Virus record (IMG/VR): IMGVR_UViG_3300020810_000992
Span: 1 to 64,000 of that record
Origin: a virus
Strand: one strand, 5' to 3'
DNA: 64,000 bases
Part shown: positions 1-64,000 of the stretch, piece by piece
How positions within the stretch are numbered: the stretch's first letter is position 1
Layout: each line of letters starts with the position of its first letter
Translations under genes and position numbers: made by a program
The notes under the pieces: model-generated
Database searches by the model: none
What the model was told of the DNA's origin: nothing
What the model saw: the letters and a program-made list of their open reading frames with translations, nothing else

Positions 1-2
1 AA

Positions 3-527
3 TTGCAAGGTGGTGATGTATTAGTATTCCCGAGTGTTACTGTACAGCAACCACCAAAGATTGATAACGCAGGTGTAAAAAAGTTAGCCACCTTAATTAA
101 CAGTAGAAGTGCTGAGATAGATAAATTGCTAGATCCAAATACACTTGAACAAAAGCAGATGAAAGGCTTTGGTGATATGTTGTACAATTACATCAACACT
201 AAAGTAGATACAGGATTAGATAACCTTGGTAAAGATTTTATTAAATGGCTAGATACTAAAAACATTAGCATGAAAATGAAACAAAAAGTTATTGAACATA
301 TTAAAGAACATTCAGCTGGCTTTGTAAGTTTATGGTCAGTTGTTTCAGGCATCCAAAAAGTCAAAGACGATGTAATTAGACAAATGGATAATGCCGAAAG
401 TGACGTAAAAGCAACCACAGCTGGCAAGCCAGGAGGCGAAGGTTACGTACTTTCACATCCTGAAGGATCTATTAAATTTGTAAATAGATCAGAGTTTACA
501 GCGGCAAACAGAGCAATAGAAAGATAA
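3..527 (+). CDS. hypothetical phage protein (C-terminal part, truncated by window edge)
   Basis: Open frame from the window start with phage-like codon usage; ends ...GGEGYV...IKFVNRSEFTAANRA. Confidence 0.7.
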   Translation: MQGGDVLVFPSVTVQQPPKIDNAGVKKLATLINSRSAEIDKLLDPNTLEQKQMKGFGDMLYNYINTKVDTGLDNLGKDFIKWLDTKNISMKMKQKVIEHIKEHSAGFVSLWSVVSGIQKVKDDVIRQMDNAESDVKATTAGKPGGEGYVLSHPEGSIKFVNRSEFTAANRAIER

Positions 528-540
528 TAGGAGATACCAA

Positions 541-918
541 ATGAAAATGAAAGACCTAAATGAAGCCTTCGATAGCGATGACTTCGGATCCTACGGACTT
601 AAAGGACACGGTTCAGGATTAGACAAGGACATTGATCCGAACAAAAAGCGTTATAACAATGATAGTTTAGTTTCTGTACAAGCAGGCAAACTATCAGATT
701 ATCCAGATGGTGGCGAGATTGAAACAGACGACGGTGAAAAGATTCATGTGTCACAGCAAGAAGCAAAGTTTATTAGAAATTTAGAACTAAAGAAACTAGC
801 ACCTTATTTTGGTATTGAGTATAATATGGCAAGAGATCCTGATGCAGATGATGCAATTCAAACAAAACTACAAAGCTCAGAAGGATTAATGAAACTTTTG
901 GGATTAATTAGAAAATAA
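541..918 (+). CDS. hypothetical protein, possible head/internal protein
   Basis: RBS AGGAG upstream; N-terminus MKMKDLNE resembles those of neighbouring genes. Confidence 0.75.
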   Translation: MKMKDLNEAFDSDDFGSYGLKGHGSGLDKDIDPNKKRYNNDSLVSVQAGKLSDYPDGGEIETDDGEKIHVSQQEAKFIRNLELKKLAPYFGIEYNMARDPDADDAIQTKLQSSEGLMKLLGLIRK

Positions 919-1790
919 TGGATTTTATTAAAGATCTCCACGAAGCAAGAATGACTCGAGCCAACGGCTCGCTTAGGACGCTCACTTATACTGATTGTTG
1001 TGAACGTGCTTATCTTACGATCCTTATACTTGAAGTTCTAAGACGCTTTCCAACAATGACAGGCTATGCACATGGCTATGCTAAGAAAACTAGTAGTCAT
1101 GATAGTTATAAACATTTTAGAATGAGTGGGACAGATCTTTATAATTTTGTTTACTTTATTGTTGGTGACGAAGAAGCACTTAACAAATTAAAAGATCCTG
1201 GTGCCGCATCTAAAATGCGAGCTACAACTTATTTTCCGATAATGGCATTTAATCGTTACGTTAGTACACTAGCGAGCGGTACTGTATCAAACAGACAAAC
1301 ACAAACAGATGTACTCAACATAGAGTCAGCACTGCACATTAAAAATCAAGATTACAAATATTGCAGAAGAAATATTTTTAGCTTTGACACATTATCTCCT
1401 GGAGGCAAGAAAGACACTGTTACTAGATTGTTGCTTGCCGCAAGAGCTAAACTAAGATCAAGTGATATTATTGAACATCTTGAAAAGTTGTCAGCTGAAC
1501 GTGATTTAGAAGTATATCGTGTAAAAGATAATGAACCAACTATAAGTATACCTGATTTAGCAACCACAGGCGTTGACCTTGTTAACTATCGTTATGTTGT
1601 CGGTAATAAAAATTTAATGATGACTAAGAAGTTTTTAGAGCTTGCTAAAGATGGTAGAAGTATACCTTCTAGTATGGTACAAGCATACTTACCTGCTATT
1701 GAATTGCTTGATAATATTATAAAAGGCGGTCCAGGATACGTGCAAATGTTGCGTCAACTAGAAAATCGAGCCAAAAAAGGCCGTAATTAA
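918..1790 (+). CDS. hypothetical phage protein
   Basis: 290-aa ORF coupled to the upstream gene by TAATG; N-terminus MDFIKDLHE. Confidence 0.8.
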   Translation: MDFIKDLHEARMTRANGSLRTLTYTDCCERAYLTILILEVLRRFPTMTGYAHGYAKKTSSHDSYKHFRMSGTDLYNFVYFIVGDEEALNKLKDPGAASKMRATTYFPIMAFNRYVSTLASGTVSNRQTQTDVLNIESALHIKNQDYKYCRRNIFSFDTLSPGGKKDTVTRLLLAARAKLRSSDIIEHLEKLSAERDLEVYRVKDNEPTISIPDLATTGVDLVNYRYVVGNKNLMMTKKFLELAKDGRSIPSSMVQAYLPAIELLDNIIKGGPGYVQMLRQLENRAKKGRN

Positions 1791-1875
1791 GCTATTTTTC
1801 CTCTAGAGACTAAATAATAATAACAACTTCGTAGAGTAACGAAGATGGTCATTTAAGAGAACAAAGGAGATTAAA

Positions 1876-2190
1876 ATGGCAGGAGCAACTAAAGTAAACG
1901 GCATTAACGTCGTAGCAGGAAACGGACTAGGTCCACAAACTCGCATCATTTCATTAGCGAAAACAGCAATCACAACTACAGCGATTGCAGATCTAAACTC
2001 AGCAATTGAAGCACTAGCACAAGGCGGTGTATCAGGTACTGACGATGCAGTAACTATCTCAGGTGTTGCATTTACATCAGCAGACGTTGCACACGTTGCA
2101 GTACAAGGCACAGGCGCATTAACAGCTGGTGCTGACTACCGCGGCGTTACAGGTGTAACAATGGCTATTGTTGCAACATTCGCAGACTAA
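1876..2190 (+). CDS. small Ala/Gly/Thr-rich putative virion (decoration-type) protein
   Basis: Strong RBS AAAGGAG, upstream TAAATA motif, strongly biased codons, followed by a terminator. Confidence 0.75.
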   Translation: MAGATKVNGINVVAGNGLGPQTRIISLAKTAITTTAIADLNSAIEALAQGGVSGTDDAVTISGVAFTSADVAHVAVQGTGALTAGADYRGVTGVTMAIVATFAD

Positions 2191-2228
2191 TCCTAACTAC
2201 CTTAGGAACGTGACGTTATAGTCACACT

Positions 2229-2259
2229 AAAGGCTCACTTTTTAAGTGGGCCTTTTTTT
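2229..2259 (+). terminator. rho-independent terminator
   Basis: AGGCTCACTT-ttt-AAGTGGGCCT followed by a T-run; two smaller hairpins precede it. Confidence 0.85.
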
Positions 2260-2277
2260 ATGGCCATAAATAGATGC

Positions 2278-2694
2278 ATGAGAGTATACACACTGATTGA
2301 CATAACTGAAACTAAGCGCCATAGAAACAACAGCAACGATAAGCTGTCTGTTAATCAGCAAGCAAACTTTATGACGTTCGTGCAAACTTTAATGCTAGGA
2401 ACAAACTTTTACTTTGAATCACCTCAACAAGAAATAATGTCTGAAGCGCAACTTAAACAACTTGGCTTTGGATCAGAGTATAAAGGAAAGCATAACGTTT
2501 GGTATTTAGATCTTCAAGTTGACGAAGCACATACCTTTCCAGACCCTAAAGCATTACTAGAAAATTTTAATTTAGTGCCTGTTATCTCTGGTTTAAATGA
2601 GACAATTGATATAAATAATAATGTGTTTAGAACACAAGGCAAAATTAAAAACATAGTAATAGTTAATACATCTACAGAGGCAAACATTACATAA
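2278..2694 (+). CDS. hypothetical phage protein (probably leaderless)
   Basis: ORF 2260..2694; ATG 2278 lies 5 nt after TAAATA. Confidence 0.7.
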   Translation: MRVYTLIDITETKRHRNNSNDKLSVNQQANFMTFVQTLMLGTNFYFESPQQEIMSEAQLKQLGFGSEYKGKHNVWYLDLQVDEAHTFPDPKALLENFNLVPVISGLNETIDINNNVFRTQGKIKNIVIVNTSTEANIT

Positions 2695-2746
2695 TCAAAG
2701 CATAGGTACAATATTAAAATTAATCAGTACGGAGAATATAAAGATT

Positions 2747-2983
2747 ATGGCAAGAGCCACAAAATTAGAACGAGAGTCGTTAGAAGCCCATGTTGATCTG
2801 TGCGAGCAGAGATACATCAACCTAGAAACAAGACTCGAAAAAGTTGAAATTAAGATGGACCACATCCATCAGGATATCCAGAACGGCAACAAATCTTTAA
2901 TTAAAGTTGTCATTGGAGCCACAGGAACTATTGTAGCAGGTTTGCTCAGCACCATCGTAGTTCTTCTTATTAACTTTTCATAA
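2747..2983 (+). CDS. small coiled-coil protein with C-terminal TM helix
   Basis: Heptad pattern LEAHVDLCEQRY...LETRLEKVE plus hydrophobic C-terminus. Confidence 0.75.
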   Translation: MARATKLERESLEAHVDLCEQRYINLETRLEKVEIKMDHIHQDIQNGNKSLIKVVIGATGTIVAGLLSTIVVLLINFS

Positions 2984-3004
2984 CATTCCTAACTAAATAC
3001 TGTT

Positions 3005-3286
3005 ATGCAAATAACAGAGATCACTTCTGACCTTGAAGAAAAACAAATTTGGGGTCGCAGAGGAAAAAAATTAGTACGTAAGTATCGTTGCACATTAGGC
3101 AAACGTAAGGGCAGAATTGTTGCTTCTCCTGCTCAGTGTTTCGCATCTCCTAATGTTAAAGCTAAGATGCAAATGAAACGTACTAGAGCAAGATTAGGCA
3201 ATAGAATGGCACGTAAAGCTCGCAGAACTAAACGTATTAATCCAGCATCGATTGCATTACAAAGATTAAATAAGAGAAGTAGATGA
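3005..3286 (+). CDS. highly basic protein (paralog 1), putative DNA-binding internal protein
   Basis: K/R-rich; shares VRKYRCTxGxxKGRIVAxPxxC with the next ORF. Confidence 0.75.
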   Translation: MQITEITSDLEEKQIWGRRGKKLVRKYRCTLGKRKGRIVASPAQCFASPNVKAKMQMKRTRARLGNRMARKARRTKRINPASIALQRLNKRSR

Positions 3287-3597
3287 ACATTCAAGATGTA
3301 TTAGTTGAAGGAGCAGTTGCAATATTTGGTAAGCGTGGGAACAAGATGGTTCGCAAGTATCGTTGTACCAGTGGCCAGAAAAAAGGTCGTATTGTTGCAA
3401 AGCCTCAAACATGTAATACAGCCGTTAAAGTTGGAAAAAGTGTAGGAGCTAAAAAAGCTAAATCACGTAAAAGTGCATTAATGAAAGTTAGATCTGGTAT
3501 AACAAGAAAAACGAGTGCGGCATCAAAGAGAGTTGCAAAATTAAATAAATCTAGATTAAAGCCTACTAAACGTAATAAAACCCGGAGAATGAAATGA
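3283..3597 (+). CDS. highly basic protein (paralog 2)
   Basis: Same VRKYRCT..KGRIVA motif; ATGA overlap. Confidence 0.75.
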   Translation: MNIQDVLVEGAVAIFGKRGNKMVRKYRCTSGQKKGRIVAKPQTCNTAVKVGKSVGAKKAKSRKSALMKVRSGITRKTSAASKRVAKLNKSRLKPTKRNKTRRMK

Positions 3598-4079
3598 GAA
3601 TACACGAAATTAAAATTGATGAAAAACAAAAATTAAAACAGATGTACCCTCATTTATCAGAGCAACAACTTGATGAAATACTTCCAGCAGTAGGTATTGC
3701 CGCTAGAGCTGTTGGCGGCATGGCAGCAAGAGGAGTTGCAGGTGCTGGCAGAGCCGTTGGAGGTGGAGCACAAAAAGCAGGACAGGCAGCAGGCAGAGTT
3801 GGCCAAAAAATGGGCCAAAAAGCTGTAGGTGCGGCAAAAACTGTAGCACAAGATGCGGCGGCAAAAGCAATGGATAAAGCAAGTGATATCGCCGCTGATA
3901 AACTATTAAAAATTGGAACACAAATTCCTATTGCAGGTCAACTGTTAAAAGTAGATAATGTCCAAGGTGACGAAATTACAGTTGCTGATCCAAAAAATCC
4001 TAAAGGACCTAAAACAGTTCTTAACAAAGCAAGTCAAGAAATTAAAAATGTTGTGTCACAACTAACAGGGCAAGCATAA
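3594..4079 (+). CDS. Ala/Gly-rich hypothetical protein, possible internal head protein
   Basis: N-terminus MRIHEI; internal QLDEI motif. Confidence 0.75.
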   Translation: MRIHEIKIDEKQKLKQMYPHLSEQQLDEILPAVGIAARAVGGMAARGVAGAGRAVGGGAQKAGQAAGRVGQKMGQKAVGAAKTVAQDAAAKAMDKASDIAADKLLKIGTQIPIAGQLLKVDNVQGDEITVADPKNPKGPKTVLNKASQEIKNVVSQLTGQA

Positions 4080-4286
4080 ATGAAAATAAACGAACTCATT
4101 CAACACTTTTCTATACACACTACAAATGAAGAAAAGCAAGTGTTATGTAAGATGGGTTCAATACGACCAATTAGCAGTTATTCAGAAAGAGATCGATTCA
4201 TTATTGAAGGATTGATCCGGAAGTCTTTAGTAAGTAAAGTAATACAAAATGGAACTGTACTGGTCGTGTCAAATGAGCTCAGATAA
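4080..4286 (+). CDS. hypothetical protein
   Basis: TAAATG coupling; N-terminus MKINEL. Confidence 0.7.
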   Translation: MKINELIQHFSIHTTNEEKQVLCKMGSIRPISSYSERDRFIIEGLIRKSLVSKVIQNGTVLVVSNELR

Positions 4287-4704
4287 CCCAACACTAGCAA
4301 AAGAATTAGAACAAATAGTATCAGCAGGATTAGAAGCTGTTGCGCTCCCTTATCAAAAAGGAAACAGTATCCGACTGAAACATATTGCTATCCGTAAGCA
4401 TAAAAACGGATATAGATTGTTTAATACTAAGACTAATTCACATATTCTAACTACATTTTGCAAAACAGCCGCTTTAGCTATTGCTAAAAATATAGTAGAA
4501 GACAATCAAAATTCCGTCCAAGAAATTAAAAGATTAGATGATAGAGTAGCAAAATACTACATGGATGCAGTGTTTTCTAAAAGATCTTATGAAGTTTCTA
4601 CTGATTGGAATAAAAAAGAAAACGCAGAAATACTATTTGATATAGCAATGGACAAAGCATGGGCCAGTTTATCTAGTATAGAAACGTTTATCTTTGATAA
4701 ATAA
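4273..4704 (+). CDS. hypothetical protein
   Basis: ORF 4249..4704; probable start at ATG 4273. Confidence 0.7.
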   Translation: MSSDNPTLAKELEQIVSAGLEAVALPYQKGNSIRLKHIAIRKHKNGYRLFNTKTNSHILTTFCKTAALAIAKNIVEDNQNSVQEIKRLDDRVAKYYMDAVFSKRSYEVSTDWNKKENAEILFDIAMDKAWASLSSIETFIFDK

Positions 4705-4732
4705 ATACAGTATTGATAAAGGAACATTAACT

Positions 4733-5671
4733 ATGCTTATTAAAGAATTTTCAAAACCGATTACCTCTGCAACACTTAATGAAAGTCTTGCTAAAAGATT
4801 CGGAACAAAGATCGACGTATCCAAGTTTACTACAGAGCAACTTGAAGATGCTCGTAATAAATTAAGAACTCAACTTTCACAAGTTGAGACAAATGAAAGC
4901 TACGAAGCAGTTACACAAAGCGACAGTTATCAAAAAACAAAGATGTTCCTCGATGTTATCAATGCCGCTATTGCTGAACGCACAGTTGAAGAAGGTAAAA
5001 TTCCAGCAGGTCTTAAAGCATATCAAGACAAGAAAAAAGGCAAACAAGACAAGAAAAAAGGTGGTCCAAAAGATCACGGCAGACGTCCTGACACTCCAGA
5101 CTTAGATGGCGATGGAAACACAGATGAGCCAATTGGTGATGCAGCCAAGGATGCAAAGAAAGAATCTATCGTACGTGAAGGCGCTGAAGAAGAAGCAACT
5201 CTAGTTATGGCATCCAAAGACATGGTTGACAGAGTTACAGGTTGGATGGAAGACACAGCAGAAATGCAAACAGAATCGATGTTAGAATTAGGCGACAAAA
5301 TTAGAGATGAGTTAGGTGTTGAGCGATCAGAAGAATTTATCGCAATGGTTAAGCCGGCACTTGATTCACTATTTTCATCATTGGAAAGCACACGTGATTC
5401 ACTAACAAGTGGCGTAGCCATTTTGACAGGCGAAGGTGCACCTCAAACAATGGGCGACGAAGTACCAGCTGATGACGACGGCGACATGGATATGGAACCG
5501 ATCGATGACCTGGATGCAGAAACAGATGCCCCAGACGAAGAAGGCGACGATGAATTTGCGGCGGCAGATGCATCCGTAGGCGGAGACGAACCAGCCGATA
5601 GGCAAAAGCGCGAAAGCATTGAACTTTCAAGAAAATTAGGTAAAATCTTAAGCGGAAAAAAAAAGGCCTAA
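4733..5671 (+). CDS. acidic putative prohead core/scaffold-like protein
   Basis: RBS AAGGA before ATG 4733; very acidic C-terminal half; many L/I/V-x-E motifs; ends at an A9G run. Confidence 0.65.
   Translation: MLIKEFSKPITSATLNESLAKRFGTKIDVSKFTTEQLEDARNKLRTQLSQVETNESYEAVTQSDSYQKTKMFLDVINAAIAERTVEEGKIPAGLKAYQDKKKGKQDKKKGGPKDHGRRPDTPDLDGDGNTDEPIGDAAKDAKKESIVREGAEEEATLVMASKDMVDRVTGWMEDTAEMQTESMLELGDKIRDELGVERSEEFIAMVKPALDSLFSSLESTRDSLTSGVAILTGEGAPQTMGDEVPADDDGDMDMEPIDDLDAETDAPDEEGDDEFAAADASVGGDEPADRQKRESIELSRKLGKILSGKKKA
5659..5665 (+). other. putative -1 ribosomal frameshift site A_AAA_AAG
   Basis: In-frame A AAA AAG two codons before the stop; the -1 frame is open 5644-5973 with no start codon for 42 codons. 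Confidence 0.65.
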
Positions 5672-5973
5672 CGGAAGCTGACACTCCGAATCTAGATAGT
5701 TTAGTTCAAGTATTACTTCTACAACTACAACAAGGCGCATCAAGAATTGACTGGCCAGCATTAAACACTATGTTGAGTAATATTGGTGTAGAACAGTTTG
5801 ATGAAAAATCTTTTGTATCAGCATACAACAAAGACACAAGAATAAGAGACTTAGTTGACAAGTTTGATGACCGAGGTGTTGTGTTAGCAGGCGGTGAAAT
5901 GCCAGCGGACAAACCAGAAGATCCTGAAGTTGATCAAATGGCTGATAGAGCAACCAAAAACGCACTCAAATAA
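5665..5973 (+). CDS. C-terminal extension reached by -1 frameshift (or a short ORF from 5770)
   Basis: GLTEADTPNLDSLVQVLLLQLQQG... is continuous with ORF 5770..5973; ATG 5770 has no clear RBS. Confidence 0.6.
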   Translation, partial: GLTEADTPNLDSLVQVLLLQLQQGASRIDWPALNTMLSNIGVEQFDEKSFVSAYNKDTRIRDLVDKFDDRGVVLAGGEMPADKPEDPEVDQMADRATKNALK

Positions 5974-6029
5974 ACACTTGACATTCTATTCTAAATAGTA
6001 TATACTATTGATTAAGAATAGGAGACTGC

Positions 6030-6395
6030 ATGAGCAATACACGCACTGATGAAGAAATCATCGAACAGATCAAAGAGCTAATTGAAGAAAACGTAAAACC
6101 ATCTGTTGCCTCTCACGGAGGCAACATTGAATTCTTGTCTTACAATAATGGACACTTATTGTTAGAGTTACAAGGTGCTTGTTCAGGATGTGCAGGCAGT
6201 ACTATGACTCTCAAGATGGGAGTTGAAAACATGATTAAACATTACGTCACTGAAGTACTTACAGTTGAAGCACAAGACGGATACAGTGATGTAAACCCAT
6301 ACTACAGTGATGACTTTGGTTATGCGCATTGGGACATCAATCCCAATACTATACCAATTCAAGAGGTTAAAGATGAGCCTACTGAAGACAGTTAA
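6030..6395 (+). CDS. NifU/NfuA C-terminal domain Fe-S cluster scaffold
   Basis: VKPSVASHGGNIEF...LQGACSGCAGSTMTLKMGVE (CxxC NifU-C motif); sigma70 promoter and RBS upstream. Confidence 0.9.
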   Translation: MSNTRTDEEIIEQIKELIEENVKPSVASHGGNIEFLSYNNGHLLLELQGACSGCAGSTMTLKMGVENMIKHYVTEVLTVEAQDGYSDVNPYYSDDFGYAHWDINPNTIPIQEVKDEPTEDS

Positions 6396-6972
6396 TGGCA
6401 TAGATTTATATGTAGTTCCTAACCAACATTGGGTAGTAAGTGCAATCTATCCCGATTACACTGACTTAGAAGAATTATTTAATTTTACATCAGCTGATAT
6501 ATCGAAAGGTTCGTGTACAGTAAATGGCATGCAACAACCTTTAGAATATAACCAGTGGACAAAACATCGAGAACGTTACAAAGAATGGTTACTTGATATT
6601 TTTAAGACTGTTGAGTTACCTATAACTGAAATTAACGAACGAGAAGTTGATCAAAAACACAAAGCATGGACAATAAATTATTTCCCCGGCGGCTGGCAAG
6701 CCGGACACTTTCACTCAACTGATAGAGTGTCGCAATCAAATAAACGATTTGCATCAAGTGTAATGCTGTTTGATCATATTAAACCTACTAAGCATAATAT
6801 GTTTAATGGTTGTATGTATACTATATTACAAAGTCCTAATGGGTATACCTACGAACATAAATTTCATCCGGAACCAGGCCGCGTAGTAATAATGGATGAT
6901 CGAGTATGGCACGGAGCCTATCCAACTGAAGAAAATAGAAGATGTCTAGTCTGGGACTTTGACATCCAATAA
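6373..6972 (+). CDS. putative 2OG-Fe(II) oxygenase-like protein
   Basis: W..NYFPGGWQAGHFH...HPEPGRVVI...WHGAYP...RRCLVWDF double-stranded beta-helix motifs. Confidence 0.7.
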   Translation: MSLLKTVNGIDLYVVPNQHWVVSAIYPDYTDLEELFNFTSADISKGSCTVNGMQQPLEYNQWTKHRERYKEWLLDIFKTVELPITEINEREVDQKHKAWTINYFPGGWQAGHFHSTDRVSQSNKRFASSVMLFDHIKPTKHNMFNGCMYTILQSPNGYTYEHKFHPEPGRVVIMDDRVWHGAYPTEENRRCLVWDFDIQ

Positions 6973-6990
6973 TATTAAAACGGAGAATTA

Positions 6991-7695
6991 ATGAGTTTAA
7001 TTATAGAGAAGTACGACTATCAAGAAATCAAACGTCAGCAAGTAAATGGTAAGCGTTTGTATGCCTGCCCAGATGGAAATGCTGTTGCAAGTGTTACTAC
7101 TATTCTCGATAAAACAAAAGACAAGAGTCATTTAATCGCATGGAAGAAACGTGTTGGTGAAGCAAAAGCACAAGAGATTGTTACCGAAGCCGCAGGTGTA
7201 GGTACACGTATGCACAAATATTTAGAAGACTACATCGAGTTTGGCGAATGGCCTACTCCTGGTGGCAACCCATTTGCTAAAAAAGCACATAGGATGGCAG
7301 AGGTTATTCGTGATGAAGCAATGGTTCATGTGGACGAGATTTGGGGAAGTGAAATTAATCTTTACATGCCACAGATGTATGCAGGTACTACTGACTTAGT
7401 TGGACAGTACAAAGGCAATCCTGCAATTATGGATTTTAAGCAAACTAACAGACCTAAGAAGCAAGAGTGGGTAGTTGACTATTACTTGCAAATGGTTGCG
7501 TATGCTGAAGCACACAATGAAATCTACGGTACAAATATACGAGAAGGACATGTGTTCATGTGCAGTCGCGGCGATGACGGTATGATCCTTGGCGGCGAAA
7601 CTTATCAACAGTTTGATCTTTGGCCACACGAGTACGATGAATGGCGCACTGAATGGTACAACAGAGTGTATCAATATTACGAACAGGAAGCATAA
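6991..7695 (+). CDS. PD-(D/E)XK exonuclease (Cas4/RecB-like)
   Basis: SVTTIL...GTRMHKYLE...YAGTTDLV...IMDFKQT...YYLQMVAYA. Confidence 0.85.
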   Translation: MSLIIEKYDYQEIKRQQVNGKRLYACPDGNAVASVTTILDKTKDKSHLIAWKKRVGEAKAQEIVTEAAGVGTRMHKYLEDYIEFGEWPTPGGNPFAKKAHRMAEVIRDEAMVHVDEIWGSEINLYMPQMYAGTTDLVGQYKGNPAIMDFKQTNRPKKQEWVVDYYLQMVAYAEAHNEIYGTNIREGHVFMCSRGDDGMILGGETYQQFDLWPHEYDEWRTEWYNRVYQYYEQEA

Positions 7696-7724
7696 ATACT
7701 AATAATAATTTAGGAGATTACAGC

Positions 7725-9344
7725 ATGGCCGTAGTACAAATCAGTAGAATTCAAATAAGACGAGGACAAAAGAATCAAGGTTCTGGTATTCCTCAACTTG
7801 CTGGAGGCGAATTTGGCTGGGCTGTAGATTCAAGAGAATTGTATATTGGAAACGGTAGTGTTGCAGAAGGTGCACCTGCTGTCGGCAATACAAAAGTTAT
7901 TACTGAACACGATGATCTTTTTACACTTGCAAACACTTATACATATCTAAATGGTAACACTGTACAAACAGGTGCTAGTGCTAATAGTCCTATCAGAAGA
8001 ACACTACAACAAAAACTTGACGAAACTGTAAATATTCGTTCGTTTGGTGCAGAAGGCGACAATACAGATCAAACAGTAATTATACAACGAGCAATTGATC
8101 AACTTTTTATTAATCCGTCAACTAAAGGAACTGCACAGAGTAGAGTACAGTTAGTAATTCCAGCAGGAACATATAAACTTAGTAACACTATCTATGTTCC
8201 AGGTTATGCTACATTAATTGGTGCCGGTAAAGGCAAGACTATATTTAATATGACGGGTAATGGACCAGCATTTCAAACAGTAAACGGTTCAAGTACTCCA
8301 GGAAACTATGCAGATGATAGTTCTAGTACATTAAACAATCAAGCAACAAATATTACAATGTCAGGAATGACTATAACAACAACGTCAGCTACACAACCTG
8401 TTATAGTTTTACAGAGTTGTAAAATGAGCAATTTTGCAGAGCTAGAGTTAAAAGGTAATTGGACAACTGGTACTGCAATTACTGATGCTAATGCAGGAAT
8501 AAAGTTAGGTTCGCTAAGTGAAGTAGTTGGGTCACAAAAGAACAAGTTTGATCACATTATGTTTAATGGATTAAGCGTTGGTATTTCAAGCGATGATGAT
8601 ATTTACAATAACCATTGGCATTGTTGTTACTTTGAAAATTTAGGTAACGGAATTGTCTTTGGCAAAAACTCACTTGTAGGTAGCCCAGGACAAACAACTG
8701 GCCCAAGTAAAAATAAAATTTCACAATGTGACTTTAGTAACATTGATGCCGAAGCCTTTATCGTAAGAAACGGTTCGAACAATGTAAGTTCACATAACAA
8801 TTTTGAAGGCATTGGCAATGTAGGAGGCAACGAAGGTAATGCACAATATAGTGTAATTGACTTCACCTCACCAGGCAATTCGAGTGTAGAAGATTATTTC
8901 AAACGCACTTCGGAGCTAGGTTATAATCAAACATACATCACAACTTACCCATATCTATCTGAAATTAAAGGTAGTGTTAACGCAACATTGGGCGGGTTTC
9001 ATACATTAGAACTTAACGAATCAAGTTCTTACACATACTTCTTTAGACTTCCAGGAGATTATACTAGGACTTATGAAGTTGAATACACCTATAAAAGTAA
9101 TATAGTAAACGCAGTTAGAAGCGGAACAATGCAGTTCATCTTAGATACTACAACAGGTCAATTAGACTTTATCGACGAGTTTGCTTATCAAGGTGATAGC
9201 AACTATGAAGATAGTGTAAAGTTCATTGCTCAATTACTTAACACAGATGGTAATTTAGGGGTTGACACAATCGTAGTTTCTATGTTAAACTTAACTGTAA
9301 ATGATCAAGGTGTATTTAACTACAAAATCAAAGTTCGAGGTTAA
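7725..9344 (+). CDS. tail fibre/spike-like protein with beta-helix (pectate-lyase-like) region
   Basis: N-terminal IQIRRG...LAGGEFGWAVDSRELYIG; VNIRSFGAEGD...IPAGTY beta-helix entry; RBS AGGAG. Confidence 0.75.
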   Translation: MAVVQISRIQIRRGQKNQGSGIPQLAGGEFGWAVDSRELYIGNGSVAEGAPAVGNTKVITEHDDLFTLANTYTYLNGNTVQTGASANSPIRRTLQQKLDETVNIRSFGAEGDNTDQTVIIQRAIDQLFINPSTKGTAQSRVQLVIPAGTYKLSNTIYVPGYATLIGAGKGKTIFNMTGNGPAFQTVNGSSTPGNYADDSSSTLNNQATNITMSGMTITTTSATQPVIVLQSCKMSNFAELELKGNWTTGTAITDANAGIKLGSLSEVVGSQKNKFDHIMFNGLSVGISSDDDIYNNHWHCCYFENLGNGIVFGKNSLVGSPGQTTGPSKNKISQCDFSNIDAEAFIVRNGSNNVSSHNNFEGIGNVGGNEGNAQYSVIDFTSPGNSSVEDYFKRTSELGYNQTYITTYPYLSEIKGSVNATLGGFHTLELNESSSYTYFFRLPGDYTRTYEVEYTYKSNIVNAVRSGTMQFILDTTTGQLDFIDEFAYQGDSNYEDSVKFIAQLLNTDGNLGVDTIVVSMLNLTVNDQGVFNYKIKVRG

Positions 9345-9769
9345 TGTTAGAATTAAATTTTGAAGACAAAGTAAAAGTCTGGCGGGATCTAAGGAATACT
9401 TTAGAAGTCCATCCACGTCCTTTACATAAGTTAATGAGTTTCATTAACACCCTTCCAGTTTCCAGCCGAAGTTCCTCTCCCTTTGATCCTAAGTCACAAA
9501 TACAACCTTGGCACTTGTTAGAGAAACCATCATTTACTGAGTATGAAATTGCACAATTATGTGCGTATACGTTACAGTTAACTGACAGGTTTAGCCAGTC
9601 AAAAGTAGAGATACATATCAGTACGAACATAAAAAACAATGAAAGTATGTTCCTTGTATACTTGGACGGGAGTATTGTCTTAGGATACAACAACGAAGTC
9701 GTAGACGTAAACCAACTCCCAAAAACAGTCGTGTCACAAAAGATTTATGTGATGCCACCATTAAACTAA
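9344..9769 (+). CDS. hypothetical phage protein
   Basis: 141-aa ORF coupled by TAATG. Confidence 0.7.
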   Translation: MLELNFEDKVKVWRDLRNTLEVHPRPLHKLMSFINTLPVSSRSSSPFDPKSQIQPWHLLEKPSFTEYEIAQLCAYTLQLTDRFSQSKVEIHISTNIKNNESMFLVYLDGSIVLGYNNEVVDVNQLPKTVVSQKIYVMPPLN

Positions 9770-9799
9770 ATATTTTTTAACATAGAGGAAAACGTAAAA

Positions 9800-12106
9800 A
9801 TGAAAGCAGATCTTAATATTGTAAAACGCAATGGCGAGAGGGTACGCCTAGATATCCAGAAAATCCATAAAGTAGTTAATTTTGCATGTGAAGGTTTAGC
9901 TGGTGTTAGTAGTAGTCAGATACAAATGAATGCAGGCATTCAGTTTTCCGACGATATGACAACAACCCAAATCCAAGACTTACTAGTACGTTCGGCTAAC
10001 GATCTTATTAGTTTAGAATCACCTAATTACCAATTTGCCGCATCACGTTTGTTGCTATACGGAGTATACAAAGAAGTGTATGGTGGATTTGAAAAAGCAA
10101 CGTTACTTGAAATGATCAAGAAAAATGTTGAAAGAAAAGTTTATGACTCTGCAATCCTTGAGCAGTATACAGAAGAAGAATTTGAATCATTAGATAGTTA
10201 TATTAAACATAAGCGCGATGAAAACTTTACCTATGCTGGACTACGTCAAGTAGTTGACAAATATCTTGTTCAGGATAGATCAACAGGAGAATTGTTTGAA
10301 ACACCTCAGCATATGTATATGTTAATTGCGGCAACACTATTTGCCAACTATCCTAAAGAAGATAGAATGCATTACGTAAGGAGATACTACGATGCGACCT
10401 CACTTTTTAAAGTCAATATCCCAACGCCCGTTATGGCAGGGGTCAGAACCCCTGTGCGCCAGTTTGCAAGTTGTGTCCTTGTTGACAGTGACGACACTCT
10501 TGATAGCATCTTTGCCAGCGATATGTCTGTTGGACGCTATACAGCGCAAAGGGCGGGTATCGGAATCAACGCAGGACGAATCCGTGGAGTAAATGCTAAG
10601 ATTAGAGGAGGAGAAGTAGCACACACAGGTGTAATTCCGTTCCTTAAGAAATTCGAAGCAACTGTTCGTTGTTGTACACAAAATGGTGTACGTGGCGGAT
10701 CAGCTACTACACACTTTCCGTTCTGGCATCAAGAGATTGAAGACATCCTTGTGCTAAAGAACAACAAAGGTACAGAAGACAATCGTGTACGCAAGCTAGA
10801 CTATTCAATTCAATTAAACAAATTGATGTACGAAAGGTTATTGACTCAAGGACATATTACTCTTTTCTCGCCACATGATGTGCCTGGCTTGTATGAAGCA
10901 TTCTTTGCTGATCAAGATGAGTTTAAACGTCTATACGAAAAATACGAACGTGCTACAAGTATTAAAAAGAAAACTATTAAAGCAATGGATTTGTTCTCTG
11001 CACTAATCAAAGAACGTGCTGAAACCGGACGTATCTACATCATGAACGTTGATCATGCAAATACACATAGTAGTTTCAAAGATACAGTTTATATGAGCAA
11101 CTTGTGCCAAGAGATTACGTTACCTACTAAGCCACTTCAGCATATTGATGATCCTGACGGAGAGATTGCTCTTTGTATCCTAAGTGCTATTAACGTAGGT
11201 GTAATTAAAGACTTAGATGATCTAGAAGAACTATGCGAACTAGCAGTAAGAGCATTAGAAGAGATTATTGATTATCAACGTTACCCAATTAAGGCGGCCG
11301 AGATTAGTACAAAGGCTCGTCGTAGTTTAGGTATCGGCTATATTGGCTTGGCACATTATCTTGCAAAGAATCAAGTACAATATGGAGACAAAGAAGCTGT
11401 TAACCTAGTACATAGATTAACAGAAGCATTCCAATATTATTTGCTAAAAGCAAGCAATAAAATTGCTCAAGAGCGTGGCGCATGTGAGTACTTTGACCGT
11501 ACTAAATACAGCGACGGCATTCTTCCTATTGATACATACAAGAAGGAAGTAGACGAGCTTCATGGAGAAAGGTTGCATTATGATTGGGATACTTTACGAG
11601 ATGACATCAAAGAGTACGGACTTAGACACTCGACATTGTCCGCACAGATGCCATCGGAGAGCTCAAGCGTTGTGTCAAATGCAACAAACGGTATCGAGCC
11701 ACCTAGAGGATACTTGTCCGTTAAGAAAAGCAAAAAAGGGCCTCTTAAGCAGATTGTTCCACAATATCAAAGTCTTAAGCAGTACTACACCTTGCTGTGG
11801 GACATGCCTAGCAACGAAGGTTACATCAACGTTGTCGCAGTAATGCAAAAGTTCTTTGATCAAGCTATTAGTGGCAACTGGTCATATAACCCAACACACT
11901 ACCCAGATAACGAAGTGCCTATGAGTATTATGCTTAAAGATTTGCTTAATACATATAAGTATGGATGGAAAACTAGTTATTACCAAAACACTTATGATTA
12001 TAAGTCTGATGGTGATACAGAGTTTGAAGAAAAACCGCAGGTAGAATTATCCTCCAGCACAGTATTAACAGGCGAAGAAGAAGCCTGCGATGCATGTGCA
12101 ATTTAG
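9800..12106 (+). CDS. nrdA: ribonucleoside-diphosphate reductase class Ia, alpha subunit
   Basis: ATP-cone N-terminus, QFASCVL, SNLCQEI, MPSESSS, KTSYY, C-terminal CDAC. Confidence 0.97.
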   Translation: MKADLNIVKRNGERVRLDIQKIHKVVNFACEGLAGVSSSQIQMNAGIQFSDDMTTTQIQDLLVRSANDLISLESPNYQFAASRLLLYGVYKEVYGGFEKATLLEMIKKNVERKVYDSAILEQYTEEEFESLDSYIKHKRDENFTYAGLRQVVDKYLVQDRSTGELFETPQHMYMLIAATLFANYPKEDRMHYVRRYYDATSLFKVNIPTPVMAGVRTPVRQFASCVLVDSDDTLDSIFASDMSVGRYTAQRAGIGINAGRIRGVNAKIRGGEVAHTGVIPFLKKFEATVRCCTQNGVRGGSATTHFPFWHQEIEDILVLKNNKGTEDNRVRKLDYSIQLNKLMYERLLTQGHITLFSPHDVPGLYEAFFADQDEFKRLYEKYERATSIKKKTIKAMDLFSALIKERAETGRIYIMNVDHANTHSSFKDTVYMSNLCQEITLPTKPLQHIDDPDGEIALCILSAINVGVIKDLDDLEELCELAVRALEEIIDYQRYPIKAAEISTKARRSLGIGYIGLAHYLAKNQVQYGDKEAVNLVHRLTEAFQYYLLKASNKIAQERGACEYFDRTKYSDGILPIDTYKKEVDELHGERLHYDWDTLRDDIKEYGLRHSTLSAQMPSESSSVVSNATNGIEPPRGYLSVKKSKKGPLKQIVPQYQSLKQYYTLLWDMPSNEGYINVVAVMQKFFDQAISGNWSYNPTHYPDNEVPMSIMLKDLLNTYKYGWKTSYYQNTYDYKSDGDTEFEEKPQVELSSSTVLTGEEEACDACAI

Positions 12107-12173
12107 TGGTTGACTTATGAGATTAAAGATAGTATAGTAATATTATATAGAGTTATATAAGGAAGTAAAAGAA

Positions 12174-13277
12174 ATGGCTAAGACAGTATTCAACCAAGAT
12201 AAGGTTGATTTTACAAAACAGCATATGTTTTTCGGAGCAGATCAAAATACGCAACGTTATGATACATTTAGGTTTCCAGAGTTTGATAAATTAAATCAAA
12301 CTATGCTTGGATATTTTTGGCGTGCAGAAGAAGTAAGTTTGCAAAAGGATCGTGCCGACTATCAAAACTTCCGACCAGAACAAAAGCATATTTTCACAAG
12401 TAATTTGAAATATCAAACACTACTCGACAGTGTCCAAGGCCGCGGTCCAAGTTTGGCATTCTTGCCATATGTATCGCTACCAGAACTAGAAGGGTGTATT
12501 GTTACTTGGGACTTCTTTGAAACTATTCACTCACGTTCTTATACACACATTATGAAAAATGTGTATGCGGATCCAAGTGAAGTATTTGATACTATCCTAG
12601 ACGATAAAGAAATTCTAAAACGTGCAACAGCAGTTACTAAAAACTATGATGCATTTACAGAAGCGGCAGATGCTTGGTTCCATAGAGGAGAAGGTAGTCT
12701 GCGAGATGTTAAGAAGAAAATGTTCTTAGCGATGATGAATGTAAATATTCTTGAAGGCTTGCGTTTTTACGTAAGTTTTGCTTGTACGTTTGCATTTGCT
12801 GAATCAAAAGTAATGGAAGGATCCGCAAAGATTATTTCACTTATTGCTAGAGACGAAGCAACTCATCTTAATCTTTCAACGCAAGTTTTAAAGCATTGGA
12901 TTAAAGGTAACGATGATCCTGAAATGGTTTCAATTGCTAAAGAATGTGAAGATGAAATTTATGAAATGTGGCGCACCTGCGTCAATGAAGAAAAGGCTTG
13001 GGCTAACTATTTGTTCAAGGACGGTGCTATTATTGGACTAAACGAGGAACTTCTACATCACTATGTAGAGTTTATTGCCAATAAGCGTTTGAAGGCACTA
13101 GGATACAAAACCATTTACGATCGTCCAGTAAATAACAACCCGCTACCGTGGACACAGCATTGGCTATCTAGCTCAGGCTTGCAAGTTGCACCGCAAGAGA
13201 CAGAAGTTGAAAGCTATATCATTGGTGGCATTAAACAAGACGTTGACGATGACGTTCTGAAAGGATTTAGTTTATGA
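12174..13277 (+). CDS. nrdB: ribonucleoside-diphosphate reductase class Ia, beta subunit
   Basis: FWRAEEV, LLDSVQGR, ETIHSRSY, LEGLRFY, IARDEATH, QVAPQETE. Confidence 0.97.
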   Translation: MAKTVFNQDKVDFTKQHMFFGADQNTQRYDTFRFPEFDKLNQTMLGYFWRAEEVSLQKDRADYQNFRPEQKHIFTSNLKYQTLLDSVQGRGPSLAFLPYVSLPELEGCIVTWDFFETIHSRSYTHIMKNVYADPSEVFDTILDDKEILKRATAVTKNYDAFTEAADAWFHRGEGSLRDVKKKMFLAMMNVNILEGLRFYVSFACTFAFAESKVMEGSAKIISLIARDEATHLNLSTQVLKHWIKGNDDPEMVSIAKECEDEIYEMWRTCVNEEKAWANYLFKDGAIIGLNEELLHHYVEFIANKRLKALGYKTIYDRPVNNNPLPWTQHWLSSSGLQVAPQETEVESYIIGGIKQDVDDDVLKGFSL

Positions 13278-13525
13278 TAGAGATTTGGGGTAAACCCGGA
13301 TGTCCAAGTTGTGTGAGTGCAAAGCAACTTTGTGAAACCCGTAAGTATACATATACCTATAAAGAACTGGGAAAAGATTTTGATAGAGAACAAGTTTTTG
13401 AAACGTTTCCAGGAGCTCGAACATTTCCACAAATTATTATTGGCGGGAATAAAGTCGGTGGATTTGACCAAATGGTTGATTACATTGAAAGCACAGGTTA
13501 TACTGGAACAGGACATTCATTATAG
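13274..13525 (+). CDS. glutaredoxin
   Basis: CPSC active site and RTFPQI...GGF; follows nrdB. Confidence 0.92.
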   Translation: MIEIWGKPGCPSCVSAKQLCETRKYTYTYKELGKDFDREQVFETFPGARTFPQIIIGGNKVGGFDQMVDYIESTGYTGTGHSL

Positions 13526-13533
13526 GAACAACT

Positions 13534-13824
13534 ATGTTAATTGATATACCTTACAAAGACGGTGATACTATCACCTTTAAAACAGTGGCAGGCGAAGAAG
13601 TTATTGCCCGCCTTGAGAAAAAAGAAAAAGATTCAATGAAAGTTAAAAAGCCAATGGCTTTAACAGCAAGTCAAAATGGAATCGGAATGGTACCATTTAC
13701 ATTTACTGTTAGCCCGGAAACACCACTTGAAGTTAATCTAGCAACAATCGTTTTTATTGCTAAGACAGACTCAGAGATGGCTAAACAATACATTGAATCA
13801 ACAACCGGCATAAAACAGATATAA
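13534..13824 (+). CDS. Sm-like fold phage protein
   Basis: ITFKTVAGEEVIARL beta-rich motif. Confidence 0.6.
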   Translation: MLIDIPYKDGDTITFKTVAGEEVIARLEKKEKDSMKVKKPMALTASQNGIGMVPFTFTVSPETPLEVNLATIVFIAKTDSEMAKQYIESTTGIKQI

Positions 13825-13833
13825 GGAGATTAT

Positions 13834-14013
13834 ATGTCAACAATCCATGAGCAAATCGTAGAACAATACGAAAACTATTTAAAAGAAGCAGAGTCTTTTG
13901 AAGACAAATCAGTAAAAGCCGCGGCCGCTAGAGCAAGAAAAGCTCTCGGTGAGATGGGCAAATTGGCCAAAGCTCGCAGAGCTGAAATCCAAGAAAAAAA
14001 GAACGCATTGTAA
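13834..14013 (+). CDS. histone H1/Hc1-like small protein (59 aa, not in ORF track)
   Basis: RBS AAGGAG; MSTIHEQIVEQYENYLKEAESFEDKSVKAAAARARKALGEMGKLAKARRAEIQEKKNAL. Confidence 0.75.
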   Translation: MSTIHEQIVEQYENYLKEAESFEDKSVKAAAARARKALGEMGKLAKARRAEIQEKKNAL

Positions 14014-14029
14014 TAAATAATTGCAGTTA

Positions 14030-14061
14030 AGTAAGGCGCACTAGATGCGCCTTACTATTTT
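14030..14061 (+). terminator. rho-independent terminator
   Basis: AGTAAGGCGCA-ctaga-TGCGCCTTACT-atttt. Confidence 0.7.
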
Positions 14062-14079
14062 GAACAGGGCGATACAATT

Positions 14080-14298
14080 ATGACAAATCAGGGTAAGGTT
14101 AATTTTTATAATCATGTTAAAGGATATGGATTTATCAGCAGAGATAATGATCAGGCTGATTTGTTTGTTCACATTTCAGAGTTCCGTAAAAACGGAATTA
14201 AAAAAGTTGTAGAAGGTATGATAATTTCGTACGATATTGCTGACCATAACGGCAAAGAAGTTGCAACAAATATTCAACTAATTAGTGATTCTGTATGA
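14080..14298 (+). CDS. cold-shock domain protein
   Basis: GKVNFYN..KGYGFI (RNP1) and DLFVHIS (RNP2). Confidence 0.92.
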   Translation: MTNQGKVNFYNHVKGYGFISRDNDQADLFVHISEFRKNGIKKVVEGMIISYDIADHNGKEVATNIQLISDSV

Positions 14299-14579
14299 GA
14301 TATTACCTAGATCAATGTGAGTTTAAATGGACACATGTTGGTACAAAGGTAGAACATATCTGGGTGCAAAGACAACTTGGTGACGAGCTTTTTAAACAGT
14401 GCAATCAAGAAGGATTTAATTTAGTATACATTCATTCAAACAGTGTATCATTACCTGATGATATGTATTGTCGTTGCGATATCTATGTAGATGTTAACGA
14501 CGGTCATCAATCTACATTGTTTGCATTGAAAAATCAAAAAGCTATTCCTGTACCAGAGGTAGACACTAATGAAATGTAA
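14295..14579 (+). CDS. hypothetical protein
   Basis: ORF with ATGA overlap. Confidence 0.65.
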   Translation: MRYYLDQCEFKWTHVGTKVEHIWVQRQLGDELFKQCNQEGFNLVYIHSNSVSLPDDMYCRCDIYVDVNDGHQSTLFALKNQKAIPVPEVDTNEM

Positions 14580-14874
14580 ACCGGGAGACATTGCTCGTAT
14601 TATCTATTCAGTGCGTCCAGAAAATATTGGACGTATTGTAAAAGTAGTTGATTACATTGGCAAGTACAATGCAAAAGAAGAGTGGGAGTTTAGGGGAATG
14701 CCTTGCCAGGCACCCGTTCACGATCATTATTGGTGGATCGAAGCAGATGATCTGTCTAGTGGATTTGGTCCTAGTCCTCGTGCATATATTGCTGATACTT
14801 GGTTAGAACCAATTCGTCCAGAAGAAGAAAAAGAACAGTCAAAAGCAGAAAAAGAACTTGATATGTTCTTATAA
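14569..14874 (+). CDS. hypothetical protein (SH3/KOW-like N-terminus)
   Basis: CKPGDIARII...ENIGRIVKV. Confidence 0.65.
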   Translation: MKCKPGDIARIIYSVRPENIGRIVKVVDYIGKYNAKEEWEFRGMPCQAPVHDHYWWIEADDLSSGFGPSPRAYIADTWLEPIRPEEEKEQSKAEKELDMFL

Positions 14875-14883
14875 ATAGCTATA

Positions 14884-14926
14884 CGTTCAGGCAACACGCC
14901 CGGGAGTAGCATAAGCGAAGGAACGC
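14884..14926 (+). promoter_or_regulatory. glutamine riboswitch (glnA-motif type), compact
   Basis: CGUUC-A-GGC(aacac)GCC-CGGGAGUA-GC(auaa)GC-GAAGGAACGC matches P1/P2/E-loop/P3 of glnA RNAs; directly after TATAAATA (14870-14877). Confidence 0.75.
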
Positions 14927-14955
14927 ACTTTAACCCTTTAACTAGGAGGAGTGTT

Positions 14956-15054
14956 ATGGATAATTTCACTTACTGGCGCATTAAGAAATTACTTAGACAA
15001 CACCACATAGATAAAGTTAACTTTTTATTAAGAAGAAGACTCAATAAAGGTTGA
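14956..15054 (+). CDS. 32-aa basic peptide downstream of the glutamine riboswitch
   Basis: RBS AGGAGG; MDNFTYWRIKKLLRQHHIDKVNFLLRRRLNKG. Confidence 0.7.
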   Translation: MDNFTYWRIKKLLRQHHIDKVNFLLRRRLNKG

Positions 15055-15081
15055 CATCACCGTATAAAGGTGTTATAAATA
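15051..15081 (+). promoter_or_regulatory. sigma70-type promoter overlapped by a TATAAATA late motif (tmRNA promoter)
   Basis: TTGACA-N17-TATAAA(TA). Confidence 0.75.
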
Positions 15082-15086
15082 TACTT

Positions 15087-15380
15087 GTAACGTTGAAGCT
15101 AATCAACGACGAACTGGACCCGGGTGCGATTCCCGGCATCTCCACCATAAGCACTCTATCCCAACCTGACGAGGGCGGATCGTAAAGAACTAAACAGAGT
15201 GCTTATGATGGGGATGATCAGGATCGACAGGCGTAATAGAGAACGTGGAGTTACCGGGATGTAAGCGCCGTACCGCGAACAAACTTTGTAAATGCAAACG
15301 CAAATACATCGCCAGAAATGGCACTAGCGGCTTAGTAATAAGCACGTAGGGGCGGGTACTGCCTGGCAACAGAAGTGCCA
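15087..15380 (+). ncRNA. ssrA: circularly permuted two-piece tmRNA
   Basis: T-arm and CAUCUCC-A-CCA (15137-15147) precede an intervening hairpin and 5' GGGGAUG (15210) with G3.U70; tag ORF 15294-15335 ANANTSPEMALAA; 3' GGCAACAGAA; outer ends approximate. Confidence 0.92.
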
Positions 15381-15400
15381 TTACTTACGAGGACAAAGTA

Positions 15401-15943
15401 GTGTCTAAAGATATTTGGTTAATCAGCGATACACATTTTCAGCACGAAAACATTTTAAAGTTTACAGACTCTAATACAGGAGAACTGGTTAGAGGCAATA
15501 GGTTTTCTAGTGTTGAAGAAATGAACGAAACAATGGTCGAAAACTGGAACAACACAGTCAAGCCAGGAGATATAGTATATCACTTAGGCGATGTGTTTAT
15601 GGGTCCTAGAGAAGACTTCTTAAAGATGTGGAAGGGACTGAACGGTAGTAAAAGACTGATTCTAGGTAACCACGATGATGCTAAGTTCTTTGTCAAACAC
15701 GAACTTGTTACTAAAGTTGTAATGTGGAGAATGTTTACCGAATTTGGTTTACTTCTATCCCACGTTCCAATTCATGAAAGCGGATTACGCAGAGGTTCGC
15801 CTACGGATGAAACTGCTCCTATGTTGTTAAACATACACGGACACATTCATCAGAATCCTAGTCCAACCGAACATCATAGATGTGTTTGTGTCGAACACAT
15901 TGATTATACTCCAATCAACATTGAAGAACTAAGGATCAAGTAA
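15401..15943 (+). CDS. calcineurin-like metallophosphoesterase
   Basis: SDTHF, HLGD, LGNHD, HGHIH motifs. Confidence 0.92.
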   Translation: MSKDIWLISDTHFQHENILKFTDSNTGELVRGNRFSSVEEMNETMVENWNNTVKPGDIVYHLGDVFMGPREDFLKMWKGLNGSKRLILGNHDDAKFFVKHELVTKVVMWRMFTEFGLLLSHVPIHESGLRRGSPTDETAPMLLNIHGHIHQNPSPTEHHRCVCVEHIDYTPINIEELRIK

Positions 15944-16000
15944 TGGAATTTGTATCGGGATTAATTATATGCGTGTTACTAATATGGTTGATTATGAAAG

Positions 16001-16207
16001 ATGATTGAGCATAGACTATACAGCATAGAAAAATGGGAACAAGGCAAGAAAATGGAAGAAAAACTGTTGCTCTGTACGCCAAAAGATGTTACACTATATG
16101 CATTGCGTGGATGGTCAGTGTTTGACTATCATTTATCATTAGATATGGAACCGGAGTATTATGAAAATCGGATTGAGCCTGTCACGTTGTGTGAGGGACA
16201 TTTTTGA
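16001..16207 (+). CDS. hypothetical protein
   Basis: Small ORF in a tightly packed cluster. Confidence 0.55.
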   Translation: MIEHRLYSIEKWEQGKKMEEKLLLCTPKDVTLYALRGWSVFDYHLSLDMEPEYYENRIEPVTLCEGHF

Positions 16208-16541
16208 AAAGAAAGTAGATCAAGATGATGTGCTGGTTATTATTGCCCGTACAGATTTTGATCCTCATGTAGAGGCACATTGGCGTGGTATTTGGGAAGG
16301 CTACCTCTACGGTGGCATGAGTTATCCAGAATGGGCAGGACTAGAAGACCGCGAACAAGATATGCGTAAGCTGGTAACTGCATTGTATGACAATGGCAAG
16401 ATCCACCAGCCTCGTAGATTTGGTGCTCATCCTCAGAGGATGGCTTACTACTGGCTCGAGTGTGTAGTACCGCAGGACGAAATGAATCCTGCACAGCAGA
16501 AAGCGTGGGACAACTATAAACTTATAACGGACTTAGCATAA
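16161..16541 (+). CDS. hypothetical protein
   Basis: RBS GGAG; MKIGLSLSRCVRDI. Confidence 0.75.
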   Translation: MKIGLSLSRCVRDIFEKKVDQDDVLVIIARTDFDPHVEAHWRGIWEGYLYGGMSYPEWAGLEDREQDMRKLVTALYDNGKIHQPRRFGAHPQRMAYYWLECVVPQDEMNPAQQKAWDNYKLITDLA

Positions 16542-16732
16542 TGACATTACCAATTGAAAGAACAAATGCAGTTCTAAATGTAGAACGATTCCTAATGGAC
16601 TTGCGAGATCCTAAGAAGTATCCACGGGTGCCGCAAGCAGTAAGAGAAGAAGCAGGCAGACTGTTGAAACACTATCCTTCCAAATATAATATGGCATATA
16701 TTGCAGATAGTTTTGAAGAGGTAGATTACTAA
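16541..16732 (+). CDS. hypothetical phage protein
   Basis: MTLPIERTNAV...PRVP..VR..A..LLKHYP; TAATG coupling. Confidence 0.75.
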   Translation: MTLPIERTNAVLNVERFLMDLRDPKKYPRVPQAVREEAGRLLKHYPSKYNMAYIADSFEEVDY

Positions 16733-16920
16733 TGTATGCAGTAATGGTATGTCTTGACGGCAAGGACGATTGGATTTATGTTACGAAACAAACAGAGCAC
16801 TGTTGGGACTTACAACCTGAACTGTTTGAAGATGCACAAGAAGCAATGGAGTTTGCAAAAACATTCCAACTTCCAGATAAACCTGAAAACGTAATGGTAG
16901 TAGATTATTATGAAGACTGA
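16732..16920 (+). CDS. hypothetical protein
   Basis: TAATG coupling, RBS GAGG. Confidence 0.7.
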   Translation: MYAVMVCLDGKDDWIYVTKQTEHCWDLQPELFEDAQEAMEFAKTFQLPDKPENVMVVDYYED

Positions 16921-17077
16921 TAAAGTAACTCGCGTTGAAGTAATAGACGAGACAGGTCGTGCATACATCAAGTATCTCGACAATGATCAAGAAGTTGTGT
17001 GCGGTTTACAAGATGATGAAAGAACACTAAAAGTTTTTATCAATAGGAAACAAAAAGATGAAAGTCAAGATAGGTAA
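16910..17077 (+). CDS. hypothetical 55-aa phage protein (not in ORF track)
   Basis: MKTDKVTRVEVIDETGRAY...LQDDERTLKVFI; fills the gap between neighbours. Confidence 0.7.
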   Translation: MKTDKVTRVEVIDETGRAYIKYLDNDQEVVCGLQDDERTLKVFINRKQKDESQDR

Positions 17078-17738
17078 GTATCCAAACAGAGCAATCTGTA
17101 ATTTACATACAAACTATATGAATAAAAAGTATGGATATGTGGATTGGCCTGAATACAAACAAAAAGGTTTAAGAGTCAAAGCACAACCTTTTGCAGAAGC
17201 GTGGCGTGAACAAGCAGAGGATATTATACAATCAATTTATAACTTCACTATCAATCTATTCCTTGACAGGAGAGTGCAAAAGATAAAGATACATATTGAT
17301 CGTTGGGATACTTGGAGCATGGATCATACTCTTGCTTACATTGTGTTGCCTATGCTCAAGCAATTAAAAGAAAGAAAGCACGGCGCTCCCTATGTTGATC
17401 TAAAGGATGTGCCTAAAGAACTACACGGCAAGAAACTTACCAAGAAGCAAAAGAACAACGGCGAAGTAGACGACAAATATTTTGAACGTTGGGACTGGGT
17501 TCTAGACGAAATGATCTTTGCGTTTGAAACTAAAGTAGATGACGGACGCTGGGAAGATCAGTTTGAAACAGGTGAGTATGATCTACAGTGGAAGAAACTG
17601 GAAGATGGCAACAGTGAAATGGTAAAGGGTCCTAATCACACTGCGGTAACTGACTGGGATGGCAGAAAAGCATACCAAGATCGCATTTCGAACGGATTCA
17701 GACTGTTTGGCAAGTATTACGAAAATTTGTGGGATTAA
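17058..17738 (+). CDS. conserved-type hypothetical phage protein
   Basis: DTWSMDHTLA.I.LPMLKQL...WDWVLDEMIFAF...GFRLFGKYYENLWD. Confidence 0.8.
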   Translation: MKVKIGKYPNRAICNLHTNYMNKKYGYVDWPEYKQKGLRVKAQPFAEAWREQAEDIIQSIYNFTINLFLDRRVQKIKIHIDRWDTWSMDHTLAYIVLPMLKQLKERKHGAPYVDLKDVPKELHGKKLTKKQKNNGEVDDKYFERWDWVLDEMIFAFETKVDDGRWEDQFETGEYDLQWKKLEDGNSEMVKGPNHTAVTDWDGRKAYQDRISNGFRLFGKYYENLWD

Positions 17739-17945
17739 TTATGATTGAACTAATGATTATTATTTGGTTAAGCGGTATCGTTTTAGCGATTGCACAAGAA
17801 AGTGTTTAATGATTGATTTATTTTTTAAAATTATAGGCTATACAATCACTACAACTATGACTTTTGCTTTAGTAGTATTTCTTATGATTATAGGATCATT
17901 AATTTATGGTGCTATTGATATTTACTTTTTACAAGAGGTTACATA

Positions 17946-18332
17946 ATGTCTGAAGAACCAACCAAAGAAGAATACATAGAGCATCGCACTATGAGCAAAG
18001 CGGCAACGCTTGCCATGGAGTTGTCTAAGGAGAAGAAGCGGCTTCAAGAAGAACTTGCAGACATGCAACATCAGTTTGAAACAGTCGCTCCGTCGACTCC
18101 AACTGGTGGACCTGATAGTTATCTAAAGTGGGTCGGAGTTCTATTTGCAGTCGGCGGGATCTTTATGCAGAGTGCAGGCTTTACGCTGTATGGACAGGTT
18201 TGTTACTTGCTAGGCGCAACAGCTTGGACTGTAGTAGGTGTTTATTGGAACGACAAAGCAGTTATGTTAGGTAGTGTAATACCTGCAACAGCAACAGCAC
18301 TTGCAATAGCAAGAACTATATTTGGTGGATAA
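17946..18332 (+). CDS. membrane protein
   Basis: Three hydrophobic segments in the C-terminal half. Confidence 0.7.
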   Translation: MSEEPTKEEYIEHRTMSKAATLAMELSKEKKRLQEELADMQHQFETVAPSTPTGGPDSYLKWVGVLFAVGGIFMQSAGFTLYGQVCYLLGATAWTVVGVYWNDKAVMLGSVIPATATALAIARTIFGG

Positions 18333-18356
18333 CATTAGATATACTTATGATAACGT

Positions 18357-18824
18357 ATGGGAAAGACAATGAAAATTAATCACGAGCCGCTGTTTGACAC
18401 AGAAAAAGTAGAAGCACACTATACAGAGAAAGATGGTGTAGACGTAAAGTACGTTTGTACCACAGACTTGCGAGCAAGCGATGTTCCTGTAGATGTGTAC
18501 TATCGTGCAACACCTCATCCTGAGTTTGGCAATCACTACTTTGGTTTGTATTATGATCGAATTAGAAACCATATGATGATTTGTAATGCTGATATTGTAG
18601 AAACATTTGAATTTGGATTGATTTGGGATGGTGAGCAATATCAATATAGTCAAAGCCATCATGATTATAGAAAATATGCAAACGGTGCAATGATCGACGG
18701 TGGACGACAATACATTCGTTCCAACGGATTAGTAAAACATATGTGTATTTCAAAAGGAAAGTGGATAAAGAAAATCTTTTCTGGCGAAGAATATGTTTAT
18801 CCAGGTAGTGATTGCCAAACATAA
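18357..18824 (+). CDS. hypothetical phage protein
   Basis: YSQSHHDY...MIDGGRQYIR motif. Confidence 0.7.
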   Translation: MGKTMKINHEPLFDTEKVEAHYTEKDGVDVKYVCTTDLRASDVPVDVYYRATPHPEFGNHYFGLYYDRIRNHMMICNADIVETFEFGLIWDGEQYQYSQSHHDYRKYANGAMIDGGRQYIRSNGLVKHMCISKGKWIKKIFSGEEYVYPGSDCQT

Positions 18825-18948
18825 AAATTACAAATCACTTTTAGCCTCTATATTTTTTAATATTAATAAATATATCTGTTGCACTTATTACCTAAGACAT
18901 GCAGTCTTAGAGCTATAAGGCGCATAACATCTAAAGGAAAAATATTAA

Positions 18949-19533
18949 ATGAGAAGCACACTAATGACCATTGCTATGGTAGCAATGTTTAGTACAGCCG
19001 CAGTAGCGGATGACTATGATAACACAGCAATTAAATTGACTGCTGTTACGGATAACTATTCAATTTCTGTTAAAGCACCAGAAACTGGAGCACAAGAATT
19101 TGCATTTGAAACAACTGCAGGTCCTGCTGATGTAAGTCTTACATGGAAGCGTGACGGTTCAGTAGATAACTATGCCCTTAAGGCAGGTAAAGAATTAGAA
19201 GTTGCTGGTCCTGTATACGCAGGAGCAGATGCAACATTTACGTTTGGTGATAGCTACAATAGCGATACACGAACACTAGCGGCATCTCCGTATGTTGGTG
19301 TATCACAAGCATTTGGTAAAGTAACACCATATGCAGAAGTTGGTTATGCTTGGCAGTCAACAACAAATGATATTGTAGATTTTAACCGTGACAGCTCATA
19401 TGTTGAAGTTGGTGCATCATATGCAGTAACAGAAGCACTGAGTGTAAAACTATCTGTTGTAGAAGATCGCGATGTGGACTTTAAAAATCCAAGTGATAGA
19501 AATGCAACTGTAGGCGTTACAGTTAAGTTCTAA
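18949..19533 (+). CDS. outer-membrane beta-barrel (porin-like) protein
   Basis: Signal peptide (AVA), amphipathic strands, C-terminal VGVTVKF beta-signal. Confidence 0.75.
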   Translation: MRSTLMTIAMVAMFSTAAVADDYDNTAIKLTAVTDNYSISVKAPETGAQEFAFETTAGPADVSLTWKRDGSVDNYALKAGKELEVAGPVYAGADATFTFGDSYNSDTRTLAASPYVGVSQAFGKVTPYAEVGYAWQSTTNDIVDFNRDSSYVEVGASYAVTEALSVKLSVVEDRDVDFKNPSDRNATVGVTVKF

Positions 19534-19578
19534 TAGTTGCCACTGGCACGGGGACAGGCGTTATGCCGTCCGCTTAAA

Positions 19579-19602
19579 GAGAGCCCTATGGGCTCTTTTT
19601 TT
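19579..19602 (+). terminator. rho-independent terminator
   Basis: AGAGCCC-tat-GGGCTCT followed by a T-run. Confidence 0.85.
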
Positions 19603-19650
19603 GTGACTTTATTTTAATAAATACACACATAACAGATTGGGAGGTGTGTT

Positions 19651-19794
19651 ATGGCAAAAACAGTAAACATTCATATTCATGAACCAGTTCGAAAAAAATC
19701 CAGCTCAAGTGGCAAGATGAGTATGGTTAAGATGTCTAGTATGCCAAAGAGCAAAAAAAGATCATTTAAGAAATATCGAGGACAGGGTAAGTAG
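19651..19794 (+). CDS. 47-aa basic peptide ending KKYRGQGK
   Basis: RBS GGAGGT; late TAAATA motif upstream. Confidence 0.75.
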   Translation: MAKTVNIHIHEPVRKKSSSSGKMSMVKMSSMPKSKKRSFKKYRGQGK

Positions 19795-19850
19795 ATAAAA
19801 TAAATAATGTAGTGTTAGAGGGCAACACTATAAATTTTTTGGAGGGCAAA

Positions 19851-20324
19851 ATGCAACAAAATGAATACGACGTGACAGTCATTAAAATAGTCGACGGGGA
19901 CACTGTAGACGTAGATATCGATCTAGGGTTTGGTGTTTGTTTAAAAGATGAGCGTGTGCGTATTATGGGCATTGACACGCCCGAGTCACGCACAAGTGAT
20001 AGAGTAGAGGACTTGTTTGGCGAAGCGGCAAAAGCAAGACTAAAAGAGCTTATGAAGCAAGGTGGTAAACTTATTACTACTGAAGACAAACACGGCGAAG
20101 ATATGAAAGGCAAGTTTGGACGTATTCTAGGAGACTTTCGTGTACCAGACGGACGTAAAGTAACAGATATACTAATTGAAGAAGGACATGCAGTAGCATA
20201 CTTTGGCGGATCAAAAGACGAAGTTCAAATGAAGCATATGGCTAATAGAGCAAAACTACTTCGCGAAGGTATTGTAAGTCAAGAAGACTATGATGCCGCA
20301 GTTAAATTAATGGAAAGCAAATAA
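19851..20324 (+). CDS. thermonuclease (SNase-like)
   Basis: VDGDTVD...RVRIMGIDTPE...GKFGRILG. Confidence 0.9.
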   Translation: MQQNEYDVTVIKIVDGDTVDVDIDLGFGVCLKDERVRIMGIDTPESRTSDRVEDLFGEAAKARLKELMKQGGKLITTEDKHGEDMKGKFGRILGDFRVPDGRKVTDILIEEGHAVAYFGGSKDEVQMKHMANRAKLLREGIVSQEDYDAAVKLMESK

Positions 20325-20577
20325 AATGTCTAAAAAATCATTGAGAAAAGGTACCGCAGTTACAACACCTAGTAATAGGCCTGTACGCGATACGTCTGAA
20401 ACTGTAGAACCAAAAAAGGCGCCGCCAGCACGTAAAAATTCAAAAAATACTTAACCAAAATAGGTTGACTTTCTCTATGTTATAGTATATATTATACTTA
20501 ATATGTTTAATATAACTAAACTAGAAACAATAAAAAGAGCTCTTTTGAGCTCTTTTTTTATAACGAAAGGAGCCAAC

Positions 20578-20844
20578 ATGGCTAAATCTAAAGTAAAAGG
20601 CGTTACATTCTTTAAAGAAGGAACGCAAAATCAACAAATCTTACAAAACTACTGGGGAAATGGTAAAACATTTACTACACACGATCTAGAAGACAAACTA
20701 GACATTATGAGCCCAGGTGCAAGATTAACTGAGCTAAGAGAAGCTGGTTTTGATGTAAGAGTAGTAGAGTCTAACTCAAACGACATGCCAGGTAGACCTC
20801 AAGCAACGTATAAGATCTTAAAAAGAAGAGCATACGCCGCATAA
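20578..20844 (+). CDS. winged-helix DNA-binding protein
   Basis: RBS AAGGAG; IMSPGARLTELREAGFDV (HTH-type); C-terminus AYAA. Confidence 0.7.
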   Translation: MAKSKVKGVTFFKEGTQNQQILQNYWGNGKTFTTHDLEDKLDIMSPGARLTELREAGFDVRVVESNSNDMPGRPQATYKILKRRAYAA

Positions 20845-20921
20845 GTAATTTTACCAAAATAACTTGACATTGTGCCGCGTCGACTATATTATTAACATAT
20901 GTTTAATACAGGAGCGGCACA

Positions 20922-21383
20922 ATGACGATGCATCTAGTACGAGGAATGACTACACTTAATACTCGTAAGAAGAAATCAGCTAAAATGACTGCTGGCAAAT
21001 TAGAACGTTTGCAAAAAGATCACAAAGAACACAACAAACAAATGAAACGTTTAGGATGTCATAATAATATGATGACGTTTGAAGAGTATGTTGACTATGT
21101 TCATGGTAGATATAAACCTAAAACAAAAGTTACATCTACAGACAACTCCTTCAACTGGCAAACTAATCCAACTTATCAAAGAGAAACTCCATATATTCCT
21201 AGTCGAGGTAGTGATAGTTTTTCTCCTTGCACAAAGAAAGAATCTATGAAGTATACAGGCGAGCGTAAACTAGTAGGCATTGCAATGATGCATAAATCTA
21301 ATCTTGTTCCTGTATTTGCAGACGATGATGATAAAACAGGACAAAAACAAGCTACTGAAATAGCACAAATGCGTAGAAACTAA
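20922..21383 (+). CDS. hypothetical phage protein
   Basis: YTG..LVGIAMMHKSNLVPVF...A.MRR motif; own sigma70 promoter. Confidence 0.8.
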   Translation: MTMHLVRGMTTLNTRKKKSAKMTAGKLERLQKDHKEHNKQMKRLGCHNNMMTFEEYVDYVHGRYKPKTKVTSTDNSFNWQTNPTYQRETPYIPSRGSDSFSPCTKKESMKYTGERKLVGIAMMHKSNLVPVFADDDDKTGQKQATEIAQMRRN

Positions 21384-21425
21384 ACTTAGCACTTTATATA
21401 TAAGGGAGCATACTTTAAATAGTAT

Positions 21426-22007
21426 ATGAAACAAATTATGAAAATATCAACAGCACTATTCTTTTTGACACTTGGTATAGCAATGTCCTTTGCCGCAGGC
21501 AATTCAAATGCAGACACAAACTTTGCAAAACCAACGCCGCTTGTAACAAAAACTGATACTCCACAAATACATTGTTTGGCAATGAATATCTATCACGAAG
21601 CACGAAATGAAAGTCTAGCAGGACAAGCCGCAGTAGCCGATGTTGTTCTTAACCGTGTAAAAGACAGACGCTACCCAAACACAATATGCGAAGTAGTTCA
21701 CGACGGTCCAATCAAAGAAAGCTGGAAGACACGTCAAACACCTGATCCAGATGATGCTGTATTTCATCCAATTCGTAATCGTTGTCAATTTAGTTGGTAC
21801 TGTGACGGAAAGTCAGACGAACCAAAAAATCGTGTAGCATGGGAATCTGCTAAATTACTTGCATGGCAAATACTTCGCAAAGATCGATTTGTAGGAGTAT
21901 CACAAGGTGCTACTCACTATCATGCAACCTATGTAGATCCAGCGTGGGCTCGTTCATTTAGACTAGTTGGCCGCATTGATACTCATATTTTCTACAGAGC
22001 AGATTAA
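21426..22007 (+). CDS. cell wall hydrolase, SleB/Hydrolase_2 family
   Basis: CLAMNIYHEARNE...AVADVVLNRV...YPNTICEVV...CQFSW...GATHYHA...HIFY. Confidence 0.92.
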   Translation: MKQIMKISTALFFLTLGIAMSFAAGNSNADTNFAKPTPLVTKTDTPQIHCLAMNIYHEARNESLAGQAAVADVVLNRVKDRRYPNTICEVVHDGPIKESWKTRQTPDPDDAVFHPIRNRCQFSWYCDGKSDEPKNRVAWESAKLLAWQILRKDRFVGVSQGATHYHATYVDPAWARSFRLVGRIDTHIFYRAD

Positions 22008-22086
22008 CTTTACCAAAATAGGTTGACTTTAATGTTAACCTGTCTTATAATAAGAGAACATTAACAAAAAGGCTATGGAGGCTTAA

Positions 22087-22599
22087 ATGAAAGGCATTAT
22101 TAAACTAGCGGCAGTAGGAGCACTTGTATCTATGCTAGGTGCTTGCTCAACTTATACAACTATTGCTGAACGTGACGAATATGCACAACCTAAATGGTAT
22201 GCAAACTGTGTAGAGTCAGGCGTAAGCGGATACTTTTGGTGGAAACAAGAATATGCATATGCTTGTGGCGCCGGCGAAAGTATTTTTGTACAAGCCGCTG
22301 AAGAACAAATGTATGCTATTGCAATGAATAACTTTGCAAAACGTATTAACAGTGAAGTAAACTCTACAACTAAACTGCAATTTAACGATAACAATGGTTC
22401 AGAGTCTAGACAAACTAGCACAATGATCAGTTATGAAGTTAAGAACACAACTATCCGTGAACATATTGCAAAAGAAACTGGGACATTTAAGTACCAAGGT
22501 AAAATGTATACCTTTGTGAAACTTAGATTGAACAAAGAAATTTTTGATGCACTTGTTCAGGAGGCTAAAAATGCTAAAGTTGTTGCAAACAACGGCTAA
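22087..22599 (+). CDS. lipoprotein (LPP20-like)
   Basis: Lipobox LGAC; PKW motif. Confidence 0.7.
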   Translation: MKGIIKLAAVGALVSMLGACSTYTTIAERDEYAQPKWYANCVESGVSGYFWWKQEYAYACGAGESIFVQAAEEQMYAIAMNNFAKRINSEVNSTTKLQFNDNNGSESRQTSTMISYEVKNTTIREHIAKETGTFKYQGKMYTFVKLRLNKEIFDALVQEAKNAKVVANNG

Positions 22600-22927
22600 A
22601 GGTACATTACTTGTTACAGCAGTGCTGGCAATGTCAGCCTGCTCAAGTACACCTGAAACACCGGTAATGGCACAGTTCCAACCTCAATATTGCCATACTA
22701 AAAGTCAGTATACTCTGCAAGACGGCACTAAAGCAAACAGTAGGATAGATGTTAGTTGTACTGATAATCCTGAAGACAAACACTTTTTGTCATATAGTGA
22801 TATTGCAAAGAATTGCAGAGAACATTGGTATGATATTAGAATTAATAACCGATTGGAGAAGCAACGTGGGTACATTTGTCAAAAGTTTGACGGCAGTTGG
22901 GAAATCGTTAATCATCCTTATAAGTAG
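22571..22927 (+). CDS. lipoprotein
   Basis: RBS AGGAGG; lipobox MSAC. Confidence 0.7.
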   Translation: MLKLLQTTAKGTLLVTAVLAMSACSSTPETPVMAQFQPQYCHTKSQYTLQDGTKANSRIDVSCTDNPEDKHFLSYSDIAKNCREHWYDIRINNRLEKQRGYICQKFDGSWEIVNHPYK

Positions 22928-23324
22928 TGTGCTATTTTTAAGTGCATGTGGAACGACATCTAATACTAACAGCCGAAGTACATATGCAAGTACTAATGCG
23001 GATTACTCTAGTCCAAGTAGTTCAATAGTTGTTGCAATGAATTATCTAAAATGGTCAACTCATAAAATGACCGCTTGGGATCAAAAACAGCAAGAACAAG
23101 CAGTATTTTTTGCATTAAACAATCTTAAAGCAGGTGAAGTTACTAATTGGTATAATGGTAATACTGGAGCAAGAGGACAGGTGCGAGTTGCGATGAGCTA
23201 TCCTCAGGGGAGTGGTTATTGTAGAGTATTACAGAGTGAAATTTATTACAATGGTAAAGACCGCAACTTCCAAGAAACTGCATGTATAAACGCAGTTGAT
23301 AATACCTGGCGCTTTGTCAGATAA
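22866..23324 (+). CDS. lipoprotein with 17-kDa surface antigen-like domain (start uncertain)
   Basis: Lipobox LSAC; ALN...GE..NWYN.NTG.RG...YCR...ETAC...WR. Confidence 0.7.
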   Translation: MGTFVKSLTAVGKSLIILISSVLFLSACGTTSNTNSRSTYASTNADYSSPSSSIVVAMNYLKWSTHKMTAWDQKQQEQAVFFALNNLKAGEVTNWYNGNTGARGQVRVAMSYPQGSGYCRVLQSEIYYNGKDRNFQETACINAVDNTWRFVR

Positions 23325-23345
23325 ATATACTACGAGGAAACAAAT

Positions 23346-25268
23346 TTGGCATTAGGTATTTTAGTTTTAATTACTGCTCTTACTATATCAGCAGTAGCAA
23401 TATATTATTCAGTAGCAGGTCTGGTGGCAATCTTTGCCGCGGCCGCACTTCCTATTATGATTATGGGTGGTGCATTAGAAGTTGGCAAACTCGTAACAGC
23501 AGTTTGGTTACACAAGTATTGGTCACAAGCAAAATGGTGGTTGCGAACGTATCTCGCATTAGCTGTATTGATTTTGATGTTCATTACAAGTATGGGCATC
23601 TTTGGCTTTCTATCAAAAGCACACATTGAACAAACGAGTGCAGGTGAAGAAAGCGTAGCACAAGTTGAACGTTTAACTTTAGAAATAGATAGACAAACTA
23701 ATATTATTAAACGTGCAGAAGAACAAATTACTAAATTAGAAACTAGTGGTACAGGAAACGATGCTAATATTCAATCACAGATTGATAAAGAGCAGGTGCG
23801 TATTGACACAGCATACGATCGAATTGATCCTGCTATTGCAGAACAAAATACAATTATTGCAGGCGTTACTGCATTGTTCCAACAAGAACTTGACCGCATT
23901 GATGGAGAACTTGCAACACTACAAGGTTACATTGACGCAGGAGAAATCAAAAAAGCACAGGGCATGGTAGGTACAGCAACAGATGGTGCTTATGGTCCTA
24001 AGACAGCCGCGGCGTTTACAGCATGGCAAGACGCTAAACGTGCAGAGCGTAACGAATGGTTACAAAAGATTCAAGAATCCGCAAATTCACCTACTGTAAA
24101 AGCGGCACGTGATGAAATTGCAAGACTACGCAAAAGCGCAGAAGATCAAATTGCACAGTCAAATACACTAATCAATCGCCTGCGTAATCAATTAGGCACA
24201 ACAGATAAAACTGCTGAAATTGATGCCCAAGTTGATGAGCAGAATGCTCGTATTAAAACTGCTAATGCAGAAATCAATACGCTTACAGAAGAAAAATATG
24301 CATTAGAAGGTGAGTATCGTAAATTAGAAGCAGAAGTAGGTCCGATTAAATACATTGCTGAATTTGTATATGGCGAAAACGCAGATAACAATATGCTTGA
24401 AGACGCTGTACGTTGGGTAATAATTATTATTATCTTTGTATTTGACCCACTAGCAGTCTTATTGCTGATAGCAAGCCAATATACCTTTGAGTTTAGACGC
24501 AAACAACTTGAAGATGACAGCGGTGACCGTCTTCGGCTCGAGAGACAGGAATATGAACAAGCAAGGGCACAGCGTATAGTTGACAACCCTGGCTATAATA
24601 TTGATGATCTTAAGGAGGATGCGGATGAAAACGACCAACGAGAAGATAGAGAAGAGACAGAGCAAGTTGATACAAGCCTGCCTAAAGCACAACCCAGCGA
24701 AACAGTTGAAGCACAAGATGAAGCTGATCCAGTTGTGGCTACAGAAAAAGAAAGAAAATTAAATGTTACAACAAATACTACTACAACAGATGATGATAGC
24801 AGAGACGTTCTATCAAAAGATGATATTGCCAAGTCTTATCACACAGATGACAGAGTGGAACAGTCTAAAGTACAGGCTGATGAAATCAAACATCAAGAAT
24901 ACTTAGAAGAAGAAAAAACGTCTAATCCAATCGAAAAAAAAGAGTTAGAATCGTCGGAAGAGTCAAACGACCTAGAGAATTGGAATAAATGGGTAGAGGC
25001 TGCCGAAGAAGCTGTTCAAAAAGAAGAAGTAGACATTCGAGCTCAAAAAGTAACAGAGCAAGAAACTGACGCTGAATGGGTTGAAGCAAAGCGTAAATGG
25101 AAAGACGAAAATCCAGATCAAAATCTAAAAGATTGGAAACATGCTTATATCTCAGGAAGAATAGAAGATCTTCCTTGGGCCAAATATGTAAAGAACTCAT
25201 ACGTACAAAACGAGGAACAAAGTGAGAATTCAATTTGGAATAAATTGTCACGTGCAGACAATAAGTAA
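23346..25268 (+). CDS. large membrane-anchored coiled-coil protein with PG-binding-like motif and acidic tail
   Basis: TTG start with GAGG RBS; three N-terminal TMs, coiled coil, DGAYGPKTAAA, FDPLAVLLL TM. Confidence 0.85.
   Translation: MALGILVLITALTISAVAIYYSVAGLVAIFAAAALPIMIMGGALEVGKLVTAVWLHKYWSQAKWWLRTYLALAVLILMFITSMGIFGFLSKAHIEQTSAGEESVAQVERLTLEIDRQTNIIKRAEEQITKLETSGTGNDANIQSQIDKEQVRIDTAYDRIDPAIAEQNTIIAGVTALFQQELDRIDGELATLQGYIDAGEIKKAQGMVGTATDGAYGPKTAAAFTAWQDAKRAERNEWLQKIQESANSPTVKAARDEIARLRKSAEDQIAQSNTLINRLRNQLGTTDKTAEIDAQVDEQNARIKTANAEINTLTEEKYALEGEYRKLEAEVGPIKYIAEFVYGENADNNMLEDAVRWVIIIIIFVFDPLAVLLLIASQYTFEFRRKQLEDDSGDRLRLERQEYEQARAQRIVDNPGYNIDDLKEDADENDQREDREETEQVDTSLPKAQPSETVEAQDEADPVVATEKERKLNVTTNTTTTDDDSRDVLSKDDIAKSYHTDDRVEQSKVQADEIKHQEYLEEEKTSNPIEKKELESSEESNDLENWNKWVEAAEEAVQKEEVDIRAQKVTEQETDAEWVEAKRKWKDENPDQNLKDWKHAYISGRIEDLPWAKYVKNSYVQNEEQSENSIWNKLSRADNK
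24625..24762 (+). CDS. putative nested 45-aa basic protein in the +1 frame
   Basis: AAGGAGG 6 nt before ATG; MKTTNEKIEKRQSKLIQACLKHNPAKQLKHKMKLIQLWLQKKKEN. Confidence 0.5.
   Translation: MKTTNEKIEKRQSKLIQACLKHNPAKQLKHKMKLIQLWLQKKKEN
24763..24906 (+). CDS. putative second nested 47-aa ORF in the +1 frame
   Basis: TAAATG coupling to the previous nested ORF; MLQQILLQQMMIAETFYQKMILPSLITQMTEWNSLKYRLMKSNIKNT. Confidence 0.35.
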   Translation: MLQQILLQQMMIAETFYQKMILPSLITQMTEWNSLKYRLMKSNIKNT

Positions 25269-25273
25269 GTTTA

Positions 25274-25666
25274 ATGTCTAATACAATTATTAACCTTATT
25301 ACAGCACCTGACAAACTATTCAATTCAAATCCTAGTTTACTATTAGTAAATCCGGGTGACTCTGTTAAAGAAGACTTTAACACACAAGCAAACAAACTTA
25401 CAAATCCAATCAATTTATATCTTTTTGAAGGTAATCCTCTAGATGCCAAATGGCTATTAGATGTTGCACAAAGTGTTGACTATATTATATTAGATATTGA
25501 TAACACAAAAGACAATACGTGGTTAATTGGATATTTGTTAAGTTTTGGTAAAACTTTTTACTTGACAAATGAGGCACAATCAGTGTATAATATAATTAAC
25601 GTGAACAGAATATACGAACTTAAACAATTTATGGAAGGAGTAAATTATTTTGGCATATCACAATAA
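25274..25666 (+). CDS. hypothetical protein
   Basis: 130-aa ORF, INLITAPDKL. Confidence 0.75.
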   Translation: MSNTIINLITAPDKLFNSNPSLLLVNPGDSVKEDFNTQANKLTNPINLYLFEGNPLDAKWLLDVAQSVDYIILDIDNTKDNTWLIGYLLSFGKTFYLTNEAQSVYNIINVNRIYELKQFMEGVNYFGISQ

Positions 25667-25922
25667 TAGAGGCAACAAACCTTTTAAACCTAGAAACAAT
25701 GATAACGGTGTAACAGGACTTACTGTAGAAGTAAGAAATGGTGATGTTACTAAAGCATTGCGTATTTTCAAAAAGAAAGTACAAGATGCCGGCATTTTAC
25801 AAGAATATAAAGAACGTCAACATTACGAAAAACCAAGCGAAACACGTAAAAAAGCAAAAGCCGCAGGACGTAAACGCTGGCTTAAAGCAGTTGAAAAACG
25901 TAAGCAAGAACAAGGCTATTAA
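25650..25922 (+). CDS. rpsU: 30S ribosomal protein bS21
   Basis: VEVRNGDVTKALRIFKKKVQDAGILQEYKERQHYEKPSE; TTG start with AAGGAG. Confidence 0.92.
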   Translation: MAYHNNRGNKPFKPRNNDNGVTGLTVEVRNGDVTKALRIFKKKVQDAGILQEYKERQHYEKPSETRKKAKAAGRKRWLKAVEKRKQEQGY

Positions 25923-25924
25923 AA

Positions 25925-26509
25925 ATGACACTTACTGCCGAACAGTGGTTTCCCAGTGTTATCTGGTCAGGAATGTTGTCGGGTGTAGATAATGAAGCTA
26001 TCTCATTATTTGCATACGATCGAATGGCAGTTGACACTGGTGTACAAATATCAAATTATCTAGGATGGCAAAGTAATCCTATTCGACATGGTGATTGTGA
26101 GGAATTTGATAAACTTGTATCTGTATTAAACGAACAAATTCACAATTGTTCAGTACAAGCAGATCTTCCAGAATTGCAGGTACAGAATATTTGGATTAAC
26201 ATTAATAAACCAGGTGCATATAATCACTTGCATAATCACGCTGGTGCACTCCTAAGTGGAGTATACTATGTAAAAAGTACACCTGAACAAGGCAACATCT
26301 TTTTTGAAAGAGGAGATAATGCCGAATACTTTTTACCTCCAATGGAAAAACCAAATTATTTTACAAGTACTGCAACAACTTACAAAGCAATGTCTGATGC
26401 TTTGTATATTTTTCCTGGTTGGCTTAAACATAGTGTACAGCCTAATTTAACCAAAGATGATAGAATTAGTATAAGTTTCAATTACGGAGTTAAACCAAAT
26501 GCGACTTGA
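25925..26509 (+). CDS. putative 2OG-Fe(II) oxygenase (TIGR02466-like)
   Basis: [14 protein letters not shown]...LSGVYYV...FPGWLKHSV...RISISFN. Confidence 0.85.
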
Positions 26510-27638
26510 AGAAGACACAAAGTTAGATTATAAAGATGTACTTATTCGTCCCAAGCGAAGCACACTAAGCAGTCGCAAAGAAGTAGACTTAGAACGCAAG
26601 TTTACATTTCGTAACTACGTTCCAGACTTTCCAGACAACATAGAAGACTATCAGTATCGTGGTATTCCTATTATGGCGGCCAATATGGATGGTGTTGGTA
26701 CTATGGAGATGGCAGATAAACTTGCAGAAGGCAATATGTTTACTTGTCTAGTTAAAACATATCCAGTTGAAAACCTAGTTGATTACTTTAATGCAGGTAT
26801 CAAAGAGCGTACAGATAATGTAGCTATGAGTATAGGTATTACTGATCATGATATGGGTAAGTTTATGCGAGTATACTCACAAGCAGATGGAAATTTAAAA
26901 TACGTCTGTGTAGACGTAGCAAATGGATATTCTGAACGATTTGCAGACTTTATTCGCAAATTAAGAAACCAGTATCCAAATATTGTAATCATCGCCGGAA
27001 ATGTAGTAACAGGCGAAATGACGGAGGAATTGATTCTTGCTGGAGCTGATATTGTTAAAGTGGGCATTGGCCCTGGTTCTGTGTGTACAACTCGTATTCA
27101 AACTGGCGTGGGTTATCCTCAGTTATCGGCAGTTATTGAGTGTGCAGATGCGGCTCACGGGCTTGGTGGTCACATCATCGCTGATGGTGGATGCACTTGT
27201 CCTGGTGATGTTGCTAAGGCATTTGCCGCAGGTGCAGACTTTGTAATGCTTGGTGGTATGCTTGCTGGACACGATGAAGGTGGCGGCGAAGTAATTACAA
27301 AATATTACGAAACAAATGAACGTAACTATGAAATGAGTCAAGGCACACCAGGTGGATTTGAGAAAGTTATAGAAACTAAAAAGTTTATACAATTCTACGG
27401 AATGAGCAGTGATACTGCAAACGATAAACATTTTGGCGGACTAAAGGAGTACCGTAGCAGTGAAGGACGAACAGTTCTTGTGCCTTACAGGGGAGAAGTA
27501 GCACGGACAGTACAAGACTTGCTCGGAGGTATCCGTTCAACTTGTACATATGCAGGCGCCAAAAAACTAAAACAACTTAGTAAATGCACAACCTTTGTAC
27601 GTTGCACACAACAATTTAACGCAGTATACGCAAACTAA
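26499..27638 (+). CDS. guaC: GMP reductase
   Basis: [47 protein letters not shown]. Confidence 0.95.
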
Positions 27639-27650
27639 AGGCAATCTAAC

Positions 27651-28331
27651 ATGATCTATTACGTTCCAGTTCCTGTAGAGGACCATGAGAATCTTATCGG
27701 TAAATCCTTTGCAAAGAGGTTTGCTAACGAAATGTATTCTTACTATGCTCCGTTTATTAAAAAGGGACGGCCTATTCAATTAGCAAAAGAAACATGGGAA
27801 TATGCTGTTGCTGATAGTATTGACGGAGGTGACTGGGTAGGTGCAGGTAAAAATGTTATCGATGTTCGAGCACCCGGAATTGAAATTGATGTAAAAGGTT
27901 TAAGCTCTCAAAATCTAAACGGTACAACAACTGAAGCAAGTATCTTACAAAATAATAAACTAGAAAACGATAATTTTGCAAAACTATTTGAGAGAAAAGA
28001 TTTTTCTGCTCTCAAAGATATGTTTGTAGACCCTTTTGTTGAAAAGATTAAGGCAACAAATAACCTACATATACTATGCGCAGTAAGAGAAAAGAAAGAA
28101 CAGAAAGTACATTATTGTTTACTAAAAGTAATGCAAAAGGAAAATCCAAATTTTGTAAAAGAAATGACAATGGATGCAAAACGTAGTGTAAGTGTTCCTA
28201 TGATTGATCCAAAATACGGTAAAACATACTTGTATATCCCTAAACGTAGATTAGAAATACGCCTAAAAATGGAAGAAATGTCAAAATTTTCAGTATTTTC
28301 ACATTCAATTCTTGACAATACTGATGATTGA
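27651..28331 (+). CDS. hypothetical protein, possible restriction-endonuclease-fold nuclease
   Basis: E...VIDV...IEIDVK resembles a PD-(D/E)XK core. Confidence 0.5.
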   Translation: MIYYVPVPVEDHENLIGKSFAKRFANEMYSYYAPFIKKGRPIQLAKETWEYAVADSIDGGDWVGAGKNVIDVRAPGIEIDVKGLSSQNLNGTTTEASILQNNKLENDNFAKLFERKDFSALKDMFVDPFVEKIKATNNLHILCAVREKKEQKVHYCLLKVMQKENPNFVKEMTMDAKRSVSVPMIDPKYGKTYLYIPKRRLEIRLKMEEMSKFSVFSHSILDNTDD

Positions 28332-28354
28332 GTGTATAAATAATAATGTAGGAA

Positions 28355-28431
28355 CAGGAACGAATCCTGCTTTTACTGGAGTGCCCATAAGGGACTCTAA
28401 TATTAATCTTGCTTATTAAAGGAGAAAAAAC
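28355..28431 (+). promoter_or_regulatory. ROSE-like RNA thermometer in the hsp20 5' UTR
   Basis: Two upstream hairpins, then UCUUGCU (28407-13) pairing with SD AGGAGA (28420-25) around a bulged G. Confidence 0.65.
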
Positions 28432-28911
28432 ATGACAAGACTAACAACTCTAGACCTACCTTCATTCCACAGAGCAACAATTGGCTTTGATAGAATGTTT
28501 AACGAATTAGAAAGAAACTTTGCTAATTCACAATCAAACGGTTACCCACCATACAACATAGCACAGATCAACGACGATGAGTATATGATCTCATTGGCAG
28601 TCGCTGGCTTTGGTATGGATAATCTTACAGTTGAAAAAGATGGTAACATTCTTAAGATTGAAGGTATCGCTCCTAAGGGAGGCGAAGAAGTAAACTACCT
28701 ACATAAAGGAATCGGCGGACGCAACTTCCGTAGAGAGTTTACACTTGCTGATCACGTCGATGTAGTTAGCGCAGGCCTTGAACTAGGTATGCTTAACATT
28801 CATCTAAAGCGTGAAGTACCGGAAGCACTAAAGCCTAAGCGTATTGAAATTACTGACTGGAATGGTCATGTGCAGGAAGCACACGATGTAATTGAAAACG
28901 ATAGCAAGTAA
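28432..28911 (+). CDS. small heat shock protein Hsp20 (IbpA-like)
   Basis: IGFDRMF, YPPYNI, LAVAGF, YLHKGIG.RNFRREFTLA, GMLNIHL. Confidence 0.95.
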   Translation: MTRLTTLDLPSFHRATIGFDRMFNELERNFANSQSNGYPPYNIAQINDDEYMISLAVAGFGMDNLTVEKDGNILKIEGIAPKGGEEVNYLHKGIGGRNFRREFTLADHVDVVSAGLELGMLNIHLKREVPEALKPKRIEITDWNGHVQEAHDVIENDSK

Positions 28912-28961
28912 ACAGAAAGTCTAGGGGGAGTGTAACAACTCCCCCATCTAAGGAGAATTAA

Positions 28962-29267
28962 ATGAGTACAAATACTGATGTTGTAATTGAAGAACAGATT
29001 AAAGAAGTAGTCCTTGATCCAGGCAAATTTAAAGTTATCATTTTAAATGATAATGTTACTCCTATGGATTTTGTTGTAGAAATCTTATCTGAAATATTTA
29101 AACATTCTTTTCAAACAGCACAAGAACTAACTATGGCCATTCATTCAAAAGGATCTGCTGTAGTAGGACTGTATACATATGAGATTGCAGAGCAAAAATC
29201 AGTAGAAGCAACTAAACTTTCTCGAGAACATGGTTTCCCGTTACAAGTAGCAATTGAAAAAGAATAA
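28962..29267 (+). CDS. clpS: Clp protease adaptor ClpS
   Basis: KVIILNDNVTPMDFVV.IL...IHSKGSAVVG.YTYEIAE.K...GFPL. Confidence 0.92.
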   Translation: MSTNTDVVIEEQIKEVVLDPGKFKVIILNDNVTPMDFVVEILSEIFKHSFQTAQELTMAIHSKGSAVVGLYTYEIAEQKSVEATKLSREHGFPLQVAIEKE

Positions 29268-29315
29268 TATAAATACACTGTATAGAATGATTAACTTTTA
29301 CATAAGGAGTAAAAA

Positions 29316-29903
29316 ATGAGTTTAGCAAGTTTAACGCAGGCCGCTCACCAGAACGCAGAACGTCAAGAATTCGCAAGAAAAATGATGTCGGGTGAAATGA
29401 GCGACGCAGAATATAAAACATATTTGTGGAACATGTGGCTGGTATATGATGTACTAGAAGATGTTGCATTAAGTATGGGCGTATTTGGTCCACAAGACCT
29501 ATCTATGCCAGATGATGATCTACCACTAGATGGCTTAACACAAGCTGATGATATTATGGCAGACTTTATCGAATTAGGGGGTGATGCAGATAATCCACCT
29601 GTTACTGTAGACGCAGTCGAAGAATACAGAAGCCATATTATTAAAAATTGTCAGCACGACAAAGATAAACTAATGGCACATGTTTATGTAAGACATATGG
29701 GCGACTTGAGCGGTGGACAAATGATTGCCGCAAAAGTACCTGGGTCAGGTAAAATGTATCAGTTTGCTGATATGACACACAGTGTCGATGAAATGAAAAA
29801 TGCTATTCGTAAGCGTACAAAAGACAGTATGGCCGACGAAGCTAATAAAGCATTTGAATTTTCTATTAAGATTTTTGAGCAACTAAACGATCTAAGCTAC
29901 TAG
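29316..29903 (+). CDS. hemO: heme oxygenase
   Basis: T..AHQNAE (proximal His) and AHVYVRHMGDLSGGQMI. Confidence 0.92.
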   Translation: MSLASLTQAAHQNAERQEFARKMMSGEMSDAEYKTYLWNMWLVYDVLEDVALSMGVFGPQDLSMPDDDLPLDGLTQADDIMADFIELGGDADNPPVTVDAVEEYRSHIIKNCQHDKDKLMAHVYVRHMGDLSGGQMIAAKVPGSGKMYQFADMTHSVDEMKNAIRKRTKDSMADEANKAFEFSIKIFEQLNDLSY

Positions 29904-29904
29904 T

Positions 29905-30585
29905 ATGATCTGGAATCAGCTCATCGAATGTAAAGACCAAATCATTCAAGCATTTGACCACCACGGTGTTGAAATAAATGAACCAGGAATGGAACATTTT
30001 AATCAACCCGATGGTGGTTGGATTAATAGAGTTTGGCAAAACGAAGATGTCCGTAGGGCGCACATCGACGTAGTTGATGCTAGAGATACAAAAGGTTTAT
30101 GGATGATGCATGTTTGCATTTTCCCACAACTTAACAATGATGCACCGATTTATGGCTTTGATGTAATTGCAGGCAAAAATAAGATGACGGGTGCATTCCA
30201 TGATTTTAGTCCAACATCAAATCCTAATCATCCAATGATCAACTGGTATGAACATTCAGTAAAAGACTTTATACCTGAAAAGAAAAGAGAACTACCTGAA
30301 TGGGCAACTAACATCTTTACTCCTAGTATGGTTGCGGCAAGCAATGTACGAGAAGAAGAGTCAGCAGTTATTATTGATCTTGCACTTAACAATCTATACG
30401 AATACTTAGACCAAGTAGGTGAGTATAATGGTTCAGGTAACGTTGATATTGTTACAGCCGGTCAAAACTATTATTGTCATAACCAGCAACAAAATCCACA
30501 TACTCCTCGTGTAATGAAATCATTAGGACTTGCAGAAGCAGATGTAGACAAGTTTTGTACTGATATGCTTTTCCCTAAATTATAA
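29905..30585 (+). CDS. pcyX: ferredoxin-dependent bilin reductase (PcyX/PcyA-like)
   Basis: RRAHI...MMHVCIFP...PIYGFDVI...AFHDFSP...RELPEWA.IF...YCHNQQQNPHT; follows heme oxygenase. Confidence 0.85.
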   Translation: MIWNQLIECKDQIIQAFDHHGVEINEPGMEHFNQPDGGWINRVWQNEDVRRAHIDVVDARDTKGLWMMHVCIFPQLNNDAPIYGFDVIAGKNKMTGAFHDFSPTSNPNHPMINWYEHSVKDFIPEKKRELPEWATNIFTPSMVAASNVREEESAVIIDLALNNLYEYLDQVGEYNGSGNVDIVTAGQNYYCHNQQQNPHTPRVMKSLGLAEADVDKFCTDMLFPKL

Positions 30586-30720
30586 TAAATAAGTTAGTAA
30601 TGTACAGCGTGAGGGCTATACTTTATTAGGCTTCACATAATACTCCAACTAAAATCCTCCATAATTAATATAAATATGTATATGAGATAGATTGGGCAAT
30701 AATTCTCATGGAGGGCAATC

Positions 30721-31200
30721 ATGAAGAAACTTATTATACTTACTGGAATCCTGATTTCAGCTACAGTTACAGCAAATGCAAGTGAATTAGGTTGGGGTTT
30801 TAAATCGCCAGCATTTCATTATGGAAACGGTTACAGTACACACGTTCTAAGTGTAGAACAACTCCAGCATAATCGTAAACAGGATCTAGCAGATAAGCGT
30901 AGAGCTGAAGAAGATCGTCTAGCAAGAGAGCTAGAAAACACAACCTTAAACAAATTTCTTAAAAACGTAGAATCACGTATATACGCAACACTATCTAAGC
31001 AGATGGTAGACAATATGTTTGCTACCTGTTCAGATGCTAGTGGTGCAACTTGTCCTACAACAGGAACAGCAGAAATAGAAGGTTCAACTATTACTTGGAC
31101 CAAAGACACAACTACAGGAAGTATTAACCTTGTTGTTGTAGATGCAGATGGTAGTACAACAGAAATTACTATCCCAGGATCAGGGGAGTTTAATTTCTAA
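30721..31200 (+). CDS. csgF: curli assembly protein CsgF-like
   Basis: Signal peptide then ASEL..FKSPAF..GNG; C-terminal GSTTEITIP; adjacent to csgG. Confidence 0.8.
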   Translation: MKKLIILTGILISATVTANASELGWGFKSPAFHYGNGYSTHVLSVEQLQHNRKQDLADKRRAEEDRLARELENTTLNKFLKNVESRIYATLSKQMVDNMFATCSDASGATCPTTGTAEIEGSTITWTKDTTTGSINLVVVDADGSTTEITIPGSGEFNF

Positions 31201-32003
31201 TGAAAGCATTAATATTAGCAATATCCTTAGTACTACTTGGCGGATGTAGTACTATGCAAGAAAGCCTAAATATTAAAGACAATGCAGGTCCTGCAACTGT
31301 ACAGAGAGCTCCACTTGCAGATAGAATGAATGCAGTACCAGAGTTAGATGGTAAGAAAATTACTATTGCTGTATACAGTTTTCAAGATAAAACAGGACAG
31401 CGCAAACCAGCAGACCATATTGCTAACCTAAGTTCAGCTGTAACACAGGGTGCTGAAGTTTGGGTTATTAAAGCACTACAAGATGTAGGTAGTGGCACTT
31501 GGTTTGATGTAGTTGAGCGTGTTGGTATGGATAACTTAATTAAAGAACGTCAATTAATACGTAACACAAGAGACAATTATGAAAAAGATTTAAAGGAAGG
31601 TCCTACTCCGTTAAAGCCAATGGTATTTGCAGGATTAATTTTAGAAGGCGGAATAGTAGGATATGACAGCAATGTTACCATGGGTGGTGCAGGTGCAAGA
31701 TATTTAGGAATAGGCGCACAAACAGAGTATCGTGTAGATAATGTTACTGTTGTAATGCGCCTTGTGAGCGTTAGTACTGGGCGAGTACTAATGAGCGTGG
31801 CTACGCAAAAGACGATAGCCAGTTATAGATCCGGAGCGGATGTATTCAAGTTCTTTGACTTAGGTACTAAATTAGTTGAAACAGAAACAGGGTACTCGGT
31901 CAATGAACCAGTCAATTATGCAGTTAGGGCCGCCATAGAGGCCGGCGTAATTGAATTAATTTATGAGGGAAAAGAGAGGACTTTATGGAAGTTCAAGAAA
32001 TGA
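31200..32003 (+). CDS. csgG: curli secretion channel CsgG/HfaB-like lipoprotein
   Basis: Lipobox LGGC; AVYSFQDKTGQRKP...SSAVTQG...WFDVVER..NL.KERQ.IR...LEGGIVGYD. Confidence 0.92.
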   Translation: MKALILAISLVLLGGCSTMQESLNIKDNAGPATVQRAPLADRMNAVPELDGKKITIAVYSFQDKTGQRKPADHIANLSSAVTQGAEVWVIKALQDVGSGTWFDVVERVGMDNLIKERQLIRNTRDNYEKDLKEGPTPLKPMVFAGLILEGGIVGYDSNVTMGGAGARYLGIGAQTEYRVDNVTVVMRLVSVSTGRVLMSVATQKTIASYRSGADVFKFFDLGTKLVETETGYSVNEPVNYAVRAAIEAGVIELIYEGKERTLWKFKK

Positions 32004-32015
32004 GGGAAAAACTAA

Positions 32016-32729
32016 ATGAAACAATACCTAATAATGCTGTTCCTAGCATTGTTAATGGTACCTGGACCATCCGCGGCTAACGAAATATATATCGACCAAG
32101 TTGGGGATAATCTAGACCTAGACATTGTACAAGATGGATCGAGTAATCAGTTCGGTGATAGCACAGCTGATATTGATCTTGACGGGGACGATATGACATT
32201 TTCAATTACTCAAACCGGAAATAACAACGACATTGCCGCTATTATTAATGGTAACACATACACAGGTACTTGGAGTTTTACAGGTGATTATAACACTGTA
32301 GACCTTACTTGTGATAGTGGTGGAGTAAATTGTGAAAACATAACACTAAACATTACAACTACAGGAGATACTAACGACTTCACTTTTGCTATTGGTGGTA
32401 CATCTAATTCAGATGGTTCAACTATAGCATTTACTGTAACAGGTGACAACAACATCATAGATACAACAGTTGATGGGGAAAGTGTAGCACTTGCTGTAAC
32501 AATTAACAACTCTTCAAGTCTAGCAACAACCAGTGCTAACGGAGATGAGGGAGTTGCAGTTACTATTGACTCAAGTGGTGATGGAAATACTAACGGACAT
32601 TCAGTTACATTGAGCGTCACCGGTGGTGGTAGCACGTATGATATTAATCAAAGCGGTATTAACGATAATACCGTAAATGCTACATTCAGCGGCGACAATC
32701 ATGATGTGGATATAACACAGAGTGACTAA
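32016..32729 (+). CDS. curlin-like repeat protein
   Basis: Signal peptide; NEIYIDQ.GDN; repeated x-I-x-Q/T-x-G-x-x-N units. Confidence 0.75.
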   Translation: MKQYLIMLFLALLMVPGPSAANEIYIDQVGDNLDLDIVQDGSSNQFGDSTADIDLDGDDMTFSITQTGNNNDIAAIINGNTYTGTWSFTGDYNTVDLTCDSGGVNCENITLNITTTGDTNDFTFAIGGTSNSDGSTIAFTVTGDNNIIDTTVDGESVALAVTINNSSSLATTSANGDEGVAVTIDSSGDGNTNGHSVTLSVTGGGSTYDINQSGINDNTVNATFSGDNHDVDITQSD

Positions 32730-33865
32730 TGTTTAGAGCTTCACTTATTACTATCCTGATTGGCTTATATATGCCATCTGCCGCTATCGCAGTTCCTGCA
32801 GGTGCGATTGGCGAAATTAAAGGCAGTGGTGCTATTGAAAGAGGCAAGGATGTAATTGAGGGCACAAGTGGCGTAGGTATCGAAATGAACGATACCGCCG
32901 TCACAGCCAATGGTCGTATGAGAATCGATTTCAAAGACGAAACAAGAGTTGATTTAACAGAACATGCTAGATTAACTATTGACGAATTTGTATACGATCC
33001 TGCAAACGATGTTGGTTCACTATCGATCAAGGCAACACTGGGAGGTGTACGTTATGCTTCAGGGCAAATAGCAAAACGTTACCAACAGAATGTTAAGATC
33101 AAAACGCCGTCTGCTACAATCGGAGTTAGGGGAACCGATTTTGTAATAGTAGTAGATGAGATGGGTGGTAGTATGATTACTCTTCTACCTTCATGTGATG
33201 TAACAGGTTACTGTTACACAGGTGAGATAGAAGTGCAAACCGATGCGGGCTTTGTCGTCATGAATCAAGCCTTCCAATCAACCATGACTTCCACTAGGAT
33301 GCAACCTCCATCTCCCCCTTTATTATTAGATATAGATGAAAGTATGATTAATCAATTACTAATACTTCGTAAGCGTAATCCATATCAAGAAGAAGAATAT
33401 GAAATTAAAAAAAGATCAATGGCTATGTACGATTTCCTAGGACTTGACTTTTTAGAGTTTGACGGTTTATCTGATGATGCTTTGAATGTTGACGACATAT
33501 GGGTAACAACATTAGATGAAAGTGATTACTTACTAGGCGAATTACTATACGATATGCTAGATCAACTCAATGCCGCGCTGATGGCTATTTTTAAGAGTGA
33601 ACTGGACAGGCAAAATGAAACATTACTTAAAGAAGAAGATTCAAGTATGTATGGATTTAATCCAGAGACAGGCATAAGGCTAAACAAAACAGGCACAGGT
33701 TGGCATTGGACGAGGGAAGACAATGGCGGCAACAATTACATCAGCATTAAGATGCATGATCAATATGGTTATTCACTTAATGTACAACAAGGAGACTTTG
33801 CTACTTATGACTACCGTTTGGGCACGAGCACTAATAATAGCATTGACATTGTTCAGTCAAACTAG
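32729..33865 (+). CDS. FecR-domain protein
   Basis: D...TANGRMRIDFKDET...IDEFVYDP...IKTPSATIGVRGTDF; C-terminal curlin-like IDIVQSN. Confidence 0.85.
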   Translation: MFRASLITILIGLYMPSAAIAVPAGAIGEIKGSGAIERGKDVIEGTSGVGIEMNDTAVTANGRMRIDFKDETRVDLTEHARLTIDEFVYDPANDVGSLSIKATLGGVRYASGQIAKRYQQNVKIKTPSATIGVRGTDFVIVVDEMGGSMITLLPSCDVTGYCYTGEIEVQTDAGFVVMNQAFQSTMTSTRMQPPSPPLLLDIDESMINQLLILRKRNPYQEEEYEIKKRSMAMYDFLGLDFLEFDGLSDDALNVDDIWVTTLDESDYLLGELLYDMLDQLNAALMAIFKSELDRQNETLLKEEDSSMYGFNPETGIRLNKTGTGWHWTREDNGGNNYISIKMHDQYGYSLNVQQGDFATYDYRLGTSTNNSIDIVQSN

Positions 33866-34589
33866 TTGGGCTAACGAAATATACATTGATCAAGCAGGCG
33901 ATAACCTTGTGTTGACTGTTGACCAAAAAGGTTCTAACAATCAAGTAAAAGGTTATACAACTGTAGATGCTCCTATCGACGGTGCTAATAATACAGTCGT
34001 AATCAATCAAGGCTATGAAGGCAACAATTTGATCCGAATGGATATAAATGGTACTAACAATGATGTCGCAGTAAATCAAGAGCGTACAACCGCTGGCGGA
34101 TACGATACAGATAGTTACGGATATCATTCATCAAGGATAGAACTAGACGGCAATGGTAATACAGTAGATATTACACAACGCAACAACAGTGGTAGTTCAG
34201 CAGGACACACTAGTAATGTTAGATTCCGTGGAGACGACAATAGTTTGACTACACTTCAAACAGGCACAGGTGGTGCCAACGGACATCTAAGTTGGGTCTA
34301 TACACACGATACTGAGTCTAATAATACAGTAGACATATTTCAAAACAGCGATAGTGCTGATCACAAAGCAACTGTTAGTCTTTATACAGACGGTAACAAA
34401 GTAGATATCAATCAAACAGGCGCAACACAAAACAATGCTTATGTACTATTTTCAAGCAGTGCATCAGGACCTACAGATTTTACACTAAATCAAAACGGTG
34501 GAGACACCTACGGCAATGCTGACACAGGATCATACGCTACAATAAGTTGTGGCAATGTAGGAGGCTGTATAGTTACAGTCTCACAATAA
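33807..34589 (+). CDS. curlin-repeat protein
   Basis: Signal peptide; ANEIYIDQAGDN; many QxGxxN/GxxNxVxIxQ repeats. Confidence 0.8.
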   Translation: MTTVWARALIIALTLFSQTSWANEIYIDQAGDNLVLTVDQKGSNNQVKGYTTVDAPIDGANNTVVINQGYEGNNLIRMDINGTNNDVAVNQERTTAGGYDTDSYGYHSSRIELDGNGNTVDITQRNNSGSSAGHTSNVRFRGDDNSLTTLQTGTGGANGHLSWVYTHDTESNNTVDIFQNSDSADHKATVSLYTDGNKVDINQTGATQNNAYVLFSSSASGPTDFTLNQNGGDTYGNADTGSYATISCGNVGGCIVTVSQ

Positions 34590-34611
34590 TATATTTTTGG
34601 AGGGCAAAAAA

Positions 34612-34998
34612 ATGAAATATATTTTAATGGGCATAGCTCTGGCGGTACTTTTCGTATCACCCGCTTGGGCTAACAAAAACAACGAAATAATGAAACAGTG
34701 TGTACAACAGTTCGCACCAGACTATAACAGAGCCAGTGCTTGTTACTTTGATTGGAAGACAGGTGACAACGCTGTAAAACTAGCAGAGATGCGTGATTTT
34801 CTTAAGCACAATCCACGCTATAGATTTCCAGGACAAAGTCTAAACAAGTGTTGGGGTAAGCCTCGTGAAATGCCATTTGAAAGTGCATACATTGAACGCA
34901 CAGGTGACGGCTTTAGAGCAGGTGTAAGTTACAAAGATAAACTGCCAGCAGGATGCTACGAAACAGCACCATGGGATAACCGTGATGTGGAAAACTAG
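34612..34998 (+). CDS. secreted Cys-containing hypothetical protein
   Basis: Signal peptide (AWA); RBS GGAGGG. Confidence 0.7.
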   Translation: MKYILMGIALAVLFVSPAWANKNNEIMKQCVQQFAPDYNRASACYFDWKTGDNAVKLAEMRDFLKHNPRYRFPGQSLNKCWGKPREMPFESAYIERTGDGFRAGVSYKDKLPAGCYETAPWDNRDVEN

Positions 34999-35215
34999 TA
35001 TTGTAATGGTAACCTTCCTTTTCCTAATGCTGTATGGCATATTTGCATACAGTGGCACAAGTCAGATGTATTGGGAAAACGTAGGACCGCAATGGGATCG
35101 TATGCTTAACCCGTGTTCTTACAAAGTTTGTGATTAACATATATGATAATGTAAAATCATTGTACAATAAATAATAGTAGGACGAGGGCAAAACGTCCAT
35201 AACGAGGGTAACAAC

Positions 35216-37126
35216 ATGAAAAAGAAACTTTTGGCAAGCGCCGTTCTGGCGGCTTTGCTTTCAACTACGGCTCTAGCCGACACATCAAGCATGAATTCGA
35301 GCGTAACTGGTATGGGTATACTTGAAAACGAATGGGTACGTGCAGGAGTAAACGGAACAGCAGGTACATTTGGTTCAGGAGGCGGCACAAGCCCAGGACT
35401 ATTATTTGATCCAACAGGTACAGGTACATTCAATCCAAGTTACGACTACCTAACACCAGGATCACCGTTTGACGGTTTTAGTGTTAAAGTAGATGGCACA
35501 AACTACTATAATAACAATGCCAGCGGTACTGCAATCGCAAATGACGGCAACGGACTTACAGACGGTGAAAACAGTTTAAGTTGGACAGGCGGAGTAGATA
35601 GTGTGTTTAATATTACAAACACTTATTCACTTGCACCAGCAACACCATATGTAGATATTTCATCAAGTATAACAATGTTAACTGATGCAACAACACTATC
35701 ATTTGGTAAGTATATCGATCCAGACAGCCAAGGTATGCCTGGCGATAGTTCAGCAACAGACAACGTACTAGGTTATGGTGTTATTCCAAGCACAAACGTT
35801 GCGTTCTCAGAAGCAACTGTAAGTCGTTATGCACTGGGTATCTACACAACAGACACAAACGTAACAGCAGGTGTTGAAGGGTGGACACAAGAAGCAGACG
35901 GATATGAAGGTACAAACTATACAGATGCAGATGGCAATCCTGTAAACTATGGTACTGGTGATGACACCATTGGTATTAGTTGGACTTGGACAGGTGTTAG
36001 CACAGGCGATATTTTAACAGCAAGTTATGCTTATATCTTTGGACCAAGTGCATTTGATGCGGCAAGTGATGCTGTAGAAGGCGGAGCAGGTGGTGGTGAC
36101 ACTACAACAACAGACAGCTGGGGTACAGTTGAAGATGTTGGTTCAGCAACTGATGCGGCAAGTGGTGGAAGTGAGCCAGTTATCACCTACAGTGATCCTG
36201 TTGTAGACACAGATCGTCCTGTACTAACAGCAAGTATCACACACCACACAGCAAGTGAAACTGTTACTGTGCAAACTATTGACAGAGAAAAAACAACAAC
36301 TGTTACAACACCAATGGAAATTATTACTTACACAGATGGTGTAGAAACTGCTAGAACAGACACAACTAGCGACATCGTAACAACTGTAACTGATCCAGGA
36401 TCATTCACAGGACGTATTGATCAAGCGGCAACTGCACAAGACGTTGTAGGTAGCACACTAAGAACGTTAGACTTCAAAAACATTCAAGGTATTAGATCTA
36501 ACAGCAAGTACGACAATGGCATGAGCGGTAGCACAACTGGTGCCGTTATTGGTGGTAACAAAGAACTAGAAAACGGTGTTACTATTTCAGGTGGCTTTAC
36601 AAGACTAGGCACAGCTCTAACAGGTAACGGTGATTCGGTTGATGCAGAAACTACAGCATTTGCTGGTGGAGTTGCTAGAGATGGTGTTAGTGTAGAACTA
36701 CGTCATGCAATGACAGACTACACAATGTCACGTACTATCGGCGACTTTGCTAATACAGGCAAAACAGCAGGTACAGACACAAGTGCTAGAATTATGTACT
36801 CACCAGAAACAGGCAAAGTAAATCCTGTGTTCGGTTACACACGTGGTAAGCGTACAATGGACGGTTATGAAGAAGCAGGTTCAATCCAGAGTGCTAGAAC
36901 AGTAGCAGAAACAGATGAAATGTATGGTTATGGTACTGTAGGACTACGTGGCGATCTAGGACTAGTTGACTTTACGGCAATGCATCACACAGACGGTGTT
37001 AATGATATTTCATTAGGCTTAGAAAAAGATACAGGCGATGTTACTTGGAGAGTAGAAGGCACAAGAAGCATGACAGACTTAGGTTCAACTAATGCCATTT
37101 CTGCAGGATTGGTAATTAAGTTCTAA
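35216..37126 (+). CDS. autotransporter-like secreted protein (passenger plus C-terminal beta-barrel)
   Basis: Signal peptide, T/G/D-rich passenger, C-terminal amphipathic strands ending AGLVIKF. Confidence 0.7.
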   Translation: MKKKLLASAVLAALLSTTALADTSSMNSSVTGMGILENEWVRAGVNGTAGTFGSGGGTSPGLLFDPTGTGTFNPSYDYLTPGSPFDGFSVKVDGTNYYNNNASGTAIANDGNGLTDGENSLSWTGGVDSVFNITNTYSLAPATPYVDISSSITMLTDATTLSFGKYIDPDSQGMPGDSSATDNVLGYGVIPSTNVAFSEATVSRYALGIYTTDTNVTAGVEGWTQEADGYEGTNYTDADGNPVNYGTGDDTIGISWTWTGVSTGDILTASYAYIFGPSAFDAASDAVEGGAGGGDTTTTDSWGTVEDVGSATDAASGGSEPVITYSDPVVDTDRPVLTASITHHTASETVTVQTIDREKTTTVTTPMEIITYTDGVETARTDTTSDIVTTVTDPGSFTGRIDQAATAQDVVGSTLRTLDFKNIQGIRSNSKYDNGMSGSTTGAVIGGNKELENGVTISGGFTRLGTALTGNGDSVDAETTAFAGGVARDGVSVELRHAMTDYTMSRTIGDFANTGKTAGTDTSARIMYSPETGKVNPVFGYTRGKRTMDGYEEAGSIQSARTVAETDEMYGYGTVGLRGDLGLVDFTAMHHTDGVNDISLGLEKDTGDVTWRVEGTRSMTDLGSTNAISAGLVIKF

Positions 37127-37139
37127 GTAAATAACTGTA

Positions 37140-37205
37140 GAGAGGCACAGTTAGTTCTCCGCATTTAATAACGTTACCCTCGTTATGGAAGCTACTGTGC
37201 CTCTC
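37140..37205 (+). ncRNA. putative antisense hairpin sRNA
   Basis: Long stem GAGAGGCACAG/CTGTGCCTCTC; contains GTTACCCTCGTTATGGA, the exact reverse complement of 35196-35212; TAAATA at 37128. Confidence 0.55.
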
Positions 37206-37226
37206 GTCATGAGTGCTAAATACTGT

Positions 37227-39284
37227 ATGACGAAGTATATCACACATTGGACAATAGCGTTTGTAACGGCTGTAGTTATGATACTCATACACTACGGGGA
37301 TGGTACCCTTGTCCAAACGGCTCGGCTGAAGCAATTTGATCTACTTCAAACATCGGATCAGCCACTATTATCCCAAGATATTGCGGTAGTCACCATCGAC
37401 GAAACAGCTATTGAAAAGTACGGGCAATGGCCTTGGAAGCGAGATGTTCTAGCAGACATAGTCTGGAGACTTCGAGAAGCAGGTGCTGGTATTATAGTGA
37501 TACCTATTATCATGTCAGAGTCTGATAGACTTGGCGGCGACATGACATTAGCCGAAGCACTTGTAGGGAACGGTGTAGTTATTGCCCAAACGGGAACTAC
37601 GTCTGGAGTTAATCGTAATGCTGTCCCTAGAGGCGTTGCGAAAATTGGTGATCCGTTGCCATTTATGTTTGAATGGCCAGGGATGTTAGGACCAATACCA
37701 TTGCTAGGAGAAAATGCCGACGGTGTAGGAGTGTTAAACACTAATCCAGAAATCGACGGCGTGGTACGTAGAGTACCTCTCCTTGTACGTGTTCAGGATG
37801 AAACGTACCCTGCTTTAGCAGTGGAGGTAATACGACTTGCAACAGGAGCACCTAGTTATCAGGTTAAAGCTAACCAAGGCGGCATTGAGGCAATTCGTGT
37901 ACCAGGTTATCCGACAATAAAAACAGATCCAAATGCACAAGTTTGGTTACGCTGGAACAAACAATTTGAAACTGTTAGCATAGCTACAGAAGATCTAAGT
38001 ATTGTAGAAGGCAAAACTGTTATAATCGGAGTAACCGCAGAAGGCATAGGCGGTTTAATCGCTAGTCCGCTTGGACCACAATTTAATTATATTCCATCAG
38101 CAGTGACCCTACAAACAGTAATAGACGGAGATCAAATTCAACGTCCTTACTGGGCACTACTTGCAGAATTGATCACAACAGCAGTCTTGGGCATAGCCCT
38201 TGTGCTACTTGGACGATTTGCACCTTACTGGTTAGTTGGAATTAAATTAATTGTATTTGTGGGAGGACTCGCTTATGTTGCTCATTATGCATGGGCAAAC
38301 TACCTATACCTTTTAGATGTAACAATGCCAATAGTAACTGTTATTCTTGTAGGATTACATGCAGTATTCAATAGATTCGTAAGCGAATTCTTTGAAAAAC
38401 AAAAAATCAAAAAACAATTTGCAGGTTACGCTTCGCCAACTGTTGTTCGTATGCTACAGGAAAATCCAAGTTTAATCAAAGACGGTATGAAGAAAGAAGT
38501 TTCAATTTGTTTCTCAGACCTACGTGGCTTTACACCACTAGGTGAATCGTTTGGTGATGATGTAAAAGGTCTTACTCGCATTATGAATGGGTATATGGAC
38601 AGCATCACACAGCCTATACTTGATGCTGATGGTATGGTTATCAAATACATTGGTGATGCAAGTATGCATGTACACAATGCACCTATTGATGATCCTCATC
38701 ATCCTCGAACAGCAGTCGAAACAGGACTGCTCATGTTAAAGGCAGTGGAGAAATTTAATGAAACAGTTATTATTCCGGAGGGGCGTCCCCCTGTTGGTAT
38801 GGGTGCTGGCATTAATACTGGTCTTGGTTATCTTGGAGAAATGGGATCGACGGCTAGACACAGCTATGACGTCCTTGGAGATGCAGTCAGTACAGCCGCT
38901 CGTATTGAAAGCAAGTGTAAAGAGTACGGATGTTTATTACTTGTTGGAGAAAACACATACGAAGCAACCAAAAACAATTTCTTCTACCTCAAAGTAGATG
39001 ATTTACAAGTTAAAGGTAAAAGTGTTGGACTAAGCATTTATACAGTGCTTGATGGTATGAATAAAACTTCAGATCGTAAGAGCCAAAAACTACATGAGCA
39101 AATGCACGAAGCATATAGATCTCAGCAGTTCGATGAAGCTATTTGGCTTTGCGAAAGATTAATGAGACACTTTGATGGCAAGATGGAAGGTTATTACACA
39201 ATGTGGATTGAACGCTGTGAGTATATGAAAACTCAAGAACTTCCTAAAGACTGGAACGGCGTCTTTATCGCCACAAGTAAGTAA
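37227..39284 (+). CDS. CHASE2-domain adenylate/guanylate cyclase
   Basis: IDETAIEKYGQWPW.R (CHASE2), TMs, FSDLRGFT, IKYIGDA, GINTG, LGDAVSTAARIE. Confidence 0.93.
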   Translation: MTKYITHWTIAFVTAVVMILIHYGDGTLVQTARLKQFDLLQTSDQPLLSQDIAVVTIDETAIEKYGQWPWKRDVLADIVWRLREAGAGIIVIPIIMSESDRLGGDMTLAEALVGNGVVIAQTGTTSGVNRNAVPRGVAKIGDPLPFMFEWPGMLGPIPLLGENADGVGVLNTNPEIDGVVRRVPLLVRVQDETYPALAVEVIRLATGAPSYQVKANQGGIEAIRVPGYPTIKTDPNAQVWLRWNKQFETVSIATEDLSIVEGKTVIIGVTAEGIGGLIASPLGPQFNYIPSAVTLQTVIDGDQIQRPYWALLAELITTAVLGIALVLLGRFAPYWLVGIKLIVFVGGLAYVAHYAWANYLYLLDVTMPIVTVILVGLHAVFNRFVSEFFEKQKIKKQFAGYASPTVVRMLQENPSLIKDGMKKEVSICFSDLRGFTPLGESFGDDVKGLTRIMNGYMDSITQPILDADGMVIKYIGDASMHVHNAPIDDPHHPRTAVETGLLMLKAVEKFNETVIIPEGRPPVGMGAGINTGLGYLGEMGSTARHSYDVLGDAVSTAARIESKCKEYGCLLLVGENTYEATKNNFFYLKVDDLQVKGKSVGLSIYTVLDGMNKTSDRKSQKLHEQMHEAYRSQQFDEAIWLCERLMRHFDGKMEGYYTMWIERCEYMKTQELPKDWNGVFIATSK

Positions 39285-39291
39285 GTATTAA

Positions 39292-39408
39292 CTAGTCCTT
39301 ACAATCATCACAATTACACTTAAAGCATACATCGTTTACACAATGTTCGCAATCTTTATCCCTATGACACTCGTGACCGCAATCGCATTCTTTTTCAGAG
39401 TCTGTCAT
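39292..39408 (-). CDS. 38-aa Cys/His-rich metallothionein-like peptide (not in ORF track)
   Basis: MTDSEKECDCGHECHRDKDCEHCVNDVCFKCNCDDCKD; TAATG-coupled to the upstream gene. Confidence 0.65.
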   Translation of the reverse strand: MTDSEKECDCGHECHRDKDCEHCVNDVCFKCNCDDCKD

Positions 39409-39743
39409 TATTTTTTTCCAGTGGAGTCAAATACTTGACTACGGCTTTGGTACTTGTTAACTAGGCTTTCTAGTTCTTTTGCTTGTTCTTCTGTAAGATT
39501 TTTATCTAGCAAATGTTTATGTTCTAGTACCATTGACAATTTCATATTCATACGAATCATGTCGTTATCTAACATTCGTACACGATCAACCAGTTTAATA
39601 AGTGTACCCATTGTTTCGCCTATAACTGGATCAATAGTTTCCGTTACCCAACCCCATATAAAGTAGATAAAATATCCCATGCCGCCCGCGGCAACAATAG
39701 GAAATCCTAAGTCTTTAATTGTTTGTGCTAGATCTAGCTCCAT
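39408..39743 (-). CDS. single-TM coiled-coil membrane protein (GFPI motif, paralog A)
   Basis: KDLGFPIVAA...RVRMLDNDMIR. Confidence 0.75.
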   Translation of the reverse strand: MELDLAQTIKDLGFPIVAAGGMGYFIYFIWGWVTETIDPVIGETMGTLIKLVDRVRMLDNDMIRMNMKLSMVLEHKHLLDKNLTEEQAKELESLVNKYQSRSQVFDSTGKK

Positions 39744-39963
39744 GTTTTTTGCCCTCTTCGTATTTCATTATTAGTGTTGATAAATGATCTGACTTTCTAA
39801 GTATACCGTTTTCGTCTACAACAAATACATCGCCAGGTCTATATAGTGCATTAGTTTTGGGGCTGCCGTCTCGATTCTTGCCCATAACTTCTCCAGGCCA
39901 ATCACCCTTGACAGTAAAACTACCGTCTGCAAAACTTTCTACATTATAGTCCATCCAAATCAT
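39715..39963 (-). CDS. hypothetical protein
   Basis: ORF 39715..40002; probable start MIWMDY. Confidence 0.6.
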   Translation of the reverse strand: MIWMDYNVESFADGSFTVKGDWPGEVMGKNRDGSPKTNALYRPGDVFVVDENGILRKSDHLSTLIMKYEEGKKHGARSSTNN

Positions 39964-39964
39964 T

Positions 39965-40165
39965 TTACTTACTTCCACCAATATATCCACCAATGACACC
40001 AATCAATCCTGTGACTGACATCTTCATTAGTGTAATAACACTTTCATCAACTGGTCTATTTTCTTCTAGTGCCACAATGTAGTCGCCTACAATAATAACA
40101 CCTAACAGTAACAGTACTCCAGATGTAATCATTAGTACTACAATATCTTTAAAGTTTTTAATCAT
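39965..40165 (-). CDS. two-TM small membrane protein (holin-like)
   Basis: Two hydrophobic helices; RBS AAGGA. Confidence 0.7.
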   Translation of the reverse strand: MIKNFKDIVVLMITSGVLLLLGVIIVGDYIVALEENRPVDESVITLMKMSVTGLIGVIGGYIGGSK

Positions 40166-40175
40166 AGTCTATTCC

Positions 40176-41012
40176 TTATTGCCTAATTGGTTTCTTTATA
40201 ATTGTTGGGAACGAATCTCGGTAATCAACTTTATAGATTGTTGGCACTTTAACTTTAAATTCATTACTAGTATAACCTAGATCTGAAGGCTTCAGCGTTA
40301 CAAACAGCGTTGTGTGATGTGTTCCGCTTCCCTCTCTCTTGTAACCACAATTAATAGCAAATTTAAATCCGTTTGTCGCATCAACAGTGTATGTTGTCAC
40401 AAGTTCTACGGCTGGATTGGTTTTGAGTTGGTAATTATTTACTCCCCACCACAATTCAAAACCTTCTGGATATACCTCTGGACTTTCGTCCCAATGAAAA
40501 GTGTAGATTCCTTTACTGGATTGCCCGGTTGTATCCGACTGGCTATGTTCATTGGTTTGTGAATGAGTGATCTCAGTACTACCTTCTACAGACAAATCGT
40601 CAGTGCCGACTTTGACCTTCACGCCTACTGTTACTGAGTTAGTGTATGATACACTGTTTGATGTAGTGCTTGACGAATCTACTACGGCTTCGTATGTATA
40701 GTGTTGCTGATGAACATTTTCATCTAGTGTGATTGGTTGTGGATAATTACTGAATCCGCCTGCGTTTTCTGTCCATGTTACAGTCATATTACTGTCGAAA
40801 TAATTCTGATACACATGGTTGTAATTGTCATCGAAAAAATACAGTGTAGATTGATCTGGATATACTCCCGAATTGTGGTAATGGTATTTTTTACCTTTGT
40901 CATGAGTCCAAGTTCTACAAGTATGCTCTGGTAATTTATATGTTCCACATTGTTTATTAGTTGCTCTATCTAAAAATTCTGCTACTAGTGCGTTCATGTT
41001 TTCGTAAATCAT
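40176..41012 (-). CDS. putative aerolysin/ETX-MTX2-type beta-pore-forming protein
   Basis: Ser/Thr-rich strands flanking an alternating hairpin SVTVGVKVKVG-TDD-LSVEGSTEITHS. Confidence 0.55.
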   Translation of the reverse strand: MIYENMNALVAEFLDRATNKQCGTYKLPEHTCRTWTHDKGKKYHYHNSGVYPDQSTLYFFDDNYNHVYQNYFDSNMTVTWTENAGGFSNYPQPITLDENVHQQHYTYEAVVDSSSTTSNSVSYTNSVTVGVKVKVGTDDLSVEGSTEITHSQTNEHSQSDTTGQSSKGIYTFHWDESPEVYPEGFELWWGVNNYQLKTNPAVELVTTYTVDATNGFKFAINCGYKREGSGTHHTTLFVTLKPSDLGYTSNEFKVKVPTIYKVDYRDSFPTIIKKPIRQ

Positions 41013-41033
41013 TTTGTTTCCTTTTTAAAGTTT

Positions 41034-41312
41034 TTAATCACGTCTTGCATCTTCTTTGCCTTCATTTGCCGCAATACGATCTACATTGGGTTTTACGCCT
41101 AATGAATATGATAATAGTGCATCAATTTTAACTAAATCGTTGTTCATAGTTTGAACTCGATTATCCAATTGTTTAATAATATTTTTGAGAGTAGTTACTG
41201 AGTCAGTAACTCCTGCTAAAATAAATTTTAATGTTAGAAAAACAAATCCGCCAGCTGCCAATGCGCCAGCGATTGGAAAACCAACATCTTTAGCTAATGT
41301 AAAAAAATCCAT
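41034..41312 (-). CDS. single-TM coiled-coil membrane protein (GFPI motif, paralog B)
   Basis: KDVGFPIAGA...RVQTMNNDLVK. Confidence 0.75.
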   Translation of the reverse strand: MDFFTLAKDVGFPIAGALAAGGFVFLTLKFILAGVTDSVTTLKNIIKQLDNRVQTMNNDLVKIDALLSYSLGVKPNVDRIAANEGKEDARRD

Positions 41313-41425
41313 AATTCATCCTTCACCTATGCTTATATTTACCATATTTGAGTGGCATATCTACTTGACATTATTAAATAATGATGTTACAATTAGACAT
41401 TAAACTACAAGGAGACACACAGTTT

Positions 41426-41959
41426 ATGATTGAAGGTTTTAAACCTCCGTGCGTAACTTTCCGCACACGAGTTAGAGATGAAAGTATTGAAGGACCAAAC
41501 CCATACCGTTGGGAAGATTTAAGAAGCGATGATCTTTTTAAAGGCAAAAGAGTTGTATTGTTTAGCTTACCAGGTGCATTTACACCTACTTGCTCTACAT
41601 ATCAACTACCAGGCTTTGAAGAAAATTATGACGCTATCCGTAATAATGATATTGACGAAGTATACTGTATTTCAGTTAACGATGCATTTGTTATGAATGC
41701 TTGGGCTAAATCACAGAATATTCAAAATGTAAAAGTTATTCCAGACGGTTCAGGAAACTTTACTCGTTTTATGGGTATGTTGATTGGTAAAAACCATTTA
41801 GGATTTGGTTTGCGCAGTTGGCGTTATATGTGTATCATTAACGACGGTGTAGTTGAAAAGTGGTGGCAGGAACCTGGCATCAACAACGAAGGCACTGATA
41901 ATGATCCATACGAAGAGTCTACCCCAGATAATTGTTTAAACTATCTGCAAGGACAATAA
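41426..41959 (+). CDS. peroxiredoxin (Prx5-like)
   Basis: FSLPGAFTPTCS, SVNDAFVM, DGSGNFT, RSWRY. Confidence 0.95.
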   Translation: MIEGFKPPCVTFRTRVRDESIEGPNPYRWEDLRSDDLFKGKRVVLFSLPGAFTPTCSTYQLPGFEENYDAIRNNDIDEVYCISVNDAFVMNAWAKSQNIQNVKVIPDGSGNFTRFMGMLIGKNHLGFGLRSWRYMCIINDGVVEKWWQEPGINNEGTDNDPYEESTPDNCLNYLQGQ

Positions 41960-42169
41960 ATGAGCGGCCAGCGCAGATATCTTAGAGTCTGGGCTCGTAC
42001 AGTTGGAATGCCAATTGGTATTACAGATGACGATAAGCCGGAGTTTCTTCCTATATCACAAGATGATGTAAGAAAGGCTCTGGCTTTTCGTACCTTTTGG
42101 ATTATACTGCATATTGTTACCTGTGTGATGATTATCGCAGGTAACGGTAGAAACTTAGGATTTTGGTAA
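41960..42169 (+). CDS. small membrane protein
   Basis: TAAATG coupling; C-terminal TM. Confidence 0.7.
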   Translation: MSGQRRYLRVWARTVGMPIGITDDDKPEFLPISQDDVRKALAFRTFWIILHIVTCVMIIAGNGRNLGFW

Positions 42170-42618
42170 TGTTAAAAAAATTAAATATTAAAGATGTGCT
42201 AGAACTAATCGAGGATGATCCTGTTCGACCACATATTACAGCGGAAGATCGTACACGGAATGGTCGTGAAGTATATGCATTATATGAAGACCAATATGCT
42301 ACAGAAGCACCTGTGCTACACGAAGGTCCACGGGCAGTCATTTGTGTAGCATATACTAGTGAAGTTCCAACAAACGAAGATGATTTAAACAATATAGGAA
42401 CAGATATTGCAGTATTTTATACCGTTTGGAGTTACGAAAAAGGTGCAGGAAGAGACATTGTATTTACTGTTGCAGAACATATTAAATCACAATATCCAGA
42501 TGTAAAACGATACGTAACATTAAGCCCGTTAACAGAAATGGCTAAGAATTTTCACCTAAAAAATGGTGCAAAATTTATTGCAAAACACTTAAATTGCCAA
42601 AATTTTGAGTATTTTTAA
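42169..42618 (+). CDS. protein resembling the malonyl-CoA decarboxylase catalytic (GNAT-like) core
   Basis: AVICVAYT...AVFYTVWS...YPDVKRYVTLSP. Confidence 0.5.
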   Translation: MLKKLNIKDVLELIEDDPVRPHITAEDRTRNGREVYALYEDQYATEAPVLHEGPRAVICVAYTSEVPTNEDDLNNIGTDIAVFYTVWSYEKGAGRDIVFTVAEHIKSQYPDVKRYVTLSPLTEMAKNFHLKNGAKFIAKHLNCQNFEYF

Positions 42619-42695
42619 GAATTTTTACCAAAAACGCTTGACATAAATAGTAGTAGTTGTTATAATAGTGTATAAACATTATAAGGCTACTTACT

Positions 42696-43136
42696 ATGAA
42701 CCAAATCGAAACTATTGGTGGAACAGCTAGACAGCGCCGGTATGCTAGGTCTATAGTTGAGTTTTGTATTAAAAATTTGATGCCACGTATGCACACACTT
42801 GACATCACTATAAAACTCTGCAAGCCAGACGGAGCATTGGGCTATTGCTTAGAGGCTGATAACAATCGAACTTTTGAAATTGAAATTGATAAAACTCAAT
42901 CACTACGTGCTTTGCTAGAAACTGTAGCACACGAAATGGTACATGTTAAGCAGTTTGCTCGCAGAGAAATGCATCCTTCAAAAGACGAATGGTATGGTAA
43001 AACTTATAATCCTAAAAAAGTAAGTTACTGGGATCTTCCTTGGGAGATCGAAGCACACGGTCGCGAAGTAGGTTTGTTTATCCGTTGGGCTGAATACCAC
43101 AAACTTGCTGATAAGAAATGGACACAAGATAATTAA
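42696..43136 (+). CDS. zincin-like metallopeptidase
   Basis: AHEMVHVKQ (HExxH) and PWEIEA. Confidence 0.85.
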   Translation: MNQIETIGGTARQRRYARSIVEFCIKNLMPRMHTLDITIKLCKPDGALGYCLEADNNRTFEIEIDKTQSLRALLETVAHEMVHVKQFARREMHPSKDEWYGKTYNPKKVSYWDLPWEIEAHGREVGLFIRWAEYHKLADKKWTQDN

Positions 43137-43174
43137 TATTACATGCGAACATTGGTTAACGAAGGAGGAGTAAC

Positions 43175-44221
43175 ATGCCGCAAAAAATTACAGCTGAAAT
43201 CTCAGCACAAGAATTTCAAGACAGTTTTGGATTTGCAGAAGAAAGCGGATTGTACAATGATCCGCTGTTTAGACTTGTTGTAAACAAGTTTGGACGTTGT
43301 TATTGGCTATTGGCTCATGACAATTTGCAAGGTCCACGTTTTAGTGGTAACAATGTTTATTACCAAGGAAACAACTCTCGTCTAATTAGAACAATCTATC
43401 CTAATGCAAAACGCATTATTGATGTTGGTGCTAACGTAGGCAACAATACTATTGCATATAGTGAATGGGCAGAAAATGTTGAATCATTTGAGCCTACACC
43501 TACTACACTTAAAATGTTAAAAGCAAACATTGCTATTGCTCAAAAACAAAAATTAAAGGGTGTATATTGGAAAGGTACTGACGAAGCAGGTAACGTCTTT
43601 AGAGATGAAGATGCAACTGCTGGTTGGTATACTTACAAAGGTGTACATCAAAATATGGCTGTTGTTGCAAATGTTACAGTACATGAAGTTGCCGCAACTA
43701 ATCGTAATGAAGGTACTATTGATATTTTAGATCATACTGATCACGGTGGACACAATCACGTTGTACTAGATAGCTCAAACGTTAAACTACGAGATAGTCA
43801 AAACTTAGTGCCTGTTCCGGCACGTACAATTGATAGTTATAATTTTGAAGATGTAGATGCAATTAAAATTGATGTTGAAGGTAGTGAATTACTAGTTATA
43901 CAAGGCGCAAAAGATACAATTGATCGCTGTCGTCCTAGTGTACAAGTTGAAATTGTACCTAAGCAGTGCAACTTGTTTGGTTATGAGCCTCAAGATTTAT
44001 ACGACTTCTTTGCAGATCGCGATTATGTTTGTGTAAGTGCAGTAAGACGTCCTGCAAATGCTGATCAGCGCGGAATGTTTTTTGGTAAAGATATTGGAAT
44101 GAAGCATCAACAAATCAAAAAGTATATGGATAGATTATTCGTACCACGCGAAGTACACCTAGCAACAGATTATGGTGCAATGGAACAAGCAAATAACAAT
44201 TTTGGACAATTATTCGATTGA
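43175..44221 (+). CDS. FkbM-family methyltransferase
   Basis: IIDVGANVG, SFEP, IKIDVEGSE..VIQGA. Confidence 0.88.
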   Translation: MPQKITAEISAQEFQDSFGFAEESGLYNDPLFRLVVNKFGRCYWLLAHDNLQGPRFSGNNVYYQGNNSRLIRTIYPNAKRIIDVGANVGNNTIAYSEWAENVESFEPTPTTLKMLKANIAIAQKQKLKGVYWKGTDEAGNVFRDEDATAGWYTYKGVHQNMAVVANVTVHEVAATNRNEGTIDILDHTDHGGHNHVVLDSSNVKLRDSQNLVPVPARTIDSYNFEDVDAIKIDVEGSELLVIQGAKDTIDRCRPSVQVEIVPKQCNLFGYEPQDLYDFFADRDYVCVSAVRRPANADQRGMFFGKDIGMKHQQIKKYMDRLFVPREVHLATDYGAMEQANNNFGQLFD

Positions 44222-44342
44222 CATTATTCGATTAATATCGTATACTGTATAGACAATGAGGCAATAAGTCAATAGTGATGAGCCTGTTGTATATGGAACA
44301 TAGAAACGTTCCGATAATTTAAACAGTCTAAGGAAACAAACA

Positions 44343-45791
44343 ATGAAAGAACCATACGTAAGTCTATTCAATTATGTAGACAACTGGAAAAAGTCAATCA
44401 ACTTTGGATATGCTGACAGCATTAAATCTGCCTACGGAGAAGATCTTTCAATCTTCTTTGGTCCGGAAGAAGAACGAACACCTATCAAATTTTTAGAGCC
44501 TGAAGATTATCAGCGTAAACTATCGCTGATCAAACGTGCAACTATTCCTAATTTGAATGTTAGCAAAGGTGCCCTTAACCTTGAGTCAATGGGTACAGTA
44601 GACTTTGTTACTGCATTTAAAATGGCACTTGATGCTATGCACAGTATCATTGATCCTGAAACAGGCAAACCTGTACTTTACGGTGTACAACTACAAGCAT
44701 ATAACTTAGAAGAAGCAGTCATGAATGGACTTGCTGTAGATCAAAGTCTTGTTGCTATGAACATGAAAGCACAACGAGTAATTTACTTGTGGCGTATGTT
44801 TGAGATTGCAATGAACTTTGACAGCAGTCTTGTGTTTGGTGCAAAAGGGCGTTATGCCGCAGACGAAGAACGTGTGTTCCTTAATGATGGTATGCAGGGT
44901 TCAATGGCACTAGCACTTCATGGAGTAAAAACTCTTATTGTAGGCTTTAGTATGAAAGACATGCCTTATATTGACTTTAACCAGTTCTTGGCTTGTAATG
45001 CAGATGTTGTTCCTATTACAGATTATGACTTTGTAAAAGTTCGTAACAACAGAGCAATGGAAATGCTAAAAGCAGGGCTTGATGTTAAACTAGAAGATCA
45101 GCCAGCATATAATTTGTCAAAGGTACTTAGTGATGTAAACATTACACTAGTACCAGAAAGTGCAACACCTGGTGCAGGCGAAACAAAACACACTGCTCAT
45201 ATGCAAAAGCATTTCAAAGAGTTTTGTAAAGACAGCTACTCTAACCGTTTTGCATTCCAAATGGCGCTTAAATGTGTACGCAATGCTTGGCACTTCTCAG
45301 CAATTGATCATGCACCAGTATGGGGACTAACTGAACTGTTTAGTCAAATGCCTAAGAAAGCAGTAACAGACGATCTGCTTATTAAGATTGGTCAAGTAAT
45401 GAGCGAGCGTTGGAGTTCAAGTAGTAAGGTATGGGGCGATGTACTTAAATCTATTCGCGATCAGTATCCTGAAAAGACCAAAAGCGGCAAGTATACTGAG
45501 TGGAAAGATCATCGTTATACAGCAGGTGTAAACCGAGGACTGATGATTGCGGCTTCAATTAAATCGTTAATTGACAATCGCGAAGCATATATTCAATCAC
45601 AGCCTGGCAAACAAAAAGGCTACGATATTAAACTTCCTACTCCTAGCAAAGGCGGATTAGATTTTGAAATTGATATGCCGTATGTGTTTACTGATGCTGG
45701 AGGTAAAGTTGCAGAGTTTACTCATGCAGTTACTAAGACAAAGAAAGAAGTAGATAAAGTAGAAGACGATAAGTTTGCGGAGTTCATGTAA
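44343..45791 (+). CDS. hypothetical 482-aa protein, possible ParB/Srx-like domain
   Basis: VFLNDGMQG resembles the ParB-like DGQH motif; own sigma70 promoter. Confidence 0.6.
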   Translation: MKEPYVSLFNYVDNWKKSINFGYADSIKSAYGEDLSIFFGPEEERTPIKFLEPEDYQRKLSLIKRATIPNLNVSKGALNLESMGTVDFVTAFKMALDAMHSIIDPETGKPVLYGVQLQAYNLEEAVMNGLAVDQSLVAMNMKAQRVIYLWRMFEIAMNFDSSLVFGAKGRYAADEERVFLNDGMQGSMALALHGVKTLIVGFSMKDMPYIDFNQFLACNADVVPITDYDFVKVRNNRAMEMLKAGLDVKLEDQPAYNLSKVLSDVNITLVPESATPGAGETKHTAHMQKHFKEFCKDSYSNRFAFQMALKCVRNAWHFSAIDHAPVWGLTELFSQMPKKAVTDDLLIKIGQVMSERWSSSSKVWGDVLKSIRDQYPEKTKSGKYTEWKDHRYTAGVNRGLMIAASIKSLIDNREAYIQSQPGKQKGYDIKLPTPSKGGLDFEIDMPYVFTDAGGKVAEFTHAVTKTKKEVDKVEDDKFAEFM

Positions 45792-46252
45792 TGGCAGACT
45801 TGGTTCAAGTTAGAGAAGAGGGCCTTCGGGCTCTCTCCTCACGCAAGTTTCATCCACAAGATGATAGTAGAACTTACGGAACATTTTTTGAAATGTTTAA
45901 AAAATCTACCAAACAGGATCAGTTCTTAAAACTTATTTGGGCACACTCAGTTAAGTGGGAAGGTGATCCGTTTGAACTTGCTCGTATTGCTCCAGACGAA
46001 TGTCCTATTTTTGGCACGCCGTTAGACTACGGACGCGGATTTAATAAAGTTACAAATCCTAATATTGATAATTATGACGGATTTTTTCAACCAACAGTAG
46101 ATCACAAACTTGCTAGATCACTTGGCGGCAAAGACGAAATTAGTAACTATGTAATTGTTTGTCGTAAAGCAAACCAATTTAAAAGTGATATGGGATCTAA
46201 AGAAGAATTGGATACGTTCTACAAAGGAATGGTTGACATTTATTTTAGTTGA
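45791..46252 (+). CDS. HNH endonuclease-like protein
   Basis: CPIFG...PTVDHK...GGKDEISN..IVCRKAN.FK. Confidence 0.8.
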   Translation: MADLVQVREEGLRALSSRKFHPQDDSRTYGTFFEMFKKSTKQDQFLKLIWAHSVKWEGDPFELARIAPDECPIFGTPLDYGRGFNKVTNPNIDNYDGFFQPTVDHKLARSLGGKDEISNYVIVCRKANQFKSDMGSKEELDTFYKGMVDIYFS

Positions 46253-46270
46253 TGCTATAGTATAAACATA

Positions 46271-47020
46271 ATGTTACTTCAAGAGGCAAATACAATGATG
46301 GAACTTCAACGTAAGGCATTACCTTTGAAACAAGTTAGTACAGTAGATGCACTAGCAGTTGCATATGCGGCTTACCGCATTAACAACAATACTTACAGTA
46401 AAGACACTCGTCGCTTCTCAGAAGAAACACCTACTCAATTTGACAACAAGAGTCTTGTGCGGTACTACTGGGAAAAGAAACACAATGTAGCAGAAGCACA
46501 ATGGATTCCTACAGACTTCGTAATGTTTGAGCCCACTGAAGAAGACTATGCTAGTGTACAAGAAGCACTCAAGTGGATGAAGCGTTATGTAATGATTGGC
46601 TTAGGTGAGCTAGACAGCTTCAAAGCAGATATGGTTACAGAACTTAACAAAGAACAAGTACCGTTTAAGGGTATGGGTCGTATTGCCTTTGCGCCAGAGT
46701 TTATCAAGCGTGATATGCATGAAAGCAATCTTAAGAAAGAGATCCGTGTAGAGTATCGCGATAGCCAATACTTAGGCAAAGAAAAGGATAGTGTAGAAGC
46801 AGTGATTGCTATCCTTGACAAGCGTTATAGCACACAATGGGAGAGCTATAACTACACAGCAGTTACTACAGAAGGTAACCTAGTGAGCTTTATGAACAAG
46901 TTTGCATATGATGTAGGCGCTATGCTACGCTGTAAGGCTAAGGTAAAAGCACAGACTAAGAACAAGTTGTTCGAAGCAAACGAAACTAGACTAAATTACG
47001 TTAAACTTTATAAGGTGTAA
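46271..47020 (+). CDS. hypothetical protein with probable C-terminal OB fold
   Basis: C-terminal beta-rich region ending ETRLNYVK. Confidence 0.7.
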   Translation: MLLQEANTMMELQRKALPLKQVSTVDALAVAYAAYRINNNTYSKDTRRFSEETPTQFDNKSLVRYYWEKKHNVAEAQWIPTDFVMFEPTEEDYASVQEALKWMKRYVMIGLGELDSFKADMVTELNKEQVPFKGMGRIAFAPEFIKRDMHESNLKKEIRVEYRDSQYLGKEKDSVEAVIAILDKRYSTQWESYNYTAVTTEGNLVSFMNKFAYDVGAMLRCKAKVKAQTKNKLFEANETRLNYVKLYKV

Positions 47021-47022
47021 AA

Positions 47023-47250
47023 ATGAAAACTAAATTTGATAATACGTGTACAGTTACATGTACACATAACGATAATGTTGTAGAAGGCGAAGTTGATAAT
47101 TTTAGAGAAAAAGATTCGATGAGCGTATATATTGCAACAAACAAAATCCATTTTAAATGGAATGGAAAAACTTATGTAGGAAATATGGCAGGTATGGAAT
47201 TTACTACACCTGGTCCAACTGCATATTCATACAATGAAGGGAGACGATAA
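47023..47250 (+). CDS. hypothetical protein
   Basis: RBS AAGGT; 75 aa. Confidence 0.7.
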
Positions 47251-47251
47251 T

Positions 47252-47869
47252 ATGCCACTAGTACCAATGGTGATTGAAAAAGAAGCTCGCGGAGAGCGTT
47301 CATACGATATTTACAGTCGTTTGATGAAAGACCGTATTGTTATGCTAAACGGTCCAGTAGAAGATCATATGGCAAATCTAATCGTGGCGCAGTTGTTGTT
47401 CCTTGAATCAGAAGCACCTACTAAAGATATTAGTTTGTATATTAACTCGCCGGGCGGTGCAGTTACAGCAGGACTTGCTATCTACGACACCATGCAGTAC
47501 ATTAAGAGCGATGTGCGTACTATTGTAATGGGTCAAGCATGTTCAATGGGTTCATTCCTAGCACAAGCAGGTGCCGCAGGTAAGCGCATTGTGCTACCAG
47601 AAAGCCGTACAATGATCCATCGTGTTAGCTCAGGCACACGTGGTACAAGCGGTAGTGTGTATGTACAAGAGCTAGAGTTTGAAGATGCTCGTCGTTCTAT
47701 GGAAGAATCAAAGAAAGTAAACAAGCGTCTTACAGAGTTGTATGTTAAGCACAATACGGCAAATAAGACGTATGAAGAAATGGCCGAGACTATGAAGTTC
47801 GATACATTCCTTACTGCACAAGAAGCAGTAGAATGGGGACTTGCAGATTCAGTAGCGGAGAAACGATAA
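47252..47869 (+). CDS. clpP: ATP-dependent Clp protease proteolytic subunit
   Basis: [26 protein letters not shown] (catalytic Ser), MIH, D.FLTAQEA.EWGL.D. Confidence 0.96.
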
Positions 47870-48057
47870 TGCAAGTGCAACCTAAAGATACAAGCAAGGG
47901 ACACTTTTATGTGAGTCTTGCTAAGAGTGCTCTGAGACTAATTGGCGCAAGTTGTTTTATTGGTTTAGGGTATTTTCTAAGTCTTCCTTTAATGTTAGTG
48001 GGCGGTGTACTACTATTTGCCGCAGAAGTGCTAGGCATTGTTGAGGAGTTGGTATGA
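47869..48057 (+). CDS. small membrane protein
   Basis: TAATG coupling; two hydrophobic segments. Confidence 0.7.
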   Translation: MQVQPKDTSKGHFYVSLAKSALRLIGASCFIGLGYFLSLPLMLVGGVLLFAAEVLGIVEELV

Positions 48058-48236
48058 GCGATGGAGGTAAAGGCAGTGGAAGAAGAAAAGGTGCAGACGA
48101 TGAAAAATACAGAAACAACTACGACAGAATCTTTGGTAAGCGAGACAGTAGCGAACCTAAAGGGGATTCCGACACGAGAAGAACTAATGGAGATGCTCCA
48201 CAAGGAAGTATTGGAAATAACATTCCTAAAACTTGA
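48054..48236 (+). CDS. small hypothetical protein
   Basis: RBS GAGGAG; MSDGGKGSGRR...YRNNYDRIFGK; overlaps the next gene. Confidence 0.55.
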   Translation: MSDGGKGSGRRKGADDEKYRNNYDRIFGKRDSSEPKGDSDTRRTNGDAPQGSIGNNIPKT

Positions 48237-48459
48237 CGGTGATGAACGTACAATGCCTTGTACACTTATTCCAAGTTATCTCCCTCCTGCTAAAAAAGAC
48301 GCTCCGTTGACTCAAAAGAAAGTTCGAGAGATTTCAGACAAGGTTGTAGCAGTTTGGGCATTAGAGAGTAATGCCTTTCGTAGCTTCCGTTATGATCGTG
48401 TAAAAGAGGTAAAGGTACTCGAAGGTCTATGGAGAGGCACAACTGATGAAAACGTATAA
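48061..48459 (+). CDS. WYL_2/Sm-like SH3 beta-barrel protein (start may be 48100)
   Basis: ITFLKLDGDERTMPCTL...VW.LESNAFRSFRYD. Confidence 0.75.
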   Translation: MEVKAVEEEKVQTMKNTETTTTESLVSETVANLKGIPTREELMEMLHKEVLEITFLKLDGDERTMPCTLIPSYLPPAKKDAPLTQKKVREISDKVVAVWALESNAFRSFRYDRVKEVKVLEGLWRGTTDENV

Positions 48460-48622
48460 GTACGAAGACTTATTTTCAGACATTCCAGATGATCCTGAAA
48501 ATGTGTTGCTAACTTTTCCTCCTGAGATTATGGAAGAAGCAGGATGGAAAGAAGGCGATACACTTAGATTTGAAGTAGTCAATGGCGGCCTTTCAATTAT
48601 AAAGGTTGACAATGTTTCATAA
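48446..48622 (+). CDS. AbrB/MazE-like small DNA-binding protein (not in ORF track)
   Basis: RBS GGAG/GAGG; LLTFPPEIMEEAGWKEGDTLRFEV. Confidence 0.7.
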   Translation: MKTYKYEDLFSDIPDDPENVLLTFPPEIMEEAGWKEGDTLRFEVVNGGLSIIKVDNVS

Positions 48623-49208
48623 ATTCTTTCCTACGTTAATTGCAGAATTTGATCTTAGTAAAAAAGTAGATAATGATACTATCCTAAAGAAAATAGGAAT
48701 TAGTGGTCTACAGATGCATGGCATCTTAAATAAGGGATTGAGCAGTTACCTAGGTGGATATGATTGTTTGTTAACACGATTAGCAATGCACGATTTACGC
48801 AGTGCTATTCAAGAGTGTCTTAATGAGTATTGTAAAGAAGCAGGTCTAGAACAAAATAAAATTGTAAACAGTTGGTGTAATGTATTAAAAGAAGGCGGCA
48901 ATGTTAAACGACACAGACATGAAAAATCAGTACTAAGTGGTGCTTACTACCCAGTGAGCGATGCAGACGACTGCCCGTTGTTTATTGAAAATCCCAATAC
49001 TGTTTTTAAAATGACTGAAAGTAAAGTTAATGAAACAGAATACAATACAGAACGTGTAGGCTTTACTACTGAAGCAGGTAAACTAATTATTTGGCCAAGT
49101 TACTTGTATCATGAGACTCCTCGAAATGCAAGTGATGATCGATACACGATTAGTTTTAATACACTAGACTTGTCCTATATTAATTCTTTACATAAATTAG
49201 AAGATTAG
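48612..49208 (+). CDS. putative 2OG-Fe(II) oxygenase (TIGR02466-like)
   Basis: SWCN...HRH..SVLSGAYY...LIIWPSYLYH...RYTISFN. Confidence 0.82.
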   Translation: MFHKFFPTLIAEFDLSKKVDNDTILKKIGISGLQMHGILNKGLSSYLGGYDCLLTRLAMHDLRSAIQECLNEYCKEAGLEQNKIVNSWCNVLKEGGNVKRHRHEKSVLSGAYYPVSDADDCPLFIENPNTVFKMTESKVNETEYNTERVGFTTEAGKLIIWPSYLYHETPRNASDDRYTISFNTLDLSYINSLHKLED

Positions 49209-49255
49209 ATAAAAAAAGTCTTGACAATAGATATAGAAGGTGTTATATTAATAAT

Positions 49256-49708
49256 ATGAAAAATACATTAGCAATGGCATGTGTGGCACTAGCGATAGCA
49301 GGTCCTGCATATGCAAATAAAACTAGTTACGCAAACATTGAGGATCACTATAAAACAGTTATCCAACAGAGTCCGTATAAAGTAGAAGTATGCAGAGATG
49401 TGCAAGTACCTACAAAAGGTGCTAATACTTTTGACAAGGACTCAGCAATCATTGGCGGCATCATTGGCGGCATCATTGGTAATCAAGTTGGTAAAGGTAG
49501 TGGCAAGGAAGCCGCAACCGGCGTTGGTGCTCTAACAGGTGCTATTATTGGTGGTAACAAACAAGGACCTACAACTTATACAACACAACGTCAGTGCGAA
49601 ATTGAAACTCGTTACAAAGAAACACAGAAGGAAGTATACAGTCATAGCACAGTTACTTTCAGCGATGAGAATGGTCGTAGCTATACGCTCAGTTTTCAAA
49701 AGAAGTAA
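49256..49708 (+). CDS. glycine-zipper secreted protein (YcfJ-like)
   Basis: Signal peptide; IIGGIIGGIIGNQVGKGSGKEAATGVGALTGAIIG. Confidence 0.85.
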   Translation: MKNTLAMACVALAIAGPAYANKTSYANIEDHYKTVIQQSPYKVEVCRDVQVPTKGANTFDKDSAIIGGIIGGIIGNQVGKGSGKEAATGVGALTGAIIGGNKQGPTTYTTQRQCEIETRYKETQKEVYSHSTVTFSDENGRSYTLSFQKK

Positions 49709-49804
49709 TTGACATGCACTAAATAAAGTGCTAATATAATAACGTAAACTAAAAAGGAGAAGTGCTAATACGGTTGATATAACCGTAAAAGGATAAATAA
49801 ATGT

Positions 49805-50149
49805 ATGAAAACTACATTAAAAGGATCCTTAGGATTAGTACACATAATGACTGACTTAACTGAAAAAGGTTATGAAGTCTTTACTCCACTTAGTGAGCAT
49901 TCAACAGTTGATTTGATTGCTTACAAAGATTATAAGTGCGAACGCATTCAAGTTAAGTATAGAGAACCATATCGTAACAGAGTAGAGGTTCCTATGCACA
50001 CAGTACAAAATGGTAAGAAAGCGCCATATGATACTAAAGAAATTGACTTGTTTGCAGTTTATTGTCCAAGTTGGGGCATTAAATATGTTCCACCAAAAGA
50101 AGACGGTAAAGGCTACTTTCTAAAAGAAGCAGACTTTACTAACGAATAG
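49805..50149 (+). CDS. PD-(D/E)XK endonuclease (group I intron-associated type)
   Basis: KG..G...DL..KGYEVFTP...VDLI...RIQVK...Y...EIDLFAVY. Confidence 0.75.
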   Translation: MKTTLKGSLGLVHIMTDLTEKGYEVFTPLSEHSTVDLIAYKDYKCERIQVKYREPYRNRVEVPMHTVQNGKKAPYDTKEIDLFAVYCPSWGIKYVPPKEDGKGYFLKEADFTNE

Positions 50150-50238
50150 GAAGATTGGCCGAGTGGTTTAAGGCGGGGGATTACTAATCCCTTGTACGTG
50201 AGAGCGTACCGTGGGTTCGAATCCTACATCTTCCGCCA
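50149..50238 (+). tRNA. tRNA-Ser(ACT)
   Basis: Cloverleaf GGAAGAT/ATCTTCC, G73, encoded CCA, long variable arm, anticodon loop TT-ACT-AA (50183-50185). Confidence 0.9.
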
Positions 50239-50239
50239 A

Positions 50240-50313
50240 GCGGGTATTGTGTAATGGTAAGACCTCAGATTTCCAATCTGATGATAGGAGTTCGATTCTC
50301 CTTACCCGCTCCA
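50240..50313 (+). tRNA. tRNA-Gly(TCC)
   Basis: GCGGGTA/TACCCGC, U73, CCA, anticodon TCC 50272-50274. Confidence 0.92.
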
Positions 50314-50333
50314 ACAACAACTAAGGAGGACTT

Positions 50334-50528
50334 ATGTTCTTTGGAGTAGCTCTAATCATGGCTTTGTTCGTCCATGACAATAAAGAGTTTTTCGACACAG
50401 TCGAACAGAACAGAAAAGACGGAATGTCTTGGCATTATGTAGGCAAGCAGGAACCAGATAATAATCCTGCTATTACAGTCAAAGACTTTCAAAACAAAGA
50501 TGTAATTTTTTGGAAGATGGATAAGTAG
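50334..50528 (+). CDS. small hypothetical protein within the tRNA cluster
   Basis: RBS AAGGAGG; N-terminal TM. Confidence 0.75.
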   Translation: MFFGVALIMALFVHDNKEFFDTVEQNRKDGMSWHYVGKQEPDNNPAITVKDFQNKDVIFWKMDK

Positions 50529-50535
50529 AATGTTA

Positions 50536-50611
50536 GCCGGCGTGGCACAGTTGGTAGCGCAAGGGTTTTGTAAACCTTAGGTCGGGAGTTCGAGTCTCTC
50601 CGCCGGCACCA
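50536..50611 (+). tRNA. tRNA-Thr(TGT)
   Basis: GCCGGCG/CGCCGGC, CCA, anticodon TGT 50569-50571. Confidence 0.92.
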
Positions 50612-50631
50612 TTTAACTTATCCAAAATAGA

Positions 50632-50660
50632 TTGACAACGATAAATAAAGATAGTATAGT
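50632..50660 (+). promoter_or_regulatory. sigma70-type promoter for the leader-peptide/tRNA-Trp/tRNA-Cys unit
   Basis: TTGACA-N17-TATAGT, with ATAAATA in the spacer. Confidence 0.8.
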
Positions 50661-50692
50661 ATACACATACTAAAGAAACAAGGAATAGATAA

Positions 50693-50761
50693 GTGTTAAG
50701 AACATCACAACAGTCATCATTACAGTGCTGGTGCCCTTCAAAAGGAAGGGGTATGTCTTAA
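50693..50761 (+). CDS. attenuator leader peptide MLRTSQQSSLQCWCPSKGRGMS
   Basis: AAGGA 8 nt before GTG; TGC TGG TGC at 50726-50734; stop codon lies inside the antiterminator strand. Confidence 0.75.
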   Translation: MLRTSQQSSLQCWCPSKGRGMS

Positions 50762-50826
50762 CGCGACTTTGTAAAAAGTTTATTTTAGACAAGCCCCTAG
50801 CACTAATAATGTTAGGGGCTTTTTTT
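50734..50826 (+). promoter_or_regulatory. transcription attenuator (1:2 protector, 2:3 antiterminator, 3:4 terminator)
   Basis: CCCTTC/GAAGGG; AGGGGTATGTCT pairs with AGACAAGCCCCT; AGCCCCTAGCA/TGTTAGGGGCT followed by a T-run. Confidence 0.8.
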
Positions 50827-50836
50827 ATGAGTTTTT

Positions 50837-50920
50837 GTCGGGTCGGTACAGTTGGAGTGGTACACTGGTCTCCAAAACCAGGACGAGAGTCAGGGGGTTC
50901 GAATCCCTCACCCGATGCCA
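50837..50920 (+). tRNA. tRNA-Trp(CCA), atypical with an extra variable arm
   Basis: GTCGGGT/ACCCGAT, G73, CCA end, anticodon CCA 50872-50874, variable GAC-GAGA-GTC hairpin. Confidence 0.85.
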
Positions 50921-50925
50921 AATAT

Positions 50926-51000
50926 GTGAGCGTGGCGGAATGGTTACGTACCGGATTGCAAATCCGTGTAATGCAGGTTCGAGTCCTGTCGCTCACTCCA
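50926..51000 (+). tRNA. tRNA-Cys(GCA)
   Basis: GTGAGCG/CGCTCAC, U73, CCA, anticodon GCA. Confidence 0.92.
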
Positions 51001-51019
51001 ATTATAAAGGATAGGAATA

Positions 51020-51337
51020 TTGCAAAAACGAGGCGAATTTAATTTAACTGCAACACTGTACGACAAGCGAGGGCGTATTCTCGCTGTAGGCACAAACAGT
51101 TATTCAAAGAGTCATCCTTTGCAAGGTAAGTTTGCTGTTGAAGCAGGAAAGCCTGATGCAATATTCCTACATGCAGAAATTGATGCACTACGTAGATGTA
51201 AGGACTGGTCGTCGATTAGAAAGATTGTAATTGAGCGTTATGATATAAACGGTAATCCAAAACTTGCAAAACCATGTAAAGTGTGTCAACATGCAATTGA
51301 AAGCATAGGTATTCCAGAAATTGAATATACTGAGTAA
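51020..51337 (+). CDS. zinc-dependent nucleoside/tRNA deaminase-fold protein
   Basis: LHAEIDAL and KPCKVC (HxE...PCxxC); TTG start. Confidence 0.85.
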   Translation: MQKRGEFNLTATLYDKRGRILAVGTNSYSKSHPLQGKFAVEAGKPDAIFLHAEIDALRRCKDWSSIRKIVIERYDINGNPKLAKPCKVCQHAIESIGIPEIEYTE

Positions 51338-51411
51338 ATTCTAAATACAAATCAGGTTGACAATCTTAACTAATGGTGCTACACTATATAAAATAAACAA
51401 GTGAGGCAAAT

Positions 51412-52719
51412 ATGAGAACACAACCACAAGATATTATCGCAAAGCTAGAAGCTGATAACAGTAAGTTAGCTAAACAAGCAATCTTACAAGAAGCACTTGA
51501 CGAAGGTGTTCCAGAGTTTTTTGAAGGCATTAAACTAGCACTTGATCCACTTGTAACATTTGGTGTTAAGAAAGTTCCAGAGCGTACAGACGTACTTACA
51601 GGACAAGGATTGGATTGGAATTCATTCAAATATCTTGCTAATCAACTTATCAACCGTGAACTAACAGGACATGCGGCACGTGATGCTATTGAACTAGCAA
51701 TGAGCGTTGCAACTACAGAACAATGGAATGGATTTTATAGACGTATCTTAATCAAAGACCTACGTTGCGGTGTAAGTGAAAAGACTGTTAACAAAGTAGT
51801 GCCAGGTTGTGTTCCTGTGTTCACTTGTGCTCTTGCACACGACTCAGCTAACCATGAAAAGAAAATGGTTGGTAAGAAACAGATTGAAATCAAACTAGAC
51901 GGTGTTCGTGTACTAGCAGTATGTCGTGATGGCAAAGTAGAATTGTTTAGTCGTAACGGCAAACAGTTTCATAACTTCCCTCATATTATTGCAGAGATTG
52001 AAGAAGTATTAGCAACTAAGCCTGCACCATATGACTGTGTGCTAGACGGTGAAGTAATGAGTGCTAACTTTCAAGATCTAATGAAGCAGGTACATCGTAA
52101 AGATAATGTACAAAGTGAAGATGCTGTTCTACACTTGTTTGATTTTATTCCACTAGAAGATTTCCAAAAAGGTGTATGGAATAAGCCACAAACTTATCGT
52201 AGTAACTTAGTCAAGTATTGGGTACTAGAAAATGAAAGCGTTTTAAAGCACGTACAAGCGTTGGACTGGGAAGAGGTAGACCTTAGTACTCCCGAAGGTG
52301 AACAACGCTTTGTAGAGCTTAATAAAGCGGCTGTAGACGGTGGTTACGAAGGTGTAATGATCAAAGACGTTGATGCACCCTATGAGTGCAAGCGGACTCA
52401 TGCTTGGCTCAAAGCCAAACCATTTATTGAAGTAACACTTTCTGTTACAGACGTAGAAGAAGGAACAGGAAGAAATGAAGGACGACTTGGGGCTCTTGTA
52501 TGCGCTGGGCAGGATGACGGGAAAGATATTAGGGTTAATGTCGGCAGTGGCTTTACGGATGATAACAGATCCACTTTTTGGACTGATCGCGATGCTCTGC
52601 TTGGTCAGTTGGTGGAAGTTCGCGCTGACGCAGTAACTCAAAACCAAGACGGTACTTACAGTTTGCGTTTCCCACGCTTTAAAACATTTAGAGGTTTCGA
52701 GGTTGGAGAAAAAATTTAA
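51412..52719 (+). CDS. ATP-dependent DNA ligase
   Basis: EIKLDGVR (KxDG), VLDGE, GYEGVMIK, WLKAK, SLRFPRF. Confidence 0.95.
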   Translation: MRTQPQDIIAKLEADNSKLAKQAILQEALDEGVPEFFEGIKLALDPLVTFGVKKVPERTDVLTGQGLDWNSFKYLANQLINRELTGHAARDAIELAMSVATTEQWNGFYRRILIKDLRCGVSEKTVNKVVPGCVPVFTCALAHDSANHEKKMVGKKQIEIKLDGVRVLAVCRDGKVELFSRNGKQFHNFPHIIAEIEEVLATKPAPYDCVLDGEVMSANFQDLMKQVHRKDNVQSEDAVLHLFDFIPLEDFQKGVWNKPQTYRSNLVKYWVLENESVLKHVQALDWEEVDLSTPEGEQRFVELNKAAVDGGYEGVMIKDVDAPYECKRTHAWLKAKPFIEVTLSVTDVEEGTGRNEGRLGALVCAGQDDGKDIRVNVGSGFTDDNRSTFWTDRDALLGQLVEVRADAVTQNQDGTYSLRFPRFKTFRGFEVGEKI

Positions 52720-52720
52720 G

Positions 52721-53404
52721 ATGGAAATAGAATTTATTTGTGGCGACCAGCATGTTTTAAAATATTTTCCTATTCGACCAGCTAAAGAAGTATTGCCCGA
52801 ATGGTACAGTAAATTAAAAGCAAACGACCCTACTATTGCAAAATGTGTGCCTGTAAGAGATATGATTACATCAGGATACATTATTCCTAACGCTTACGAA
52901 CAGGCAGTAGGAGTAGAATTTGATGGTGAAGTTGATCAAGTAGGTAGAATTTATCCCGTAGAACGTATTGGCGAATTTTATACAGTACTAGATCATATGA
53001 CAGACCCAAACGCCGGACATACACATGATCAGTGTCCTGTTGATATAAAAGGTAAGAAAAAAGGTTATTTCAAAATTAATCTTCCTTGGCGTATTAAGAC
53101 TCCAAAAGGTTATAGTTGTTTGTTTGTACAACCGTTTTATCAATTTCAAGATGACATTACTGTTATGCCAGGTATAATTGATACAGACGAATTTGATTTA
53201 TCAATGATTAACTTTCCGTGTTATCTAAATGATGTAGAAGCATTTTTAAAACCTGGACGTCCATTAGTACAAGTTATTCCATTTAAAAGAGATAATTGGA
53301 CACATAGTTTAAAATTTGAAGAGCCTACTAAGTCTAGCAAAATGAATTTTTTCTTACATAATATGTACAAAAGAGCATTTCATAACAAAAAACGATTCGA
53401 ATAG
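52721..53404 (+). CDS. conserved-type hypothetical phage protein
   Basis: PEWY...TIAKC.P..D.ITSGY...PWRIKTPKGYS...PGIIDTD...G.PLVQVIPFKR. Confidence 0.75.
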   Translation: MEIEFICGDQHVLKYFPIRPAKEVLPEWYSKLKANDPTIAKCVPVRDMITSGYIIPNAYEQAVGVEFDGEVDQVGRIYPVERIGEFYTVLDHMTDPNAGHTHDQCPVDIKGKKKGYFKINLPWRIKTPKGYSCLFVQPFYQFQDDITVMPGIIDTDEFDLSMINFPCYLNDVEAFLKPGRPLVQVIPFKRDNWTHSLKFEEPTKSSKMNFFLHNMYKRAFHNKKRFE

Positions 53405-53472
53405 TCAAATTAGGTTGACTTTTTAATAAGTTACATATATAATAAAGCATTAACAGTTAGGAGACTTATGGC

Positions 53473-54780
53473 ATGGCTACTGCAAAATCAATTTTACAAA
53501 AACCCAAAAAGAAAGTTGTACGTGGAGCTCCACGTATTAGACGAGGGTCAAAAATTTCATCTCCTAGTTGGGAAGGTTGGGAAGAATGGACAGGCGAACA
53601 GATCCATCGCCATAGAGAATTTTGCCGTGCTTTTTATTATGAAAACTTTAAGCCTGTTGACTTATATCAAGCAATATTTAAGTGGATGGAAACCAGTGGC
53701 GACTACACTAAAGAGCAAGTTAAGCAAGCAAAGTCTGCTCCTAATTATGTACTAAGCGTTACAGCAGGTACTGTCGCACATACATTACTAGATGGTGCTC
53801 CTGACTACAACGAAAAGGAAAACGCATACTGGGAAAGCCTTCCTGGTACAATGGGCAGTAAAAAGCCTGTAAGCGAGTTTTTGAAAAAACGAATTGAAGA
53901 AGCGATTGAAGTAGGTTCAAAAGTTGTAGAAGTTAAGAAGGAAGAAGAAAAAGAAAAGTCCAATGTATATGTTCCTACTATCCAAGAACGTATTAGAGAA
54001 CAAGTTGGACTTCAGATGGAAGCAATCGACGAATGGCTAGATGGGTGGATACGAGACCCAAAGTCGTTTAATCCTAAGGGATTTGACTTTAAAACACATT
54101 TCCAAAAAATGGCTGTTACACAAGCACATGCTAGAAAAATTGCGGCATTTTTTGATGGAGAAATTGCTGAATATACAGAATTACTAAATCCGCCAACTAA
54201 AGCAAAAATTGCAAAGATGGACGAACATGCTCAAGATATGTTACAGCAACTTAAAGAAGGGTATTCACATTTATCTAAAGATGATGTTAAAAAGATTCTT
54301 GAAGCATTAGAAAATATCCAACAAGCATGTCAACTAGTAGTTGATACTAGCAAAGCAACTCGTAAGACTAGAACACGTAAGCCAAAGAGTGCTGATAAAC
54401 TAGTTGAAAAACTCAAGTATCTTAAGGTTGATAATAAGTTTAGTCTTGCAAGTGTTAATCCTGTAGACGTTGTAGGTGCAAGCGAGCTTTGGGTGTTTAA
54501 TGTTAAAACACGTAAACTAGGCAAGTATGTTGCACAGAATATAGACCCAACAGGTAGTCGTCGTGCAGGAAGTGGGCTTAGTGTAAAAGGTACTACGATT
54601 ATTGGGTTCAATGAAGAATTGAGTGTGCAGAAAACGCTACGTAAGCCTGAAGAAAAAATTAAAGAATTTAAAGGTGCAGGAAAAGTTAAGTTACGTACAT
54701 TTTTAGAGGACATTAACGCTGTAGATATCAAACTCAACGGACGAATTAATACTGATACTATACTTCTCAAGGTAAGTTGA
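53473..54780 (+). CDS. conserved-type hypothetical phage protein
   Basis: 435 aa; own sigma70 promoter and RBS; C-terminal KTLRKPE...NGRINTDTILL. Confidence 0.85.
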   Translation: MATAKSILQKPKKKVVRGAPRIRRGSKISSPSWEGWEEWTGEQIHRHREFCRAFYYENFKPVDLYQAIFKWMETSGDYTKEQVKQAKSAPNYVLSVTAGTVAHTLLDGAPDYNEKENAYWESLPGTMGSKKPVSEFLKKRIEEAIEVGSKVVEVKKEEEKEKSNVYVPTIQERIREQVGLQMEAIDEWLDGWIRDPKSFNPKGFDFKTHFQKMAVTQAHARKIAAFFDGEIAEYTELLNPPTKAKIAKMDEHAQDMLQQLKEGYSHLSKDDVKKILEALENIQQACQLVVDTSKATRKTRTRKPKSADKLVEKLKYLKVDNKFSLASVNPVDVVGASELWVFNVKTRKLGKYVAQNIDPTGSRRAGSGLSVKGTTIIGFNEELSVQKTLRKPEEKIKEFKGAGKVKLRTFLEDINAVDIKLNGRINTDTILLKVS

Positions 54781-54791
54781 TAAATACTTAC

Positions 54792-55859
54792 ATGAACCAG
54801 TTAGACAACATCAGAGAAGGTCTCGCACATCTTGGGTCAGCGATCGAGACTATTGCAAACACATCGGCCCCTGAAACTCCGCCTGCAACTGTAAACAGTA
54901 TTAGCGGAAATGCAATTCATGGCGGTAAGATTACTCTGCTACGTAGTACTGGTATTAAAGACCTTGCTTCAAGAACATCATTACTAGTTGAAGACGATCA
55001 AATTACTGTAGGTACTGCCGACATTGATGAAATTGTAGGAGACCTTAATATTGAAGGCTCGTTGACAGTAGGCAGTGAACTTACTGTAAAAAAACTTTGT
55101 GTTGATGAACTTATTTCAACAGAGAAACGCACAACATCAATGGACTTTCAACCACAAAACGGATCATTAGATATGGTCGGAATTCAGTGGAGGAAAGACG
55201 GAGAAAGTACAAAACAGATTGTTTGGAAAGGTAACGGATTCTATGTTAGTAACGATATTGATTTGCATAGAAAAGCTAAAATCCTAATTGACGATATTCC
55301 TGTACTAAGTGCAGACTCATTAGGTGTTACTATACAAAAAAGTAGTTTAACAGAAGTAGGCACATTAAGCAATTTACGTACAGAAGGCGATGTAAACATC
55401 GACAACTTTGTACTCTATGATAGCGGAATGATGCGCTTTTCAATCGGGTGCGAAGCACCTAATGGACAACTAAGTGTAGCAAGCAATGAAGCAGAGTTTG
55501 TTGTTGATCCTGAGTTTGATCATGTAAGAGTAGGAACTTATACTACAAGCAAACTAAGTATTATTACAGATAATCAAGACCGTATTATCATTGGACAAAA
55601 CGGTGGTATCGAATTAAAAGGAACTGTAGGTATTAATGTACAGTATCCCGGAACTGATGTTGATTTACAAGTTAATGGTCCTGTAAGAATTCAAGATAAA
55701 AAAATTGGTGTTGCTTCTGAAATTCCTACAACAGGAAACTTCAATAAAGGTGATTTATTATATAACACCAATCCTCAAGCTGGCGGCTGGGTTGGATGGA
55801 TTTGTATTGAGGGTGGCACACCCGGAAGCTGGAAAGCATTTGGAGCGATACAAGAATGA
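54792..55859 (+). CDS. tail fibre/virion structural-type protein
   Basis: Beta-rich repeats; C-terminal PTTG...GD..YN..P.AGGWVGWIC...G.PG.W..FG.I. Confidence 0.65.
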   Translation: MNQLDNIREGLAHLGSAIETIANTSAPETPPATVNSISGNAIHGGKITLLRSTGIKDLASRTSLLVEDDQITVGTADIDEIVGDLNIEGSLTVGSELTVKKLCVDELISTEKRTTSMDFQPQNGSLDMVGIQWRKDGESTKQIVWKGNGFYVSNDIDLHRKAKILIDDIPVLSADSLGVTIQKSSLTEVGTLSNLRTEGDVNIDNFVLYDSGMMRFSIGCEAPNGQLSVASNEAEFVVDPEFDHVRVGTYTTSKLSIITDNQDRIIIGQNGGIELKGTVGINVQYPGTDVDLQVNGPVRIQDKKIGVASEIPTTGNFNKGDLLYNTNPQAGGWVGWICIEGGTPGSWKAFGAIQE

Positions 55860-56263
55860 AACTAGTACACGATATAAATGCACAAGCAGTAGGTTCTATT
55901 AAAAATGGATTAAATGCATTAAGCAATGCTCTATTAGAAATTAATTCAATTGTAGGTGATTCTACATCACGTATATATGTTGACAACGGTGTGCTACGTA
56001 TTAACGGTATAGCTACACATTCGGAAAAATTAGGTATAGGTGTTAGCAAGGTATCTGATGGAGTATGCCTTGAAACATCTGGTGCTGTTAAATTTCAAGG
56101 AAAGAAATTTGAAGTAGGTAACAGTATTCCTACACACGGAATTTATAATACAGGAGACATTGTATGGCACGATACTCCTAAACCAAATGGTAATGTAGGA
56201 TGGATATGTGTACAAACAGGAGCTCCAGGCCAATGGCAACCATTTGGTAACATTGGAGCCTAG
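55856..56263 (+). CDS. paralog sharing the same C-terminal domain
   Basis: PTHG.YNTGDIVW...P...VGWICVQTGAPGQWQPFGNI. Confidence 0.7.
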   Translation: MKLVHDINAQAVGSIKNGLNALSNALLEINSIVGDSTSRIYVDNGVLRINGIATHSEKLGIGVSKVSDGVCLETSGAVKFQGKKFEVGNSIPTHGIYNTGDIVWHDTPKPNGNVGWICVQTGAPGQWQPFGNIGA

Positions 56264-56265
56264 TA

Positions 56266-56598
56266 TTGTTTAAACATTTTAAAAGGCTTTCCTCATTTTG
56301 GATATGGGTTGGAAGAATTGCGCCAATGGCAATGTTAACAGCTATAGGCATAAGTTATGCATTTGACCTTATTACTCTAATAGATCACTTATTGTTTGCA
56401 ACGTTAATTGTTTTTGCAATATTTGCATTTGCATGGTGGTGGTGGACTATGGATACTGTTAAAGCACTTTTTACAATGTTTAGTACTGCAACAGAAAGAT
56501 TTAATGAAGTAATGACAGAGCTTAAAAGTTTAAAGTTGGATGTTAAAGATGCTAATAATAGGCAACGGAACAAGTCGACAGACAGTAAATCTAAATAA
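56266..56598 (+). CDS. membrane protein (possible holin)
   Basis: Two TMs, WWWW, charged C-terminus; TTG start with GGAG. Confidence 0.65.
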   Translation: MFKHFKRLSSFWIWVGRIAPMAMLTAIGISYAFDLITLIDHLLFATLIVFAIFAFAWWWWTMDTVKALFTMFSTATERFNEVMTELKSLKLDVKDANNRQRNKSTDSKSK

Positions 56599-57118
56599 TA
56601 TTTACGGTACTGAGAAAATCGGATGCAATGCAATCTTTCGAGATGTATATACCGATTATCTAGTTTGCTGTGACAAACGGATGGTAACACAAGCTATTGC
56701 ACACGGACATCCCGATATATACACTAGACAACGTTGGGCACACGATTTTAACAGTGACAGTGTACATTCACTTCCAGACTTAATAGAACATGGAAAAGAA
56801 CGAAAGGACGACCCCTTTCATTGGGGTAGCGGTCCATATGCAATATTACTTGGCGCTACTATGGATACTAATATTCAAATAGTTGGATTTGATCTATACG
56901 GCATAAACGGTAAAGTAAATAATATATACAGTGATACATCAGGATACAGTCCTAGTAACACTACAGCAGTAGACCCAAGCTACTGGGAATACCAAATTTC
57001 AAAAGTATTCAACTGGTTTCCTAATACACACTTCAGAATATATAACACAGAAGATTGGTTACTTCCAAAAAGTTGGAATTTGACTAATGTTTCACTTGAC
57101 AAGTTGAGTAATTTATAA
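56549..57118 (+). CDS. DUF115/MptE-like Rossmann-fold protein
   Basis: IIGNGTSR...GCNA...WGSGPYA...I.IVGFD. Confidence 0.65.
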   Translation: MLIIGNGTSRQTVNLNNIYGTEKIGCNAIFRDVYTDYLVCCDKRMVTQAIAHGHPDIYTRQRWAHDFNSDSVHSLPDLIEHGKERKDDPFHWGSGPYAILLGATMDTNIQIVGFDLYGINGKVNNIYSDTSGYSPSNTTAVDPSYWEYQISKVFNWFPNTHFRIYNTEDWLLPKSWNLTNVSLDKLSNL

Positions 57119-57199
57119 TATAATAAGTAGTATTAATAAACAAGGACTTGGCGTCAACCCTTCTAATTCTGCCGCCACATATTTAATAGGAGAAAATAT

Positions 57200-57649
57200 A
57201 TGGCAAGACATCTAAGTACAAAACACTACGGACACAACATTGGCTTATCGGCAGTGTTCCGTCAACCTAACGCAGATCACTCACACTGTCATTTGCTACA
57301 TGGTTATAGTCTAGCATTTACATTTACATTCGGATGTGATGAACTAGACAATAAAAACTGGGCAGTTGACTTTGGTGGACTAAAACCTTTAAAGGCTTGG
57401 TTAGAAGATAGTTTCGATCACAAAGTAGCAGTTGATGTTAATGATCCTCACATGGATACATTAAAAGATCTTGAAGAAAAGGGTCTAGCAGAACTACGTA
57501 TCTTTGACGGCGTTGGTGCAGAAAAATTTGCAGAACATGCATTTAATTTTGCAGACAAACTAATCCGCGAAAAGACAAACAATCGTTGTTATTGTGTAAG
57601 AGTAGAATGTGCCGAACACGGCGCCAACTCAGCTATCTACGAGGTATAA
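57200..57649 (+). CDS. queD: 6-carboxy-tetrahydropterin synthase (QueD/PTPS family)
   Basis: HSHCHLLHGY, VDFGGLK.LK.WLED.FDHK, E...NSAIY. Confidence 0.85.
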   Translation: MARHLSTKHYGHNIGLSAVFRQPNADHSHCHLLHGYSLAFTFTFGCDELDNKNWAVDFGGLKPLKAWLEDSFDHKVAVDVNDPHMDTLKDLEEKGLAELRIFDGVGAEKFAEHAFNFADKLIREKTNNRCYCVRVECAEHGANSAIYEV

Positions 57650-57653
57650 TCAT

Positions 57654-58538
57654 TTGGTTAAGAAGTACATCGAAGGCGAGACTAAAGACGATCGTAAGGC
57701 TCGTAAAGAAGCTGAAAAATTACGTAAAGAACAGGAGAAGACGCAGAAAAGTGTCCAACCTGTTCAAGATTTGCCGCAGAAAAATGCGGAACCTCAACCC
57801 GTTGTACAAATACCAAACGAACTAAAAGATACTAAAACATACGTTGTTTGTCTTAAACATGGATCAAAGTATAGTTCAGAATACGTAAACAAACTCTATA
57901 ATATGGTAAAACGACACACTACGTTGCCATATGAGTTTGTTTGTTTTACAGATGATGTACGAGGAATAGACTCACATATCCGTACAATTAATTTACAACA
58001 GATAGGTGTACATGGTTGGTGGTATAAAGTTATTTTCTTTGATAAAAATTTTCCGCTAAACGGAAATATCTTATATTTTGATTTAGATATTGTAATTAAT
58101 GCTAATATTGATAAACTGTTTATGCATAATATTGATGACTTTGTAATTTGTAGAGACTTTAATCGTTCTCTACGTAAAGACTGGGCCCAAATGAACAGTA
58201 GTATCTTTAGATTAAAATCAGGTAGTATGGGATATGTATACGATGATTTTGTAAAAGACCATGATATGATTATGCGTAGGTTACATGGAGATCAAGACTG
58301 GATTATGGCAAAAGTATATCCTGAAAAAGGAAAATGGAGTTACTGGCCTGATGAGTGGATTCAAAGTTATAAGTGGGAAATGCGAGATAGAGCCGATCTA
58401 GCAAAAATTGGTAACATACGAAATTTTACAAAGAAGGCAGAACCAAAAATTTTGCCTAAAACCTGTGTTGCTGTATTTCATGGTGAACCTCATCCGCATC
58501 AGTGTGAAGATGATTGGGTTAAGGAGAACTGGAAATAA
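57654..58538 (+). CDS. glycosyltransferase-like protein
   Basis: CLKHGSKY..EYVNKL...FVCFTDD...GWW.K...YFDLD...NSSI...GDQDWI...FHGEP; probable TTG start. Confidence 0.8.
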   Translation: MVKKYIEGETKDDRKARKEAEKLRKEQEKTQKSVQPVQDLPQKNAEPQPVVQIPNELKDTKTYVVCLKHGSKYSSEYVNKLYNMVKRHTTLPYEFVCFTDDVRGIDSHIRTINLQQIGVHGWWYKVIFFDKNFPLNGNILYFDLDIVINANIDKLFMHNIDDFVICRDFNRSLRKDWAQMNSSIFRLKSGSMGYVYDDFVKDHDMIMRRLHGDQDWIMAKVYPEKGKWSYWPDEWIQSYKWEMRDRADLAKIGNIRNFTKKAEPKILPKTCVAVFHGEPHPHQCEDDWVKENWK

Positions 58539-58836
58539 TGTGGACTTTACTTATTGTTAGTATGGTATTTGCAACAGATGATACTATGGAACCTCGTGTA
58601 GCTGAATACGGCCGGTACGAAACTAAACAAGAATGTTTTGCTGAATGGTACAAGGTAAGTTCAGAATTTACACAAGGCGAAACAGCATGGTGTGAAGGAA
58701 TAGACAATGGATGATTTGGATAACAAGGTAGACATTTGGGAACACCGAAATCTACAAGGCGAAGTCTGGGAACTACAGCGCAAACTTGAAAAACTTCGCG
58801 AAGAGTTTAACGAGTTTAAAAATAGGTTAACTGGCG

Positions 58837-59550
58837 ATGGAAAATAAATTTATATTTGATGTAGACGGCACATTAACCCCAAGCCGTCGTGGAATGGATG
58901 CAGAGTTTCAAAATTTCTTTTTAGATTTTTGTTATGCTAACAAGGTTTACCTTATTACAGGAAGTGACAATCCTAAAACTGTAGAGCAAGTTGGTGAAGA
59001 TGTTGCTACAGCAGTACAGCGAATTTATAACTGTAGTGGAAATGATATATGGGAAGCCGGTGTTAACGTACACACTAGTGAATGGAATCTACCTGAAGAT
59101 CCTCATCAATGGTTATCAAAAATATTAAGTGAAAGTCAGTTTTCTTTAAGAACAGGCTTACACTTTGAACATCGTCCTGGTATGGTAAATTTTTCAATTG
59201 TAGGACGTAATGCTAACAACGAACAGCGTAAAATGTATGTTGCATGGGATGAAAAGTATAACGAGCGTAATAATATTGCAGGTCAGTTTAATGCTATCTT
59301 TCCAGAACTAGAAGCTCGTCCGGGAGGAGAAACAGGCATTGATATTGCCCCAAAAGGAGCGGATAAAAGCCAAATTGTAAAAGATTTTAGTACAACAGAT
59401 GTATTACATTTCTTTGGCGATCGGATGGACAAAGATGGTAATGATTATCCTTTGAAGAAAGTAATCATTGACAATGATCTAGGAATTTGCTATAATGTAA
59501 ACAGTTGGTTAGAAACTTTTAAAATTTTGGAAAAGATACATTATGATTAA
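58837..59550 (+). CDS. HAD-superfamily phosphomannomutase-like hydrolase
   Basis: FDVDGTLTPSR, TGSD, EHRPGMVNFSIVGR, GGETGIDI, FFGD...GNDYPL. Confidence 0.88.
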   Translation: MENKFIFDVDGTLTPSRRGMDAEFQNFFLDFCYANKVYLITGSDNPKTVEQVGEDVATAVQRIYNCSGNDIWEAGVNVHTSEWNLPEDPHQWLSKILSESQFSLRTGLHFEHRPGMVNFSIVGRNANNEQRKMYVAWDEKYNERNNIAGQFNAIFPELEARPGGETGIDIAPKGADKSQIVKDFSTTDVLHFFGDRMDKDGNDYPLKKVIIDNDLGICYNVNSWLETFKILEKIHYD

Positions 59551-60631
59551 ACGTATAGGCTTTGCTTGCAAATATATGCATCCGGATCAGACGCAGAAGA
59601 AGAAACTACTAGAAGAAATTCAACGACCATTGAACACACGTAGCACCACAGTGCAATGGTTAAATAGACAAACAAGAGATGTTGCAGAAGAACGCTTGTG
59701 GGACATCATGGTGCATAACATTCAGTCATACTACAACTTGATTGAATACGTAGGGAGTTTACCTGATGAATTACGAATGGTACGATTGGGCAGTGATGTC
59801 CTTCCTGTATACACTCAGTCTGACTGGTGCTATTACTGGAAACGTAGTGATGTGGTCAGCTATTGCGAAAAGCATTTCGCAAGGGTCGGCGCCCTCGCTA
59901 GAACGCTTGATGTTCGCTTGTCTATGCATCCTGGGCAGTTTACTGTTTTGGCTAGCGACAACGAAGATATAGTAGATAGGAGCATAGAAGAATTTGAATA
60001 TCACACCGATGTCATCCGCTGGATGGGCTATGGACAGTCATTCCAAGACTTTAAATGCAATGTACACATATCGGGTCGAAAAGGTCCACAAGGCATCATC
60101 GACGCACTTAAAAGACTCTCGCCTGAAGCAAGAAACACCATCACAATCGAAAACGACGAAAACAAGTGGGGACTCGAACACAGCCTCGAACTTGCAGACC
60201 ACTGCGCACTCGTGCTTGACATACACCATCACTGGTGCCGTGAAGGTGAATACATTCAGCCTACCGACGATAGATTTGCTCGCGTAATTGACAGCTGGCG
60301 TGGTGTGCGTCCTGCAATTCACTACAGTGTTAGTAGAGAAGACTTGCTGGACAGACACGCTAAAGGTAAAAAGCCTAACATGAAGTCATTACTAGAGCAA
60401 GGATTTAAGAAAGCAAAACTACGAGCTCACAGTGATTACATGTGGAACCGTGCTGTTAACGACTGGGCATTAGGATTTAACAACTATGCAGATATTATGG
60501 TAGAGTCAAAGTGTAAGAATCTAGCCAGTATTGCACTACATAAATATAAAACACAAGGAGAACACAAATGGTCAAAAAATGGATTACAGCAAGACTCAGT
60601 GAAAGAACCACTCTTGACGGAGCAATTTTAA
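59543..60631 (+). CDS. uvsE: UV damage endonuclease
   Basis: RIGFAC, RLSMHPGQFTVLAS, TIENDE, VLDIHHH, HYS, RAHSD, DIMVESK.K. Confidence 0.93.
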   Translation: MIKRIGFACKYMHPDQTQKKKLLEEIQRPLNTRSTTVQWLNRQTRDVAEERLWDIMVHNIQSYYNLIEYVGSLPDELRMVRLGSDVLPVYTQSDWCYYWKRSDVVSYCEKHFARVGALARTLDVRLSMHPGQFTVLASDNEDIVDRSIEEFEYHTDVIRWMGYGQSFQDFKCNVHISGRKGPQGIIDALKRLSPEARNTITIENDENKWGLEHSLELADHCALVLDIHHHWCREGEYIQPTDDRFARVIDSWRGVRPAIHYSVSREDLLDRHAKGKKPNMKSLLEQGFKKAKLRAHSDYMWNRAVNDWALGFNNYADIMVESKCKNLASIALHKYKTQGEHKWSKNGLQQDSVKEPLLTEQF

Positions 60632-60735
60632 TCGGCGCAGGCGTAGCGTTCTTAATCTTTAAACCAATTGCAAGCCTAGTAGCATACGGTGCTATTGCTT
60701 ACGGTGCTTGGACAATCTACAAAAGAGAAGACTAA
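60568..60735 (+). CDS. 55-aa two-TM membrane protein (holin-like; not in ORF track)
   Basis: TAAATA and RBS AAGGAG; MVKKWITARLSERTTLDGAILIGAGVAFLIFKPIASLVAYGAIAYGAWTIYKRED. Confidence 0.75.
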   Translation: MVKKWITARLSERTTLDGAILIGAGVAFLIFKPIASLVAYGAIAYGAWTIYKRED

Positions 60736-61019
60736 AGTTTATCAATTGTAGTGTCAACATCAACTGACAAATCAAGTCTTTTACGTTGCTCAACACCTTT
60801 ACGTTGAGCAAATCGTTTAGGATCGCAATCAGGGCAAACGTGGATATAGAAGTCGTCTAATCGCTTCGGGTCCACTTTGCCCTTTTCTCTTTTAAACTCT
60901 TGATGACAGTCATCGCATTCAAAGACAGCATAACTACGTAGTCGCTTGTAAGGATGAGTCTTTCCCTTCTTACTTTTGCGCACATAAAATCTAATTTCTT
61001 TTTCTATTCTTTTGAACAT
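60732..61019 (-). CDS. zinc-ribbon protein
   Basis: CDDC...CPDC; ATG 4 nt after a minus-strand TAAATA. Confidence 0.7.
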   Translation of the reverse strand: MFKRIEKEIRFYVRKSKKGKTHPYKRLRSYAVFECDDCHQEFKREKGKVDPKRLDDFYIHVCPDCDPKRFAQRKGVEQRKRLDLSVDVDTTIDKL

Positions 61020-61078
61020 ATTGTATTTATTTACGTTCGGATTATAGAATATAACATAAATACATAGGAGTAAGTTAA

Positions 61079-61402
61079 ATGAGCATAGTAAAATTAACAG
61101 ACGAAGCAATAAATCAGATGAGCACCATGCTTAAAGAGCATGATAGAGGTGCTATTAGACTAAGCATGCAAGGCGGCGGATGTGCTGGTTTTAAGTATAA
61201 CTGGGAATTAGAAGATGCTCCTGACGAAAACGATGAAGTAATTGACTTACCAGATGGGAAATTTGTAATTGACAAGGCGAGCATAATGTTTTTGTTAGGC
61301 TCAACAATAGATTACAAAAAAGAAGTATTTGGTTCGTACTTCGATATAAAGAACCCTGCAAGCACCAGTAGTTGTGGTTGCGGTGAAAGCGTAGGATTTT
61401 AA
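61079..61402 (+). CDS. Fe-S cluster assembly accessory protein (IscA/HesB)
   Basis: GGGCAGF.Y and NP....CGCGES. Confidence 0.95.
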   Translation: MSIVKLTDEAINQMSTMLKEHDRGAIRLSMQGGGCAGFKYNWELEDAPDENDEVIDLPDGKFVIDKASIMFLLGSTIDYKKEVFGSYFDIKNPASTSSCGCGESVGF

Positions 61403-61405
61403 TCA

Positions 61406-64000
61406 ATGGCAAAACAAGATATTTACTTAGGTGTTGAGGGTAACGACGGTACTGGTGATAGTATTCGCGAATCGTTTCGTAAAGCAAATGAAAACTTTAC
61501 AGAACTTTATGCTGTCTTTGGACAGGGCGGAACTATTAGTTTTACTGCACTAAACGATACTCCAACAGCAATTACACCGAGCGGATTACTAATTGGTAAC
61601 ACTGCTGGTACAGAATTAGTACAAAAAACTCTTACAGCAGGCGACGGTATTAGCATTGACAATTCAAGTTCAAGTAATATTACTATTACTAATACAGGTG
61701 CAAATATTAACGCTGACACTAGTCCAATTTTAGGTGGACCTCTCAGTGGCAACAGAGTTTATTCTATTGGACTAATTGCAACATCACCAGAGGCTATTGC
61801 AGAATTTAATACTACACATGGTTCGAGCATTACTATTGATGATCTTGTTACAGACAAAAAATTCCAAGATCAATACTACGCACCAAATGTAACATTTGAA
61901 CCAAATAAATCTGTTCTTGCACGTCAAGAACCTTCTAACGCTAGTGAATATCAAAAAACAATTAGTGAGTACAGAGGCGGAAATCTTGTAATTAATGATC
62001 ACGGTCTAGATTGGAGTGCAAACGGAACTAAATGGCGCTACTCTACAACTGGAACTCCTCCAGGAGGACTGACAAACAATACTGATTACTTTATTCGTTT
62101 TGTAAATGAAGATCAAGTTAGTATTCATGCAACAAAAGAAGAAGCACAAAATAACAATGATACATCAAGACAAGCAGTTAGCATTGCACTTGGTGTAACT
62201 ACACAACCAAATGGTCAAGACTTTATTAAAGATATTACATACGATGAATCGCTATACGGATTTTACAAAGATGACGAAGCACTTCCACGTAAAAATGTAG
62301 TTAGACGTCAAGGTGATAAAATGGAAGGTGCTCTATACCTTCATGATCATCCCGGAGATTTGTCAGGAGTTGACACAGGAAATGCTGAAGACTTGCAAGC
62401 CGCAAGTAAATTATACGTAGACAATACATCATATGCATCAACTGAAGATTTATTTGTTACTAAACAAGGCGATGACACACAAGCACGTACTCCAGTAGGC
62501 CTTGAAGGTCGCGGACTTAGTTATGCTTATGGCAGTTTAAAGGCAGCGTGTTTAAAAGCACAAGAAATTGTAGAAACTGCTCCAATTGAACCAGGTGCAT
62601 ATAGACAAACAATTACATATGACGATGGTAAAGGAGTGTCCCTAGTAGTTGCAGAAGGAACTACTAACTTAAACACTTCTGCAGAAAATGCAATTACGTA
62701 CCTAAGAAAAAATAAATTATTCATACAAAAAGCAATCATTGATTATGTAAACGATACATTCCCAAGTCTTTCATATCAAGCAACTAATGTTATTAATCCA
62801 AGTACCGAATCAATTCTTTTTAGAAATAAAGAATTTATTATGGAAGAAGTTAAAGCATGGATTAACCATAATATTGGTAATGCTAGTGTTGGTACACTAT
62901 GGTATGACTTTAGATATAATAGTGCTAAATGTAAACGAGATGTAGGCTATATTGTTGATGCTTGGATTAACGACTTGTCAAAAGGTGGCAACATTGAAAC
63001 ACGCAGAGTTGCATCTAGTTATCTAGCTGGATTAAGAAATGCTGTAGGTAGATCAGATAATCTAAGCAACACTCAAGATCAAATTGCACAAACAAATGCC
63101 GCAATTGAATTTGCTAGAGATCTTGTAAAGCAATATGTTCTTACAAATACAGCATATACTCCTAAACAAGGAACATTTGTTGTTGATGCAAATAACTTAA
63201 CAGCAGTTAGTTTTGAATTTTATATTGGTTCGTCATCTAAAGTACATACATATGTGAACGGCGGACTAGTAAATGGTAACTTAAATGTAAGCAACTTTAC
63301 TTACGATAACGTTACTGGTATTGCTACACTGACAACTACAACCAACCACGGATTTAGTGCAGGTGACGTTGTTTCAATAAGCGGAATTAATATCAGTTGT
63401 ACAGATGGCAACTTAGTTTATCCAGAGAGCTTCTTACAAGATACTACCAACGGATATATTGTAGAATCAGGATCTGGAAACAAAGATGTTATCGGAAGAG
63501 CTGATATACTTACAACGACAATTACTGATGTAATTTCAAATGGTTTAACTGCTCTAGCAAATCCAATAGGAACAGAATTGCCAGGCACTACCTGTGAGCG
63601 TGATGTTGGATTAATGATCGAAGGAATGATCCTCGATATTGGAAATGGAACAAATGCTAATATCAATGCACTACAATCAGCACTAAGATATTTTAATAGT
63701 CCATCTGGTGCAAAGGCAAGAATTACACAAGGTGTTGAAACAAGAGCCGCTATTGCTAAATTAAAACAAATTGTTAATCAAGTTATTAGTAACGTTGATT
63801 TGCTAACACAGTCTAAAAGATTTGCTGTTACTCCAAATAATCTAGCAACTAATACGTTCGAAGTAAATGTTGGAGTGTCAACCGTCGTTCATACATATGT
63901 AACCGGCGGTACTATTACATTTGGCGGTAATACATTTGATGTAAGCAACTTTGCATACAACAACATAACAGGATTAGCTGTAGTTACTACAACTACTGCA
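61406..64000 (+). CDS. large baseplate/tail structural protein (truncated by window end)
   Basis: MAKQDIYLGVEGNDGTGDSIRESFRKANENFTELY (T4 gp9/gp10-like N-terminus); repeated C.RDVG and HTYV.GG units; frame appears open to the window end. Confidence 0.85.
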   Translation, partial: MAKQDIYLGVEGNDGTGDSIRESFRKANENFTELYAVFGQGGTISFTALNDTPTAITPSGLLIGNTAGTELVQKTLTAGDGISIDNSSSSNITITNTGANINADTSPILGGPLSGNRVYSIGLIATSPEAIAEFNTTHGSSITIDDLVTDKKFQDQYYAPNVTFEPNKSVLARQEPSNASEYQKTISEYRGGNLVINDHGLDWSANGTKWRYSTTGTPPGGLTNNTDYFIRFVNEDQVSIHATKEEAQNNNDTSRQAVSIALGVTTQPNGQDFIKDITYDESLYGFYKDDEALPRKNVVRRQGDKMEGALYLHDHPGDLSGVDTGNAEDLQAASKLYVDNTSYASTEDLFVTKQGDDTQARTPVGLEGRGLSYAYGSLKAACLKAQEIVETAPIEPGAYRQTITYDDGKGVSLVVAEGTTNLNTSAENAITYLRKNKLFIQKAIIDYVNDTFPSLSYQATNVINPSTESILFRNKEFIMEEVKAWINHNIGNASVGTLWYDFRYNSAKCKRDVGYIVDAWINDLSKGGNIETRRVASSYLAGLRNAVGRSDNLSNTQDQIAQTNAAIEFARDLVKQYVLTNTAYTPKQGTFVVDANNLTAVSFEFYIGSSSKVHTYVNGGLVNGNLNVSNFTYDNVTGIATLTTTTNHGFSAGDVVSISGINISCTDGNLVYPESFLQDTTNGYIVESGSGNKDVIGRADILTTTITDVISNGLTALANPIGTELPGTTCERDVGLMIEGMILDIGNGTNANINALQSALRYFNSPSGAKARITQGVETRAAIAKLKQIVNQVISNVDLLTQSKRFAVTPNNLATNTFEVNVGVSTVVHTYVTGGTITFGGNTFDVSNFAYNNITGLAVVTTTTA

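Follow-up and report, generated by a model that had tools for sequence, protein, structure and literature searches.

We suggest that a short leader ahead of the tRNA-Trp and tRNA-Cys genes in a 64,000-nt stretch of viral DNA (the window, with positions counted from its first letter) is likely to be a trpL-type, ribosome-mediated (leader-peptide) transcription attenuator, which gates the tRNA operon of the phage and serves as a feedback sensor of the phage's own tRNA supply. The phage would probably make the two tRNAs only when the sensor codons of the leader are decoded slowly. This reading is built on the anatomy of the leader, its conservation and reading frame, its alternative pairings and the co-variation of its codons with the downstream tRNA genes, all of which can be seen directly in the phage and its relatives. 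An attenuator of the trpL type had already been proposed in a sequence-only reading of the window, and that proposal is supported by the co-variation, the conserved ORF, the Trp codon and the presence of a terminator before tRNA-Trp.

Architecture of the leader and its downstream genes

The leader ORF with its ribosome-binding site sits between a sigma-70-type promoter and the genes proposed to be regulated (Table 1). Promoter, ribosome-binding site, ORF, pairings and tRNA genes were all found where the sequence-only reading had placed them, and its statement that the adjacent TGC TGG TGC holds the only Cys and Trp codons of the ORF was likewise borne out, with a single Trp codon among them. 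Across 65 aligned relatives the TGG is invariant, and the promoter -10 positions T-A-T-x-x-T vary little or not at all; TTGAC is also present upstream in relatives' sequences. Of 120 distinct relatives, 119 have an SD-like motif with a start codon after it; the one remaining region has no SD by the motif list used.

ARAGORN and Rfam both confirmed that tRNA-Trp(CCA) and tRNA-Cys(GCA) directly follow the leader, as had been claimed. No promoter-like site was seen between 51000 and 51020, the next one lying at 51357-51385, and the deaminase-fold gene is probably the last gene of the attenuated unit, presumably co-transcribed with the tRNA genes. A promoter-like site inside the leader (TTAACG-N17-TATTTT) was considered as a way around the terminator and rejected: transcripts starting there would still run through the GC-rich part of the terminator, and no bypass results.

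Table 1 Features of the leader and of the genes downstream of it (positions in the window)
Feature	Position	Strand	Details
Sigma-70-type promoter of the leader, TTGACA-N17-TATAGT	50632..50660	+	11/12 consensus matches; TTGACA 50632-50637, TATAGT 50655-50660
Shine-Dalgarno AAGGA	50680..50684	+	8 nt upstream of GTG 50693
Segment A, start-codon region	50692..50705	+	pairs with 50752-50765; duplex -12.9 kcal/mol
22-codon leader ORF MLRTSQQSSLQCWCPSKGRGMS	50693..50761	+	GTG start
Sensor codons TGC TGG TGC (Cys-Trp-Cys)	50726..50734	+	sole Cys and Trp codons of the ORF
Segment 1 (CCCTTC)	50734..50739	+	pairs with 50745-50750; 1:2 hairpin 50734-50750, -9.0 kcal/mol
Segment 2 (2a GAAGGGG, 2b TATGTCTTAACGCG)	50745..50765	+	TAA stop inside, 50759-50761
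Small conserved hairpin within the antiterminator loop	50765..50780	+	6 pairs; GACTTT and AAAGTT conserved
Segment 3, antiterminator 3' strand and terminator 5' arm	50787..50802	+	
Segment 4, terminator 3' arm and run of seven T	50810..50826	+	
tRNA-Trp(CCA)	50837..50920	+	ARAGORN; Rfam tRNA 40.6 bits; 84 nt, long variable arm
tRNA-Cys(GCA)	50926..51000	+	ARAGORN; Rfam tRNA 59.1 bits
Cytidine/dCMP-deaminase-fold gene, 105 aa	51020..51337	+	Pfam PF00383, 28.9 bits against a cut-off of 25

Alternative pairings and the proposed switch

The terminator is intrinsic: a stem of 12 pairs (50791-50821, z -4.9) is followed by a T-run that ends 10 nt before the start of tRNA-Trp. Its pairing is conserved, with 94.2% of cells paired, double changes at three pairs and none of 500 shuffles reaching its score. 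The sequence-only reading had drawn terminator and U-tract as one block, 50792-50826; both the stem and the T-run are there, but the single block does not hold, the T-run being 50820-50826. The competing antiterminator, in which segment 2 pairs with segment 3 (50747-50758 with 50787-50798), is the minimum free energy (MFE) structure of 50745-50800 (z -5.5, with none of 200 shuffles equally stable); it is about as stable as the terminator (-21.7 vs -19.1 kcal/mol) and shares a strand with it. In 65 relatives 89.6% of its cells are paired, while covariation stays at the level of shuffles because the sequence is almost invariant, only five cells having changed on both sides. What argues for the antiterminator is conserved complementarity and folding energy.

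Segment 2 can pair either with segments 1 and A or with segment 3, and its sequence is nearly invariant in the 65 relatives. The 1:2, 2:3 and terminator pairings proposed earlier are thus all present, but the three-pairing scheme had missed a fourth, a helix between the start-codon region and the region after the stop. In this start:post-stop helix 88.4% of cells are paired, compared with 23-44% when the two strands are slid against each other. Its pair at the start codon is AU in 48 cases, GC in 17 and never unpaired; ATG starts are always matched with ..T and GTG starts with ..C (42 + 16 of 58, no exceptions). The helix thus shows compensatory changes and is predicted to close the untranslated leader. 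The part given to the 1:2 hairpin in the switch stands for the window, where it is strong, but carries over poorly to most relatives: the potential for 1:2a is kept in 57 of 60, with a mean of -5.0 against -3.4 in shuffles, and ten of the 60 beat 95% of their shuffles.

As a whole, the leader folds at -48.9 kcal/mol, compared with -29.3 ± 3.6 for shuffles (z -5.4). This stability, together with the recurrence of the arrangement in 126 distinct leader-plus-tRNA-cluster combinations, indicates that it is more than a product of chance.

When folded stepwise, the untranslated RNA remains closed until segment 3 emerges, and the terminator then forms. In a set of 57 variants (L042 was left out) we asked how often the antiterminator belongs to the MFE structure before segment 4 is transcribed; it does so in 48 of 57 for free RNA, in 35 with a ribosome mask at Trp and in only two when the ribosome sits at the stop. 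The equilibrium fold favours the terminator even under the mask at Trp (55/57), and the switch would therefore have to be kinetic. The spacing from TGG to GGGG is 13-19 nt and that from TGG to the stop codon 24-30 nt in 54 of the 57 variants.

We propose that transcription from the leader's own promoter serves an operon of tRNA-Trp, tRNA-Cys and probably the small deaminase gene. With no translation, two helices would form, one between the start-codon and post-stop regions and one between segments 1 and 2a; segment 3 would be left free, and the terminator would form and stop transcription 10 nt short of tRNA-Trp. If the leader were translated fully to its stop codon, the ribosome would cover segment 2 and the terminator would form again. 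When charged tRNA is scarce, a ribosome held at the Trp codon or at one of its neighbours would cover segment 1 and leave segment 2 free; the antiterminator would then form first, and RNA polymerase would enter the tRNA genes. Since the products are the very tRNAs that would relieve the stall, their supply would be under negative feedback. What we infer here is that the leader is translated and that ribosomes stall on it, together with the switch's direction and its physiological trigger; as to the trigger, a plain tRNA-supply feedback loop would fit the data as well as starvation or an anticodon nuclease.

Placement and reading frame in relatives

Pattern scans of viral and metagenome contigs yielded 92 viral and 118 metagenome stretches; eight of the 229 pattern matches, for which the ORF finder gave no leader ORF (contig ends or another frame), were left out. 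Among the 126 distinct combinations, 21 were set aside because the contig ended within the cluster or the sequence contained no tRNA, leaving 105 complete clusters, of which 104 start with tRNA-Trp. In 181 distinct contexts ahead of the first tRNA of a cluster, tRNA-Trp was the only tRNA with a terminator directly against it. At the ligase loci a plain promoter replaces the leader in 13 of 80 cases, and the terminator is absent in those. Two divergent leaders (L023 and L074) differ in sequence and share the same architecture. Some relatives carry inserts of ~90 nt between the terminator and tRNA-Trp, for which no Rfam family reached the gathering score.

Terminators of phages are often leaky, and it may be asked whether the leader is simply a small unregulated unit, i.e. 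the gene of a micro-peptide, or a small RNA, that has a promoter and a terminator of its own and happens to lie beside the tRNA genes, which would then be expressed by constant leakage through the terminator. The compactness and stability of the released leader RNA (-48.9 kcal/mol) would suit this. We consider it highly improbable all the same, as it leaves unexplained the strict placement before tRNA-Trp (104/105), an antiterminator competing for the 5' arm of the terminator, the invariant in-frame Trp codon and the codon-tRNA co-variation described below; besides, the 13 ligase loci with a plain promoter in place of the leader show no terminator.

Attenuation by a ribosome agrees better with the reading frame. 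The TGG motif had been chosen independently of frame, and in 118 of 119 distinct leaders its Trp codon shares the frame of the start that the SD defines. Distances from start to TGG are 27, 30, 33 or 36 nt, so that indels come in multiples of three, and a stop codon between start and TGG occurs in one of the 119 in frame 0, in 73 in frame +1 and in 86 in frame +2. The sequence-only reading had counted on a leader ORF conserved in homologs, and this is what was found (frame kept in 118/119), together with conservation of the Trp codon and of the terminator preceding tRNA-Trp.

Some features could instead point to a switch that does not depend on decoding, such as T-box-like binding of tRNA-Trp, TnaC-like sensing of free tryptophan by the nascent peptide, or a protein of phage or host that binds segment 2. 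From segment 2 through to the inner hairpin not even third codon positions vary, suggesting a constraint at the level of RNA, and the Trp residue lies 8-10 codons upstream of the stop, broadly as in TnaC. However, the invariance of segment 2 is accounted for by its having to pair with three partners (segments A, 1 and 3). Indels in multiples of three and the closure of the other two frames in 73 and 86 of 119 leaders argue for decoding, the terminator is intrinsic and not of the Rho type, residues beside Trp vary with the tRNA cargo and form no conserved peptide motif, and a T-box is absent from the Rfam matches up to E = 10. We would therefore give such a switch a very slim chance.

Codon-tRNA co-variation

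A further argument for the attenuator is the match between the codons around Trp and the tRNA genes that follow. The sequence-only reading had proposed checking whether control codons change together with the tRNAs encoded downstream, and they do: in a sensor window of three codons either side of Trp (W-3..W+3), codons matched tRNAs in 126 of 151 cases against 74.5 expected. The tRNAs tracked were Cys, Ser(UGA), Tyr, Gln, Ile-AUA and Glu. A Cys codon is present in 68 of 70 leaders with tRNA-Cys, and 23 of the 35 clusters without it still have one; the corresponding counts with and without the tRNA are 14/16 and 6/89 for Ser(UGA), 3/3 and 6/102 for Tyr, 13/14 and 17/91 for Gln, 3/5 and 2/100 for Glu, and 3/5 and 7/100 for Arg(ACG). 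AUA accompanies an Ile(UAU) or CAU tRNA in 18/18 leaders and occurs in 7/87 of the others; here Met(cat) tRNAs called by ARAGORN, which may or may not be AUA-reading Ile tRNAs, were pooled with Ile(tat), and for Ile(tat) alone the counts are 8/8 vs 8/50. Overall, 174 of 199 matched, compared with a permutation mean of 122.6 and a maximum of 137, and for six of nine tRNA types the cognate codon family comes out on top among 19. The match is not universal: the cognate codon is absent from the sensor window for Gly (0/3), Arg(GCG) (0/8), Lys (0/2), Ala (0/1) and Ser(GCU) (0/2), and in one cluster (L242) tRNA-Cys stands behind a leader with no Cys codon.

The position of the signal is as the geometry of the putative switch predicts. 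Its z is 14 in the sensor window and 5.7 in the N-terminal part, and codons 3' of the sensor window show no co-variation signal (z 1.3). Phylogenetically independent pairs, pooled over tRNA types, gave ~12 in the same direction and ~0.7 in the opposite one, each type alone being underpowered; three of the 105 rows had too little upstream sequence and were left out of the tree. For a computational case the comparative signal appears unusually clean, with codons rewritten along with the tRNA cargo only where a stalled ribosome would free the antiterminator. The Cys-Trp-Cys sensor first described needs amending in that Trp is its one invariant codon; the flanking Cys positions are variable and are taken elsewhere by Tyr, Ser, Gln, Ile-AUA, Glu or Arg, following the tRNA cargo.

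It may also be that the attenuator reports translation capacity in general, that is, whether ribosomes keep pace with RNA polymerase (for example after host shut-off), with Trp as merely a slow codon. A closed untranslated form would give termination whatever the codons, the leader has one Trp codon only, and Pro codons follow Trp in all 105 leaders irrespective of a downstream tRNA-Pro, as a possible generic slow spot. We regard this as unlikely, since the codons beside Trp follow the tRNA cargo (first rank for six of nine types), the signal does not extend beyond the positions at which segment 2 would stay free when a ribosome stalls, and the leader occurs only before tRNA-Trp-led clusters.

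Returning to the sensing of specific tRNAs, we put forward, more tentatively and as a possibility only, that codon-matched leaders are a general, evolvable tRNA-pool sensor of large phages, with codons rewritten for each tRNA cargo and tRNA supply run as a closed loop. Such a sensor might also fire on tRNA loss through anticodon nucleases or host shut-off and so provide replacement on demand.

Database and RNA searches

The source is an uncultured marine giant phage, and the co-variation was seen across ~100 related phages. In a DNA search of a phage collection with 50100-51400 as query, only the tRNA-Ser/Gly part was matched (8% of the query, T4-like phages) and the leader was not; protein searches there gave at most 36% identity for the ligase and at most 33% for the ORF at 53473-54780. 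Thus no cultured close relative was found in that collection. The small neighbouring ORFs had no functional assignment in PHROGs. In a scan of 49500-51500 against Rfam only tRNAs reached the gathering score, and the weak matches (E 0.04 to 5) to PyrR, Thr_leader, Trp_leader and sRNA families, each of which overlaps the terminator, were given no weight.

The leader stretch is present in 20 sequencing runs, seven of them recorded as RNA and all labelled salt marsh metagenome. Logan contigs from four RNA runs bridge the terminator (e.g. 50194-50952, 50285-50952, 50209-50952), with ends and levels not readable from contigs and DNA carry-over possible. One contig stopping at 50829 was considered as a transcript end and dismissed, as it continues in a strain variant.

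Significance

If the proposed mechanism is true, the quantity sensed (the speed of codon decoding) and the product (the tRNA that decodes the codon) coincide, and no homeostat for translation capacity could be simpler. The mechanism would account for the way large phages avoid the cost of unneeded tRNAs and would show directly which host tRNAs run short in the course of an infection; the leader is also a compact sigma-70-driven part of ~160 nt. No published account of an attenuator gating tRNA genes was found in the literature searched, and leader-peptide attenuation, a textbook mechanism, is not known to have been described except for genes of amino-acid biosynthesis and transport and for synthetase genes. 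In the phage this logic would act on the tRNA genes themselves.

Comparison with known systems

Attenuators of the trpL/his/leu/phe kind combine a short ORF with control codons and an intrinsic terminator with pairings (1:2, 2:3 and 3:4) that exclude one another. Like Escherichia coli trpL (RF00513, Trp_leader), the phage leader has a promoter-proximal short ORF with control codons ~10-13 codons from the start, a predicted four-segment 1:2/2:3/3:4 logic, an intrinsic terminator and a stop codon inside segment 2, and its transcription is predicted, as in trpL, to terminate without translation as well as after complete translation. Unlike trpL, it has one Trp codon instead of two and an additional start:post-stop helix, and it would control tRNA genes in place of biosynthetic enzymes, so that the product feeds back on the quantity sensed. 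It resembles trpL neither in sequence nor by covariance model: with 19.3 bits it stays below the Trp_leader gathering score of 41.

Multivalent leaders such as thrL and ilvL carry codons for several amino acids, through which one switch senses several charged tRNAs. This is similar to the phage leaders, which mix Trp with Cys, Tyr, Ser, Gln, Ile-AUA, Glu or Arg codons; however, the phage mix mirrors downstream tRNA genes, not the end products of a pathway, and is rewritten from phage to phage. Against Rfam Thr_leader (RF00506) the phage leader scores 22.2 bits, below the gathering score of 55.

T-boxes sense a specific tRNA by binding it directly and have a terminator/antiterminator choice with no translated ORF. 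The phage leader likewise couples a proposed sensing of tRNA to such a choice, but its conserved reading frame points to translation, and the Rfam matches up to E = 10 include no T-box. TnaC, whose peptide has a conserved motif, relieves Rho-dependent termination by arresting the ribosome at the stop codon, whereas the phage terminator is intrinsic and which residues flank Trp depends on the tRNA cargo.

The trn operon of Anabaena sp. PCC 7120 holds 26 tRNA genes that are silent by default and induced under translational stress (PMC8421152, PMC10272220). It is controlled by TrcR, a ribbon-helix-helix repressor (PMC10272220), and PMC8421152 does not use the terms attenuation, leader or terminator. 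Unlike the phage unit, trn is cellular, repressor-controlled and without a codon-matched leader; like it, the phage unit would keep extra tRNA genes off by default, and is proposed to turn them on when translation is impaired.

Organization of the leader and the downstream unit

On the + strand of the window, a promoter, a Shine-Dalgarno sequence (SD) and a short ORF with a Cys-Trp-Cys run are followed by a terminator and two tRNA genes; all of these had been listed in an earlier sequence-only reading, and all are present by sequence, ARAGORN and Rfam. The leader promoter is among the four best sigma-70 matches within 47000-54000. As the gap between the T-run and tRNA-Trp measures 10 nt and a sigma-70 scan finds no promoter-like site in it, tRNA-Trp and tRNA-Cys should be transcribable solely via read-through of the terminator. 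The next promoter-like site lies only at 51357, so the 105-aa deaminase gene is probably part of the same attenuated unit. The source contig (IMG/VR, 85 kb, GC 38%) was judged 24% complete.

Features of the leader and its surroundings in the window
Feature	Position	Details
PD-(D/E)XK endonuclease gene	49805-50149	114 aa; Pfam PF11645, 64.7 bits; directly 5' of tRNA-Ser
tRNA-Ser(ACT)	50149-50238	A at position 34
Promoter TTGACA-N17-TATAGT	50632-50660	sigma-70 match 11/12
SD AAGGA	50680-50684	8 nt 5' of GTG 50693
Segment A (start-codon region)	50692-50705	pairs with 50752-50765 (stop-codon region, segment 2b); duplex -12.9 kcal/mol
Leader ORF	50693-50761	22 codons; sole Cys/Trp codons TGC TGG TGC at 50726-50734
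Segment 1	50734-50739	1:2, hairpin
Segment 2 (2a + 2b)	50745-50765	2:3, antiterminator
Segment 3	50787-50802	3:4, terminator
Terminator stem	50791-50821	12 pairs, then seven-T run
Segment 4	50810-50826	
tRNA-Trp(cca)	50837-50920	ARAGORN; Rfam confirms tRNA
tRNA-Cys(gca)	50926-51000	ARAGORN; Rfam confirms tRNA
Deaminase-fold gene	51020-51337	105 aa; cytidine/dCMP-deaminase fold, Pfam PF00383; 20 nt after tRNA-Cys

Alternative folds of the leader RNA

The free leader RNA (50668-50828) has a folding energy of -48.9 kcal/mol, compared with -29.3±3.6 kcal/mol in dinucleotide shuffles (z -5.4), and its structure has three parts: the terminator (-19.1 kcal/mol, z -4.9), the 1:2 hairpin predicted in the earlier reading (-9.0 kcal/mol) and a long-range start:post-stop helix between segments A and 2b, a pairing which that reading overlooked. 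The antiterminator is the minimum free energy (MFE) structure of 50745-50800 and, at -21.7 kcal/mol (z -5.5), is slightly stabler than the terminator. In stepwise folding, untranslated RNA closes on itself once segment 2 emerges, leaves segment 3 unpaired until complete and ends as the terminator. Masking 50711-50743, the stretch that a ribosome reading TGG in the A site would cover, and cutting the transcript before segment 4 allows the antiterminator to form; with a ribosome placed at the stop codon it is unable to form. Among 57 variants folded before segment 4, the antiterminator was in the MFE structure of 48 as free RNA, 35 with a ribosome mask at Trp and 2 with the ribosome positioned on the stop codon. 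Once full-length, 55-56 of the 57 favour the terminator, so the switch, if real, must be kinetic, like that of classical attenuators.

Relatives of the leader and conservation of its pairings

Viral contigs contain 589 relatives of the adjoining DNA ligase; among the loci of the best 80, tRNA-Trp lies upstream of the ligase in 45. It is immediately preceded by a leader homologue in 26 of these 45, by a divergent leader in 5 (loci L023 and L074-L077) and by a plain promoter without terminator in 13; in one, the upstream context is lost at the contig end. Related contigs are as long as 275 kb and 347 kb. We also scanned with a pattern of 23 nt of segment 2, which excludes the sensor codons and any tRNA sequence, and found 92 stretches in viral and at least 118 in metagenome contigs. 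The pooled matches (at least 229) gave at least 126 distinct leader-plus-cluster combinations, at least 105 of them with a complete cluster. Among the matches listed, tRNA-Trp comes first in 104 of 105 complete clusters, the sole other (L242) having tRNA-Cys and then tRNA-Trp. Across 181 distinct contexts upstream of first-of-cluster tRNAs, tRNA-Trp is the only tRNA with a terminator adjoining it; upstream of three tRNA-Arg(gcg) genes there is a terminator of the ordinary gene-end kind, but a promoter then intervenes.

The divergent leaders of L023 and L074 differ in sequence and have the same four features as the window leader, namely closure by pairing of the start and post-stop regions, a terminator with its 2:3 alternative, and, at the Trp codon, a small hairpin. 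In L074-L077 (~1455-1610), the tRNA-Trp behind the divergent leader is an ARAGORN call, unconfirmed by Rfam in L074, and the 90 nt ahead of it resemble the 5' half of the leader family's tRNA-Trp; the tRNA gene here may have been interrupted or rearranged.

In the alignment, 94.2% of terminator cells are paired, with three pairs changed on both sides and a score matched by 0/500 shuffles. The start:post-stop helix is paired in 88.4% of cells, against 23-44% with the partner slid, and has double changes in 25 cells, against 7.9±2.2 in shuffles (0/500). The start codon's first base forms an AU pair in 48 rows and a GC pair in 17, and is left unpaired in none. An ATG start goes with a TGA stop and ..T in 42 of 58 leaders and GTG with TAA and ..C in the other 16, with no exceptions; this switch happens twice on a weak tree. 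The helix accounts for the invariance of segment 2, third codon positions included, and for the conserved-looking N-terminus of the leader peptide. Antiterminator complementarity holds in 89.6% of cells and shows no covariation (observed values equal those of shuffles) because both strands scarcely vary, which makes it the weakest structural link. Potential for the 1:2a hairpin exists in 57 of 60 distinct sequences, but the hairpin is weak (mean -5.0 vs -3.4 kcal/mol in shuffles) and is better than 95% of shuffles in only 10 of the 60.

Probable translation of the leader ORF

TGG was located via its sequence context and the start via distance from an SD-like motif, neither of which uses frame. 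Among the matches listed, 118 of 119 distinct leaders have both in one frame, the exception being a wrongly picked start, and the two lie 27, 30, 33 or 36 nt apart, so that leader length changes by whole codons. A stop falls between them in 1/119 leaders in frame 0, as against 73/119 in +1 and 86/119 in +2. At the sequence level the leaders show what is expected of a translated ORF, and a leader acting as a non-coding RNA or T-box-like element is hard to reconcile with such conservation of frame.

Leader codons match the downstream tRNAs

The earlier reading proposed comparing control codons with the identity of the downstream tRNAs, and the two do co-vary. We considered the sensor window, codons W-3 to W+3 around the leader Trp codon, in 105 complete leader-plus-cluster combinations among the matches listed. 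Cognate codons with the tRNA present and absent, respectively, were found in 68/70 and 23/35 cases for Cys, 14/16 and 6/89 for Ser(UGA), 3/3 and 6/102 for Tyr, 13/14 and 17/91 for Gln, 18/18 and 7/87 for AUA-reading tRNAs (Ile(UAU) or CAU), 3/5 and 2/100 for Glu, 3/5 and 7/100 for Arg(ACG), and 1/1 and 2/104 for Phe. In the same set there was no association for Pro, whose codons occur in every leader, and no signal for Gly (0/3), Arg(GCG) (0/8), Lys (0/2), Ala (0/1) or Ser(GCU) (0/2). Across all types, a cognate codon stands in the sensor window for 174 of 199 non-Trp tRNAs; 5000 permutations of clusters among leaders averaged 122.6 and never exceeded 137. The leader of L242 (…Asn-Trp-Pro-Pro…) lacks a Cys codon and is an exception to the match.

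Shared ancestry and the choice of codon window were addressed by three controls. When 19 variable codon families were ranked by association with each tRNA type, the cognate family headed the ranking for Cys, Ser, Tyr, Gln, Ile-AUA and Glu; for Arg(ACG) and Gly it was third, and for Arg(GCG) eleventh. Linkage by descent offers no reason for the cognate family to rank top. Independent pairs on supported branches of a leader tree built with the sensor window masked gave, pooled, ~12 in the predicted direction and ~0.7 in the opposite one, each single tRNA type having too few pairs for significance. With Trp and Pro omitted, the match was 126/151 in the sensor window (expected 74.5±3.7, z 14), 50 in the N-terminal part of the leader (29.4, z 5.7) and not significant in codons 3' of the sensor window (23 vs 20.3, z 1.3). 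The lack of signal 3' of the sensor window is what the attenuator model predicts, because a ribosome held there covers segment 2 and cannot favour read-through.

Individual loci illustrate the match. In two near-identical leaders one base apart, the codon before Trp is Cys or Gly and the cluster correspondingly carries tRNA-Cys or tRNA-Gly; Arg-Trp-Cys-Pro-Glu-Gln leaders precede Trp, Pro, Gln, Cys, Glu and Arg tRNAs; and, among the matches listed, tRNA-Tyr occurs solely behind Tyr-Trp leaders.

Proposed mechanism

On the strength of sequence analysis, we suggest that the leader is probably a trpL-type attenuator. Termination would be the default, both for untranslated and for fully translated RNA, while a ribosome held at Trp or adjacent codons would allow read-through into the tRNA genes. 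The spacing fits: the start codon and Trp are 9-12 codons apart, and, counted from the first T of TGG, segment 2a starts after 13-19 nt and the stop, in 54 of 57 variants, after 24-30 nt. Given the usual footprint of a ribosome, one holding TGG in the A site would reach roughly to the start of segment 2a. The start-to-Trp distance is about one footprint, so a second ribosome could occupy the start region and might, for as long as the first stalls, keep the closing helix unpaired. Since the regulated genes encode tRNAs reading the sensor codons, the arrangement would form a negative feedback loop on tRNA supply, for which host shut-off, codon-usage mismatch or tRNA cleavage by host defence are candidate natural triggers. 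The attenuation mechanism of the sequence-only reading is supported in an amended form, in which the invariant sensor is Trp, the codons next to it vary and match the cargo, and the start:post-stop helix closes the untranslated leader.

Unusual tRNAs, inserts and neighbouring genes

The tRNA-Trp(CCA) of the window is 84 nt long, with a long, stem-forming, class II-like variable arm, and scores 40.6 bits in Rfam, below the neighbouring tRNAs; the 53 distinct tRNA-Trp genes of relatives are either ordinary (74-78 nt) or long-armed (84-88 nt). In many relatives a structured insert of ~90 nt, its ends forming a 9-nt inverted repeat, lies between the T-run and tRNA-Trp (L012, about 3258-3341; also L059, L099, L100, L102, L119, L124, L136, L141, L148, L152, L164 and L167), and L090 and L128 have a second insert type between terminator and tRNA-Trp. 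None of the inserts in the loci tested belongs to an Rfam family at gathering score. In the same interval, L120 and L023 carry a further mini-ORF, 15 codons long and preceded by an SD of its own, that contains Trp-Arg-Trp (MTDSEYWRWMKSQVE and MTASEYWRWMKDNIQ); it may be another Trp-sensing element or a remnant.

Called Ile(tat) tRNAs in L086, L101, L148 and L159 measure 92-94 nt and have a long extra arm. Met(cat)-called tRNAs in these clusters co-occur with leader ATA codons, which suggests that some are AUA-reading Ile tRNAs requiring lysidine.

In contigs from three RNA-library runs, 49739 is joined to 50148, 3 other letters replacing 408 nt. The PD-(D/E)XK gene is therefore strain-variable, a pattern to be expected if it encodes a mobile endonuclease of the homing type in a tRNA region. 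The deaminase is minimal (HAE ... PCxxC), and together with A34 of tRNA-Ser(ACT) it raises the question of candidate tRNA editing.

Comparison with known systems

The leader belongs to no Rfam family. To our knowledge, no attenuator has been published for tRNA genes, and a full-text literature search, with subscription journals largely outside its reach, found none. For related marine T4-like phages, the passages located by term search refer to tRNAs, to promoters and to terminators and to no attenuator (PMC7029224, PMC9004378). Among published systems the nearest is the trn operon of Anabaena, an array of tRNA genes that stays silent until translational stress induces it (PMC8421152, PMC10272220). 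It differs in being controlled by a repressor protein, TrcR (PMC10272220), and the terms attenuat-, leader and terminator are absent from PMC8421152 by term search. In its proposed way of working the window leader is like trpL, and similar to the multivalent thr and ilv leaders.
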